From Phyllobates terribilis (taxonomy: Eukaryota): a DNA stretch of 64,000 nt. Both the position numbers and the translations under genes were made by a program. The notes under the pieces are model-generated. The model was not told the origin of the DNA and ran no database searches. It saw only the letters and a program-made list of their open reading frames with translations. Below, piece after piece: positions 1-64,000 of the stretch. Location of the stretch: contig NW_027362761.1 of the NCBI RefSeq assembly GCF_046119375.1, positions 785,354,001-785,418,000 of the forward strand. Direction: 5' to 3'. Numbering within the stretch: the first letter of the stretch is position 1; each line of letters opens with the position of its first letter.

Positions 1-990
1 TTTTTTCGTTCCCCGCCTTGAGGTGGACAAATGGTCTCACTGTTGTCAGAGTCGCCAGATGGGTCGATTTCACCCTCAGAAGATGGTGCTATATCTTCTC
101 TGGGTCCCTGGACCCCTGAACCTGGGGGCTGCAGGGACGTAATAGAAGCCTGAACTTCTTAGATTATACTGCGAATCTCATTTAATAAAGCTCCGTGTTC
201 CTCCTTTAGCATGGAGGCTCTACATTCAGCACAGGCGCTTTGTATACGAGACAGGAAGTCTGATGTTACAATCCAGGCACCTCTTGGATTTCACTGTGGC
301 CTTTTTCCCCTGCATCCTTTTTTCAGAAGGAGGTGGTAACCGCACAGAGATATCCTATAAAAAATATGGAGAGCCTGGTAAGGGCAAGTTCCATTAACCA
401 TCTGAAAGGTAATGGTACACTTGCATGATTGTGGGGCGATCCAGGGAGGGTATCAGGGTGTGACACATCAGCCATTGTACTGCCAGGGGTGTCAAAGCTG
501 TAAGCCTGCATTAGATGCTCCCCAGCCCCCCTTTTTATACCTTACCTGGTCGTCCAGTCATGTTCTCCTGCTCCACTGGCGTCTTGTCGAACTGCGTTTG
601 GATCTCCCGCGCGACCAGAAGTAGTCATCCCCGAACTTCCGGTTTCGACGCCGAGCGGACCTAAAGCCGGGAGAAGCCATACCCGCCCAGAGCAAGACGC
701 AGAGAGCCCCAGCGATAGGGAAGCGGCACCCGGAGGCTCCAGCACACCGGAGGGCTGAGGGACCTACTTGGCGGCGGGAAGGAGAGAGCCGCCGCCACCC
801 CCCCCCCCCCCCCGATCCCTTGTGAGTAATGTATTTCCGCACCAGCGCTCCTCCTGTACTCCCTGCCCTGTGTAGGGAGAGGAAAAACACCGAGGAGGTT
901 GGGTGTGGGAGGGATTTTAACCTCTTGTGCTTCCTGTCCCTACAGAGGTTATGGGACTACTCCTCCTATGGTGCTGTCATGGGGATGTAC
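1..990 (-). mobile_element. 5' end of a DIRS-type retrotransposon (terminus plus degraded gag region), continuing beyond window start
   Basis: Terminus 920-985 (cttcctgtcc...ctatggtgctgtcatggg) matches the terminus of the DIRS at ~29320-29385. No intact ORF. Confidence 0.55.
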
Positions 991-1900
991 TGGAAAATGT
1001 TTTTTAAAATCCGAAATGTTGGCCTGTTCTTTGGCATCAATTACTGCATCAATGTGGTGTGGTATGGAGGCGATCAGCCTGTGGCACTGCTGAGGTGTTA
1101 TGGAAGCCCAGGTTGCTTTAATAGCAGCCTTCAGCTCGTCTGCATTGTTGGGTCTGGTGCCTCATCTTCCTCTTGACAATACCCCATAGATTCTCTATGG
1201 GGTTAAGGTCAGAAGAGTTTGCTGACAAATCAAGCACAGTGATACTGTTGTTTTTAAACAAGGTATTGGTACTTTTGGCAGTGTGGACAGATGCCAAGTC
1301 CTGCTGGAGAATGAAATTTCCATCTCCATGCTTTTCTCTGCTGACAAGCTTTTTGAAGTGCTCTAAAATTTCCTGGTAGACAGCTGCGCTGACTTTGGTC
1401 TTGATAAAACACAGTGGACCTACACCAGCAGATGACATGGCTCCCCAAACCATCACTGATTGTGGAAACTTCACACTAATCCTCAAGCAGCTTGGATTGT
1501 GGCCTCTCCACTCTTCCTCCACACTCTGGGACCTTGATTTCCAAATGAAATGCAAAATTTACTTTGCATTTACTTAGTGTGTCAATGACTGCCTTCTGGA
1601 CATCTGTCAAGTCAGTAGTCTTCCCCATGATCGTGGAGCCTACTGACAGACTAAGGGACCTTTTTAAATGCTTAGGAAGCTTTTGCAGGTGTTTTTTGTT
1701 AATTATTCAAATTTACTGAGATAAAGACTTGTGTTTTCACTGGGCGCAAGCCATAATCATCAACATTAACAGAAATAAACACTTGAAATAGATCACTCTG
1801 CTTGTAATGACTATATAATATACGAGTTTTACTTTTTGTATTGAAGAACTGAAATAAATTAACTTTTTTGATGATATTCTAATTTAGTGAGAAGCACCTG
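988..1900 (-). mobile_element. Internally deleted Tc1 DD34E transposon
   Basis: ORF 1118-1555 has VMVWGAMS, FILQQD-34aa-E (DLNPIENLW). TIR ends cacctg|TA at 1900-1902. Same family as 19705-20722. Confidence 0.85.
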
Positions 1901-1902
1901 TA

Positions 1903-2325
1903 TGTCTCCTGATTTGACCCCAAATGAACACCTATGGGGAATTCTGGAGACGAGTTGAGCATCACTCTCCATCCAGCATCCAGGCTCTAAAAGAGGTCAT
2001 TCCTGAAGAATGGATAAAGATAGATGTTGTCAACTTGTTCATGCCATGCCTAGAAGACTTGGTGCTGTTCTTAAATATGAGGTCATACAAAATACTGGAT
2101 GTAGATGTTTTTCATGTGCGGTGTACACATTTTTTGCATCAACTAATTAGAGTAAAACTGGAGATTTTGTAATGAAAGTTAATATAACATTACTTTCATG
2201 TTATGGGTTAAAAATGTTCCATGAAACTGTCTTGTCAAAGTTTTGGAAATTGTTCTTGTATTCAGTGAGGTATTTATTAAGATTATATGGTTCAAAAAGG
2301 GTGTTCTCATTTATGCTGAGCAATG
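1903..2325 (+). mobile_element. 3' fragment of a different Tc1 element
   Basis: Degenerate SPDL.P.EHLWG motif at 1905-1945 and RRVEHHSPSSIQALKEVI. TIR-like end gctgagcaatg|TA. Confidence 0.55.
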
Positions 2326-2359
2326 TATATATCCATTTATTTTATTTTTTTTAAATCAC

Positions 2360-3010
2360 TCTCCCACCCACCCCTTTTTCCCAGTTTTGAAATATAGAAA
2401 TATATACGGTAATACTTAATTGGTGTCACGGTGTCTGTTAAAGTCCGGTCTATTAAAATATAACATTATTTAAAAGCACCCATTAAAAAAAAAAAAAAAG
2501 TGATTTGCTTTTATTTTCCCAGAACCTACAGTTCCTATCTGAAAAAGCAATAAAAAAAAAAAAAAAAAAAAGCGATCAATATGTTGTATCTTCCCCAAAA
2601 TGGTATCAATAAAAGTGTTGGATCAGTTAAATAAAGATTCATAATTGACATTTTTTAAAATAAAATGGCTAAAATAAAATAAAAAAATTCACTACCATAA
2701 TATAAAAAAACTGGACAAGTTTGGTAGTGCCAATCACACCGACCTGGAGAATCACATTACCAGGCCCTTTTTACTGCACAATGAACGCCATAAAAACAAA
2801 ACCCGAAAAACGGCGGTGGAATTTCAGCTTTTTCACCTCACTTGGAATTTTTCTCCCTATTTTTCAGTTTATTATATAGTAAAGTTAATTTTTTCATTCA
2901 AAAGTACAATTTGTTTTGCAAAAAACAAGCCCTCATAAGGCTATTCGGATGGAAATATATATATAAAAAAATATATATGTTGTTATAGCTTCTGGAAACA
3001 GGGCAGGATA
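2360..3010. mobile_element. Fragment of a non-autonomous DNA element (same family as ~52140-52850)
   Basis: Shares blocks such as gacctggagaat, aaaagtacaa and aa(c/t)aagcc with 52140-52850. Confidence 0.45.
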
Positions 3011-3886
3011 AAATGAAAAATTGACCAGCACCAACAGGTTTGAAGAGGCTTTTAATCTTAGAGAAGTACAATGCAAACTTACTATCAATTTAAACCCCTA
3101 ATAAAGGCAGCCTGAATACCAGTGGCAGAGGCGGTTACTTTCTCACTTTTTTGAGAAGTACATGGCGGCATCAATCAAATCCTAACTGGCAGAGCTCTGA
3201 TATTCCTCTCCTCATCCTTTTTGTATTTCCTCTCATGCAGCAGTAAATATAATTTTTGCTTTATATAAAACCCCTGACAATGCCTCTATATAATCCCTAA
3301 GCAGTGTGTGTAGAATGTCCAGTTTCTGTATGCAATGTAGCCTCACTCTACTGAAAGCTAACAGTGAGAAACTTATCACCAGCAGGAGTCACCACCAGGA
3401 GACATGTAGGAGAGGCTGAAGCTGCATCACATAGGATATACTGTAGATAAGCAGTTGACCTTTATGCTGAAGGTCCATCTCTGCAGCCATTATATGGAAC
3501 TAAGAGCAGAGGAAAAGCAATGTGAGGAGGAGCCCTTTTCCAAAACCATCATAGGAATTGTAGGCTGCATTAGGGGAGCCATATCAGAGGCTAAAAGGAG
3601 CAAGGATGGTAGACCATGTAGAAATGCCACATCAACTAAAACAGGTATACACATCATACTCAAAACCTCTACATTATTCTTTACATATAGCCATCATATA
3701 GACAAAGAATAAAGTACCGTAGGAATGGAGCAGGCAGCACAGTGAAAGGAGAAATACTTCAGTATGGGTGCATAGCTTCGAAAGAGCAACAACTCATCTC
3801 CAACCCAAGGAATCAAAAGAGAAGTAAAGGCAACACTGCAGGAAATTTACTGTATTTTTCGGACTATAAGATGCACTTTTTTCCAA

Positions 3887-4020
3887 NNNNNNNNNNNNNN
3901 NNNNNNNNNNNNNNNNNNNNNNNNNNNNNNNNNNNNNNNNNNNNNNNNNNNNNNNNNNNNNNNNNNNNNNNNNNNNNNNNNNNNNNNNNNNNNNNNNNNN
4001 NNNNNNNNNNNNNNNNNNNN
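3887..4020. other. Assembly gap (134 N)
   Basis: Run of N. Confidence 1.
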
Positions 4021-4554
4021 GATGGAGGAGCGGGGCACAGGAGGCAGCAGCCGCCCGCTGCGGCCTACACTGTCCCCGCTGCTAAAGAAAATGAATATTC
4101 ACTGGGGCGTGGGGAGCACTGAATATTCATGCTCCTTAATAGCAGCACACAGTGTAGCTGCGCTGCGGCTCCTGCCGGAATCGCCTGTGCCCGCTGTTAA
4201 AGGGCATGAATATTCAACCTCTCTCCACGCCCATGGGCGTGGGTGAATATTCATGCTGTTTAATAAGCGGGCACACGCTATAGCCCGGCAGCAGCAGGAG
4301 CCACAGCGCGGCCATGCTGTGTGCCGGCTATGAAGGAGAAGGAAGTCACTGCTCCCCGCGCACACAGTCCCGGCGTGGGGAGCAGTGACTTCCGGCAGCG
4401 GATCTCTCCTTGTGAGCCGCGCATGGCAGTGACGTCATGCGCGGCTCACATGGAGAGATCAGTGCGGGCAAACAGGACGCAGCGCTGGAGGAGAGAGAAG
4501 AGAGGCGAGTAGGAGTGTTGGATGATAGGGATGAAGGGTGCCATGCATACCAGG

Positions 4555-4710
4555 ACAGGGATGAGGGATGCCAGGCATACCAGGATGGAGGGATGCCAGG
4601 CATACCAGGATGGAGGGATGCCAGGCATACCAGGATGGAGGGATGCCAGGCATACCAGGATGGAGGGATGCCAGGCATACCAGGATGGAGGGATGCCAGG
4701 CATACCAGGA
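4555..4710. repeat. 25-bp minisatellite (gatggagggatgccaggcataccag), about 6 copies
   Basis: cataccagga recurs at 4601, 4651 and 4701 (50 bp = 2 units). Confidence 0.9.
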
Positions 4711-5415
4711 TGGGTATCACATATAACAGGAAGGCGGGGGGCATATATACCAGGATGAGGGATATTGTCAGAATTGGGGGACATTACCCCTACACCAGTG
4801 TCAGCAGAAGACCCCCACCCCCTTAAAAGTGCATCATAAAAAAAAAATTTTAAGCCAAAAATGTGTCCATTTTTTATTTTTTTTCCTCCTCTAAAACCTA
4901 GGTGCGTCTTATAGTCTGAAAAATACGGTAAGTAATTCTGGTTCATTTACCCAGTGATATAGCAACATTTCAATCCCTCAATGAAACCATTTCCAGGCAT
5001 AATAATTTATTATAAATGAGGAATTAAAATGCTGCTATAGCACTAAGTGAATAAACCTGAGTGACTTCACCACCACCCCAAAAGGTGAGGCATCTACTTT
5101 CATTTTAGGCAAAAATGCTTTAACTAATTAATAATGCCCATTTTGTAAATGCACATTGCCACTGCATAAGTGATGGCATATCCTGGTCATCACTGTTAGA
5201 GATAGAAAAGTATTTTTTTGCCAGAAGCATTCTATAACCACCTTCATCAGGACAAGGGTTCCCAGATACTACCAGTGAACTTGCATTCAGTAGTAAATGG
5301 AAACACCAAGCAATGATAGAAAGGAACAGCCAATGGCCAGGTCAAATGTATTAGTACCCAGCATAAACACATTCTCGAAAAAATTAATACAATAGAAATC
5401 TCACTTAAAGCATAC

Positions 5416-5584
5416 CTTGTCAACACCTTCAGATTCTTTAAACAATACAAAGCCGAAGCCTCTTGATCGACCAGTGATTGGATCCAGTTTCAAGGTACAG
5501 TCTACAACTTCTCCGAATTTTGAAAAGTAATCCTTCAGGTCTTTCTTTGTAGTGTCCCAGCTAAGCCCGCCAATAAACATCTTC
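5416..5584 (-). CDS. HNRNPD: hnRNP D (AUF1) RRM1 exon, 169 nt
   Basis: [56 protein letters not shown] (RNP2/RNP1). Flanked by gtgcag| and |gtatgc. Same length and phase as the paralogous HNRNPDL exon. Confidence 0.95.
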
Positions 5585-6945
5585 CTGCACAAAAAAGACG
5601 CAGATCTTTAAAGATTTTACAAAGTGTCCTTAAAGAAATCCATAAGAAGTTTCACCTTGCCCTAACTATGGCCAGAATGAAATAGTGACAGACTACCTAG
5701 AATTGCAGTGGCGTTTCAGAGAAAAAGGTCAGAGAACTAACTGTAAGCTGGTGGGCTCATACTTCTCCATGTCCACAATAGATCAATGAGCTACCTGTAA
5801 TGTCGGCTTATACTCGCACTCAGAAAAAGCACGTTGCCATAACACACAAAATTACAAGATATCCACAACTTAAGGAACAGAAAACTGGTCTCACCACTGA
5901 AGCCATCGATTACACTTAACATGATCCTTTAAAAGGGGTTGGCCACTACTTTACAAGTCCCTTTCATGTGATCTAACTGCCATAGATAAGCACTTCACTA
6001 AATACCTTGCTTTACCAAATACTTCTGTGACCAGGAGAGCAGCTCTGGATACATGATCTCTGGCTGAGAATCCTCTGACTTCCTGACTCAGAAAACTGAT
6101 GGGTGGGGGCGCTCTATTCAGCACAGCTCACACAGCCCTGTGCACGGTGCTCTCTTCTATCTTCATTTATATAGTAGGATTCATTACAAACACTTCCAGA
6201 TCTCATCGTAAGGCAGTCAGTGTGGAGGAACAGTGAGGTGACGGCACTGTGAGATGAGATCTGGAAGATTTTGTAATGATACACAACTCCGCTCTGCTGT
6301 ATCTCTACACAGTAGCTGTAGAGATCCATGGTCTTTTCTCCCCTGGATGAAGTTCCTCATGCAGGGCGAAGAAGTATATACCCCAGAGACAAATCTCGGG
6401 TAACGCCTAGGTGAACTATGAACATAAATAACCTAAATTTTACAAGCTAATATCTCCACAAAGGAGAGAAGAAATAAAAAAAATATAAGCTGCGTTTTAC
6501 TCTGCTCTGCAGCCAATATTCCACGATGGGTCCAAGTTTAACCTGCCGATACTGGTCAAAGGTCCTTTTTAAAAAATATAGGCCATCAACACAATAATCC
6601 AGGAAAAGCCCTTTTACTCCATTAGAGGGGTAAGTCCCTAAAGGTTCAGGTAAAACAGCAGTTAAATTGGCGAATGAGCTGATTGTCTGCCAATGTAGGC
6701 CGGAGATCACCCAGCAGACAAGCAATATGCTCACTTGTTGAGTGATTGGATTGTTTATGGCAGCATAAAAATGTATCGTTATTAGCAGCACATCCACCTA
6801 TATAATCAAGGAATGTGCTGCTGATAACATGACACTGAATGGGGACAGATCAGAATAGCAATTTTGTTAATAGTCGATCAGTCCTTGTTTAAAGTCCTAT
6901 ATGGGTGTTTAAAACTTAGTGTATGGGCATAGAATGCAGACGTAA

Positions 6946-8420
6946 AGGGAACCTGTTACGGCCTAGTTGCTATGTACACTGCCCCCATTGCTTTGTTAGT
7001 GATGCAATGTGCATCACTAATAAGCAGTTTTCATGAAAATCGGTTGTAGTATAATGATTTTATAACATTATATACACTTTGTCCTACCTGCTGTATTCAG
7101 TCATAGGGGTGTGATTCTCTCCTTCAGTCATGGGCGGGCGCTGCATCCAGTCACTGCTGGCGCCGCCCATGTATTTGAATACTGCTCCTGGCAAGGTTGC
7201 ATTTAGATTGGAGGTGATTTTTGTTGTGCTCCTTACTTTAGCCTCCGATCTAGACGCTTCACTGCTGAGGAGACTACATCGGAGTTGCTGGAGTGAGGGT
7301 CTCAAAGTAGCAATTACCTACTTGTTAGTGCTTAGGCACATTTTTTGTTTTTCATAAAGTCCCAGATATCCCCTTTAATGAAAGGTGAGAGGGAGAAAGC
7401 TCGACCACTTTGTGATTTTTTTTTTTAATTAATAAAGTGAGTTTTTTTTATTATCGCTTTCTGTAATGTAAAAAATTATACACAGCTCTGATTGTTCAGT
7501 TTTGATAGAATTTAAATTTTCCTGTATGTCCACAAGCCTCAGCCAGTGACGGAGGGCAGCCGACAGAATCATCATTGACATCACAAAAGTGGCGTAAATT
7601 ATAACAGCAGTGTTCTCCAGTGACCTTAGACATTCCTGTAATAATTTGTCACTTCTGTCTTGTACATTATGGTGACTGTTGGGGGCGCTCTTTTACACCT
7701 CTCCCCGCGGAGCTCCACCCACTCTTCCCAATGTCGGTGCTGCGGACAAATGAGAAGAGCCACATTCTGGCAAAACTGAACAATTAGCGATAAGGGGAAT
7801 TTTTTATATTACATAAAGTGACAATAAAAATGTAAGCTTCATTAATCAGGAAAAAAAGAATTTTGCCCAAATCCATAAAATATAACAGTGTAAAAAAATC
7901 ATTTTTTGACTTGTGATGTTTGCTCCATGAAAAACGAGCAATTGCATAAGAAAAATAATAAAAAGCCAGAAGAGGAGACTAGACAGCAGTGAGTGAGGAT
8001 CCTGGAATCTACTCCGATCTAGTGGTGTCAGTGCTGAACTCTCTACATCGGAGGGGATTTTTTGTGGCCCTCAATCCAGCAACTCCGACCTAGTCTCCTC
8101 AGCAGTGAAGTGTCTAGATCGGAGGCTAAAGTGAGGAGCACAACAAAAATCATCTCCGATCTAAGCACAACCTTGCAGGAGCAGTATTCAAACACATGGG
8201 CAGCGCCAGCAGTGACTGAATGCAGCGCCCACCCATGACTGAATTAGAGAATCACACCCCTATGAATGAATACAGCAGGTAGGACAAAGTGTATATAATG
8301 TTATAACAGAACATTATACCACAACCAATTTTCATGAAAACAGCTTGTTAGTAATGCACATTGCATCACTAACAACGCTATGGGGGCAGTACATAGCAAT
8401 TAGGACGTGACAGATTCCCT
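6946..8420. mobile_element. T2/Kolobok-type MITE with ~360-bp inverted arms in HNRNPD intron 1
   Basis: gtaa|agggaacctgt ... acagattccct|ttaa. 6946-7310 is the reverse complement of ~8060-8420. Confidence 0.8.
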
Positions 8421-9686
8421 TTAAGAAAAAAATACAACCAAAAACTATACTCACCTCCTGGACTGGCTACAGTGCACTCTGCCAACCTCCTGGCACAATG
8501 TCGGGTGACGACTTTTATATTGGCCTTTCCTTTGATCTATCGTCAATCTCAAATAGGCAATAAAGAAACTAGGCCCACGCTTAGGTAAAAGCTGAATTAA
8601 AGACCATAGGAGGCTCTCAAAAAAGCCATAAAATAGCAGACCTCTTTCTAATTTTGGAAAATCCACTTAATTGCTGTAGCAGCTGCTATGAGGCTCACTG
8701 TGCAGCATAATAGATCCTGATCCCTCCAGGATTAGGAAAAAAGAAAACCATTCGACTGCAATGAGTGAGCAGAAAGACTAGAGCGGCTCCGGCTTGGGGG
8801 GAGGCAAGCAGACCCTTTTTCCCCGTACCAAACAGAATAATTAAGGCTACTGGCATACAGACTGATTGTCCTGTGTATGTATAAGTGCACACTGTGCTTT
8901 TGGCTACTGGCAGGCACAAATGCTCATGTGATATATGTCTGACAGTGGTCACCATTTCTATGTATTCTATGGCAGTCAGTCACCATAGACACCTATTGCA
9001 AACCACGTATACTGTAACAAAGCACAGTCTGTGAAGTTGAATGAATGGTGTGCAGACACATTCTGGCCTCCATATGGTGAATGAGGGCCTAAGGCATCGG
9101 TAAAGCAGACTAGGAGAGCCTCTCCCATGTAATAGGTTAGCACTTTCTGCATATTTTACTTTAGAGGTCACCCTGCTAAACTTAAAAGGGATGAAATAGG
9201 CAGTAAAAGTCACCCAAAAGAATTGACATGCTGCAGATTTAAATGTTGACACCGCAGATCGGTTTGTGTAGAAGAGATTTGGTAAAATGTCATCGCCTTT
9301 ACTGATACCCTTATACAATGCAGCATTATATGGTATGTTCACACCTTACAAAAGTGCCAAATTATCAAAAATTACTGTAAGATATTTTCCAAAATGCTTT
9401 GGTTTTACCTTGAATTTGGTAAACTGGTGCTAAAAACATAGCACTATTGGAGGGTGTGAACATACCCCAATAGATGCAGCATTATTACTTCTAAGACTTG
9501 TATAATGAACGTATGGCGAGTGCAGGTAAGACTGGCACTACCATAGGGGGCTCAGCAATTGTTAGTATGGAGTTTCCTTGCCTCTCCTCGGGCAGGCAAT
9601 GCGCTTGCCCGCTTTATGGAGGCATTGGAGCACTCACCGTTAGTGGGGTACGGCATGGCATGTCAACAGTCGCTGAATGTATCTAA

Positions 9687-10063
9687 GGCTATGTGCCCAC
9701 GTTGCGGAAATGAAGCAGAAAATTTCTGCTTCATTTCCGCATGTCCTCTCCTGGAAAAACGCATGCGGAATTCCGCACGCGTTTATCGCACGTTTTTCAC
9801 GCGTTTTCGACATGCGGAATTGCCTTGCGTTTTTTCATGCATTGAATAAGGCAATTCCGCATGCAGAAACGCAAAATTAATGAACATGCTGCGGATTTTT
9901 GAACGCAGCATAAACGCTGCGGAAAAATCCGCAGCATGGGCATAGAACTTGCGGATTCTCATTGGGGACCATGGGGTGCGGATTAACAAGCGTTTTACAA
10001 GCGTTTACGATGCGGAAAATCCGCATCAAAAACGCTTGTAATCCGCAACGTGGGCACACAGCC
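9687..10063. mobile_element. PIF/Harbinger-type MITE
   Basis: taa|ggctatgtgcccacgttgcgg ... ccgcaacgtgggcacacagcc|caa. Confidence 0.75.
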
Positions 10064-11425
10064 CAAGAGCTAGATTAATTTCCTTGCGTTAGCTGAAGGG
10101 CGAGTTACCGGATTCAGCTGTCGGGCATCATCTAATTTTATCTCATAAAGTGGGCACCAGAGGAGGAAGTTTACTGACTGGTTCTCAAAGCCTTTTCATA
10201 ACTTTTGGTAATTATTGATCCTTTTAGAGATCAAAGATAGGTCAGTGAAATGCCATTTGTACCCACTAGACTGGTAAATCCAAAAGCAAAATACACCCGG
10301 AATGATTGGAGATGATGGATCTATTACAACCCGTTTTATTGTCTTCTACTCACTCACAAAAGGTCCATTAGGTTCCCTGTGTAACCAGAGAACAGACCCC
10401 GGTACAGTACATGCAAGTGAAAAAGGGCAACACTAGCGTTACCAGAGCTGAGGGTCCACCGCTGCTGGAAGGGGGGATCCATTTGTCACCTGTGCACAGA
10501 ATATGCTAGAAATGCTACATTTATGGGGGGCCTGACTGCCGAGATGCATGTCTTGGACAGGATGACCCTTGTCTGCCATTTCCCCCAGCCGCAAGGTAAT
10601 GCCTGCTACTGCATTCAAACACCTCTTAGGCCCTGTTCACATCTGCTTGTCGGCTCCGTTTAGAACAAATACAGAATCAGGGGCACCACTGAGGTATATG
10701 GGGTCTGTCTGGTTTCTTTTTTTGGTGTCACGTTTTTGCAGAAGGGAAACAGCTGGAAGTAAACAATGAACGTAGCCACACGGGGCACCTCAGTCCCATC
10801 GGATACGGAGGACCTACCCCGAGGGTTACACTAGCCGATGGGGGGGCGGTAAATGGCACTGAACAGCTGCGTAATCAGTATCCTGTATACACTGCATGAT
10901 TACCAGGAAACAGGCATTCCTAAGAAAGCTCAAGTATCAGCCAATGGGAATGTCACATTAGGATAGATTATATTATATGACCGGACAACCCCACTGACTT
11001 ATTGGCTCTTAGTGAAACGTGATGGGATCGGATCATGCACAATAAGCAGACAGAGTATATCCAGCGAACCCATAGAGCAGCTGAAAACCACATGCAGATA
11101 GAATCTGCAATAGTTTTCCGATACAGTAATGACGGCGAGGCCGAAACGTGGATATTACAGGTCTCATCTTTGAGAAGTGATCCCTTCTGTACTATGGCTA
11201 CGCTCACACCCCTTCTGGTGCATACATCAGATTCAGGGGTCCTCCTGGTGATAAGTGGGGATCTGATCCCCCCCCCCCCCACACACACCTACCTACCTAT
11301 CTTATGGATAGGCCACTTCTTTCAACTACAAGACCCCTAGAGGTCATAACCTTGGTGAGAGGTATGTCTGGTGGGGGCATCAGAGGGGGATTTGTAAAAA
11401 GGACTAACAGTGTGTGTATGGGGAG

Positions 11426-11457
<32 letters not shown>

Positions 11458-11593
11458 GCCACCAATGTATGTATATACATATACACACACTAGCTAATGC
11501 AGGTGGTGCAGATAACGGGCAGCGATGCCCACCCTGGTGTCTCGGTCCCTGGCACCTATGGGGGCGGCCAGCCGTCTGTAGTCAGCAGCTCAC

Positions 11594-11715
11594 CCCTCGT
11601 CTTCCTCGGTCTTGCCGGAGTTCATGCTCAGCCCCTCGCCGGCCCCGCTGCCCTCGGCTTCGCTGGCAGAGGCCTCCATCATGGTCTCCTCCTGCATCTC
11701 GTCTTCCCCCAACAT
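11594..11715 (-). CDS. HNRNPD: hnRNP D exon 1 coding part (MLGEDEMQEETMMEASASEAEGSGAGEGLSMNSGKTEEDEG)
   Basis: Ends ...EEDEG, as recalled for mammalian exon 1, with a GG|gtgag donor. Phase 2 joins the 5584 exon to give EEDEG-KMFIGG. GC-rich context. Confidence 0.85.
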
Positions 11716-11724
11716 CTCCGGTTA

Positions 11725-11808
11725 TCAACAATAGCGAGGAAAGAGCAGCAGCAAAGCCAGAGACGAGTAATGGCGGATTCCTGGCCGTGCCACTCCCCCG
11801 CTACTCAT
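11725..11808 (-). other. Candidate upstream ORF (27 aa, MSSGGVARPGIRHYSSLALLLLFPRYC*) in the HNRNPD 5' leader
   Basis: gtgccATGa start, then TGA TAA CCG GAG ATG, in frame with the main start. Confidence 0.5.
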
Positions 11809-11930
11809 GGCACCGCCTTCCCGCGCAGTAATGGCGGCGACACGGCTTGAAATGGCCGCCGGGAGACGGCTGCGTCCTGTCACAGCTGCGCGCTGTCTGC
11901 GACACTTTGCAGTGTTACCATAGAGACGGC
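11765..11930 (-). promoter_or_regulatory. HNRNPD CpG-rich promoter/5'UTR with three YY1-like motifs and an RFX X-box-like site
   Basis: AATGGCGG at 11769 and 11830, AATGGCCGCC at 11851, GTTACCATAGAGAC at 11914-11927. Confidence 0.55.
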
Positions 11931-13142
11931 ACGACCATAGTATACCTGTGTACCATCAGAATATATATATATCTAATGGATTTATTCCTTCTCCAGTCAC
12001 AATAACTCGTGTATCTGTAGAGGCAGCCTGTGTGTTCTGTGCCAGTTCTCACCAGATCACATTCGCTGCCATTACACGGTGTCGGTGGGTTTTGTGCCCC
12101 CTCATTTTCATTGGCCCTGCAATGTGTGTGATCCACTGGAGAAAATAATGGGGGTCCATGGGATAGCAGGGGTCCAAGCAGTCACCAAGGGATCTCCAAC
12201 CTGTGCCTCGGGGCTGTCCGCCAGCCTGGGGTGGGGGTCTCCAGATGGTGACTTGTGAGCAGCCCCCCACAGAAGAGCAAACCTGGAGGCAAATCCTGGC
12301 CTTGGGGTGGAGAGGGAACGGAAAGGACACTCCAGCCTTTTTTTACCGTCACAACTGGTTAGGTATCAGTAAGGCCTCATTCACACGTCCGTGTTGCATC
12401 AGTTTTTTTCACAGCTATCACATGTAACCATTATAACCTATGCTGCTATGCGCCTTGAATTTTGCTTGTGTGTCGCCGCGTCATTACTAGCAGGCACTGC
12501 GCACTGCACGCTGCCATGTCTGGTAAAGAGACGGCCATCTAACCGCGCCAGCGGCCCTGCACAGCCACATGGAAGAGGAGCTGGATGGGACACAGGCCGG
12601 GGCCAGTGAACGAGGCTTATTGTCGACTTCCCTAATCCCCATATTAAAGGGAACCTGTCACATACTATCTACACTGCCCCCATTGCTTTGTTAGTGATCA
12701 CTAACAAGCTTTTTTAATTAAAATCGGTGGTAGTATAATGATGTTATAACATTATATACACTTTGTCCTACCTGCTCGTTCAGTCATAGGGGTGTGATTC
12801 TCACATTCAGTCACTGCTGGGGCCGCCTATGTATTTGAATATTGCTCCCGGCAAGCGCTATTATTGTGGGGCGCATTTGTACATGCCCGGCTGCTGGTCC
12901 CACGCATGCGCAGTGAGGCTGTGTGATTATCAGCCTCACTGCGCACTCCCAGGGAACAGAGGGTCATAGCGCATGGCAGTGAAGCTGATAATCACACAGC
13001 CTCACTGCCCAGGCGCGGTGTGTATATTGGCGAGCCGCAGTTGCGCAGTGTGTATATTGGCCAGCCACGCTTGCCCAGTGTGTATATTGGCCAGCCGCAC
13101 TTGCGCAGTGTGTCATGGCCAGCCGCGCTTGCCCAGTGTGTA

Positions 13143-14601
13143 CAGGGTTGTCCAAAAGTAGGTGGACAGAAAGTGTAATAAGGTTATGAATGGGGAGATT
13201 TATCAAACATGGTGTAAAGTGAAACTGGCTCAGTTGCCCTTAGCAACCAATCAGATTCCACTTTTCATTCCTCACAGACTGTTTGGAAAATAAAAGATGG
13301 AATCTGATTGGTTGCTAAGGGCAACTGAGCCAGTTTCACAGATCTAGTTTTCACAGATAGATCTCCCCCAAATCTGTTTTCTTTTCAGATAATTCAGATA
13401 ACACATAATGGCAAATAATTTAAATACAGATCAAAGAAAATGGATTTTAACAGAGTATTGGAAATCTCAAAATGCTGAAACCGTTAGAGCAAATTGGGTT
13501 GAAACATTTGGTACTCAAGCCCCAAAGAGACAAACCATTTACCGCATTCGTGACAAATTCAATGCCACTGGCTCAATTCTTAATGCTCCAAAAACTGGTC
13601 GACCCAAACAGTCTGTATAGAAGATAATAAACAACTTGTTGCTGAAACATTTGTTCAGAGTCCAAAAAAGTCCACCAGAAGAGCCTCTGTGGAATTGGGA
13701 ATTTCATGAGCTTCTATCATGCGAATCCTGAAATCTATTGGGTGGAAAGCTTATCGTCCACGTCTAACTCATGGTTTATTGATGGATGATCCAGACAGGC
13801 GGCTGCAATTTAGTGAGATTATGCTTAACGAAATTGAAGAAAATCCAGTAATTTTAGATAACATTATGTGGAGTGATGAAGCTTCTTTCAAATTCTCCGG
13901 CCATAGTAACAGACATAATTGTATTTACTGGTATAATGAGAACATGCATTTAACATTAGAGCAACAACTAAATGAGCCTGGTGTCAATGTTTGGGGTGGT
14001 ATTTCAAGTTTTGGTGTTTTAGGACCAATATTTTTTGATGGAACAGTCACAGGAGATAAGTATCTCGAAATTCTAACAAATCAAGTTGTTCCCCAGTTAC
14101 AGCCACAGCCTAATTCAAATTACCTTTATTTCCAACAAGATGGGGCCCCTCCACATTATTCAAGAGTAGTCCGCGAGTATCTTGATGAAATATTTCCTAA
14201 TAAATGGATTGGCCGAAGAGGCCCACTTGATTGGCCAGCACGTTCACCAGACTTGACCCCAATGGATTTTTTCTTTTGGGGAGTACTAAAGGACAAAGTT
14301 TATAGTCGAAAACCAAAGTGTCAGTGATTTGAAAAATTACATAAGAGATGCATTTCAAGAAATTAATACCCAAAGAGACTTGTGCAAAAAAGTTTGTCGA
14401 AGCGTAAGAGGCAGACTTCAAAGCTGTGCAAATTGTAATGGAAAACAGTTTGAGCACCTGCGTTGATAAAATTTAAGGGCTTTTGTATTATTTTTCAGAA
14501 TAAAATTTAATTGTCAATGTTATTCTTGTGTTAGTAAATATAATTTTATAAATAAATCAAAATGTTATTATTTTCTGTCTACCTACTTTTGGACCACCCT
14601 G
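13143..14601 (+). mobile_element. DD41D (rosa/Visitor-type) Tc1/mariner transposon, inactivated
   Basis: 30-bp TIRs cagggttgtccaaaagtaggtggacagaaa (28/30 identical) and TA TSD. Transposase has WSDE, QQD-41 residues-D (WPARSPDLTPMDFFFWG). Frameshift near 13615, TGA near 13708, frameshift near 14320. Confidence 0.9.
13192..13368. mobile_element. Small palindromic MITE inside the mariner 5' region
   Basis: ggggagatttatc ... gatagatctcccc termini. Perfect 41-bp internal inverted repeat, 13220-13260 vs 13298-13338. Confidence 0.7.
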
Positions 14602-14834
14602 TATATTGGCCAGCTACGCTTGTGCAGTGTGTCATGCCCATTCGCACTTGCCCACTGTGTATAGTGGCCAGCCGCACTTGCGCAGTGTGTCATGGCCAGC
14701 CGCTCTTGCCCAGTGTGTATATTGGCAAGCCGCGCTCGTGCAGTGTGTATATTGGCCAGCAGTGCTTGCGCAGTGTATCATGGCCAGCTGCGCTTGTATA
14801 TTGGCCAGCCGTGCATGCGCAGCTCCCAGATCAA

Positions 14835-15552
14835 CAATGCACAAGCGCTGCTGGTCAATATACACACTGCGCAAGCACTGCTGGCCAATATACACACTGC
14901 GCAAGCGCTGCTGGCCAATATACACATTGCGCAAGCGCCGCTGGCCAATATACACACTGCACAAGCGCTGCTGGCCAATATACACACTGCACAAGCGCCG
15001 CTGGCCAATATACACACTGCGCAAGCGCCGCTGGCCAATATACACACTGCGCAAGCGCCGCTGGCCAATATACACACTGCGCAAGCGCTGCTGCCCAATA
15101 TACACACTGCGCAAGCGCCGCTGGCCAATACACACTGCGCAAGCGCCGCTGGCCAATATACACTGCGCAAGCGCCGCTGGCCAATATACACTGCGCAAGC
15201 GCTGCTGGCCAATATACACTGCGCAAACGCTGCTGGCCAATATACACTGCGCAAGCGCTGCTGGCCAATATACACACTGCACAAGCGCTGCTGGCCAATA
15301 TACATACTGCACAAGCGCCGCTGGCCAATATACACACTGCGCAAGCGCCGCTGGCCAATATACACACTGCGCAAGCGCCGCTGGCCAATATACACTGCGC
15401 AAGCGCCGCTGGTCAATATACACATTGCGCAAGCGCCGCTGGCCAGTATACACACTGCGCAAGCGCCGCTGGCCAGTGTAAACACTGCGCAAGCGCCGCT
15501 GGCCAATGTACACACTGCGCAAGCGCCGCTGGCCAATGTAAACACTGCGCAG
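14835..15552. repeat. 30-bp minisatellite (ctggccaatatacacactgcgcaagcgccg) with 28-bp variants, about 24 copies
   Basis: Direct reading. It produces the 10-aa periodic ORFs in the track. Confidence 0.95.
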
Positions 15553-15647
15553 TTTAGATACTACACAGGACATGACAGGTTTCCTTTAAATTGCATCAAC
15601 ATTTATATAGGAGATATAAACCCTATAAAAATCATGTCAGTCATATA

Positions 15648-17218
15648 CACTGCTCAAAAAAATAAAGGGAACACTTAAACAACACAATGTAACTCCAAGT
15701 CAATAACACTTCTGTGAAATCTACCTGTCCAGTTATGAAGCAACACTGATTGTGAATCAATTTCTCCTGCTGTTGTGCAACTGGAACAGACAACTGGTAG
15801 AAATGATAGGCAATTAGCAAGATACCCCCTATAAAGGAGTGGTTCTGCAGGTGGTGACCACAGACCATTTCTCTGTTCTCATCCTTTTTGGCTGTTGTTT
15901 TGGTCACTTTTTCATTTTGCCATTGCTCTCACTCCTAGAGGTACAGTAGGAGTGAGGCGGTGTCTACAGTACAACCCACAGAAGTTGCTCAGGTAGTGCA
16001 GTTCATCCAGGATGGCACATCAGTGCGAGCTGTGGCAAGAAGGGTAGCTGTGTCTGTCAGCACAGTGTCCAGAGCATGGAGCAGATACCAGGAGATGTGG
16101 AGGAAGCCATAGGAGGGCAACAACCCAGCAGCAGGACCATTACCTCCTCCTTTGTACAAGGAGGAACAGGAGGAGCACTGCCAGAGTCCTGCAAAATGAC
16201 CTCCAGCAGGCCACAAATGTGCATGTGTCTGCACAAACGGTTAGAAACCAACTCCATGAGGGTGGTTTGAGGGCCCGACGTCCACAGATGGGAGTTGTGC
16301 TCACAGCCCAACACCGTGCAGGACGCTTGGCATTTGCCACAGAACACCAGGATTGGCAAAATCGCTACTGGCGCCCTGTGCTCTTCAAAGATGAAAGCAG
16401 GTTCACAGTGAGCACATGTGACAGACGTGACAGCCTGGAAACGCCGTGGAGAGCGATCTGCTGCCTGCAACATCCTTCAGCATGACCGGTTTGGCAGTGG
16501 GTCAGTAATGGTGTGGGGTGGCATTTCTTTGGAGGGCCGTACAGCCCTCCATGTGCTCGCCAGAGGTAGCCTGACTGCCATTAGGTACCAAGATGAGATC
16601 CTCAGACCCCTTGTTGGACCATATGCTGGTTCGGTTGGCCCTGGGTTCCTCCTAATGCAAGACAATGCCAAACCTCATGTGGCTGGAGTGTGTCAGCAGT
16701 TCCTGCAAGATGAAGGCATTGAAGCTATGGAATAGCCCGCCCGTTCCCCAGACCTGAATCCAATTGAGCACATCAGGGAAATCATGTCTCACTGCATCCA
16801 CTAACGTCACATTAAACCACAGACTATCCAGGAGTTGGCGGATGCTTTAGTCCAGGCCTGGGAGGAGATCCCACAGGAGACTATCTGCAACCTCATCAGG
16901 ATCATGCCCAGGCATTGTAGGGAGGTCATACAGGCACGTGGAGGCCACACACAATACTCAGCCTCATTTTGACTTGTTTTAAGGACATTACATCAAAGTT
17001 GGATCAGCCTGTAGTATATTTTTCCACTTTAATTTTGGGGGTGACTCCAAATCCAGGCCTCCATTGGTTAATAAATGTGATTTCCATTGATGATTTTTGT
17101 GTGATTTTGTTGTCAGCACATTCAACTTTGTACAGAACAAAGTATTCAATGAGAATATTTCATTCATTCAGATCTAGGATGTGTTATTTAAGTGTTCCCT
17201 TTATTTTTTTGAGCAGTG
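15648..17218 (+). mobile_element. Full-length but pseudogenised Tc1 DD34E transposon
   Basis: TA|cactgctcaaaaaaataaagggaacactt ... aagtgttccctttattttttt gagcagtg|[13 protein letters not shown]-34-E (SPDLNPIEH). Multiple stops and frameshifts. Confidence 0.95.
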
Positions 17219-18203
17219 TACAATGTAACCTAATATTTGCTGAAAAACCAACTTTTATTTAATATGCAAATGAGGGCACTTTGGTACACCCTAATATTTG
17301 TATATTAATGCCAGTCCCTTGTCTTGACTGACAGCTCACCATTGGTAAGAGCGAGTGCTAAAATCAGTTTGCGTGTCTGCTCTCTTGGTGCGCTATGACG
17401 TCTGGCTTTCCCCTATCATCAGCCGCTGTACGACACCCCTGGCAGTGTAGCGAGCAGGAGAGGGAGCTGTGATGTGCACATGCTGTCTGCTCACACTTCA
17501 ACGCCTACTCCTCCTCACTGAAGCCGTGCCAGCAATAGCCAAAGAGGCAAGAACCAAGCATCAGTATACGCACACAGCCACACTGACTAAGCGTTGTGTT
17601 AGTGCACAAGCAGAGACATGCATACTGATTTTATACAGCGGTGCGCTGTCAATCAAAATAAGGGATTGATTATAAACTGAATCTGTCAGTAGGATCGACC
17701 CTCCTAAACTGTCTATATTGGCATGCAGGTCATAGGAAGCTGAATAAAATACCTTGATAGTTGCAATCCAGGGAATCCACACTTTTCCTATATCTAAATC
17801 AGCTGTTAAGATCTATGGGCCAGACACTGATCTCCCTGAGAATCTGCCTCCAGAGCTTATTTGAAATCAAGGTGCGTGTTACCAGTGCGAGACATGTAGA
17901 TTAGGAGAGCAGACTGTCAGTCATTACATGTATCACACTGGTAGTTTCCCCTTTTTTTAAAATAAGCTTTGGAGGCCGATTCTCAGGGAGATCTATGTCC
18001 GTCCAATAGATTTTAACAGATCATTTACATATTGAGAAAAATGTGGATTTTTTTGGAATAAGACATTGTATCAAGGTATCATTTTATTTAACCTTCTATG
18101 ACCTGTATGCCCATATAGACGGCTTAGGAGGGATGATCCTACTGCAAACAGAAGAGTGTAATGGTGCTCAAAGGCATAGGACACACCAAAGTGCACCGAA
18201 GCA

Positions 18204-18532
18204 CAGGGCTGTGGAGTCGGTAAGCCAAACTTCCGACTCCTCAATTTCCATGACACTGACTCCACGACTCCTTCATACATGGCTCATGTTTAAGTGATAA
18301 ATTTACTGTAGCACAGATTCATCTGAGCTAAAAGTCCAGACCCTTAGATCAGGAATAGGACAGACATTTATAGGACATTTCATAACTTTCCCAAATTCTT
18401 AAAATTATTCCCCACAAACTGCATTGAACTACTGTATCCAATTTATTATATATTTTAGGAGTTGGAGTCGGGCCATTTTATACCGACTCCGATTCCGACT
18501 CCATCAAAATGGGCTCCGACTCCACAGCCCTG
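18204..18532. mobile_element. hAT-type MITE with 8-bp TSD
   Basis: ccgaagca|cagggctgtggagtcgg ... ccgactccacagccctg|ctgaagca. Second copy at 53820-54154. Confidence 0.85.
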
Positions 18533-19704
18533 CTGAAGCACCCTCATTTGAATATTAAAAGTAGATTTTTCAGCAAATATTAAGTTAAACTGTATATGCC
18601 TGTGTGATATCCCACAAAGTGGCCATTTCTATGGGATACTGAATATATAGTGTGTTTCATATAAATGCTGTGTTTTTTTTGTGCAAACTGTGCATTTTAA
18701 ATACACTGTGAGACCTGCTCACAGGCAGCACAAAAAAGGGTTAATCTTCCTCTCACAGGCTTGATCATGTGACCCAGCTCTGTTTAATATGCAGAAGCTT
18801 CTGGAAAAACGCCTCTGGGCCGTCAGCCAATGACTGCAGCTCTAACAGTCACATGGGAGTGGGAGGAGCTAAGTCCTGTGAGGTAGTTAAGGATTAAAGT
18901 GGCAGTTGGTGGCCAGACATTTTGAGAAGAGGAAGCCATTTTGTAGGTGAAGGAGTTACCTACCTTATCCCTTACTGCTGTGCTTAAAAGGGGGACGAAC
19001 ACAATAAAGGGAACTAATAGTCTTCATATTAGGAAGACTACAATTGCACCTCTAGGAGGAAGAATTACCTCAGGGCAGAGAAAGAGAACAGTGCTGAGGA
19101 AGAAATATTCAGATTTGATGAAACCAGAGGTTACCAGGATCTGTCTGTCTGCAGGTACACAGCAGTCTTCAACCGTGAGTGTAATCCTGTACCTCAGTTC
19201 CCCACCGTTTGTGAATAAGAATTTGCCCCATTATCCTCAGTAAAGAGACTTCTGTTTAAGTTCTTAAAGGCTTCTTTATGACTGGGGCTCGGGTGCACAG
19301 ACTACTATCATCACCCTCTACCTGGACGCATTTAGTGGAAAAACATTATATTGTGGAGTTTCATGTGGGTGTGTAATTTGAGAAGAGAGGACTCTTCTCC
19401 TGACAGAAAACTGGCCACAACGAGATACAGTGTATACTGCGAGGAGTACAGCACCCTGCCATACACCACATGACATTACCACACCTGGTATGATTTTTAT
19501 GGGGATTATGCCCCCCTATGTAAATGTTTATGCAGTTTAACTGGCATTTTTGGTGGTGACAGTCTTATCCATCATGCAGTAGCATCAGGGAGATTTCTGA
19601 TTGGCTCCAAATTTATTCTGCAGTAGTACAATGACCCAAAATATACATGAAAAACAATAACCACATAAGGAAGTAGAATAAGGAGACCTGGAAATGATAT
19701 GATG

Positions 19705-20722
19705 ATTGATGATTATGGCTTACAGCCAATGAAAACACAAAAGTCACTATCTCAGTAAATTAGAATACTTTATAACAACAGCTGGAAATATGTTTTTAAA
19801 ATCCTAAATGTTGGCCTACTGAAATGTATGTTCAGTAAATGCACTCAATACTTGGTCGGGGCTCCTTTTGCATCAATTACTGCATCAGTGCGGCGTGGCA
19901 TGGAGGCGATCAGCTTGTGGCACTGCTGAGGTATTAGCCCAGGTATTCTATCAAAGCCCAGGTTGCTTTGATAGAAGCCTTCAGCTCATCTGCATTGTTG
20001 GGTCTGGTGTCTCTCCTCTTCCTCTTGACAGTACCCCATAGATTCTCTATGGGGTTAAGGTCAGGCGAGTTTGCTGGCCAATCAAGCACAGTGATACTGT
20101 TGTTTTTAACCCAGATATTGGTACTTTAGGCAGTGTGGACAGGTTCCAAGTTCTGCTGGAGAATGAAATTTCCATCTCTAAAAAGCTTTTCAGCAGAGGG
20201 AAGCATGAAGTGCTCTAAAATTTCCTGATGGATGGCTGCTCTGACTTTGGTCTTCATAAAACACAGTGGACCTACACCAGCAGATGACATGGCTCCCCAA
20301 ACCATCACTGATTGTGGAAACTTCACACTAGACCTCAAGCAGCTTGGATTGTGTGCCTCTCCACTCTTCCTCCAGACTCTGCGACCTTGTGGAGTGTGTC
20401 AATGACTGCCTTCTGGACATCTGTCAAGTTAGCAGTTTTCCCCAAGATTGTGGAGCCTACTGAAACAGACTAAGGGACCTTTTTAAATGCTTAGGAAGCC
20501 TTTGCAGGTGTTTTTTGTTAATTATTGTCATTTACTGAGATAATGACTTTTGTGTTTTCATTGGCTGTAATCCATAATCATCAACATTAACAGAAATAAA
20601 CACTTGAAATAGATCACTCTGTCTGTAATGACTCTATATAATATATGAATTTCACTTTTTGGATTGAAGAACTTAAATAAATTCACTTTTTGATGATATT
20701 CTAATTTTGTGAGATGCACCTC
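19705..20722 (-). mobile_element. Internally deleted Tc1 DD34E transposon (same family as 988-1900)
   Basis: VMVWGAMSSAGVGPLCF and FILQQN. Collinear with 988-1900. TIR end gagatgcacctc|TA. Confidence 0.85.
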
Positions 20723-21225
20723 TACTTCAAAACTGTGTATAAGTGTATCTAGAAGATTTGATGAGAAAGGGTGAACATACACATACACGGTGCGTCAGCA
20801 CACTGCCATAGAATACATGAACTCCAATATTGCTAAAAACATACGTAGCTAGCGTTTTTTTTTAATCAAAGAGCGCAAAAACCATCCAGCCACGTCAAGG
20901 TGTATCTTTAATATGGATGGTCCCTAAACACCAATGACCTACCTCTCCTTGTTCCAAACAGGGCTTCATCTGAATGGGGAGTGAAAAGGAAACCAGACAT
21001 ACCTTGCAATTAAAATTTTATGTGGGAAAAATAGGTGGATAAGGTTGCTGAGCCCTGAAGGGGCCCAACCCCCAAGATGTACTAAAGAAAAGTAGTGGCT
21101 TTAGCGTATTTGTGCACATGTACATTAATTTAATACCACAGATGTGCAGACCCTATCTTTTCTTTTTTTAAGACAAAGGGCAGTCACACTAAATATTAAA
21201 TTGATTTAGATTAGTGTTGTTCACC

Positions 21226-21745
21226 TGTCACAGGGATACCGCAACATAGTGGGGTCAGACGATCGCAGCGTCTGGTGACACATACACCTGCGGTAGTTAG
21301 AACGGCTTCACCGTCCTATTAGCAGTTCTGGCTTTCTTTGCTCTGGCGCTGCAAGGGTTAAACTGCTTAGTTGGACTCCTGGAGTTCTAGTCTTGGGTGT
21401 TATCAGCTGTTCTGAGTTCCTTACTCCCAGCAAGTATAAGAACCCTCCTCCTTGCTTCTGACCTTGCTAGTGATAGTTTATTCTGCCTGGTTTGGTGTTG
21501 GAGTGGGTAGTGTTTGGAGTAGGCTTTTGGAGAGTTGTTCTGGAGATTGCTGAGTGGAGTTGGTTTAAGCGCTTATCCTCATCCTCCATTTGGTTTCTCC
21601 TACCTATCCCTCCCTTGTGTTCCACTCTGTTGCTTTGTGAGTGTTGATTTGTATGGTAGTTTTGTTTTATCCCTGTCTGGTTAGTGTAAGCCTATACCCT
21701 TCGGCCTCACACCTACCTGGATGGGGGAGGGAACAGATAAGGGGT
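21226..21745 (+). mobile_element. Possible Gypsy-like solo LTR fragment
   Basis: Starts TGTCAC, has a TATA-like gtataag and a T-rich U5-like tract. No clear 3' ACA or TSD. Confidence 0.3.
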
Positions 21746-21869
21746 AAGATACAAAGAAACAAAAAACACCTCCATATAGTGTGAACATAACATAAAAAAG
21801 AATGGAACAAAGTAGCACTCTGTAAGGGCCAAGATACTGTATATGCAAACACACGGAGTACATGCTGGG

Positions 21870-24830
21870 TTGTGCACGCGTCTTCTTGTGCAAAGTGGCT
21901 TCGGAGATAAGTGGCAGTTATTTCAGAGGCCATGGACTAACACCCGTCTTCTTCTCTTTTCACACAGGTACATGCTCTGCTCCTGCACAATTCCTCTGCT
22001 TGCTGTATATGCCGCAATCTAATGCTCTGCTCCCCTGATTCAACTCACTGGTAGAATTCTCTGCTTGATATTTCTGCTTTATCTGTCCCATTCCATTCAA
22101 TACTCACATATGTCTGTCCTTTCCCCACTGTAGATTTTATCTGATGTTTAGAGGTGCCAAACTGCAGAGCCTACAGAGTCCTAGCTCTGTCTTTGATCAC
22201 CCAGCCATCCCCTGGTGAGATGAGCAGCTGCTAATTTAGCCACAAGCAGCTCCCACAATGCCCCTCACCTGATGGTTTAGTGTGCCCTATATATTTAGAA
22301 GCTCCCTAAGGGGTGCACGCGTCTTCTTGTGCAAAGTGGCTACGGAGATAAGTGGCAGTTATTTCAGAGGCAGTTAGTCAGGGCAGGAGTCTGGTAACCA
22401 ACACTTTGACCACTTACTCTCTTTTAACTATGTTTCTGTTAGCTCTCACTTTTTCCTCTATAGTCCTCCACTTTCTAGTAACCCCTCAAATCCCTACACC
22501 TAGTAAGGAACTGTTCATCTCTTCCTCCATCCTCCCCATTCATCTCACCTCCTCCTCAGAATTATTCCTCAACATTCAATCGTGGATCTCCAAACACAGA
22601 CAGCCACCTCATGCTCTCTCTTGCTCCCACCTGCTAACACTTTCTCTGCTCCTCCTCACTGCTGGAGATATCTCTCCAAATCCTGGTCCTCCTCGCCATA
22701 TCCCCACAGTTACTTCTACCTCCTATCCACGACCTTCCACAAACTGTCGCAACCCTTCTAACCTCATACCCATCCAACTAATTCCCACTTCCTCAGTTGC
22801 ACTAACAGGAGCTCTATGGAACGCTCGCTCCGTCTGCAACAAACTTTCCTACATCCACAACCTTTTCATTACTAACAAACTTTCCTTCCTCGCCATCACC
22901 GAAACCTGGCTCACCCCCTCTGACACAGCCTCCCCAGCTGCACTTTTATATGGCGGATTCCACCTTTCCCACACCCCCGGCCCCAACAGCAAACATGGCG
23001 GAGGCGTAGGTTTTCTCCTGTCAGATACCTTTGCTTTCACCCAAATATCACTGCCACCCTCCGTTACACTCCCCTCTTTTGAGGTGCACTGTGTGCGCAT
23101 CTATTCCCCCTCTGACCTCCAACTGGTCATCATTTACCGACCCCCAGGGCTAGCCACCACTTTCTTAGACCACTTCACCACCTGGCTGCTTCACTTCCTT
23201 TCCGCTAACATCCCCACTATCATAATGGGCGACTTCAACATCCCCATTGACACTTCCCACTCGTCTGTCTCTAAGTTCCTATCCCTCACTTCCTCATTCG
23301 GCCTTGCTCAATGGTCTTCTGCAGCTACTCACAAAGATGGCCACACACTGGACCTCATCTTCACCCGCCTCTGTTCCCTATCTAACCTCTCTAACTCACC
23401 TCTCCCTCTCTCTGACCATAACCTCCTCACATTCTCTACCCTCTCCTCTCCAGGTGCACAATCCCCACTCCACAAACTTACACACGCTCGCAGAAACCTC
23501 AAACACCTTGACCTACACTCACTCTCTGAATCCCTCCTCCCTCTTACAGACATAAATTCCTTACACAATGCAGATGTTGCTGCCGCTTCATATAACACCA
23601 CAATAGCTGCAGCTCTCGACTCGATCGCCCCTCTCACACATACCAAATCTCGCACAATCAACAGGCAACCCTGGCACACCAAACTTACTAAAGACCTGTG
23701 ACGGGCCTCCAGGGTTGCGGAGCGGAGATGGAAAAGGTCTCACTCCATCGAGCACTTCATCGCATTCAAACAATCCCTCACTATTTTCAAGTCTGCACTC
23801 ACTACAGCAAAACAAACCTACTTCTCATCTCTCATATCCTCCCTGTCTCACAACCCTAAACAGCTATTTAACACTTTCAATTCTCTCCTTCGTCCCCCAG
23901 CACCTCCTCCCTCTTCTCTCATCTCAGCCGAAGACTTTGCCTCATTCTTCAAGCAGAAGATTGACACCATCAGACAAAGATTTTGCCTAAAGTCCGCACA
24001 ACCCCTCCTCATATCTACTCAACCTTCCTCCTCCAAACCGCACTTTTCCACCATTACAGAAGGTCAAGTCTCCCCTTTACTCTCCAAATCACACCTCACC
24101 ACCTGCGAACTTGACCCCATCCCATCCCACCTCACCCCTTACCTTACCACAGTCTTCATCCCAACCCTAACCCACCTCTTCAACCTGTCACTAACAACCG
24201 GTGTCTTCCCCTCATGTTTCAAACATGCCGCAATCACACCCATCCTCAAAAAGCCCTCCCTTGACCCATCCTCTCTGACTAGATACCGTCCCATATCACT
24301 TCTCCCCTTTGCCTCAAAATTACTTGAACAACATGTCCACCTTGAACTGTCCTCCCACCTCTCCTCCTGTTCCCTCTTCGACCGCCTACAATCTGGTTTC
24401 CGACCGCATCACTCGACTGAAACTGCCCTGACCAAAGTCACCAACGACCTACTAACAGCCAAATCCAAGCGACACTACTCCATCCTCCTCCTTTTGGACC
24501 TGTCATCTGCCTTCGACACAGTGGACCATTCCCTCTTACTACAGATTCTCTCATCTCTTGGCATCACGGACTTGGCCCTATCTTGGATCTCCTCATACTT
24601 AACAGACAGGACATTCAGCGTCTCCCACTCACGCACCACCTCCTCATCTCGCCCCCTGTCGGTGTCCCCCAAAGTTCAGTTCTAGGACCTCTGCTCTTCT
24701 CCATCTACACCTTTGGCCTGGGACAGCTCATAGAGTCTCACGGCATTCAGTATCACCTCTATGCTGATGACACACAGATCTACCTCTCTGGAACCGATAT
24801 CTCCTCCCTACTAACCAAAAGGACCAGGTA
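21870..24830 (+). mobile_element. L2-clade LINE: 5' region plus ORF2 (2A-like leader, AP endonuclease, RT up to YADD), 3'-truncated
   Basis: APE motifs WNARS, ITETWL, GGGVG, IYRPP, GDFN, LDL, SDH. RT motifs [29 protein letters not shown]. Stop at 23699 and later frameshifts. Confidence 0.9.
22601..22690 (+). other. 2A-like (StopGo) peptide ...SHLLTLSLLLLTAGDISPNPG|P
   Basis: In-frame GDISPNPGP at 22664-22690, preceded by a Leu-rich helix and upstream of the APE domain. Confidence 0.75.
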
Positions 24831-27800
24831 GAGGCCTTACATATCTCTTCAATGGAGACATCCGATTTCTCAGCCCAGAAGGTCGCCACGGCCTTAGTGG
24901 AATGGGCTCTCAGACCTTTTGGTACTTCCTCTCCGCTTGACAAGTAGGCAAGAGCGATGGCATCCCTTATCCATCTGGTGATAGTAGGCTTTGAGGCCCT
25001 ACACCCCTTCCTAACGCCCTCGTGACCTATGAAAAGGGACCTATCTTTCCTATAATTTTCAGTGACCGAAAGATACTTAATAATGCATCTCTTTACATCT
25101 AACGTATGTCATTTTTCTTCCTTCTGGTTCTTTGGACAGGAACAGAAGGTGGGCAGGACTATCTCCTGAGTTCTGTGAAAGCGAGTTGCTACTTTGGGAA
25201 GATAAGCCGGGTCTGGTTTAAGGATTACTCTATCCTCTAGAATTTGAGTAATTGAGCTTGAATGTCGCTCACTCTCCTGGCTGATATCAATGCACTAAAA
25301 GGGCTGTTTTTAAGGAAATTAGTTTAAGGGATGCTGATTCTAAGGGCTCAAAAGGCGGGTTAGTCAGGGTAGTCAAGTCTAAGTTTAAATCCCAAGGCAT
25401 TAGTTTTGATTTAACAATGCGTCTAGATCTAAACCATGCTTTAAGTAATTTGCTGCCAAATCATAGGTAAATAAGGCACCAAGTGCTGAGACTTGAACAT
25501 TCAGGGTATTAGTAGACAACCCCCACTCCAGTCCTTTTTGTAGGAATTCTAATATCTTTCCTATAGGTGCCCCCTCTTCCACTCTAACACCTGAAAAGGT
25601 TAAGTTAACTGTCTCCAAGTTCTGGCATAAATACGTGTAGTAACTGGCTTTCTACTACATAAAAGAGTGTTTATGAGGTTTGATGAGAACCCTTTATTTT
25701 TTAATAACGGCCTTTCAAATTCCACGCCGTAAGATCTAGTCCTGGCGCTGGAGGATGAACAATCGGCTCCTGCGAGAGGAGGTTCGGGATCTCTGGTAGG
25801 ATCCAAGGGTCTGTTACCGACATCTCTCTTAGGCAGGAGAACCAAGGTTCTTGGGCCAGAAGGGAGCTATGAGTATGACCTGTGCTCTGTCTGCCCTGAC
25901 TTTCCTTATGACAACTGGAAGTAGGGATGCAGGAGGAAACGCATAAGCCAGGCTGAACTTCCAGGGAATTAGGAGAGAGTCCACCATCAGGGGATCCTTC
26001 CTTGAATTTAGGGAACAAAATTCTCTCACCTTCCGATTCTGCTTGGTGGCCAACAGATCCACTACGGGAAGACCCCACATCAGAACTATCTGAGAAAAGA
26101 TCTGTGAATTCAGCACCCATTCTCCCTCTTTTAAAATATTGCGGCTCAGGAAGTCTGCCTTAGTGTTTTCCTTTCCTTTTAAATGTAAGGCAGTAAGGGA
26201 GAGTAAATGACTTTCTGCCTTCTATAACAGCTTGTCCGCAACTTTCATCAGATTTTTTGGTTTGGTACCCCCTTGGTGGTTTATATAAGCCATGGATAAA
26301 CGGTTGTCTGATAGCACCCTGACGTTCCTGCCCTGTAGAGATACAAGTAACCCGCTTACTGCTCGATCCACTGCCAGCAGTTCTTTAACATTACAGGAAA
26401 ATTTTTTCTCTTCCACCATCCAAACTCCCTGGACTATTTCACCATCTAGATGGGCTCTCCAACCCGTGGGACTTGCGTCTGTGGTTAAAACATGGGTCGG
26501 ATTTAACCCCCAGGGGAACCCCCTGGACAGGTTCCCACTGTCCAGCCACCACCGAAGGGATTGTGTTGAGCGAGGGGATAAGGTTAAGTTACCTTCAAGA
26601 TACCCACCGAGGATTGACTCGTTATACAGCATGTCCCACTGAAGGGTTCTAGAGTGGAATTGGGCCCATAAGACTGCAGGGGAAACAGGACATTGAGGTG
26701 TCTAATAAAGACATTGCCCTTTGAAGAGTCATAGAGGGCTTATCTATGGCTTCCTTCACCTGATGCTGAATCATTTTAACTTTCAAGGCCGGTAGATGTC
26801 ACACCTGTCTTTCTGAATCTAGAATGACTGGCAGAAACTGTTGGGCTTTCATGGGTACTAGCTTGGAATTTGGTAAATTTAATAACCAACCCAGGGTTGC
26901 TAAGATGGACATTATCTCCACTAAATGGGCTTCACATTGATGGAAGGAACTACCCACTACGAGGAAATCATCGAGATAGGGGATGATAAGAATATCTTTT
27001 TCTCTAACATGAGCCATAGCTTCCCCCACCACCTTAGTGAAAATTCTAGGTGCTACAGCTAGACCAAAGGGAAGGGACGTGTATTGGAAATGTTTAATTA
27101 CACCCTCCATCTTGACTGTCACCCTTAGGTATTTTTGACAGTCCTCGTGAATGGGTATGTGATAGTACGCATCTTTAAGATCTAAGACTGCCATGTAACA
27201 ACTTGGAAAAATAAATTTTATTGCTGCGTTCAAAGACTCCATTTTGTATGAGACTTTTGTCTCAGAGAGGAGTTCACACAGGCAGGTTCCTGTTATGACG
27301 AGAAACGCCTTAACATGGCTACCAGATACACATGAATTGGCCAATTTATGCTCTAAGATTTCTCATTTATTTCTATTTTCTAGAGCATACTTAGCGTTGC
27401 AGAGTGCTACTTTGTTTGTTAGTTATTTATGGAGGTAGCTGCTCCTAGTAAGCACCAGTATTCACCTATTTCTTGTTTTGGAAGTGCCGGTCAGTTTTTC
27501 TCTGTTTCTGTGTATAAGCTTTGACTAAGCACTCTGCCTCTATGCCACAGCAGGATCTTATTATCCCACACACAAGCAGACTTATGTCTCTTAGAGAGTT
27601 CACACAGGCAGATTCCTGGTATGACGAGAAATGCCTTAACGTGGCTACCAGGTACACATGAATTTGCCAATTCATGCGCTAAGATTTCTCATTTATTTCT
27701 ATTTTCTAGAGCAGTAATGCTATTCAAATTTCATATATTTCATGTTCGCATACTTAGCGTTGAAGTGTGCTACTTTGTTTGTTAGTTATATGTGGAGGTA

Positions 27801-29390
27801 ACTGCTCCTAGTAAGCACCTGTACACACCTATTTCTTGTTTTGGAAGTGCCGGTCAGTTTTTTCTGTTTCTATGTAGGTAGGTAAGGACACCGAAGGAAA
27901 ACCTTTTTTAGAATCCCCTGCCTTTTCCAGTATTTCATCCGTAGCAGGACCGAACAGGTACTCTCCTTCACAGGGGATAGAACACAATCTGAATCTGGCT
28001 TATGTGTCTCCCGGCCAACATTTAGGCAATAAGGCCCGACGGGCAGCATTTGACAGGGCGGCCGACCTTGCTGCCAATCTTACAGAGTCAGTAGATGCCT
28101 CGGCAAGGAAGGCTGCAGCACCCTGAATGAGAGGAATGGTAGACAGGATCTGTTTTCTTGACACCCCCTCTTTTGACTGAGTTCCTAACTGCTCCAACCA
28201 AATCATTAAAGACCTGGAAGTGCAGGTAGCCACCACCGCTGATTTCAAGGCGCCTGCTGCAGTTTCCCAGGTACCTTTTAGAAAGGTATCCACTCTCCTA
28301 TCTAGTGGGTCTTTCAATGCCCCCATATCATCAAAGGGCAAGGAGGATTTTCTGGAGGCTTTAGTTATGGCCACATCTAGTTTAGGACCTTTGGACCAGG
28401 AGGAGGATGAAGTATCTTCAAACTAGGGATAATTCCTTTTGAATAAGGGTGGTATAGAACCTTTTCTTTCTGGTTTCTTCCACTCTCTCTTAATTTACCC
28501 TTGTATCTTACTATTCAAAGGAAAGCAATTTTTTTTTTATGATCTAAGCCCCTGAACATCACATCCTCCACCGATCTTTCTGACCTAGTGTCCACAATGC
28601 CCATGGTGGCACGGACGGCCTTGACTAGTGCGTCCACTTCGTTCCAAGGAAAGCAATGACGACCCGAGTCACTATCTGAAGAGGAAGTTGACTGAGAGGG
28701 TTCATCCGAATTTTCAGTAACAATGGAAAAGGAAGAGTTTCCAGGCACTGGAGAAGGCTCCCTTTCTCGCCTACTCTTTTTAGAAAGGGCCTTACCTATT
28801 TCATCCTTAATCAGGGGATCTTAAACCAAAAGAGAAAATGGGGTTTCTTCAGCCACTGTTTGGTCAATACACGATTGACAGAGCTTTCTTTTTAGGTAGG
28901 AGGCAGCCATGCCTCCATTCGCGTCACCCGGCCATGCGTCAGCAAGCACCGCCCCGTCACTCAGCCATGTCATCTGGCCACGCCTGCCATGTCACCCGCC
29001 GGCACCGCACAAATTTCCTGTTTGCGCAGATGGGGGGGGGGGGACTTCTGGACTCGCAGGGATTAAACACCCGCGGTCCAAGCCACGCGTGAGCAGCACG
29101 TCCCCAGGCAGGGGACGCCGATCAGACCCCGAATGCTCATGGAGCAGGCCCCCCTTGAGCCCACAGTGGCGTCTCCAGGGACCCCGGACCGACCGAGGCA
29201 GAGAAGGCATCCCTGCCTGAACCGGCCAGGCAGCTTCTTTCTTGCGACAAGTAAGCCTGCACAGGTTTCCATCAAGGACAGGAAACCAAACTGAGGCGGG
29301 AGAGAGATGCCGCCCTTTTAAGCCTGTCGGCTTCCTGTCCTTGGTGGGCAGATCCCCTCTCTTATGGTGCTGTCATGGGTGAACAAATAA
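24831..29390 (-). mobile_element. Degraded DIRS retrotransposon (gag, RT, RNase H, methyltransferase-like, tyrosine recombinase), 3'-truncated
   Basis: RT: LDLKDAYYH, LPFG, YLDD. RH: TDAS...ELLAV...SDN. MT: VDL.A...AYAFPP...APFWP. YR: AHSTKAVAT. Terminus ~29320-29390. Confidence 0.9.
27250..27870 (+). repeat. Two tandem ~326-bp units inserted in the DIRS, Penelope pLTR-like
   Basis: 27270-27510 is repeated at 27595-27870. Each unit has an ATGACGA-GAAA hammerhead-like core. Confidence 0.6.
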
Positions 29391-30384
29391 ATAAAGGTTC
29401 TTAGCACATAAATTGGCCAATTCATGTATGCCCATCAACCATGTCAAGGGCTATAAGCATACAATTTGCTGGCTCCTATCTGCCCATTTAAATTGTAGGC
29501 TTATAGCCCAGGAGAGGCATGTTTGATAAGTATCATGATAGGTATCCATCAGAGAAAAGTCACTTTGCTGTGGTTGATTGGCATATTTATGCGCCAAGAG
29601 CCTATTGTAAGTCCATTTGGCAACAATGAGTGCATGAGATCTAAACTGCAGTGTGTTTGCATATAGCTTGGCCCTTAGAGTGCGGCAGTGTTTTTTTGAA
29701 GGCCTAAGATAGGAGCATAGCAAGGTATGTGACCCCGACGTCTCTGCCTTCTGGGGTAATCCGTGGGACAGTGAGACTAGGACACCCCCTAGTTCGAGGG
29801 ATCAGGTAAGCGCCCACAGTCCCTAGTCACTGTGTGAGATTACCTTTATATCAATTTACAAAATGCAGCTATTCATACTTCTATTTTCGGAAGCATTTTC
29901 AGTACGTCAACTGGAAGACAGAAAAAGATTAAAAATTTTTTTAAAAAAAAACAACACACCTTTGTGAGTTTGACTGAAGCAGAGGTCCTATGTGTACACC
30001 TCTGCTCCATTCATAGTCTATGGTACTTGCGAGAACGATTAAGAGTTGCACTTTGCTTTCTCTGACACTCCCAAAGACAATTAATAGAACAGCAGTGCAC
30101 ATGGACCATCAATTAAACTCAAAAGGAAGTACAGTAATAAAAAAAAAAATAGAATTAGACTTACCGGTAATTCGGTTTCTAATAACCCACCACGACAGCA
30201 CACAGGAGGATGTAACCCCACTCTAATAGGGACAGGAAATACGAAAAGGTTTAAATAGCCCCTCCCACATCCTCCCTCCAGTGTTATTACAAAGGACCAC
30301 AAGAGTATAGATTCTTCAAATTAATTTTTATTTCTACTGATCAAGCTGTCGTAGAAACAATAAGCGAGGGGGAGAGAATTAACC

Positions 30385-30473
30385 GTGCTGTCGTGGTGGG
30401 TTATTAGAAACCGAATTACCGGTAAGTCTAATTCTATTTTCTCTAATAACCCCCCACGACAGTACACAGGAGG
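30385..30473. repeat. DIRS internal complementary region (ICR)
   Basis: 30385-30440 is a perfect 56-bp reverse complement of 30146-30201. 30439-30473 matches the reverse complement of the 36992 terminus. Confidence 0.9.
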
Positions 30474-30544
30474 TATACCAAAGATATACTAGGGAGGGAC
30501 AATAGCCTGAAGGACCTTCCTTCCGAAGGCTAAATCTCCAACAG

Positions 30545-31924
30545 ACATTAGGTCTAGTCAGTAGTGTTTGGAGAAAGTATGAATTGAGGACCATGTGGCA
30601 GCTCAGCAAATCTGTTCGATGGATGAGCTGGCTTTTTCAGCCCAGGGGACAGATATCGCCTTTGTAGAATGGGCCTTGAGCTTTGTTGGAGGAGGTAGAT
30701 CCTGGATCTGGTAAGCCTCCGTAATGGCCCTCTTAATCCAGTTGGCTATTGTGGATTTTGCTGCTTTCTTTCCTCTGTTTGGAACGTGCGTATGGACAAA
30801 TAGGTTCTTCTCTTTCCTTCCTTCTTCTCTTTCCTGAAGATAGTGCAGTACTATTCTCCAAACGTCCAGAGTGTGGAATTCCATCTCTTTTTTGTCTTTT
30901 GGGTTGTCACAAAAAGATGGCAGGATTATCTCCTGAGATCTGTGGAAATTTGAGACCACCTTAGGTAGAAATGAAGGGTCAAGTTGGAAAATTAGACGAT
31001 CTTCCAGGATTCTCAGGTAGGGTTCGTTGACCGAAAGGGCCTGTAGTTCACACACTCTTCTGGCTGTAGTTATTGCCACCAGGAAAGCCGTTTTCCAGGA
31101 CAGCCTGTCCAGTCTTATGGTTGATAAGGGCTCAAAGGGTGGAAGGGTTAACTCTTTCAGAACAATGTTAAGGTCCCAGGGGGGAACCAGGTCTGTTACT
31201 CTAGGGTGGATGCGGGTGGCTGCTGTCATAAATCTTCTCACCCACTGATGTTCCGCTAGCTTTGATCGAAGTATGAACTTAACGCCGCTACGTGGACCTT
31301 AAGAGTACTAGGTCTGAGACCTTTGTCCAGATCTTCTTGTAAAAAGTCTAGAATCTGAGCCACATCAGCCCTATGAGGGTCTGGGCGAGTGGGTGCACAC
31401 CACCTTAAGAAGGTTTTCCAGATCTTATGGTAAATGGTGTTCGTTACAGGTTTCCTGCTCTTCTGGAGAGTTTTGATGACTTTCTCTGAGAGGCTTCTTG
31501 TTTTTAATATCAGGAATTCAGAAGCCAGGCAGTTAGGTGTAGTCTCTCGGGATCCGGATGGTGAATCGGTCCCTGGAGAAGGAGATCCTTGATGGGAGGA
31601 AGGATTAGAGTGCTCTCCACACTTAGACTGGTTAACATTCTGAACCAACTTCTTTTTGGCCAGTGAGGGGCCACTAGGATTACTCTGGTCACTTCGGTCC
31701 TTATCTTCTGTAAGGTTTTTGAAAGGATAGGTAATGGGGGAAAGGCATACGCTAGTTTGAATTCCCATTTGTAAGCGAATGCGTCCATGCCCAGGCAAGG
31801 GCCGTTTGGATCCAGGGAGAAATATTGAGGTACTTTTGCGTTCTGGTGTCCGGCGAAGAGATCTACCTCTGGATAGCCCCATCTCTCGACTAACATCTGG
31901 AAGACGTCTGGGTTTAGGCTCCAC
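30545..31924 (-). pseudogene. DIRS tyrosine recombinase (interrupted)
   Basis: ORFs 31256-31924 and 30603-31241 contain TARRVCELQAL and AHSTKA, then IC*AATWSSIHTFSKHY* with in-frame stops. Confidence 0.85.
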
Positions 31925-33045
31925 TCTCCTGGATGAATCTTTGTTCTGCTTAATAATTCAGCCTGGATATTGACTGAACCTTTGATATGAAGAGCCGACA
32001 AGGATAGAAGATGTTCTTCGGCCCAGGAGAATATTCTTGCCGAGATTGCTTTTAAGCTTTCGTATCTTGTGCCCCCTTGATGACGAAGGTGGGCTACCGT
32101 GGTGATGTTGTCTGAAAATATCTGAATGTGAGATTTCTGGACCAGAGGCTCTGCTGCTCTGAGGACTTTCTCTACGGCTTTTAGTTCTCTGAAATTTGAT
32201 GAGCGTTGGCTAACCCCTTTGGTCCATATACCCTGGAATAGCTCTTGGGAGACCATGACTCCCCATCCCTTTTCGCTGGCATCCACCTTTATGGTTACTA
32301 GCGGATTCTGGATCCATGGTACTCCTCTGTTCAGATTTTTTTCGTTCAGCCACCAGAATAGAGAAGTCCTTACTCGTGGTGGTATAGGGATTCTCCTGTT
32401 CAGAGACCGTGGGGATCCATCCCAATTCGTAAGGATGTGGGTCTGTAATGTTCGAGTATGCGCCTGAGCCCAGGCCACCATCTGAATACAGGATGTCATA
32501 GACCCGAGGACCGACCTGGCGTCTCTTAATGATACTGATCTTCTGCTCTTTAGGACGTTGATTTTTGCTTTTATCATGACCTGTTTTTGTTTGGGCAGGA
32601 ATGACATCTGGCTGTGGGAATCCAATAGTACTCCTAGAAATGTTTTTGTCATGGAGGGAACCATATCGGATATTTTCTGGTTCACTAACCAGCCCAGACA
32701 TGATAGGATCTGAGTGGTCAACCGTAGATGTTCTCGGAGTACTGGTACTGAGGGCCCGATTAATAACAGGTCATCGAGGTATGGTACTATTGAAATGTTC
32801 TGACCCCTGATATAAGCTATGACTTCTGCCATGACTTTTGTAAATATTTGCGGGGCTGATGAAATTCCAAATGGGAGAACATTGAATTGATAGAGGACTA
32901 TTTGATCCCCCTGAGCCACTGCAAATCTTAGGAACCTCCTGTGAAGTGGATGTATGGGGATGTGGTAATATGCATCCTGGAGGTCGATTGTGGCCATGAC
33001 ATGGTCCTGTCCTATCAGGGGGACCGTCGACCTGATGGATTCCAT
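31510..33045 (-). CDS. DIRS reverse transcriptase - RNase H - methyltransferase-like ORF (511 aa open)
   Basis: IDLQDAYYH, LPFGISSAP, YLDD, VDASEKGWG, SNFRELKAV, FSDN, VDLFA, AYAFPP. The RT N-terminus is frameshifted at the T-run near 33120. Confidence 0.85.
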   Translation of the reverse strand: MESIRSTVPLIGQDHVMATIDLQDAYYHIPIHPLHRRFLRFAVAQGDQIVLYQFNVLPFGISSAPQIFTKVMAEVIAYIRGQNISIVPYLDDLLLIGPSVPVLREHLRLTTQILSCLGWLVNQKISDMVPSMTKTFLGVLLDSHSQMSFLPKQKQVMIKAKINVLKSRRSVSLRDARSVLGSMTSCIQMVAWAQAHTRTLQTHILTNWDGSPRSLNRRIPIPPRVRTSLFWWLNEKNLNRGVPWIQNPLVTIKVDASEKGWGVMVSQELFQGIWTKGVSQRSSNFRELKAVEKVLRAAEPLVQKSHIQIFSDNITTVAHLRHQGGTRYESLKAISARIFSWAEEHLLSLSALHIKGSVNIQAELLSRTKIHPGEWSLNPDVFQMLVERWGYPEVDLFAGHQNAKVPQYFSLDPNGPCLGMDAFAYKWEFKLAYAFPPLPILSKTLQKIRTEVTRVILVAPHWPKRSWFRMLTSLSVESTLILPPIKDLLLQGPIHHPDPERLHLTAWLLNS

Positions 33046-33468
33046 TTTGAATCGTTGGTAGTGGATATACTGATTCAGTGGCCTTAGATTGATTATAACT
33101 CTGTGTGAGCCATTTGTTTTTTTTTATTAGGAAGAGTCTGGAATAATGTCGTGTGACTATCTCTCTTGTAGGAACCAGGGATATCACCCCCTGAGGACAA
33201 TAGGTCTGTAAGACCGGATATTAGGGTGGCCTGACGACTCTGAGAGGAGAGCGGTGTTAACCTTATCCTCTCTGGAGGATAGGAGGAGAAATTTATTTTT
33301 ACTCCGAACTCGACAACCCTCAGGACCCATGGGTCTGAGCAGATTTCTTTCCACTGAGGGAGAAAATTCGAGATGCGGCCCCCGACTGTCCTGACGTCAT
33401 GGGCTGTTCTGACGTTGGTTTTGGGAGAGAAAAAGATTTTTGCCTCCTCTACCTTTTGGGTAGCTCCA

Positions 33469-36191
33469 TCATCCTGTTTTGCCTTTACCCCTATATTGAG
33501 GGGTCTGCTCTTGGGAGGGACGAAAAGGCCTCTTCCTCACATTCCTAGGGTCCGGGAGGGCCTTCTTATCTGAGGCCTTCTCTAGAAGATCATCTAGGGC
33601 TGGCCCGAACATGTATTTCCCCTTAAAGGGGATAGAACACAACTTCATTTTTGATGCCACGTCGCCGTTCCAGGATTTCAACCATAGGGCCACTCTCACG
33701 GATTCTGCAGAGGCGTCTGCTAAAAACCCCGTAGCTTTCTGTAGAAGCAGTAGGCATGCCAAGATGTCTTCTCTGGGGGTGCCTGAAACTAGGTATTCCT
33801 CCAGTTGATCTAGCCAACGAGCCATTGATCGAGCTACGCCCGTAGAGACTGCGTTGGTGCTTAGTGTTGCCGAGGTCTCCCAGGATTTTCTGAGTAGTCC
33901 CTCCATTTTGCGTTCCAAGGGGTCTTTTAATTGAGAGGAATCTTCAAAGGGCAGTGTGGTTTTCTTTGCTACTCGCGCAATCTGGATATCCACTCTTGGG
34001 ACTTCAGACCAGCATTCTGCCGTCTCATTGTCTACAGGAAATCTATCCCTTAACTCTGTAGGGGTATTTAATCTCTTTTCTGGAGATTCCCACTCCTCTA
34101 AGACTAAGTCCCTAATACTCTGGTGTATATGGAACACCATTTTTTTTCCTGGAACGTAGCCCCCCAAACATCTGATCCTGTACTGTTTGGGGCACTTTCT
34201 TCCTCGACCTCCATAGTTCTCCTTACTGCCATGAGGAGTTCCTCCAAACTATCTGATGGAAAGTAATATCTCTCTCGTTGGGAGTTATCAGGGGCTGAAC
34301 TTAGTTCACCTTCCTCTGGAAGATCTTCCGAGATATATACAGTTAGGTCCATATATATTTGGACAGACAACATTTTTCTAATTTTGGTTCTAGACATTAC
34401 CACAATGAATTTTAAACAAAATAATTTAGATGCAGTTGAAGTTCAGACTTTCAGCTTTCATTTGAGGGTATCCACATTAAAATTGGATGAAGGGTTTAGG
34501 AGTTTCAGCTCCTTAACATGTGCCACCCTGTTTTTAAAGGGATCAAAAGCAATTGGACAATTGACTCCAAGGCTATTTCATGGACAGGTGTGGACAATCC
34601 CTTCGTTATGTCATTCTCAATTAAGCAGATAAAAGGCCTGGAGTTGATTTGAGGTGTGGTGCTTGCATTTGGAAGGCTTTGCTGTGAAGTAAACATGCGG
34701 TCAAAGGAGCTCTCCATGCAGGTGAAACAAGCCATCCTTAAGCTGCAAAAACAGAAAAAAAACATCCAAGAAATTGCTACAATATTAGGAGAGGCAAAAT
34801 CTACAGTTTGGTACATCCTGAGAAAGAAAGAAAGCACTGGTGAACTCATCAATGCAAAAAGACCTGGGCACCCACGGAATACAACAGTGGTGGATGATCG
34901 CAGATTAATCTCCATGGTGAAGAGAAACCCCTTCACAACAGCCAACCAAGTGAACAACACTCTCCAGGAGGTAGGCGTTTCAATAGCCAAATCTACCATA
35001 AAGAGAAGACTGCATGAAAGTAAATACAGAGGGTTCACTGCACGATGCAAGCCACTCATAAGCATCAAGAATAAAAAAGGCTAGACTGGACTTTGCTAAA
35101 AAAAAAAAAAACATTAAAAAAGCCAGCACAGTTCTGGAAGAACATTCTTTGGACAGATGAAGCAAAGATCAACCTCTACCAGAATGATGGAAAGAGAAAA
35201 GTATGGCGAAGGTGTGGTACAGCTCATGATCCAAAGCATACCACATCATCTGTAAAACACGGGGGAGGCAGTGTGATGGCTTGGGCATGCATGGCTGCCA
35301 GTGGCACTGGGTCACTAGTGTTTATTGATGATGTGACACAGGACAGAAGCAGCCAAATGAATTCTGATGTATTCAGAGCCATACTGTGTGCTCAGATCCA
35401 GCCAAATGAAGCCAAACTGATTGGTCGTCGTTTCATACTACAGATGGACAAAGACCTAAAACAAAGCCAAAGTAACTCAGGAGTTTATTAAAGCAAAGAA
35501 GTGGAATATTCTTAAATGGCCAAGTCAGTCACCTGATCTCAACCCAATTGAGCATGCATTTCAATTGTTAAAGACTAAACTTCAGACAGAAAGGCCCACA
35601 AACAGCAACTGAAAACCACCGCAGTGAAGGCCTGGCAGAGCATCAAAAAGGAGGAAACAGTGTCTGGTGATGTCCATGAGTTCAAGACTTCAGGCAGTCA
35701 TTGCCAACAAAGGGTTTTCAACCAAGTACTAGAAATGAACATTTTATTAATTATTTAATCTGTCCAATTACTTTTGGTCCCTTTAAAAACAGGGTGGCAC
35801 ATGTTAAGGAGCTGAAACTCCTAAACTCTTCCTCCAATTTTAATGTGGATACCCTCAAATGAAAGATGAAAGTCTGAACTTAAACTGCACCTGAATTGTT
35901 TTGTTTAAAATTCATTGTGGTAATGTCTAGAACCAAAATTAGAAAAATGTTGTCTCTGTCCAAATATATATGGACCTAACTGTATATCTTCTCTTGAGAG
36001 TCTTCCTCCCCTCCCTCTGGCAGGCTAATCTTCCTCTTTTTGGCTGCTGAGGGAGTAGATGTAGAACCCTGACTAGGTGAGGGTGTAGGAAGAGTGACCG
36101 AGGCCAAGGAGGATTTGATCTCCTGACATACAATCCCCTTTATCTCCTCCATTAAGCAAGGTTGTTTTCTTCTCCGTAAAAGTCCTTGCAT
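33469..36191 (-). pseudogene. DIRS gag (ORF1), split by a Tc1 insertion and frameshifted
   Basis: ORFs 35976-36191, 34104-34403 and 33469-34167 (LPFEDSSQLKDPLERK, PFKGKYMFGPALD). Confidence 0.75.
34340..35982 (+). mobile_element. Tc1 DD34E transposon with ~220-bp TIRs, frameshifted
   Basis: TA|cagttaggtcc ... ggacctaactg|TA. MRSKELSMQVK paired-like HTH, WTDE, KHGGGSVMAW, WPSQSPDLNPIEH. Confidence 0.93.
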
Positions 36192-37002
36192 AGGGGCTTT
36201 CTATGGGAGGACGATAAGTTTTTTTTTGTACAGATGGGACATCTGCGTGACTGTTTAACTTTTTCTCCAGATGCAGGTTCCTTGTCCCCCTACAAAAGAG
36301 GGGAGAAGGGAAGGGGAGCTATAATCACTATTTCCTGCATCTGGGAGATGGACTACCAGTGCCATACTTACTGGGACCGGACCGGCACTGGGTTCTACAG
36401 ATGCAGAGCGAGAAGCTTCAACAGACATGGTTTTGTCCTACCTGTAGATGTCTTCCTGTCCAGGGCTCCTTTTATGGGCGACCGTACCATCGCCTCCCTC
36501 TGTTTAGAGGGCTCCTCCCCCGGTGTCCAGGTGAAGATTCCTGATCACCGGCAGCATTCCGCTCTTCTTCCCCCATAGCTTTTTTTGATGTGGATCACAG
36601 TGGAACGCAAACTGCCAGAAGTGACATAATCCACATCCTGAAGCTGGCATCGCCCGCGCATCCAGCGGGGGAGAGGAGGAGATGGACCGGAGAGCTCAGA
36701 GAGGCCTCCGATCAGAAGATCCTGCAGACCTTGCCCGAAAGCGCAGACTGCAGGAGGGGTCCTGAATCCAGGAGACTGGAGCAGCTCCCTGAGGAGGAGA
36801 GGTAAAGACCGCTCAATCCTCCGCTGCCTGGCTAGTAGCTTTCCCCCAGTGCCTGTCACCAGCTCAGCACACCGGAAAATAACACTGGAGGGAGGATGTG
36901 GGAGGGGCTATTTAAACCTCTTCGTATTTCCTGTCCCTATTAGGGTGGGGTTACATCCTCCCGTGTGCTGTTGTGGGGGGGTTATTAGAGAAGATTGTAT
37001 AA

Positions 37003-37863
37003 GGGTATGTGCACACGATGCAGAAATGCTCAGGATTTTTTCCTGAGCGTTTCTGCATCTCTCCGGCAGGAAAAAACGCATGCGGATTGTACATGCGGTT
37101 TCCTGCCAGGGACATGTGGAAATGAAGCGGTCTTCACTTTAATTTCCGCATGCAGGTTGACAAGCGCTTCCCAAGCGATTTTAGCATCACTTGGAAAGTG
37201 CTTGTCGACTTCACACTATATAAATCCATGCAACCGGTATGGATTTATATAGTGTGTGATGTCAAAAAATAAAAAATAAATATATACTTTACCCTCTGAT
37301 GGCCCCCGGTGTCCTGCTTCATCGGTCCCGGCTGCCGGCAGTGAAGACTGTAGGACCTTCCGACGTCAGCGTCACGTGACCCATCACATGACTGACGTCA
37401 GCGAAGGTCCTTCATTTAACCGCGAAGTGCGCGGGAAGCCGGCAGGACGCAGCGCGGGCCGTCAGAAGGTGAGAATATATATATTTTTTATTTTATTCTT
37501 TTTTTTTTTAATGGTACCTGGGTCTGGATGAGAGTCCTCTCATCCACACCCGGGTACCATCCGCACATTAGACCGCATGAAAAGCGCATCAACATATACA
37601 GTGATGCGGATTCCATGCGGTCTAATGCAAGTCAATGGCGGCAAAAGAGCAGCGTTTCCGCAAAATTAATTGACATGCTGCGGATTTTTGACCGCAGCGT
37701 TTACGCTGCGGAAAAATCCGCATCATGGGCACAGCACATGCGGATTTCCATTGGGGAACATTGCTGCCCTTCTACCATGCATTTTTCATGCGTTTCCGCG
37801 GCGTTTATGCAACTGCAAAAACGCCGCGGAAACGCATGAAAAACACATCGTGTGAACTCAGCC
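37003..37863. mobile_element. PIF/Harbinger-type MITE with TAA TSD
   Basis: taa|gggtatgtgcacacgatg ... catcgtgtgaactcagcc|taa. Confidence 0.75.
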
Positions 37864-38819
37864 TAAATCGGGGCTTGAAATGGATTAAAACATGTACATA
37901 GCCACACTAGTCGGATCCCAGCCCTATATTTTTATTTTGAAGCATCCAATGAGCCTGTTCAAGTCATTGTGATGGGAGGGAGAGTAGGGTCAGTTGAGAC
38001 ATCACATTGTGATTAGTGGATCAGGTGTAAGGCCATGTTACCACGATTGGTTTTTTTAAGCTGTGCATTTTTGAAAAAAAAATGTTATCAAATTTACTTA
38101 ATGGGTGCAGAAACATCTGCAACATCAAAAACTCATCGTTGAAACAGCCTTACCTGTCAGTGTAATCCTGCCTCAGATTAGGAGTTTTCAGCAGGGTCGT
38201 TAAGTTTAAAAAAAAAAAAAAGTACTCTTGCAATTTTCACAATGGCCAGTGGGGCATTTTTAAAGATGGTGATTAGAAAAAAATATGCCAAAATTGTTTT
38301 AAAATACATGTAATAAAAAACCTGATTGAACACAATATGCCATTGCAAGATAACTTCGCTTTGAGCAGAGCCTTCCAAAGCCCCATTCTTGGGATGAATG
38401 GCAGATACTACATTTGCAACCCCAGCAAGTTATTACACATCCTATATTTGCTAAAACCTTTCAAGACCTGGCAGTTTTGTTTTTATCCTTTCCTTCTTTC
38501 AAGAGTATTGGCTTATTACCCTGACCCCACAGGCATATGAGGGCTTGCCCACAGCTGGCTCCTGTTGCCATCAGCATGATGTTGGCAGTGACACCCCAGC
38601 AGAGCGCTGCTCTGTCAATGTGATGTCAGCCGCTGAATCACCAGCAGGAGCAGACCCGGCAGATATCGGCGCCGGGCACAAGAGGCAAACAGTTAGCAAC
38701 TACCTGCTTGTTCTTCGGCACATTGTAAACAATTAAATAGTCCCAGATAACACCTCTAACTTTGAAGCACCATGCTATTAGAAAAGGCCATTGACAATTC
38801 CAAAGTTAAACACTTGTCA

Positions 38820-39095
38820 CAAGTTGGGTTTATACTTTTTATTACAAAATGTCAAACACTGGAGATGTAATGCAGCGAAAGTCACAAGGTAACGGTACAT
38901 TCAAACATAAAAACTTTATGAACATAAAATCACTGTATACAGATGAGGAATAATGGGCATAAAAACAAAAAGAGGGGGTGGGGGAGGGAAGGTGCTATTT
39001 ACAGCAAGACACCAATGTGTCTTGTACACAAGTCCTCATAAATTTATGTAGATATAACGCCCGCCTGGATGACCTGTGCAGCCAGTCCTCTCCAC
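38820..39095 (-). other. HNRNPDL: HNRNPDL terminal non-coding exon (3'UTR)
   Basis: Acceptor ctgtttctcttgtag| at 39095. Contains GTGTACAAGACAC, recalled from the mammalian 3'UTR. 3' end approximate. Confidence 0.7.
38838..38843 (-). terminator. Probable HNRNPDL polyadenylation signal AATAAA
   Basis: tttatt on the plus strand, about 255 nt into the terminal exon. Confidence 0.55.
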
Positions 39096-39507
39096 CTACA
39101 AGAGAAACAGCAGCATTAGACCCATGCAATGGTGGCCACTTACACAATACGCTAATCATTTGCACATCTATTGACCTTTTACCCCCTCTAATTCCAAGGT
39201 GTCCGCTATGAAGTGACATTTACTTATGTGCATATGACCTTCCCCAAAAGACACCCTCACTTTATTAAGCTCCTCTGCAGATTTCACTATTAGCTATAAA
39301 GAAAAGAAGCAAGCATTAAATCCTAAAAATCAGAACACTTAAAAGCCAAATAAGCTGTAAAAAGGCATCTACTTTATTAACTCCTGTAAAAAATTTAAAT
39401 TGAACGTTAACAAAAAGACTTAATAGGAGATAAAGAAGCCAAAGTCTGAAGTGGTTTTCCCCCAATTTAATCTTTACGCTGGTACATGAAGTTGGAAGAG
39501 ACCATAC

Positions 39508-39611
39508 CACAGGACAGCGGTTTCTGGTGTACGCCTTGCGCTCTGCCCACAACGTGCGACCCCAGAGATAGACGTGGTCAGGGTGACACACGGCCTGCAA
39601 TGAAGTTCCCG
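39508..39611 (-). other. HNRNPDL: HNRNPDL 3'UTR cassette exon (exon 8, NMD-inducing), 104 nt
   Basis: ccgccag|CGGGAACTTCATTGCAGGCCGTGTGTCACCCTGACC...GCTGTCCTGTG|gtatgg, close to the recalled mammalian exon 8. Confidence 0.85.
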
Positions 39612-40004
39612 CTGGCGGGTACAAACAAGGTATAATGTCAGAGTTAGAAGACAACATTCTTCTCTACCTTAAGTTGTACCCATTTCAGTACGTTACCTGG
39701 TATTACTTTAATAAAATTGCTTAAATTTTATTCCATAGAGCGTCTGGCATAAAGACCAGAAAACCCCAATTTAAATAAACGATATCTGTATAAAATTTTT
39801 TACCAGGGAAAAACATTTAAGGTCGCGTCTTTAAGTTAAAGCTCTATAAAAAACACAATTTTATGTGAATTAAAACAATAATAAGTCTTTATTAAAGAGG
39901 AGGCCACACAATGTTTAAGTTATCTTTATTAAAAAGTTTAGGGTTCAAAATCTATAAGCAGTCTAGAAATCCCGTCATACACACCTTATGTGAAGATCAC
40001 AGCC

Positions 40005-40100
<96 letters not shown>

Positions 40101-40163
40101 CTAAAGCTGACCGATGCGGTGAGCGTGCAGTCTGTACAGTGTTCAACATAAAAAGTCACTCAC

Positions 40164-40352
40164 CACTGTAATCTGTATAGCCTTGGTTCCCGTATCCACT
40201 GTAACTCCCGTAGTTGTACCCAGAATAGTCATATCCGCCATAGTTATTGTAGCTGGCATCGCTGTAGGAGCTGCTGCCACTGCTGCTATAGCCACCATAT
40301 CCTCCTTGATCATAGTAGTTATTGTACCCTTGGTTCCAACTCTGTCCTTGGC
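40164..40352 (-). CDS. HNRNPDL: HNRNPDL exon 6, Gly/Tyr-rich prion-like exon (189 nt)
   Basis: [21 protein letters not shown]...[26 protein letters not shown]. ttcaag| and |gtgagt. Confidence 0.95.
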
Positions 40353-40521
40353 CTTGAAAGAAATACAGAGCAAGTCAGTTAGATACAGGAGAACTGGTGT
40401 TCACTGGACAGCTCAGTTCAGGTATGACACAAGACAACTGAAAAGGGGCAGCCGGGCCATGTTAAAAATGTAGCCAACCGCACTGAGTAAAGCACTGAAG
40501 GCATTAGGGAGTCCAAGTTAA

Positions 40522-42496
40522 AGAACCACTTCGGCTCCCATCAAAATGTTTATCCACTTAATACACTGCTCAAAAAAATAAAGAGAACACTTAAACAGAA
40601 TATAACTCCAAGTAAATCAAACTTCTGTGAAATTAAACTGTCCACTTAGGAAGCAACACTGATTGACAATCAATTTCACATGCTGTTGTGCAAATGAAAT
40701 AGACAATAGATGGAAATTCTTGGCAATTATCAAGACACACTCAATAAAGGAGTGGTTCTGCAGGTGGGGACCAGACCACATCTCAGTACCAGTGCTTTCT
40801 GGCTGATGTTTCGGTCACTTTTGAATGTTGGTTGTGCTTGCACACTCGTGGTAGCATGAGACGGACTCTACAACCCACAGAAGTTGCTCAGGTAGTGCAG
40901 CTCATCCAGGATGGCACATCAATGTGAGCTGTGGCAAGAAGGCTTGCTGTGTCCGTCAGCGTAGTGTCTAGAGGTTGGAGGCGCTACCAGGAGACAGGCC
41001 AGTACATCAGGAGACGTGGAGGGGGCCGTAGGAGGGCAACAACCCAGCAGCAGGACAGTTACCTCCGCCTTTGTGCAAGGAGGAACAGGAGGAGCAATGC
41101 CAGAGCCCTGCAAAGTGACCTCCAGCAGGCCACAAATATGCATGTGTCTGCACAAACTGTTAGAAACCGACTCCATGAGGGCCCGACGTCCACAGATCGG
41201 GGTTGTGCTCACAGCCCAACACCGTGCAGGACGCTTGTCATTTGCCACAGAACACCAAGATTGGCAAAGTCGCCATTGGCGCCCTGTGCTCTTCAGACGA
41301 AAGCAGGTAAACACTGAGCACATGTGACAGACGTGACAGTCTGGAGACACCGTGGAGAGTGACCTGCTGCCTGCAACATCCTTCAGCATGACCGGTTTGG
41401 CAGTGGGTCAGTAATGGTGTGGGGTGGCATTTCTTTGGAGGGCCGCACAGCCCTCCATGTGCTCGCCAGAGGTAGCCCGACTGCCATTAGGTACCGAGAC
41501 GAGATCCTCAGACCCCTTCTGAGACCATATGCTGGTGCGGTTGGCCCTGGGTTCCTCCTAATGCAGGACAATGCTAGACCTCATGTGGCTGGAGTGTGTC
41601 AGCAGTTCCTGCAAGATGAAGGCATTGAAGCTATGGACTGGCCCGCCCTTTCCCCAGACCTGAATCCGATTGAGCACATCTGGGACATCATGTCTCGCTC
41701 CATCCACCAACGTCACATTGCACCAGACTGTCCAGGAGTTGGCGGATGCTTTAGTCCAGGTGTGGGAGGAGATCCCACAGGAGACCACCGCAACCTCATC
41801 AGGAGCATGCCCAGGCATTGAAGGGAGGTCATACGGGGACACACACACCTCATTTTGACTTGTTTTACAGACATTACATCAAAGTTGGATCAGCCTGTAG
41901 TATATTTTTCCACTTTAATTTTGGGGGTGACTCCAAATCCAGGCCTCCATTGGTTAATAAATTTGATCTCCATTGATGATCTTTGTGTGATTTTGTTGTC
42001 AGCACATTCAACTTTGTACAGAACAAAGTATTCAATGAGAATATTTCATTCATTCAGATCTAGGATGTGTTATTTAAGTGTTCCCTTTATTTTTTTTTGA
42101 GCAGTGTATATTGCAATCATATTATATGGCACTGTGTACTTACAATTGCTCATTTTGCCTTTCTACCCAGTTAATTCTTCTCTTTTCTCTGCTCTACATA
42201 GAAACAGGAAGTCTTGTCTCTGCATGTAACATTCCACTCTTCACCCCCCCCCCCCCCCCACCCGGGACTTCTGCAGTGACTTAAGAGTCCTGCAGGTGAA
42301 ATGCATCTCCTGCTTCTACATAGAGCTTAGAAGGAATCCGCTAGTCAGTTTTTGATCATGCGATGTCCGATCTAATGGAAAAAAATTAACTGGGTATAAG
42401 GGTAAAAAGAGCAACTGTAAGTATACAGTGCTATATAATATGAGGATTGCAATATATTAAGAGGATAAAAATTTTGATGGGAGGAGGAGTGCTTCC
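40522..42496. mobile_element. T2-type palindromic MITE in HNRNPDL intron 5, interrupted by Tc1
   Basis: TTAA|agaaccactt.ggctcccatcaaaat ... attttgatgggaggaggagtgcttcc|TTAA. The arms match once the Tc1 is removed. Confidence 0.75.
40564..42106 (+). mobile_element. Full-length pseudogenised Tc1 DD34E (same family as 15648-17218)
   Basis: TA|cactgctcaaaaaaataaag ... gagcagtg|TA. MVWGGISLEG, MQDNARPH, WPALSPDLNPIEHIWD. Confidence 0.95.
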
Positions 42497-43605
42497 TTAA
42501 AGAAATTGGTTAAGACACATCCAAAAGTACAAAAAAATATGACCTTCCATCTTACTATAGATTGATGTAAAGCTTATCCCTTTAAAGTAAACCATGAGCT
42601 GAATAGAGATGGGATCTCTTATCTCCCGGAATACTAAAATGCTAAAGTATAAAACCTCAAAGAATTAAAAAACCAAATACCATTTAATTTAATAACAGGC
42701 CCGATAAGGGGGGAGTGAAGACAGATCTCTCCATTGTCTCACTATTTTGACAGCTGGATGAGACCTCCTGCTTCTGAGCTGGGCCATACCATTGTGTGGG
42801 GAGAGGGTGGAAACCTGTAAACAGGAGAGATCTGCATGTCTTGCATCAGCCTCTAGCCATCTCTACATACCATTTAGTTAGATTCAGATTAACCCTTGAC
42901 AGGCAGCCAGTTCCCTTCATTTCAGGATTTTTTTTTAAAGGAACTAAATCATCTTCCTGCATATGAACCCCTTTAGAGGCAAATGTTTACACTGCCTTTA
43001 CCTGGACTGCATAATACACACAGACATCTTATAACACAGTTAAAGGGAATCTGTCACCTGTTTTTGCAACCTAATTTGAGAGGTAGACAGACCGCAATTC
43101 AAGCCATCTCTGTAGATTCAATTAAAATAAATCACACTGTTATTGGCTGGCGAGCACTAGAAGACCAATAAACCTGCTACCATGTAGTCCTCCACATTCA
43201 TGATTTCTGTGTAACCTCATCCCCATAGTCTGCCATTACTACCTCTTGTGGGAGGGAATGAATCCTTACAGCTCACTTACTTCCAAAAAGTCTAAAGCAC
43301 TCAAGCATTGTCTTTGTGATTAATCAGTCAGCTAAGATTAAAGCTAAGACAGCCAACCTGACAGTTCACAGCCATAAGACATCCATTGCAACTGTGGCAA
43401 TATATGCAATATAGACAACAAACGTAAAGATTCGGGCCATTGCAGTAACTTAAGTGTCCACGAAAGGACTGAGCTGCACAAAGTAGTCTCATGACTTTCA
43501 CTGCTGGAGATTTTGTCAAGTTCTCAGTTTTAGCAGAGGAGTCTTAACAAAAAGATGCATGAAGTACCCATTAAAATAGTACTGAGCAAACGCAGTACTA
43601 CATAC

Positions 43606-43723
43606 CTCCTCTGCCTCTCCCTCGGCCACCTCCTCGTCCATTTGATGCTCCTCTTCCTCCTTTCTGTTGCTGCTGCTGCTGTTGTCTGTACAGCTCTTTG
43701 GGTTGCGCAACTTTGATCTCACA
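43606..43723 (-). CDS. HNRNPDL: HNRNPDL exon 5 ([14 protein letters not shown]7KGGRG...RGRGRG), 118 nt
   Basis: cctcag| acceptor, G|gtatgt donor, poly-Gln and RGG. Confidence 0.95.
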
Positions 43724-43785
43724 CTGAGGAGGACATGACGTTGCAGCAAGTGTTACTTTTGAGTAGGCCATACTACATAGGTTCA

Positions 43786-44007
<222 letters not shown>

Positions 44008-44851
44008 TTAGGGGGTTTTCCCCAATCCTATGGATAAGGCTGAACTGTCATTACTGGAGGTCCCAAAATGGAGAATGAGCCCCACTTGCACGAAGCAGAG
44101 CCCTGACAATGCTCTAATCATCACCTATGGAACCACTGGATGTAGCCAAGAGACACTCCCTGCCAGACCCATAGACAATGAGTACAGATAGTCATGCATG
44201 ACCCTTGCTACATTAAGGTGGGTTCAGGAGAGGGACCCCCAGTGATGACCATGTTCCCTACTGTCCTATGTATAGGTGATACCTTTCCATTGTGTTTAGA
44301 CATTTAATAATTCTGCTTCTATCATTTTAAAAATGTATTCAAAGAACCATGTTCCATGTAATGAGGAGGATGTGTGACTCACCAAGGTAGGATAACATTG
44401 GAGGATGGGATCATGTGATGCAGCTACAGCAGAGAAAGTGCTTGCCTGGTGGTACCTCAGGGAATGTGGACAATGTTACCAATGGGGGGGGCATGGTCTA
44501 CTGTCAGCATGTAGTGGCTCACCATGCAGCTTTTCTTTGGGTTGTACCATAGACCACACCATAGGTGACAGATTTCTAACTGTTAGGACCATTATTAGTA
44601 AATATGAGGGGGTGTCATGAAGCCCCTGCGCCTCCACACTGCCTCAGCTTCATCAAGCACACGGTGCCAAGCCAGTCACCGTCAACATGCACTTAAAGTA
44701 ATTCCACATCTGCTCAACCACATCAAATGCCCATAGGAATGGAGGGCTCCAGATGCCATTGTCAGCCAGCAGTCAGATAATATTCATTAGCCAGAAGTCT
44801 TAGAAAACTACAGTTATTGGGGTAAACCTGTTTAGAAGGTGGTGCACTTAC

Positions 44852-45013
44852 ATCTCCAAACGCTCCAAAATACTCCTTGATCTGCTCCTCTGTGGTGTCT
44901 GGGCTCAGGCCGCCAACAAACACTTTCTTGGGAGGCTCCTTTCCCTTTAAGGCCTTGGCCCTCTTCGGATCAATGAGCTTGCCGTCCAGCTTGTGCTCCT
45001 TGGTCTCCAGGAC
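44852..45013 (-). CDS. HNRNPDL: HNRNPDL exon 3, 162 nt
   Basis: [54 protein letters not shown]. ctacag| and |gtaagt. Confidence 0.97.
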
Positions 45014-45082
45014 CTGTAGATACAAGCCATTAGCCACCTGCAGCCGTGCAGCCATTAGCAGCCATGATGTAGGAGCCCTCAC

Positions 45083-45251
45083 CTTATCCACGCTGATCGC
45101 ATCCTTGAAGAGCACGAAGCCGAAGCCCCTGGAGCGACCAGTCACTGGGTCAGTCTTGATGGTGCAGTCCACGACCTCCCCGAAACGGGCCAGGTACTCG
45201 GTCAGGTCCTTCTTACTGGTGTCCCAGCTCAGGCCGCCGATGAACATCTTC
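45083..45251 (-). CDS. HNRNPDL: HNRNPDL exon 2 (RRM1), 169 nt
   Basis: [56 protein letters not shown]. ttacag| and |gtgagg. Confidence 0.97.
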
Positions 45252-45498
45252 CTGTAAGACAGACTATTAGGACGGCTGACGTCATCAGCGCTACCAGACA
45301 CACCCCCAGGGCTACTATTAGCCGGCGCGCAGTCAACGTCACGACTTGCCACGAACAGCGCCCCCTGTGGCCATTTCATGAACAGGTTACATTATTTGTC
45401 AGTAAGATACTGGCTATCAGAACTAATACACCGTCCTCCTCGCTTCCAGCCACGCAGGTATCAATCACAGACGTCTAAGTGGCTCCGCCCAGTTTTAC

Positions 45499-45575
45499 CC
45501 TTCATCCTGCTGATTCTTGCTGGCGTTGATCTTCGAGCCCTCGGAATATTGGTCCATAGCTTCGAATCCACTCAT
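45499..45575 (-). CDS. HNRNPDL: HNRNPDL exon 1 coding part (MSGFEAMDQYSEGSKINASKNQQDEG)
   Basis: EGSKINASKNQQD motif and GG|gtaaaa donor. Spliced CDS totals 918 nt (305 aa + stop). Confidence 0.9.
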
Positions 45576-46075
45576 GATTCCGGTGAGGGGATGCCACGTA
45601 AAATGATAACAGCAACCTGACCCACCGCAGTCTCCAACGGAAAAGATCCGCGTAGCTCCCGCCCTCCCTTTATATACACAGGATCGGAGCCAATGCCATC
45701 GCTCGCTCTCCGTGACGTCACGCAGGCCACCGAGCAACGATTGGCTGCTGGGAAGCGGTGGAACGCAAGGCGGTCGGAAGTGATCCCAGCTGGCTACTGC
45801 GCCACCTCGTGAACAGGGCAGACAATGGTGGAGTGTGAGCGGCGTGGGGAGTGCAAAATGGCGCTGAGGCCGTGTGTAAAATCAGGAGTGTGCTTCTCTG
45901 CCCGAGCTCTGCTATTAAAGTGAATGTAGTCACGTAACGACACTCACGCGCTGGCCGGTGGCGGCTCGCTGCAGTGTGTAAGGCACAGCTAGAAGCCGTC
46001 TGCACCCGCCGGTTATTGGCAGCCCCCTCCCCTCTCCACAGCGGCTTCCGCTCTGACTACCGAGAGCGAGGAAAC
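45576..46075. promoter_or_regulatory. HNRNPDL/ENOPH1 bidirectional CpG-rich promoter
   Basis: TATATAAA (minus, 45676-45669), CTTTTCC initiator-like at 45645, CRE TGACGTCA 45713-45720, CCAAT boxes, ETS CGGAAGTG 45775-45782, YY1 CAAAATGGCG 45854-45863. Confidence 0.8.
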
Positions 46076-46147
46076 ATGGTGCCGCCCTCCGTCACTGTCA
46101 TCCTGCTAGATATCGAGGGCACCACCACCCCCATCACCTTCGTCAAG
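46076..46147 (+). CDS. ENOPH1: Enolase-phosphatase E1 exon 1 (MVPPSVTVILLDIEGTTTPITFVK)
   Basis: HAD motif I variant LLDIEGTT, aaacATGG Kozak, AAG|gtaagg donor. Confidence 0.95.
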
Positions 46148-46348
46148 GTAAGGATGCGGCCCAACCATCGGCACCAGGGTGGGGGCTGGTACAGGCGCTC
46201 CCCTATCTCCCTGCCGCCAGCACTGCAATACGGGGCTGTGGGACCAGTGCTAGCCACACGGCTACTGTCCATGTGCTCGGGGTCCGAGCGTTATCTAGGT
46301 GTGCTCCATGGCTCTGCATCACTGGGCATCCAGCCTTCATCACTGGTA

Positions 46349-46726
46349 TCCCGGAGCGTCGTCACTCATACCGGCTGTATGTCACCGAGCATGATCACTC
46401 ATACCGGCTGTATGTCCCGGAGCGTGATCACTCATACCGGCTGTATGTCCCGGAGCGTGATCACTCATACCGGCTGTATGTCCCGGAGCGTGATCACTCA
46501 TACCGGCTGTATGTCCCGGAGCGTGATCACTCATACCGGCTGTATGTCCCGGAGCGTGATCACTCATACCGGCTGTATGTCCCGGAGCGTGATCACTCAT
46601 ACCGGCTGTATGTCCCGGAGCGTGATCACTCATACCGGCTGTATGTCCCGGAGCGTGATCACTCATACCGGCTGTATGTCCCGGAGCGTGATCACTCCCG
46701 GAGCGTCGTCACTCATACCGGCTGTC
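46349..46726. repeat. 33-bp CpG-rich minisatellite (tcccggagcgtgatcactcataccggctgtatg), about 11 copies; remnant units at 51409-51452
   Basis: Eight perfect 11-codon repeats in the ORF track. Confidence 0.95.
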
Positions 46727-49700
46727 TTCCGATATCAGGAAATATCGGATCGGATTGGATCGGGCCGATACCCAAAAAGTATCGGATATCGCCGATTCCG
46801 ATACCGGAAACCAATGCAAGTCAATGGGACACAAATATCGGAATGAAAATAAACCCTTTCTTTCCTTGTAGGTTAATTCTACATGAAGGAAAACAACTAA
46901 CAATATTGTAGAATGTATTGGGGGAGGTGGTTGCCCAAATCGATGGGAACAGTGCTCACAGTGAAACATGAAAAGCCGGCAATTCAGCAGCGGCATACAC
47001 CGGTACCCGACAATTTAGAACAGAAAGAATAGAGCTTCACACACAGATTAGATAGAAACATGTCAGTCACATATATAATAAGTACAGTGACAGTGTTGCT
47101 TACTGTACTTGTCATTTACTGTAAAGGATTTATTTTAAAAAATAATAGTGTTTTCATGCACTGTCTCTTTAAAAAAGCCGGCCGGCAATTCAGCAGCGGC
47201 ATACACCGGTACCCGACAATTTAGAATAGAAAGAATAGAGCTTCACACACAGATTAGATAGATAGAAACATGTCAGTCACATATATAATAAGTACAGTGA
47301 TAGTGTTGATTACTGTACTTGTCATTTAGTGTTAAAATAAAGGATTTATTAAAAAAAAAATTGGCGTAGGGTTCCCCATAATTTTAGTCTCTAGCGGAGG
47401 TTAAGCAGACGGCTGGGGCAGATGTTTGAAGTCTGGGAAGGGGGTAATACCCACGGAGCTTCCCAGGCTACTAATATCAGCCCCCAGCTGAATGCCTAGC
47501 CTTTACTAGCTATTAAAATGGGGGACCCCCCAAAAAAATGACGTGGGGTCCCCCCTATTTTAATTGCTAGCAAAGGCTAGGCAGACAGCTGGGGGCTGAT
47601 ATTAATAGCCCAGGAAGGGTGCCATGAATATTGGCCCCCTCCCTGGCTAGAAACACCAGCCGTCAGCCGCCTTAGAAATGGCGCATCCATAGGATGCGCC
47701 AATTCTGGCACTTAGCCTCGCTCTTCCCACTGCCCTGTAGCGGTGGCAGTGGGGTAATAGGGCTGGGGTTGATGTCAGCTTATAATGCCAGCTGACATCA
47801 AGCCCAGGTTAGTAATGGAGAGGCGTCTATAAGACACCCCCATTACTAACCCCATAGTCAAAGTTAAAAAAAAAACACAAACACCCAGAATAAAGTCCTT
47901 TAATTGAAATAAAGACACAATTCTTTATTGTTCTAAATTAAAGCATACTTACCATCACGCCCATTCCAGCTGAAGCCAACGATCTCCTGCAATAAAAGTA
48001 AAATAATAAACCAACATCATCCTTACCTTTCCATGGTTCCCAGGACAGCTCCAGCTCTGCTACATCGAGATGACAGGCTGGACCGCAGCAGAAAGCTGCC
48101 ATCCAGCCTGTCATCCCGCAGACACTGAGAAGCGCAGGCATGCTTGCGCTCCTCAGTGTCTGGCTGTGACGGCATCCAGATGAGCCGACAATGAACTCAG
48201 CTCATCTCATGCACGTCACTGACAGTGTGGGAAAATTCTCCTGCGCATGCGGTGAGCGTGAGAGAATTCTCCTGCTGAAGCGCTGAGCGCAGGAGAATTT
48301 TCCCACGCTGTCAGTGACGTGCATGAGGTGAGCTGAGTTCATTGGACATGACCTCGGCTCATCTGGATGCCGTCACAGCCTGACACTGAGGAGCGCAAGC
48401 AAGCCTGCGCTTCTCAGTGTCTGCGGGATGACAGGCTGGATGGCAGCTTTCTGCTGCGATCCAGCCTGTCATCTCGATGTAGCAGAGCTGAAGCTGTCGT
48501 GGGAACCATGGAAAGGTAAGGATGAGGTTGCTTTATTATTTTTCTTTTATTGCAGGAGATTGTTGGCTTCAGCTGGAATGGGCGTGATGGTAAGTATGGT
48601 TTAATTTAGAACAATAAAGAATTGTGTGTTTATTTCAATTAAAGGACTTTTTTCTGGGTGTTGTGTTTTTTTTAAAGACTTTACTAGAAATTCATGGCGG
48701 TCATGTCTAATATTGGCGTGACCCCATGAATTTCGGGCTCAGGGCCAGCTGATAATGCCAAGCTGGCCCTAACCCTTCATTACCCAGTGAGCCACCGCAC
48801 CAGGGCCCTGGATGAGTTGGGTACAGCGCCAGAAGATGGCGCTTCTATGAACGTGCCGTTTTCCGGGGTGGCTGCGGACTGCAATTTGCAGCGGGGGGGG
48901 GGGGGGGGACTGAAAGCTTGGCCCTCCCTGCGCTGCGGATTCCAGCCCCCAGCTGCCTAGTTGTACCTGGCTGGACACAAAAATAGGGCGAAGCCCCACA
49001 TATTTTTTTTTTTTTAATTATTTCATGAAATAATTAAGAAAAAAAGGGCTTCCCTATATTGTTGTGTCAGGCCAGGTACAAATAGGCAGCTGGTGGTTGG
49101 GGGCAGCCCGTTCCTGCCTGCGGTACCTGGCTGGACACAAATATAGTGCGAAGCCCCACGTCAATTTTTTTAAAATTATTTCATGAATTTCCTGAAATAA
49201 TTTAAAAAAAATTGTTGTGGGGCTTCGCACTATATTTGTGTCCAGCCAGGTACAGCAGGCAGGAACGGGCTGCCCCCAACCACCAGCTGCCTATTTGTAC
49301 CTGGCCGGACACAACAATATAGGGAAGCCCTTTTTTTCTTAATTATTTCATGAATTTCATGAAATAATTTAAAAAAAAAAAAATAAGAAAGGGGCTTCGC
49401 CGTATTTTTGTGTCCAGCCAAGTACAACTAGGCAGCTGGGGGCTGGAATCCGCAGCGCAGGGAGGGCCAAGCTTTCTGGCCCCACCCGCGGCAAATTGCA
49501 GTCCGCAGCCACCCCGGAAAATGGGCGCGTTCATAGAAGCGCCATCTTCTGGCGCTGTACCCAACTCATCCAGGGCCCTGGTGCGGTGGCTCACTGGGTA
49601 ATGAAGGGTTAGGGCCAGCTTGGCATTATCAGCTGGCCCTAAGCCCGAAATTCATGGGGTCACGCCAATATTAGACATGACCGCCATGAATTTCTAGTAA

Positions 49701-51408
49701 AGTATTTAAAAAAAACACAACACCCAGAAAAAAGTCCTTTAATTGAAATAAACACACAATTCTTTATTGTTCTAAATTAAACCATACTTGCCATCACACC
49801 CATTCCAGCTGAAGCCAACGATCTCCTGCAATAAAAGAAAAATAATAAAGCAACCTCATCCTTACCTTTCCATGGTTCCCACGACAGCTTCAGCTCTGCT
49901 ACATCGAGATGACAGGCTGGACCGCAGCAGAACGCTGCCATCCAGCCTGTCATCCCGCAGACACTGAGAAGCGCAGGCTTGCTTGCGCTCCTCAGTGTCT
50001 CTCTGTGACGGCATCCAGATGAGCAGAGGTCATGTCCAATGAACTCAGCTCACCTCATGCACGTCACTGACAGCGTGGGAAAATTCTCCTGCTGAAGCGC
50101 TGAGTGCAGGAGAATTTTCCCACGCTGTCAGTGACGTGCATGAGGTGAGCTGAGTTCATTGTCGGCTCATCTGGATGCTGTCACAGCCAGACACTGAGGA
50201 GCGCAAGCATGCCTGCGCTTCTCAGTGTCTGCGGCATGGCAAGCTGGATGGCAGCTTTCTGCAGCGATCCAGCCTGTCATGTGAATGTAGCAGAGCTGAA
50301 GCTGTCGTGGGAACCATGGAAAGGTAAGGATGATGTTGCTTTATTATTTTACTTTTATTGCAGGAGATCGTTGGCTTCAGCTGGAATGGGCGTGATGGTA
50401 AGTATGGTTTAATTTAGAACAATAAAGGATTGTGTGTTTATTTCAATTAAAGGACTTTATTCTGGGTGTTTGTGTTTTTTTTTTTTAACTTTGACTATGG
50501 GGTTAGTAATGGGGGTGTCTTATAGACGCCTCTCCATTACTTACCTGGGCTTGATGTCAGCTGGCATTATAAGCTGATATCAACCCCAGCCCTATTACCC
50601 CACTGCCACCACTACAGGGCAGTGGGAAGAGCGAGGCTAAGTGCCAGAATTGGCGCATCCTATGGATGCACCATTTCTGGGGCGGCTGACGGCTGGTGTT
50701 TCTAGCCAGGGAGGGGGCCAATATTCATGGCACCCTTCCTGGGCTATTAATATCAGCCCCCAGCTGTCTGCCTAGCTTTTGCTAGCTATTAAAATAGGGG
50801 GGACCCCACGTCATTTTTTGTGGGGGGGGGTCCCCCATTTTAATAGCTAGTAAAGGCTAGGTATTCAGCTGGGGGCTGATATTAGTAGCCTGGGAAGCTC
50901 CGTGGGTATTACCCCTTCCCAGGCTTCAAACATCTGCCCCAGCCGTCTGCTTAACCTCCGCTAGAGACTAAAATTACGGGGGATCCCATGCCAATTTTTT
51001 TTTTAAATAAATCCTTTATTTTAACACTAAATGACAAGTACAGTAATCGACACTATCACTGTACTTCATATATATGTGACTGACATGTTTCTATCTATCT
51101 AATCTATGTGTGATGCTCTATTCTTTCTGTTGTAAATTGTCGGGTACCGCTGCTGAATTGCCGGCCGGCTTTTTTAAAGAGACGGTGCATGAAAACACTT
51201 ATTTTTTTAAATAAATCCTTTAACACTAAATGACAAGTACATTAAGCTGAGCGCTGCCATCCAGCTTGTCATCCTTCAGAGACACTGCAGAGCGCAGGCA
51301 TTATGGGAACTTCCGATTCCGGTATTCTATATTGTAAAAGTATCGGAACTCCGATACAGCGAATATCAGTCGATACCCGATATTTCAGTATCGGAATGCT
51401 CAACACTA
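46727..51408. mobile_element. Large non-autonomous element (hAT-like ...atgctcaacacta right end) containing a 4-kb palindrome
   Basis: Right end tatcggaatgctcaacacta, with only ttccgata left at the left end. Minisatellite on both sides. Confidence 0.6.
47105..51240. repeat. ~2-kb-arm inverted repeat (centre ~49188) with an ~800-bp palindrome in each arm
   Basis: attatttca-tgaatttcc-tgaaataat centre. Sub-palindromes 47870-48675 and 49710-50490. ~207-bp tandem duplication at 46973/47181. Confidence 0.9.
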
Positions 51409-51499
51409 GTCGTCACTCATACCGGCTGTCTGTCCCGGAGCGTCGTCACTCATACTCACCTCTACATCACACATACGCATACATAAAGATCTTCATCAC

Positions 51500-51840
51500 A
51501 TAGTCATAGGCAAAAATGTTGACACCCTTGAAATTGTTCCAGAAAATGAAGTATTTCTCCCTGAAAATTATTGCAATGACACATGTTTTGTTATACATGT
51601 TTATTTCCTTTGTGTGTATTGGAACACCACAAAAAACTGAGAAAAAGGCAAACTGGACAATTTCACAAAAAAAACCAAATGGTCCAATCAAAATTGTTGG
51701 CACCCTCTTCTTAATATTTAGTTGCACACCCTTTGGAATAAATAACTGCAATCAATCGCTTCCTATAACCATCAACAAGCTTCTTACACTTTTCAACTGG
51801 AATTTTTGCCCGCTCTTCTTTTACAAACTGCTCAATCTCT
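51500..51840 (+). mobile_element. Left end of a Tc1-type element, truncated
   Basis: gtcataggcaaaaatgttgacaccc TIR-like start with an internal direct repeat aaaattgttggcaccc. Confidence 0.5.
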
Positions 51841-52850
51841 GACAGCGGCATTTAACAGCGCCGTGCCTGAAGCGTTTCACTTGCCCCGTCCATCAGTGAT
51901 CACGGCTCACTGATGGGTGGGCATGACAACCCTGGGTCTGCAGCAGACTCCAGTGGTTGTCATGTACTGATCGCTATGAGCGCCACCTAGTGGTCGGCGC
52001 TCATAGCACAGGAGCATTTCTGCATACAGGCGATCTGCTGATCACTTCTATGTAGCAGAGGCGATCAGACAAGTGCTGCTTCTAGTCTCCTATGGAGACT
52101 ATAGAAGCAAGCAAAAAGTGTAAAAAAAATATAAACGTTTAAATCACCCCCCTTTCAGGCCAGTCAAACAAATAATAAAAAAAAACACATATTTGATATT
52201 GCCGCTTTCAGAATCACCCGATCTATCAATATAAAAAAAAATTAATCCGATCAGTAAACGGCGTAACGAGAAAAAAATTCTAAACTCCAGAATTACGTTT
52301 TTTGGTCGCCGCAACATTGCAATAAAATGCAATAACGGGCGATCAATACATCAGATCTACCCGAAAATGGTATCAATAAAAACTTAAGCTCGGTGCGCAA
52401 AAAATAAGCCCTCACCTGGCCCCAGATCCCGAAAAATGGAGACGCTACGGGTCTTGGATAATGGCGCCATTTTTTTTTTCAAGCAAACTTTAGATTTTTT
52501 TTTCAATACTTAAATAAAAAAGAACCTATACATGTTTGGTATCTATGAACTCGGAATGACCTGGAGAATAAGAATGGCAGGTCAGTTTTAGCATTCAGTG
52601 AACGTGGTAAAAAAAAAAAAAAAAACATCTGTGGTATTGCACTTTTTTTGCAATTTCACCGCACTTGGAATTTTTTCCAGTACACTATATGGCAAAACCA
52701 GTAATGTCGTTCAAAAGTACAACTCGTCCCGCAAAAAAATAAGCCTTCACACAGCCATATTGACCAAAAAATAAAGACGCTATGGCTCTGGGAACAAGGG
52801 GAGCAAAAAACGAAAATGCAAAAACGGAAAATCCCAGGGTCCTTAAGGGG
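51841..52850. mobile_element. piggyBac-like non-autonomous fragment
   Basis: Ends gtccttaagggg|TTAA. Homologous to 2360-3010. Confidence 0.5.
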
Positions 52851-53819
52851 TTAAATGACCATAATGCACAGCAATGTAAAAAACGACACTTGCCTCTATA
52901 GTAAAATAAAAGTATAAGTGAAAGACACCGGTAAAAAGTATAGGGATAAACTGATGGTGAAGCCGGTTCAGGAAATAGACCGCAGGCATTCACATAAAGT
53001 GGCTTCTGCCATCAGGGAAAAATGCATCATGTGCACATAGGCCATGTTCCCACAGTGAGTACTATGGATGCTGTGCATTTTTTTTTGTGTTCAAATGTTT
53101 TTTACAAGGATTTTTCTTGTTTTTTTCCGCTTTAGGCTGTGTTCCCACGATGAGCTTTTGTTGAGCTTTTGATATTACAGAATTTCTGCACCTATTATTT
53201 AAATTGGGTTACTTGCATTTTTTTTATTGCATTTTTGTGTGTTTTTTTAACATGTTTTTCTCTTGTTTTTGACACTGCAGTTTTTGTCATGTTGGTGTGT
53301 CATGCTTTAAATAAAGCTGCTTTGTTTTTTTACACTTCCTGGTATTTGGCTCTGGCAAAACTTTAATTGGTATACTTAGGTGCGGATTACATTAGTTTTT
53401 GATGCATTTCCACCTCTGAAATGCACGATATAGGCATGGGTTTTTTACCTGAGGATTTTCCACATCTAATTTCAGTCTATGGAAAAATCCGCACAGAAAA
53501 CTTGGCGTACCCACAAGAGAAATTGATATGACACGGATATGAAACACACTCCACTGGTCAGTTTACGCTGTGTTAATAAGAAGCACAGTGGGCATGAGAT
53601 TTTTATTACCCCAATTGCTACCGCACCAGGACAAGTGGGAAGAGCAAGGCTAAGCACCAGATTTGGCACATCTTATTGGTGTGCCATTTCTGGGGCCGCT
53701 GAGGGCTGATGTTATTAGCCTAGGAGGGGAGGGGGGTTCAATAACCATGGCCCCTTTCCCTGGCTATTAATATCAGCCCACAGCAGTCTGTTTAGCCTTT
53801 GCTGGTTAGAATTTATAGG

Positions 53820-54154
53820 CAGGGCTTTGGAGTCGGAGTCCATTTTGATGGAGTCGGAATTGGTATAAAATGGACCATCTCCGACTCCTAAAATATATAA
53901 TAAATTGGGTACAGTAGTTCAATGCAGTTTGTGAGGAATATTTTTTCATAAGAATTTGGGAAAGTTATGAAATGTCCGATAAATGTCTGTCCTATTCCTG
54001 ATCTAAAGGTCTAGACTTTTAACTGAGATGAATCTGTGTGCTACAGTAAATTTATCACTTAAACATGAGCCATGTATGAGGGAGTCGTGGAGTCGGAGTC
54101 GATGGCATGGAAATTGAGGAGTCGGAGGTTTGGCTTACTGACTCCACAGCCCTG
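53820..54154. mobile_element. hAT-type MITE (inverted relative to the 18204 copy)
   Basis: tttatagg|cagggct ... cagccctg|tttctagg, 8-bp TSD with one mismatch. Confidence 0.85.
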
Positions 54155-54766
54155 TTTCTAGGGGGACCCTGCATCATTTTTTTCTGGGGTCCCCATGTAA
54201 ACTAACTAGTAAAGGCTAAGCAAACAACTGTGAGCTATTATTAATAGCCTCAGAACTTTTAGGACTAGTGTCCACTTTCCCAGATTATTAACATCAGCCC
54301 CCAGCGGTTGGCTTTCCCTCTGCTGGTTATGAAAATTACGCTGAAGCCCACGCCATTTTTTAATATTTTTTTTTAATACACGCTAGACACACGCCGACCG
54401 CTGACTACAACTATCATCAGCGTCGCCTGCTCTCGCTGATCGCATGGAGAGCAGGCGACAATGATGAGAGCTGCTTTCAGCACCTGGCGCCTGCAGCGCA
54501 AACTGTACGGCTTTTCCCAGGCGCCGGTATGTGTCACACTGATGACACACGTCATCAGTGTGCACCTGTGTGGGATGTTTTGCGGCTTGTGCTTATGGTA
54601 ATAGACGGAGATGTCAGAGTGTTTTGCTCACGGTCCGTGGAAACACACAGACATGTGCACAGACCCATTCATTTGAATGAGTCTACATGTGTAAGTGTCT
54701 TCACTACTTGTGAAAACTGTCACCACACGGACATGTGAAGGGCCTAAAGTGGAGGACTCCCTCTAA

Positions 54767-54927
54767 GGGCGCAGTCTGACAGCCATATAACACAGACAAC
54801 AATCGCATTTCAATCCTCGGACTGGCCGGCGGATCTCCTGACATGAGCGTGACAACTTGCATTCGGGCGAGTCCGAAAATTACGATGTGATCGTCGTCTG
54901 TGTTATACGGCTGTCTGACTGCATCCT
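54767..54927. mobile_element. Small Harbinger-like MITE
   Basis: gcagtctgacagccatataacacagac ... gtctgtgttatacggctgtctgactgc. Confidence 0.6.
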
Positions 54928-56097
54928 CTTATATAGGATGAGGCCATTTTGGAGAAGAGCTCCTTTGTTGCACCCAGAGGAGTGCCTTTGTGTAAGATCA
55001 GTCATTTGGTAGCATCGACTGACCCTGACTAGTGCTGAAGGTCAATTGGTGCCTGGACTATAATTATCTGTCAGACTGGTGCTGTGCAATCTAATACCCA
55101 TGAATGTTCAGAAGTAAAGGAAGTGGCCCTTTATTTCTGCAGGAGGGGAGTAGAGGTTTCTGCTGAAATTCTCAGTCCTCTCGCCTGATTACATGATTCT
55201 CCTTCTGTCTACAAACACAAGAACCATAATTGTTATATTTTGGTGTCATTAGACTGTCATTTCCGTTCCCTTAGGAACCATATAAATTGGCATGTACGGC
55301 TTGTAGAATATTATGGCTTGGGCAGGTGGATGGGTTCTCTTGCCGGGTAGATTGTAGATGCAGGCGTGCTCTTTTCCTGGCAATTCCCCTGTTACTTTCT
55401 CTGTAATGAGGCTGCGGTGACAAAAGAAAGAGCATATGGCTCCTCTACATGTCTCAAACAGCCCGCAGCCTTTATATCAGAATCAATGGAAAGTCTGTGT
55501 GTCCACGCCCTAGATCGTCGCCATAATCAGCTTGTGAATATAGTCACTGATCAGCTATTTCTCCTAGATAAGTCTATGGGTAATCCGGCCATGCACACTT
55601 GGTTCACCCTGGTAATCACCAGTATTGCAGCACATGTACACACTACAATGATCGTAAGATGCAAACCAAAGTGGCTATAGGGAAAACTATACGCCTTGTG
55701 TCATTTTACCTTCGACATGGAGGTAGCATGCCGGGCAGTAGTTACCAAGGCAACCGAGTAATCTTGTGCACAGCTCTTTTTCTTATTACCGAGCACAAGA
55801 CATCTGGGGCCTCGCACATCACTACTCTCACGAGAATCGTAGTCTGTGTAACTGAAGTTCTCAGAAAAGACCTGTCATGGGAAACAGAGGATTATGGAGC
55901 GATTGCAGCCTTGGGCCTTCAAGGAGCTGTATCTTGTAGGGCATATGGATGACACAGAGGCTAGTCCTCTCCCCATCCATGATCTAGAGTAGAAAGCAGC
56001 TTCTTCTCTAATGGCTAGACTACCAATCTGGAAGGTGGCCATGTAATACTGTATTTACCCTTCTTTAATTCCCATATAAAACTTTGACTGCTTTGAA

Positions 56098-58263
56098 AAT
56101 TATTATTTATTATTATAGTGCCATTTATTCCATGGCGCTTTACATGTGAAAAAATAGGGTATACATAGCAAAAACCATTACAATAATCTTTTTTACAAGT
56201 CAGTGACTGGTACAGGAGGAGAGAGGACCCTGCCCGCAAGAGCTCACAATCTACAAGGGATGGGTGAGGATACAGTAGGTCAGGGTACAGCTAGTCGTGC
56301 AGCGGTATGGTGGAGCGGTGGTTACTGTAGGTTGTAGGCTTGACGGAAGAGGTGGGTCTTCAGGTTCCTTTTGAAGGTTTCCACGGTAAGCGAGAGTCTG
56401 ATATGTTGGGGTAGAGTTCCAGAGTAGGGGGGATGCATGGGAGAAATCTTGTATGTGATTGTGGTAAGAGGAGAGTAGAGAAGGAGATCTTGTGAGGATT
56501 GGATGTTGCGTGCAGGTTAGTACCGAGAGACTAGGTCACAGATGTATGGAGGAGACAGGTTGTGAATGGCTTTGTATGCCAAAGTTAGGGTTTTAAACTG
56601 GAGTTTCTGGGCAATAGGGAACCAGTGAAGGGATTCACAGAGAGGAGAGGCCGGGAAATAGCGGGGAGACAGGTGGATTAGTCGGGCAGCAGAGTTTAGA
56701 ATAGATTGGAGGAATGAGAGAGTGTTAGAAGGGAGGCCAAAGAGTAGGAGGTTGAAGTAGTCGAGGCGGGGAGAGGATGAGGGCGTACACTAGTGTTTTT
56801 GCAGATTCTTGGTTGAGGAATGTGCGGATCCCGGAGATATTTTTGACTTTGAGTCGGTAGGAAGTGGAAAGGGCTTGGATATATGGTTTGAAGTAAAGAT
56901 CAGAGACCAGGGTTACACCGAGGCAGTGAGCTTGTGAGACTGGAGAGAGTGGGCAGCCATTGACTTTGATAGATAGGTCAGATGGGGGGTTTGAGTGAAA
57001 TGGGGAAAAATTATGAATTCTGTTTTGTCTGTTAAATTTTAGAAATCTAGCAGAGAAAAAGGATGAAATAGCGGACAGACATTGTGGGATTATGGTTATT
57101 GAGGAGGTGATCTCAGATCCAGAGAGGTAGATCTATGTGTCATTAGCATAGAGGTGATACTGAAAGCCGTGAGACTCTATGAGCTGTCCCAGGCCGAAGG
57201 TGTAGATGAGGAAGAGTAGGGGTTCGAGAACTGAACCCTGGGGGACACCAACAGATAGGGGGCGAGATGAGGAGGTGGTGTAAGAGTGGGAGACACTGAA
57301 TGTCCGTTCTGTTAGGTATGAGGAGATCCAAGATAGGGCCAAGTCTGTGATGAATCTGTAGGGAATGGTCCACTGTGTCTAAGGCAGATGACAGGGCCAG
57401 GAGGAGGAGGACAGAGTAGTGTTGCTTGGATTTGCCAGTTAGTAGTTCGATGATGACTTTAGTCAGGGCCGTTTCAGTGGAGTGATGCGGTTGGAAGCCA
57501 GATTGTAAGCAGTCAAAGAGGGAGCTGGAAGAGAGGTGGAAGGACAGTTCAAAGTGGACTTGTTGTTCCAGTAGTTTTGAGGCATAGGAGAGAAGTGATA
57601 TGGCACGATAGCTGGACACAGAGGATGGGTCAAGGGAGGGCTTTTTGAGGATGGGTGTGATTGAGGCATGTTTGAAACATGAGGGGAAGACACCAGTTGT
57701 TAGTGACAAGTTGAAGAGGTGGGTTAAGGTTGGGATGAAGACTGTGGTAAGTTTCAGGATGAGATGGGACAGGATTGGGTCAAGTTCACTGGTGGTGAGG
57801 TGTGATTTGGAGAGTAAAGAGGAAACTTGATCTTCTGTAATGGAGGAGAAGCTGGTTTTGGAGGAGGAAGGTTGAGTAGATATGAGGAGGGGCTGTGGGG
57901 ACTTGAAGCAAAAGCTTTGTCTGACTGTGTCAATCTTCTGCTTGAAGAATGAGGCAAAGTCTTCAGCTGAGAGGAGAGGGAAGAAGCGCTGGGGGACGGA
58001 GGAGAGAATTGAAGATGTTGAATAGCTGTTTAGGGTTGTGAAGCAGAGGATATGAGAGATGAGAAGTAGGTTTGTTTTGCTGCAGTTAAGTGTGGACTTG
58101 AAGATAGTGAAGACTGTTTAAATGCGATGAAGTGCTCCTTGGAGTGGGACCGTTTCCATCTCCATTCAGCAACCCGTGAAGCCCTTCTCCATTCTTTAGT
58201 CAGGTTGGTGTGCCAGGGTTGCCTATTGATTGTGCGAGCTTTGGTATATGTGAAAGGGGCGAC
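56098..58263 (-). mobile_element. 5'-truncated L2 LINE with 3' (AAT)n-type tail, same family as 21870-24830
   Basis: [21 protein letters not shown]. Tail tattatttattattatagtgcc at 56101 on the plus strand. Confidence 0.88.
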
Positions 58264-58594
58264 CCATGCATGCACACAGACATGGAACAAAATCCTATTT
58301 TGTTCCAGATATCAGCTCAAACCTGTGGTTTAATCTTGTGGCAAGTTCTCAGTTCCCCTGGCCACACTACCTCAGAAGAAATGAAGCACTACTCGGTGTA
58401 CGTTGCAGTCGCTTGGCCATCTGTAATTTATGTAAATGCCAGGGCCAGCAATTAGCTAAACTGGACAATTTCTTTAAGATGGCCCTTCATTTTAATATGG
58501 AAAAAAAAAAGAAAAATTTCAGCCTACCATGCATATGCCATAAGGGTCCACTGGTGCATGGAAATCCTTGGTAGCAAGTCCAGGGATGAGAAGC

Positions 58595-58786
58595 AGTAGG
58601 AAGTAGTTTAGAAAAACTCCAGCACCTTCTCCGTATCCATCACAAGAAATGTAAAGTTAAAACATCCATTTTATTAGTTCCATTAATACATATGGCGCTT
58701 TTTTAATGGAACTAATAAAATAAACTTTACATTTCTTGTGATGGATGCGGAGAAGGTGCTGGATTTTTTCTAAACTACTTCCTACT
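58595..58786. repeat. 192-bp near-perfect hairpin, probably a Penelope pLTR-type palindrome
   Basis: Arms of about 85 bp with a 16-nt loop (58687-58702). Confidence 0.8.
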
Positions 58787-58861
58787 CCTTCATTTTAATA
58801 CCTTTCCCCATCCCTCAGTTACACTTGTTGGATGTATATCTTCTTTTATCCATACGAACTA

Positions 58862-60457
58862 CAGTTGTAATCATAATTATTCAACCCCGAGTGCAAATTA
58901 GGTTTATTAAAAAAATATACAAACCTTCTGCTGTTCACAATAAACCAATGAAATAAGAATACGTTCAATAGCTCAACACAAGTGGTTTCTCCAAATTTAT
59001 CCCAAAATGTCACTTTTACTGACTATTGCCGTCTCAGAAATATTAACTCCCTACATTACCAGTGTCTTAGTACTTTGTAAAGCCCCCTTTGGCTGTTATG
59101 ACCTGATGCAAACATGTTTAATATTATCCTTATGTTGTCAAGAAAGTGGTCCAAAAAGTTAAGAGATTATTACTGCACAAACAAGGAAAAAGATACAAAA
59201 AGAGACAAGGGCATTCAATGTTCCTAGAAATACATCTGGAGGCAGAATTTGCAAGTTCAAAGGTAAAGGAACACGGACTGCATTGTCTGGACGTTGCAGA
59301 AAGAGGCAGCTATCATCAGCTGTCACTAGATTCCCTTAGGAAGCAGGTGGTCAAAAACTGACGAGGGATGGCAAAAGACCTTCTGCAGCAGGCACTAAGG
59401 TTTCAGTTTGCTCAGTAAGGCCACAACCCCACTATCAGTATTTGGTCAGTATTTTTTCTCAGGAGTGGGAGCCAAAACCATGTGAGGAAAATCAGAGAAA
59501 AGGTATAATAGAAACCAGTCACCAATTCTGCATTTATCACCCACTCCTGGTTTGGGCTCCCACTCCTGAGAAGAAAATACTGACCGAAAACTGATAGTGG
59601 GGCCGTGGCCTAAGGCACATAACAAATGCTGAAGGTCTCCATGCTCTGACTCCATGACATACACCTCAACTGACCCAAAAATTCTGCTCCAATATGTTCA
59701 AACAATGCAATGAAACCACAGAAGTTTTCAGATTCTGTTCGGTGGAGTGATGTTAACAAAACTGGAACATTTCCGTGCTTTAGAACTACAATATGTCTGG
59801 AGGAGGAAGAATAAAGTGAATGCTGGTAAGAAAACCCTCTCTACAGTGAAATGTGGTGGCTCAAAGATACTTTGTGGCTATCTGCTTCTTCTGATATTAT
59901 AAACCTGCAGCATGTGGAGGACAAGATGGATTCAATCAAGTCTCTAGAAATCCTAGGTGAAAATAGCAGGCCGCTGTGAGGAAGATGCAACTTGGGTGTC
60001 ATCGGACATTCTAATAGGACAGTGATCAAAAGCTTACCTCAAAGTCCACCAAGGTTTGGTTACAGAAGAAGTCCTTGAAGATTCTTGAGTGGCCTTCACA
60101 GTCGCATGACTTAAACCCCAAACAAAGTGAACTGGAGGCTATTGCCCTTGAGGACTGAGCTAAGATTTCTCAGGAATGCTGCCAATATCTGGTATCAGAC
60201 TATGCAGCAGGTCATATCAAAGGTGCTCTACTAAGTACTAAAGACAAATGTCATGAAGGGGTGAATAATTCTTAGGCATCATTAGTCAGTAAAAGTGGCA
60301 TTTTAGCTGAATTTGGAGAAACCACTTGTTATATTAGTTGTGTTGAGCTATATTGCTTGTTCTTGTTCCATTGGTTTATTGTAAATGGCAGAAAGTGTGT
60401 ACATTTTGCTACTAAACCGAATTTGCGCTGGAAGTTTAATAATTTGGATTGCATCTG
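58862..60457 (+). mobile_element. Highly degraded Tc1 transposon
   Basis: TA|cagttgtaatcataattattcaacccc TIR. Relics WSD...[20 protein letters not shown]. Confidence 0.7.
59419..59610. mobile_element. Harbinger-type MITE with TAA TSD, nested in the Tc1
   Basis: taa|ggccacaaccccactatcag ... ctgatagtggggccgtggcc|taa. Confidence 0.8.
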
Positions 60458-61199
60458 GATGTATCTGTAAGATTCTTTTTTCAATGGATCACGCCATTTC
60501 AACAGGATTACCTGACAACATAATTTGAGCACCTTACACTCCTGAATGTTTTGTCCTAGAAATGTTTTGTTTTATATCAGATCAACTACGGAGATGTGGC
60601 ATTGATCTAATTAGTATTAAAATATGTCTGTTACCCCAAGTACAAGGTAGCCATAGGTGGCAGTGTCCTGTTCCTGCCTGATAGTGTAGATGGGCATTTT
60701 GTAAAATATCACAGTGAGCCGAAGTAAGCCCTCGTTCAGTGATTTTTCTCATATGCAGAAAATGGACATATGTTCATATTGCACCAAGCTTCGTGTTTTA
60801 TCGCTTCCGTGGTTACCTTGCTGCCCAAGATTTTCAATTTCAACTTGAAGTATGATTTTTCTTCCTACGGGCTCATGAGTCTGGTAGATTTTGATGTCTC
60901 CATTTTACCTTTTGATCATGCACATCAGATTGCTGTTGGATTAACAAGCTATTTCTCCCAAGCCCCTTCCTCCAAACGCTCATGTGTTCTCTAGATTCAA
61001 GTAATTTCCATAGACAAGCCAAACAATGGGTCTCCATAGAACAACTGAGCATAAATATTCCTTTAAAACGCCTTCCCTGGAGCACTCCAGAATCATTCTT
61101 GTGTGTTGTCTATGATTTGAAGTTCTCAGTTCTTCACTCAAGGTTTGGGATGCATTTATTAGGATGCCAATACTATCTATTCTAGACCCTGTAGTCCCC

Positions 61200-61960
61200 T
61201 TATTCCTTTATTTGGTAACCCAGATTTTCCTGCAGTCTTCGGAGAAATAAATTCCTGCTATGGAAGGCTTCAGAGGATTCTTTCATATATTATCAGGTGC
61301 TCCTCTTCCTTCCTTTAGTAACCTACAGGTTCGGGATAACTTTAGCTAGTCTCTCTAGGCTCAAATACTCACAATTGAAACCACTCTTTAATTCTCAAGT
61401 GGGATAGAGCTCATATCAGGATACCCCCACTTGCTTTGAGGCCCTGTTTCTTTTGGATCCCCCCCCACTCCCCTCACTCTCTCTGATTTACAACATCCTA
61501 AACCAAGAGGGTAACAGTGATGTCTTGGGCTTCACTGAGGCATGGGAGAGGGAACTAGATATGGAAATCTCATCACAGGAATGGCAAAAGACTTTCATGT
61601 TCTCTCATAAGATGTCTGTTGCGTGCAGAGAGCAAGAAAAACATTTCAATATACTCTCAAGGTGGTATCTATGTCCCTCAAAATTGCACAAGATCTTTGA
61701 TAATGTATCTGAGAATTGTTGGTGCAGCGGAATCGAAATTGGAACAATGTCCCACATTTGGTGGAGTTGCCCTAACATTCAGCCCTTCTGGGATAGAATT
61801 TTCCAGATCAGTAATTCCCTAAGTGGTCAGACAGTGGCCAAAAGTCTCACTGTCCCTGCTTTCCACAGAAAAATTTTTTTTTCTGCAACACTGCCTTACA
61901 GCTGCCAGAACTGTTATCCCATGCCATTGGCGGTCCACCACCACTCCCTCAGTTTTGGAA
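61200..61960 (+). mobile_element. L1-clade LINE ORF2 C-terminal fragment (zinc-knuckle region)
   Basis: WERELD...ILSRWYLCPSKLHKIF...CW.....GTMSHIWWSCPNIQPFW. Confidence 0.75.
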
Positions 61961-61987
61961 TGGCAGCAAGAAATTTCATCTATCTCA

Positions 61988-61993
<6 letters not shown>

Positions 61994-62024
<31 letters not shown>
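61994..62024. repeat. (CA)15 microsatellite
   Basis: Direct reading. Confidence 0.95.
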
Positions 62025-62026
<2 letters not shown>

Positions 62027-62034
62027 ATCACTGT

Positions 62035-62190
62035 CACCATTGGAACAATCTAGATTCCCTATCAGTATGTCTTTGGAGTGTGGGAGGAAACCAGAGAACC
62101 CGGAGGAAACCCACGCAAACACGGGTAGAACATACAAACTCCTTGTAGATGTTGTCCTCTGCAGGATCCTAGCACTGCAAGTGCAAACTG
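62035..62190 (-). mobile_element. V-SINE fragment (tRNA-derived head plus V domain)
   Basis: tgtgggaggaaaccagagaacccggaggaaacccacgcaaacacgggtagaacatacaaactcc core. Confidence 0.75.
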
Positions 62191-62632
62191 ATCCTCATCT
62201 CCTCCAACATCACCTGTCAGAGAGCCCCTATCAGCTTAAAAAAAATATGCACATTAATTGGTCATCAGGTCCCTCTACATTTAGTGGATTCTGATTTTTT
62301 TTCATTGTGTTTGCGGGGCCTTTATCAACTTGCAGTTGAAGCGATATTCCCAAGTTATTAAGTTACACCTGTCCAAGAGATCACTTACTGATCACTATGG
62401 GTTTGATTGCTAGGACCAATCGGGATCTCAAGATTCAGGCTATGGAACCCAATCCTAAATGGACTGAAGGTGTGCACACTCGATCTCCTCCCCATTCATC
62501 CCAAACCATCTGCTATGGATAGGGAATGACTTAATATTTTAGGACTAACTCTGTAACAGGAAAAAAGCTTGACAATCTCTCTCTCCCTCTCCCTATTTAC
62601 CCCTTAATTTTACAGTATGAATTTTGTACCTA

Positions 62633-62834
62633 CAGTTAGGTCCATATATATTTGGACAGAGACAACATTTTTCTAATTTTGGTTCTAGGCATTACCACAA
62701 TGAATTTTAAACAAAACAATTCAGATGCAGTTGAAGTTCAGACTTTCAGCTTTCATTTGAGGGTATCCACATTAAAATTGGATGAAGGGTTTAGGAGTTT
62801 GTTGTCTCTGTCCAAATATATATGGACCTAACTG
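62633..62834. mobile_element. 202-bp deletion derivative of the 34340-35982 Tc1
   Basis: About 168 bp of left TIR joined to the last ~35 bp of the right TIR, with TA on both sides. Confidence 0.9.
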
Positions 62835-63140
62835 TATGTAGCTTTTGTTTTTTATTTTGACTCCATTTGTAGGACAAATGAGTCAAAACACAAATCATGA
62901 AAATAGATAAATATCAACATACTGCCCTTTCTCATATGTATATTGTTCTGCTGGGGTGAGTCTATATTTCTAACTACAATGTTTTCACCCTTCCTGTGAA
63001 ATTTGTGCACCCACAATGCATTGTGGGAACATGCATAATAGATGCACCAGTGACAGTGTTAGCAGATTCTCCATGAAAATGCTCTGTTTCTAGACAAATG
63101 ACGTGAATGTGCTTTATAAAACCCTGTTTTGTCTTTTTAG

Positions 63141-63272
<132 letters not shown>

Positions 63273-63595
63273 TAACTTTCCAACTGTGAAATGTATATAA
63301 GGCCATACGTTTTAAAAAATCCATATTTTTTGTTATAAGGATTATCACTATTTTGAGAGCAAATTAATATTGTATTAGTCACCATAATAAAAACTTCAAT
63401 TTGTAAAAATAAACGGTTGTGATTATTTTTTTTTATTTGTTTTTTTAATACCGCTAATATATGGAGTTAAAATTAGTTTTTTTTTTTTTCTTGTTTCACT
63501 ATCCTTATTGCAACAAAATAAAACAATTGTCTGAATCTATTTAATTAAAAATGTCTTGCTGTTTTGTTGCTGCAGAGTTTGTACAACGCCTTTTT

Positions 63596-63903
63596 ATGGT
63601 ATGGAAAAGGAATGTAAGGGCTAATCTGCACTACCAGTATAGTAGAACGGAAGAGGAGAACAATATCCGGGAATGTGGTTTATTAGTCAACGCGTTTCAA
63701 AGTTCCAAACTTCTACATCAGGACAAACTACAGACTGATGTAGAAGTTTGGAACTTTGAAATAGTTTGTCCTGATGAAGAAGTTTGGAACTGCGAAACTT
63801 GTTGACTAATAAACCACATTCCTGGATATTGTTCTCCTCTGTCATTCTACTATTCCGGCAGTGCATGTTAACCCTTATGTTCCTTTTACCTTTTCCAAGC
63901 CAT
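63596..63903. mobile_element. Penelope-like inverted pLTR pair with hammerhead cores
   Basis: 63596-63731 is inverted to 63762-63903. Both arms carry a hammerhead core followed by AATAAA. Confidence 0.7.
63765..63809 (+). ncRNA. Type I hammerhead ribozyme motif (stem III damaged)
   Basis: UUUGUC-CUGAUGA-A-GAAGUU/UGG/AACUGC-GAAA-CUUGU-U-GACUAA. Stems I and II pair. Confidence 0.6.
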
Positions 63904-64000
63904 GGGTCTGCAGCAGCATTAGGTCTATAGCACGTGACTACTGCAACCAATCCCTCACTCAGTTGTCTCATGCTGTCTACCTTGTCATAAGCAGCGGAAA

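What the first reader, a model, noticed from the sequence alone, without database searches (positions are those of the whole stretch)
63596..63903. Back-to-back hammerhead ribozymes in a Penelope-like palindrome in ENOPH1 intron 2
The plus strand (sense to ENOPH1) has an intact CUGAUGA...GAAA core at 63771-63797, with stem II GAAGUU/AACUGC and stem I UUUGUC/GACUAA, but stem III is ACUUGU. The minus-strand copy (63731-63685) has the intact palindromic ACGCGU stem III but a CUGAUGU core. Each is followed by AATAAA. The lesions are complementary, so the ancestral active ribozyme can be rebuilt. The ACGCGU stem implies dimeric cleavage, as described for Penelope-type hammerheads. An active sense copy would cut the host pre-mRNA after 63803, so silencing may have been selected.
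Basis: partly seen in the sequence, partly recalled or inferred. Interest (0 to 1): 0.72.

Follow-up and report, generated by a model that had tools for sequence, protein, structure and literature searches.

The report
Dead Penelope-type hammerheads in frog intron
Two decayed copies of a common frog jumping-gene fragment lie head to head in an intron of the ENOPH1 gene, each with a small, now broken self-cutting RNA (hammerhead) motif; this is an ordinary remnant of a known kind.

Summary
An imperfect palindrome (arms 63605-63730 and 63762-63887, 87% complementary) carries hammerhead-type boxes at the stated places. It lies about 355 nt downstream of exon 2 of an ENOPH1-type gene on the + strand.

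Rfam's hammerhead models give no match. A minimal-hammerhead descriptor alone is weak evidence, with about 0.04 chance sites expected per window. The case rests on the repeat family. Contigs of a DNA run of the same frog pile up to 100-470 times unique depth on the motif. At all five sites where the local copies depart from a hammerhead, the family majority has the hammerhead letter.

The anatomy fits the minimal hammerheads of Penelope-like elements, which are known in thousands of copies in frogs, including opposite-strand pairs. Inverted 5'-truncated copies are a known Penelope insertion form.

All local copies look dead, and either transcript folds into a hairpin of about -185 kcal/mol. 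The motifs are not mutated more than their tails, so selected silencing is unsupported.

This scan has many unchecked notes of the same shape elsewhere in this genome. I rate it known and of low interest.

The parts
63596..63730 (-). Left arm: one copy of the repeat unit on the minus strand, with its 5' end at the centre and its 3' end pointing left. Similarity to the right arm fades left of about 63600.
   Evidence: Inverted repeat I1/I3; arm alignment; family contigs laid on 63605-63725 (table 8).
63680..63728 (-). Minus-strand minimal hammerhead. It has helix I, a CUGAUGU box (U at position 9, 63715), an unpaired A, a 6-bp helix II closed by G·U (63699), GAAA and the palindromic ACGCGU. The would-be cut lies between 63689 and 63688.
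   Evidence: Sequence. The family majority has the complement of A at 63715 (94% of depth) and of C at 63699 (60%).
63722..63734 (.). 13-nt loop of the perfect central hairpin.
   Evidence: Inverted repeat I2: arms 63695-63721 / 63735-63761, 27 nt, 100% complementary, 13 nt apart.
63735..63761 (+). Third, truncated copy. It holds only the stretch from the CUGAUGU box to GAAA, with no helix III, cleavage site or helix I 3' strand. It is an exact reverse complement of the left arm.
   Evidence: The probability of 27/27 identity at the arms' divergence is 0.019.
63764..63812 (+). Plus-strand (gene-sense) minimal hammerhead. The CUGAUGA and GAAA boxes are intact, with an unpaired A and G10.1-C11.1. 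It has an A·G mismatch in helix II (63792) and a non-palindromic ACUUGU (63799, 63800). The would-be cut lies after 63803.
   Evidence: Sequence; descriptor hit. The family majority has T at 63792 (97%), G at 63799 (70%) and C at 63800 (67%).
63762..63917 (+). Right arm: one copy of the repeat unit on the plus strand. The family's 5' edge is at about 63757-63764, and family contigs reach 63917.
   Evidence: 39 contigs carry unrelated sequence before 63764; records 7 and 8 reach 63917; arm alignment.
63141..63242 (+). Exon 2 of the ENOPH1-type host gene (context only). The palindrome starts about 355 nt downstream of it, in intron 2.
   Evidence: TIGR01691 positions 20-51, E 2.3e-4; spliced contig in X8.

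Best explanation
The locus is a fossil of a Penelope-like-element insertion in a frog genome. Two copies of a unit of about 130-155 nt lie head to head, with their 5' ends at the centre. The unit consists of a minimal type I hammerhead followed by AAUAAA and a tail of about 100 nt. It may be the 3'/pseudo-LTR end of the element or a short non-autonomous derivative.

Such inverted, 5'-truncated pairs are the known by-product of Penelope integration. The element's endonuclease cuts both DNA strands, and both ends are extended by reverse transcription. That step is inferred here, not shown.

In the living element the hammerhead is thought to process the element's RNA. It would work as a dimer through the palindromic ACGCGU, or with help from the element's protein.

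At this locus all three motif copies carry disabling or weakening changes:
- Minus-strand copy: A9 has become U.
- Plus-strand copy: a helix II mismatch and loss of the helix III palindrome.
- Middle copy: truncated.

Any transcript through the locus, including the ENOPH1 pre-mRNA, is predicted to fold into a long hairpin instead of a hammerhead. The locus is therefore an inert intronic repeat that has decayed at the neutral rate.
For: [quoted passage not shown]
- **Precedent in frogs.** The same paper reports about 9,000 such motifs in Xenopus tropicalis, and pairs 100-700 bp apart on opposite strands.
- **Known insertion form.** An inverted 5'-truncated copy next to a Penelope copy is described as a usual insertion form, with hammerheads near the 3' ends/pseudo-LTRs. 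A purified Penelope-like protein cleaves and extends both DNA strands.
- **Family data** (DNA run X1, unique depth about 8.8). Summed contig depth is 900-4,100 over 63642-63857. At all five sites where the local motifs depart from a hammerhead (63715, 63699, 63792, 63799, 63800) the family majority has the hammerhead letter. About ten other contigs show the same inverted arrangement, with 8-22 unrelated letters at the centre.
- **Inactivity.** Lesions as above. The MFE of the 308-nt RNA is -185.6 (+) and -186.0 (-) kcal/mol as one hairpin, against -4.3 and -3.4 for the hammerhead pairing scheme of the isolated 49-mers. The self-duplex at helix III is -11.5 for the CGCG form and -3.7 for the + copy.
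- **Neutral decay.** Fisher tests give p = 0.43 and 0.33.
- **Genome context.** The genome is a frog with many hammerhead and Penelope notes from this scan (unchecked leads).
Against: - No Rfam hammerhead model matches at E up to 10.
- The relaxed descriptor is expected by chance about 0.04 times per window, which means thousands of times per large genome.
- No RT or GIY-YIG coding sequence is linked to this family here. No Penelope domain was seen in the ten ORFs scanned with Pfam, of 33 ORFs of at least 130 aa in the window, so the tie to Penelope rests on motif type and insertion form.
- The family has a sharp 5' edge at about 63757-63764. That fits a discrete short element better than random 5' truncation.
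- No target-site duplication was recognised.
- Linked covariation within copies could not be read from contig summaries.
- No cleavage assay exists for this family.
Confidence: 0.82

Rival explanations
1. The unit is a discrete short non-autonomous element of about 155 nt, SINE-like or a monomeric relative of the animal non-LTR retrozymes. It would start just upstream of its hammerhead and be mobilised in trans by Penelope-like elements. It would not be a 5'-truncated end of an autonomous element. This changes the name of the parent, not the verdict on the locus.
For: - The 5' edge is sharp: 39 contigs carry unrelated sequence before 63764.
- Depth is highest over the hammerhead and the next 50 nt or so, and drops about tenfold beyond.
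- Retrozyme families of 51-972 bp, many found as monomers, are reported as sisters of Penelope pseudo-LTRs in Xenopus.
Against: - Here the copies are inverted, not tandem, so no circular RNA could be excised from one strand.
- The drop in depth may only mean that several subfamilies share the conserved hammerhead.
- The contig summaries do not give whole copies.
Confidence: 0.3
2. The sense-strand hammerhead is or was a functional part of ENOPH1 expression. Either it cuts the pre-mRNA, or it was silenced by selection because it did.
For: The + copy keeps both core boxes and G10.1-C11.1, and it is in the sense orientation 355 nt downstream of exon 2. A preprint finds mild depletion of retrozymes from introns in Xenopus.
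Against: - The + copy has lost the helix III palindrome and has a helix II mismatch.
- Its hammerhead fold (-4.3 kcal/mol) competes with a -185.6 kcal/mol hairpin whose other arm is transcribed first.
- Lesion density in the motifs is no higher than in the tails.
- Minimal hammerheads cleave weakly even when intact.
- In X8, contigs on both sides of the palindrome have a similar low depth, 3.6 and 2.6 (table 8), though contigs cannot show RNA ends.
Confidence: 0.04
3. The palindrome is a fold-back or MITE-type DNA transposon, and its hammerhead-like boxes are a chance resemblance.
For: - The shape is a 300-bp palindrome.
- No Rfam hammerhead match.
- The descriptor is not rare by chance.
- A true MITE-like palindrome lies 800 bp away, at 62616-62885.
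Against: - Most family copies are single arms with unrelated sequence at the 5' edge.
- The inverted pairs have variable fillers and variable break points, not fixed terminal repeats.
- All five local departures from the hammerhead are private to this locus, and the family majority is the better hammerhead. Beyond the boxes, the family shares the unpaired nucleotide, G10.1-C11.1 and the palindromic loop.
Confidence: 0.05

Closest known systems
Minimal hammerhead ribozymes (min-HHR) of metazoan Penelope-like elements (Cervera and De la Pena 2014, PMC4209133)
   Same: - CUGANGA and GAAA boxes.
[quoted passage not shown]
- G10.1-C11.1.
- A 6-bp helix II and a short helix I.
- Helix III reduced to one pair around a palindromic CGCG, which implies dimeric action.
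- Hundreds of copies per genome, many as single motifs or opposite-strand pairs.
- The host is an amphibian.
   Different: The local copies are broken. A9 has become U in two copies. The third has lost the palindrome and carries a helix II mismatch. One copy is truncated. The link to a Penelope pseudo-LTR was not shown for this family.
Inverted 5'-truncated insertion form of Penelope-like elements (Craig et al. 2021, PMC8557442; Frangieh et al. 2024, PMC11167929)
   Same: Two copies lie head to head with their 5' ends at the junction. The hammerhead is near the 3' portion. The same shape recurs at other loci of the family.
   Different: Here both copies are tiny (about 130-155 nt) and there is no full-length copy or ORF. 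The centre carries an extra 27-nt snap-back-like piece. No 30-40-bp 'tail' or target duplication was identified.
Animal non-LTR retrozymes / amphibian satellite-2-type hammerhead repeats
   Same: They have a type I hammerhead with a weak helix III, are related to Penelope pseudo-LTRs, and are abundant in amphibians, often as monomers in introns.
   Different: Retrozymes are head-to-tail tandems whose two ribozymes on one strand excise a circular RNA. This locus is an inverted pair with only one complete motif per strand.
Rfam Hammerhead_1 (RF00163), the canonical type I hammerhead, and the other Rfam hammerhead families (accession and family names from memory)
   Same: Same catalytic boxes and three-helix junction topology.
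   Different: No Rfam hammerhead family reached E = 10 on this sequence. Helix III is too reduced, helix II has an extra unpaired base, and there are no canonical loop-loop contacts.

Membership tests
Minimal hammerhead of Penelope-like elements (min-HHR) | Conserved boxes C3-U4-G5-A6-N7-G8-A9 and G12-A13-A14 | tested here: met
   Met in the + copy at 63771-63777 and 63794-63796. The - copy and the middle copy have U at position 9 (63715, 63741). 94% of family depth has A at position 9.
Minimal hammerhead of Penelope-like elements (min-HHR) | [quoted passage not shown] | tested here: met
   An A follows the box in all three copies, for example at 63778. The feature is listed in the paper.
Minimal hammerhead of Penelope-like elements (min-HHR) | G10.1-C11.1 pair closing a long helix II (6-8 bp) | tested here: met
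   The + copy has G63779-C63793. The stem is 6 bp with one A·G mismatch at 63792. The - copy has a perfect 6 bp closed by G·U. The family majority is a perfect 6 bp with G-C.
Minimal hammerhead of Penelope-like elements (min-HHR) | Palindromic 15.2-16.2 / loop 3 allowing a dimeric helix III | tested here: met
   The - copy has ACGCGU, with a self-duplex of -11.5 kcal/mol. The + copy has ACUUGU (-3.7). About two thirds of family depth has CGCG.
Minimal hammerhead of Penelope-like elements (min-HHR) | Families of many copies with covariation and compensatory changes | tested here: inconclusive
   The family is multi-copy and its majority is a better hammerhead than the local copies. A minority letter at 63807 (20%) would turn the U·U in helix I into a pair. 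Linked changes within single copies could not be read from contig summaries.
Minimal hammerhead of Penelope-like elements (min-HHR) | Self-cleavage of the RNA | not testable with these tools
   This needs an in vitro or in vivo assay. Contigs cannot show RNA ends.
Penelope-like element (retrotransposon) | ORF with a telomerase-like RT and a GIY-YIG endonuclease in the parent element | not tested
   The locus has no ORF. Pfam scans of ten of the window's 33 ORFs of at least 130 aa found LINE-type APE and RVT_1 fragments and no GIY-YIG. The rest of the genome could not be searched. Scan notes mention such ORFs elsewhere in this genome (unchecked).
Penelope-like element (retrotransposon) | Pseudo-LTRs, direct or inverted, with an adjacent inverted 5'-truncated copy | tested here: met
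   The arms lie head to head. Other loci of the family show the same inverted joint. The form is described.
Rfam hammerhead families | Score at or above the family's gathering threshold | tested here: not met
   No hammerhead family was listed at E up to 10 on 2,001-, 161- or 61-nt stretches.
Non-LTR retrozyme | Head-to-tail tandem units, each with a complete hammerhead on the same strand | tested here: not met
   The complete motifs are on opposite strands. The only same-strand neighbour (63735-63761) lacks a cleavage site.

The most novel reading that the evidence does not exclude
The fold-back point of these inverted Penelope-type pairs may not be random. At this locus, and in about ten other contigs of the family, the joint lies at or inside the hammerhead. 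Here the extra 27-nt piece spans exactly C3 to the last A of GAAA. The hammerhead stretch, whether as RNA structure, as a cDNA hairpin or as the 5' end of the template, might therefore direct the snap-back or template jump that creates inverted pseudo-LTRs. That would give the ribozyme motif a structural role in integration beyond cleavage. A side possibility is that the resulting intronic RNA hairpin, with 126-nt arms about 87% paired, is a substrate for editing or small-RNA production.
Probability: 0.1. Interest if true: 0.45.

Novelty: already known. Interest (0 to 1): 0.15.

Why it matters
It matters little on its own. It is one more decayed copy among thousands of Penelope-type minimal hammerheads in an amphibian genome, in an arrangement already described in the literature.

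Its use is as a clean worked example:
- The local lesions can be told from the family state using read or contig data.
- It shows that an intronic, sense-oriented copy need not have been silenced by selection.
- It shows that Rfam models do not see this hammerhead class, and that relaxed descriptors alone are not specific.

Tried and rejected
- **Rfam scans.** I ran three cmscan searches at E up to 10 on 2,001, 161 and 61 nt. They returned only microRNA-type hairpin and snoRNA noise, and no hammerhead. The miRNA matches reflect the palindrome and all lie far below gathering scores, so I rejected them.
- **Other hammerheads in the window.** I searched with the strict box and with a covarying N3-N8 box. 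No other site turned up.
- **Parent element in the window.** I looked for an RT/GIY-YIG element among ten of the 33 ORFs of at least 130 aa. Only LINE-type APE and RVT_1 fragments, a DDE_3 fragment and a LAP2alpha-like ORF were found.
- **Target-site duplication.** I looked by eye at the arm ends (63596/63903 and 63565/63918) and recognised none.
- **Retrozyme.** Rejected because the arrangement is inverted, not tandem.
- **Assembly artefact.** Unlikely. Exact X1 contigs cover 62814-63668, 63732-63830 and 63811-64000, and the centre has depth of about 23-31. X1 may, however, be the sample that was assembled.
- **Not done.** I wrote out no rebuilt or consensus sequence of the element. Only per-site majority letters are reported.

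Full report
**What is there**

The sequence at 63596-63903 is an imperfect palindrome. Its arms, 63605-63730 and 63762-63887, are 126 nt long and 87% complementary. A global alignment gives 17 substitutions in the first 125 positions, after which the similarity fades.

The 27-nt stretch from the CUGAUG box to GAAA occurs three times in the window and nowhere else. The three sites are 63721-63695 (-), 63735-63761 (+) and 63771-63797 (+), and none was found in 100 shuffles.

- The + copy has an intact CUGAUGA, an unpaired A and helix II GAAGUU/AACUGC with loop UGG. GAAA and ACUUGU follow, then the helix I 3' strand GACUAAU with AAUAAA inside it.
- The - copy has CUGAUGU, a perfect helix II closed by G·U, GAAA and the palindromic ACGCGU.
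It is cut off right after GAAA and is a 27/27 reverse complement of the left arm.

**Gene context**

Translations of 46076-46144 and 63141-63242 (+) match the enolase-phosphatase family TIGR01691 at consecutive profile positions 1-18 and 20-51. A contig of run X8 joins the end of exon 1 (46116-46145) to 63139. These are therefore exons 1 and 2 of an ENOPH1-type gene on the + strand. Earlier notes of this scan identify the genome as a frog.

**Is it more than chance?**

The curated Rfam hammerhead models do not match at E up to 10, even when the 61-nt motif is searched alone.

I wrote a relaxed minimal-hammerhead descriptor: the two boxes, an optional bulge, a 4-9-bp helix II with at most one mismatch, a 0-6-nt loop 3, UH, and at least 3 bp of helix I. 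It finds only the site at 63771 (+) in the window. It also finds 41 sites in 128 Mb of first-order Markov sequence, which is about 0.04 per window and thousands per large genome. A single motif of this kind is therefore weak evidence.

The real evidence is the repeat family. I laid Logan contigs of a DNA run of the same species (X1, unique depth about 8.8) at 80% likeness or more. This gives summed depths of 900-4,100 over 63642-63857, with dozens to over a hundred contigs at each variant site. That points to hundreds of related copies, although the tool warns that depth is not a copy number.

The local motifs depart from a hammerhead at five sites. At every one, the majority of the family has the hammerhead letter.

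| Site | Local state | Family majority |
|---|---|---|
| 63715 | U at position 9 (- copy) | A at position 9, 94% of depth |
| 63699 | U11.1 (- copy) | C11.1, 60% |
| 63792 | A·G mismatch in helix II (+ copy) | T, which makes helix II a perfect 6 bp; 97% |
| 63799 | T, loop reads CUUG (+ copy) | G, 70% |
| 63800 | T, loop reads CUUG (+ copy) | C, 67%; with 63799 this restores CGCG |

Variation elsewhere in the family fits the structure. One variable site, 63705, falls in loop II. The minority A at 63799 is a CpG-decay product. At 63807, 20% of depth has A, which would pair the U·U in helix I.

**What it is**

The anatomy matches the minimal hammerheads that Cervera and De la Pena found in the pseudo-LTRs of Penelope-like elements. 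Their listed features are:

- a conserved G10.1-C11.1 pair;
- a long helix II and a short helix I;
- a palindromic helix III/loop 3 implying dimeric action.

That paper reports about 9,000 such motifs in Xenopus tropicalis, mostly as single motifs, with some pairs 100-700 bp apart on opposite strands. It also reports low cleavage in vitro.

Craig et al. describe an inverted 5'-truncated copy next to a Penelope copy as a usual insertion form, with hammerheads near the 3' ends. Frangieh et al. show that a purified Penelope-like protein cleaves and extends both DNA strands, which gives a plausible route to head-to-head copies. They also show that its hammerhead is protein-assisted and not needed for insertion in vitro.

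In one search, about ten other contigs of the family show the same inverted joint, with 8-22 unrelated letters at the centre. A further 39 contigs show the unit starting at about 63757-63764 after unrelated sequence.

This scan holds many unchecked notes of the same shape elsewhere in this genome, for example a 372-bp palindrome 'folded back at the hammerhead'.

I could not link the family to an RT/GIY-YIG ORF. The unit may therefore be the 3' end of an autonomous element or a short non-autonomous derivative. The sharp 5' edge favours the latter somewhat.

**Is it active, and was it silenced by selection?**

All three copies carry lesions, as described above. The two complete motifs are on opposite strands, so they cannot form the dimeric ribozyme in one RNA. 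Instead they pair with each other.

| Structure | Predicted energy (kcal/mol) |
|---|---|
| 308-nt + RNA, one long hairpin | -185.6 |
| 308-nt - RNA, one long hairpin | -186.0 |
| Hammerhead pairing scheme, isolated + 49-mer | -4.3 |
| Hammerhead pairing scheme, isolated - 49-mer | -3.4 |
| Helix III self-duplex, CGCG form | -11.5 |
| Helix III self-duplex, + copy | -3.7 |

Mutation density in the hammerhead parts is not higher than in the tails.

| Comparison | Hammerhead part | Tail | Fisher p |
|---|---|---|---|
| Arm against arm | 5/49 | 12/74 | 0.43 |
| Against family majority | 5/98 | at least 14/150 | 0.33 |

This fits neutral decay. Related retrozyme copies are common in Xenopus introns (about 43%), although mildly depleted there. 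From general knowledge, conserved sense-oriented intronic hammerheads exist in amniotes, and slow ribozymes in introns are tolerated. There is therefore no need to invoke selected silencing.

In run X8, which contains spliced ENOPH1 mRNA, intron contigs on both sides of the palindrome have a similar low depth (3.6 and 2.6). Family copies from other loci are also present in X8. Contigs cannot show RNA ends.

**Unexplained**

The central 27-mer is identical to the left arm although the arms differ by 13.6% elsewhere (P = 0.019). It spans exactly from the first box to GAAA and is followed by the same 9 nt that precede the box in both arms. Two histories fit: a snap-back of nascent cDNA followed by a jump to the second copy, or a later 36-nt slippage or conversion.

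The family's 5' edge lies about 40 nt upstream of the would-be cut, so it is not the ribozyme's cleavage product end.

**Verdict**

This is an ordinary, dead member of a known kind. I printed no rebuilt sequence of the element, only per-site majority letters. The N run at 3887-4020 was left alone.

Noticed in passing
window 62616-62885: A palindromic MITE-like repeat of about 200-270 bp. Rfam gives only sub-threshold miRNA-hairpin matches at 62634-62833. Summed contig depth is 4-8 x 10^5 against about 8.8 for unique DNA in X1. It is also abundant in runs of two other coded organisms (B and C), so it is probably one of the most abundant repeats of this frog lineage.
   Followed up: partly
window 46076-46147 and 63141-63242 (+): Exons 1 and 2 of an ENOPH1-type (acireductone synthase, TIGR01691) gene. 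Intron 1 is about 17 kb. A contig in run X8 carries the exon 1-exon 2 junction, so that run holds spliced mRNA.
   Followed up: yes
window about 46300-46700 (+): A tandem repeat of about 33 bp lies just inside intron 1. In one frame it reads as about eight copies of an 11-residue unit.
   Followed up: no
window 22352-23698 (+), 31510-33042 (-), 57143-57706 (-), 13719-14324 (+), 33469-34164 (-): Transposon ORF fragments: an APE-type endonuclease, two RVT_1 reverse-transcriptase pieces, a DDE_3 transposase piece, and an ORF matching the LAP2alpha domain (PF11560, E 5.9e-11) next to one RT piece. None has a GIY-YIG domain.
   Followed up: partly
window 63695-63761: A perfect 27-bp hairpin with a 13-nt loop lies at the centre of the palindrome. 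Its arms run exactly from the CUGAUG box to GAAA. It is identical between arms although the rest of the arms differ by 13.6%.
   Followed up: partly
window 63702-63771, other loci seen through run X8: An RNA-run contig of depth 67 carries the same inverted hammerhead joint with 22 different letters at the centre (table 5c). At least one other inverted copy of this family is therefore present in RNA at a level not far below ENOPH1 exon 2 (depth about 230-280).
   Followed up: no
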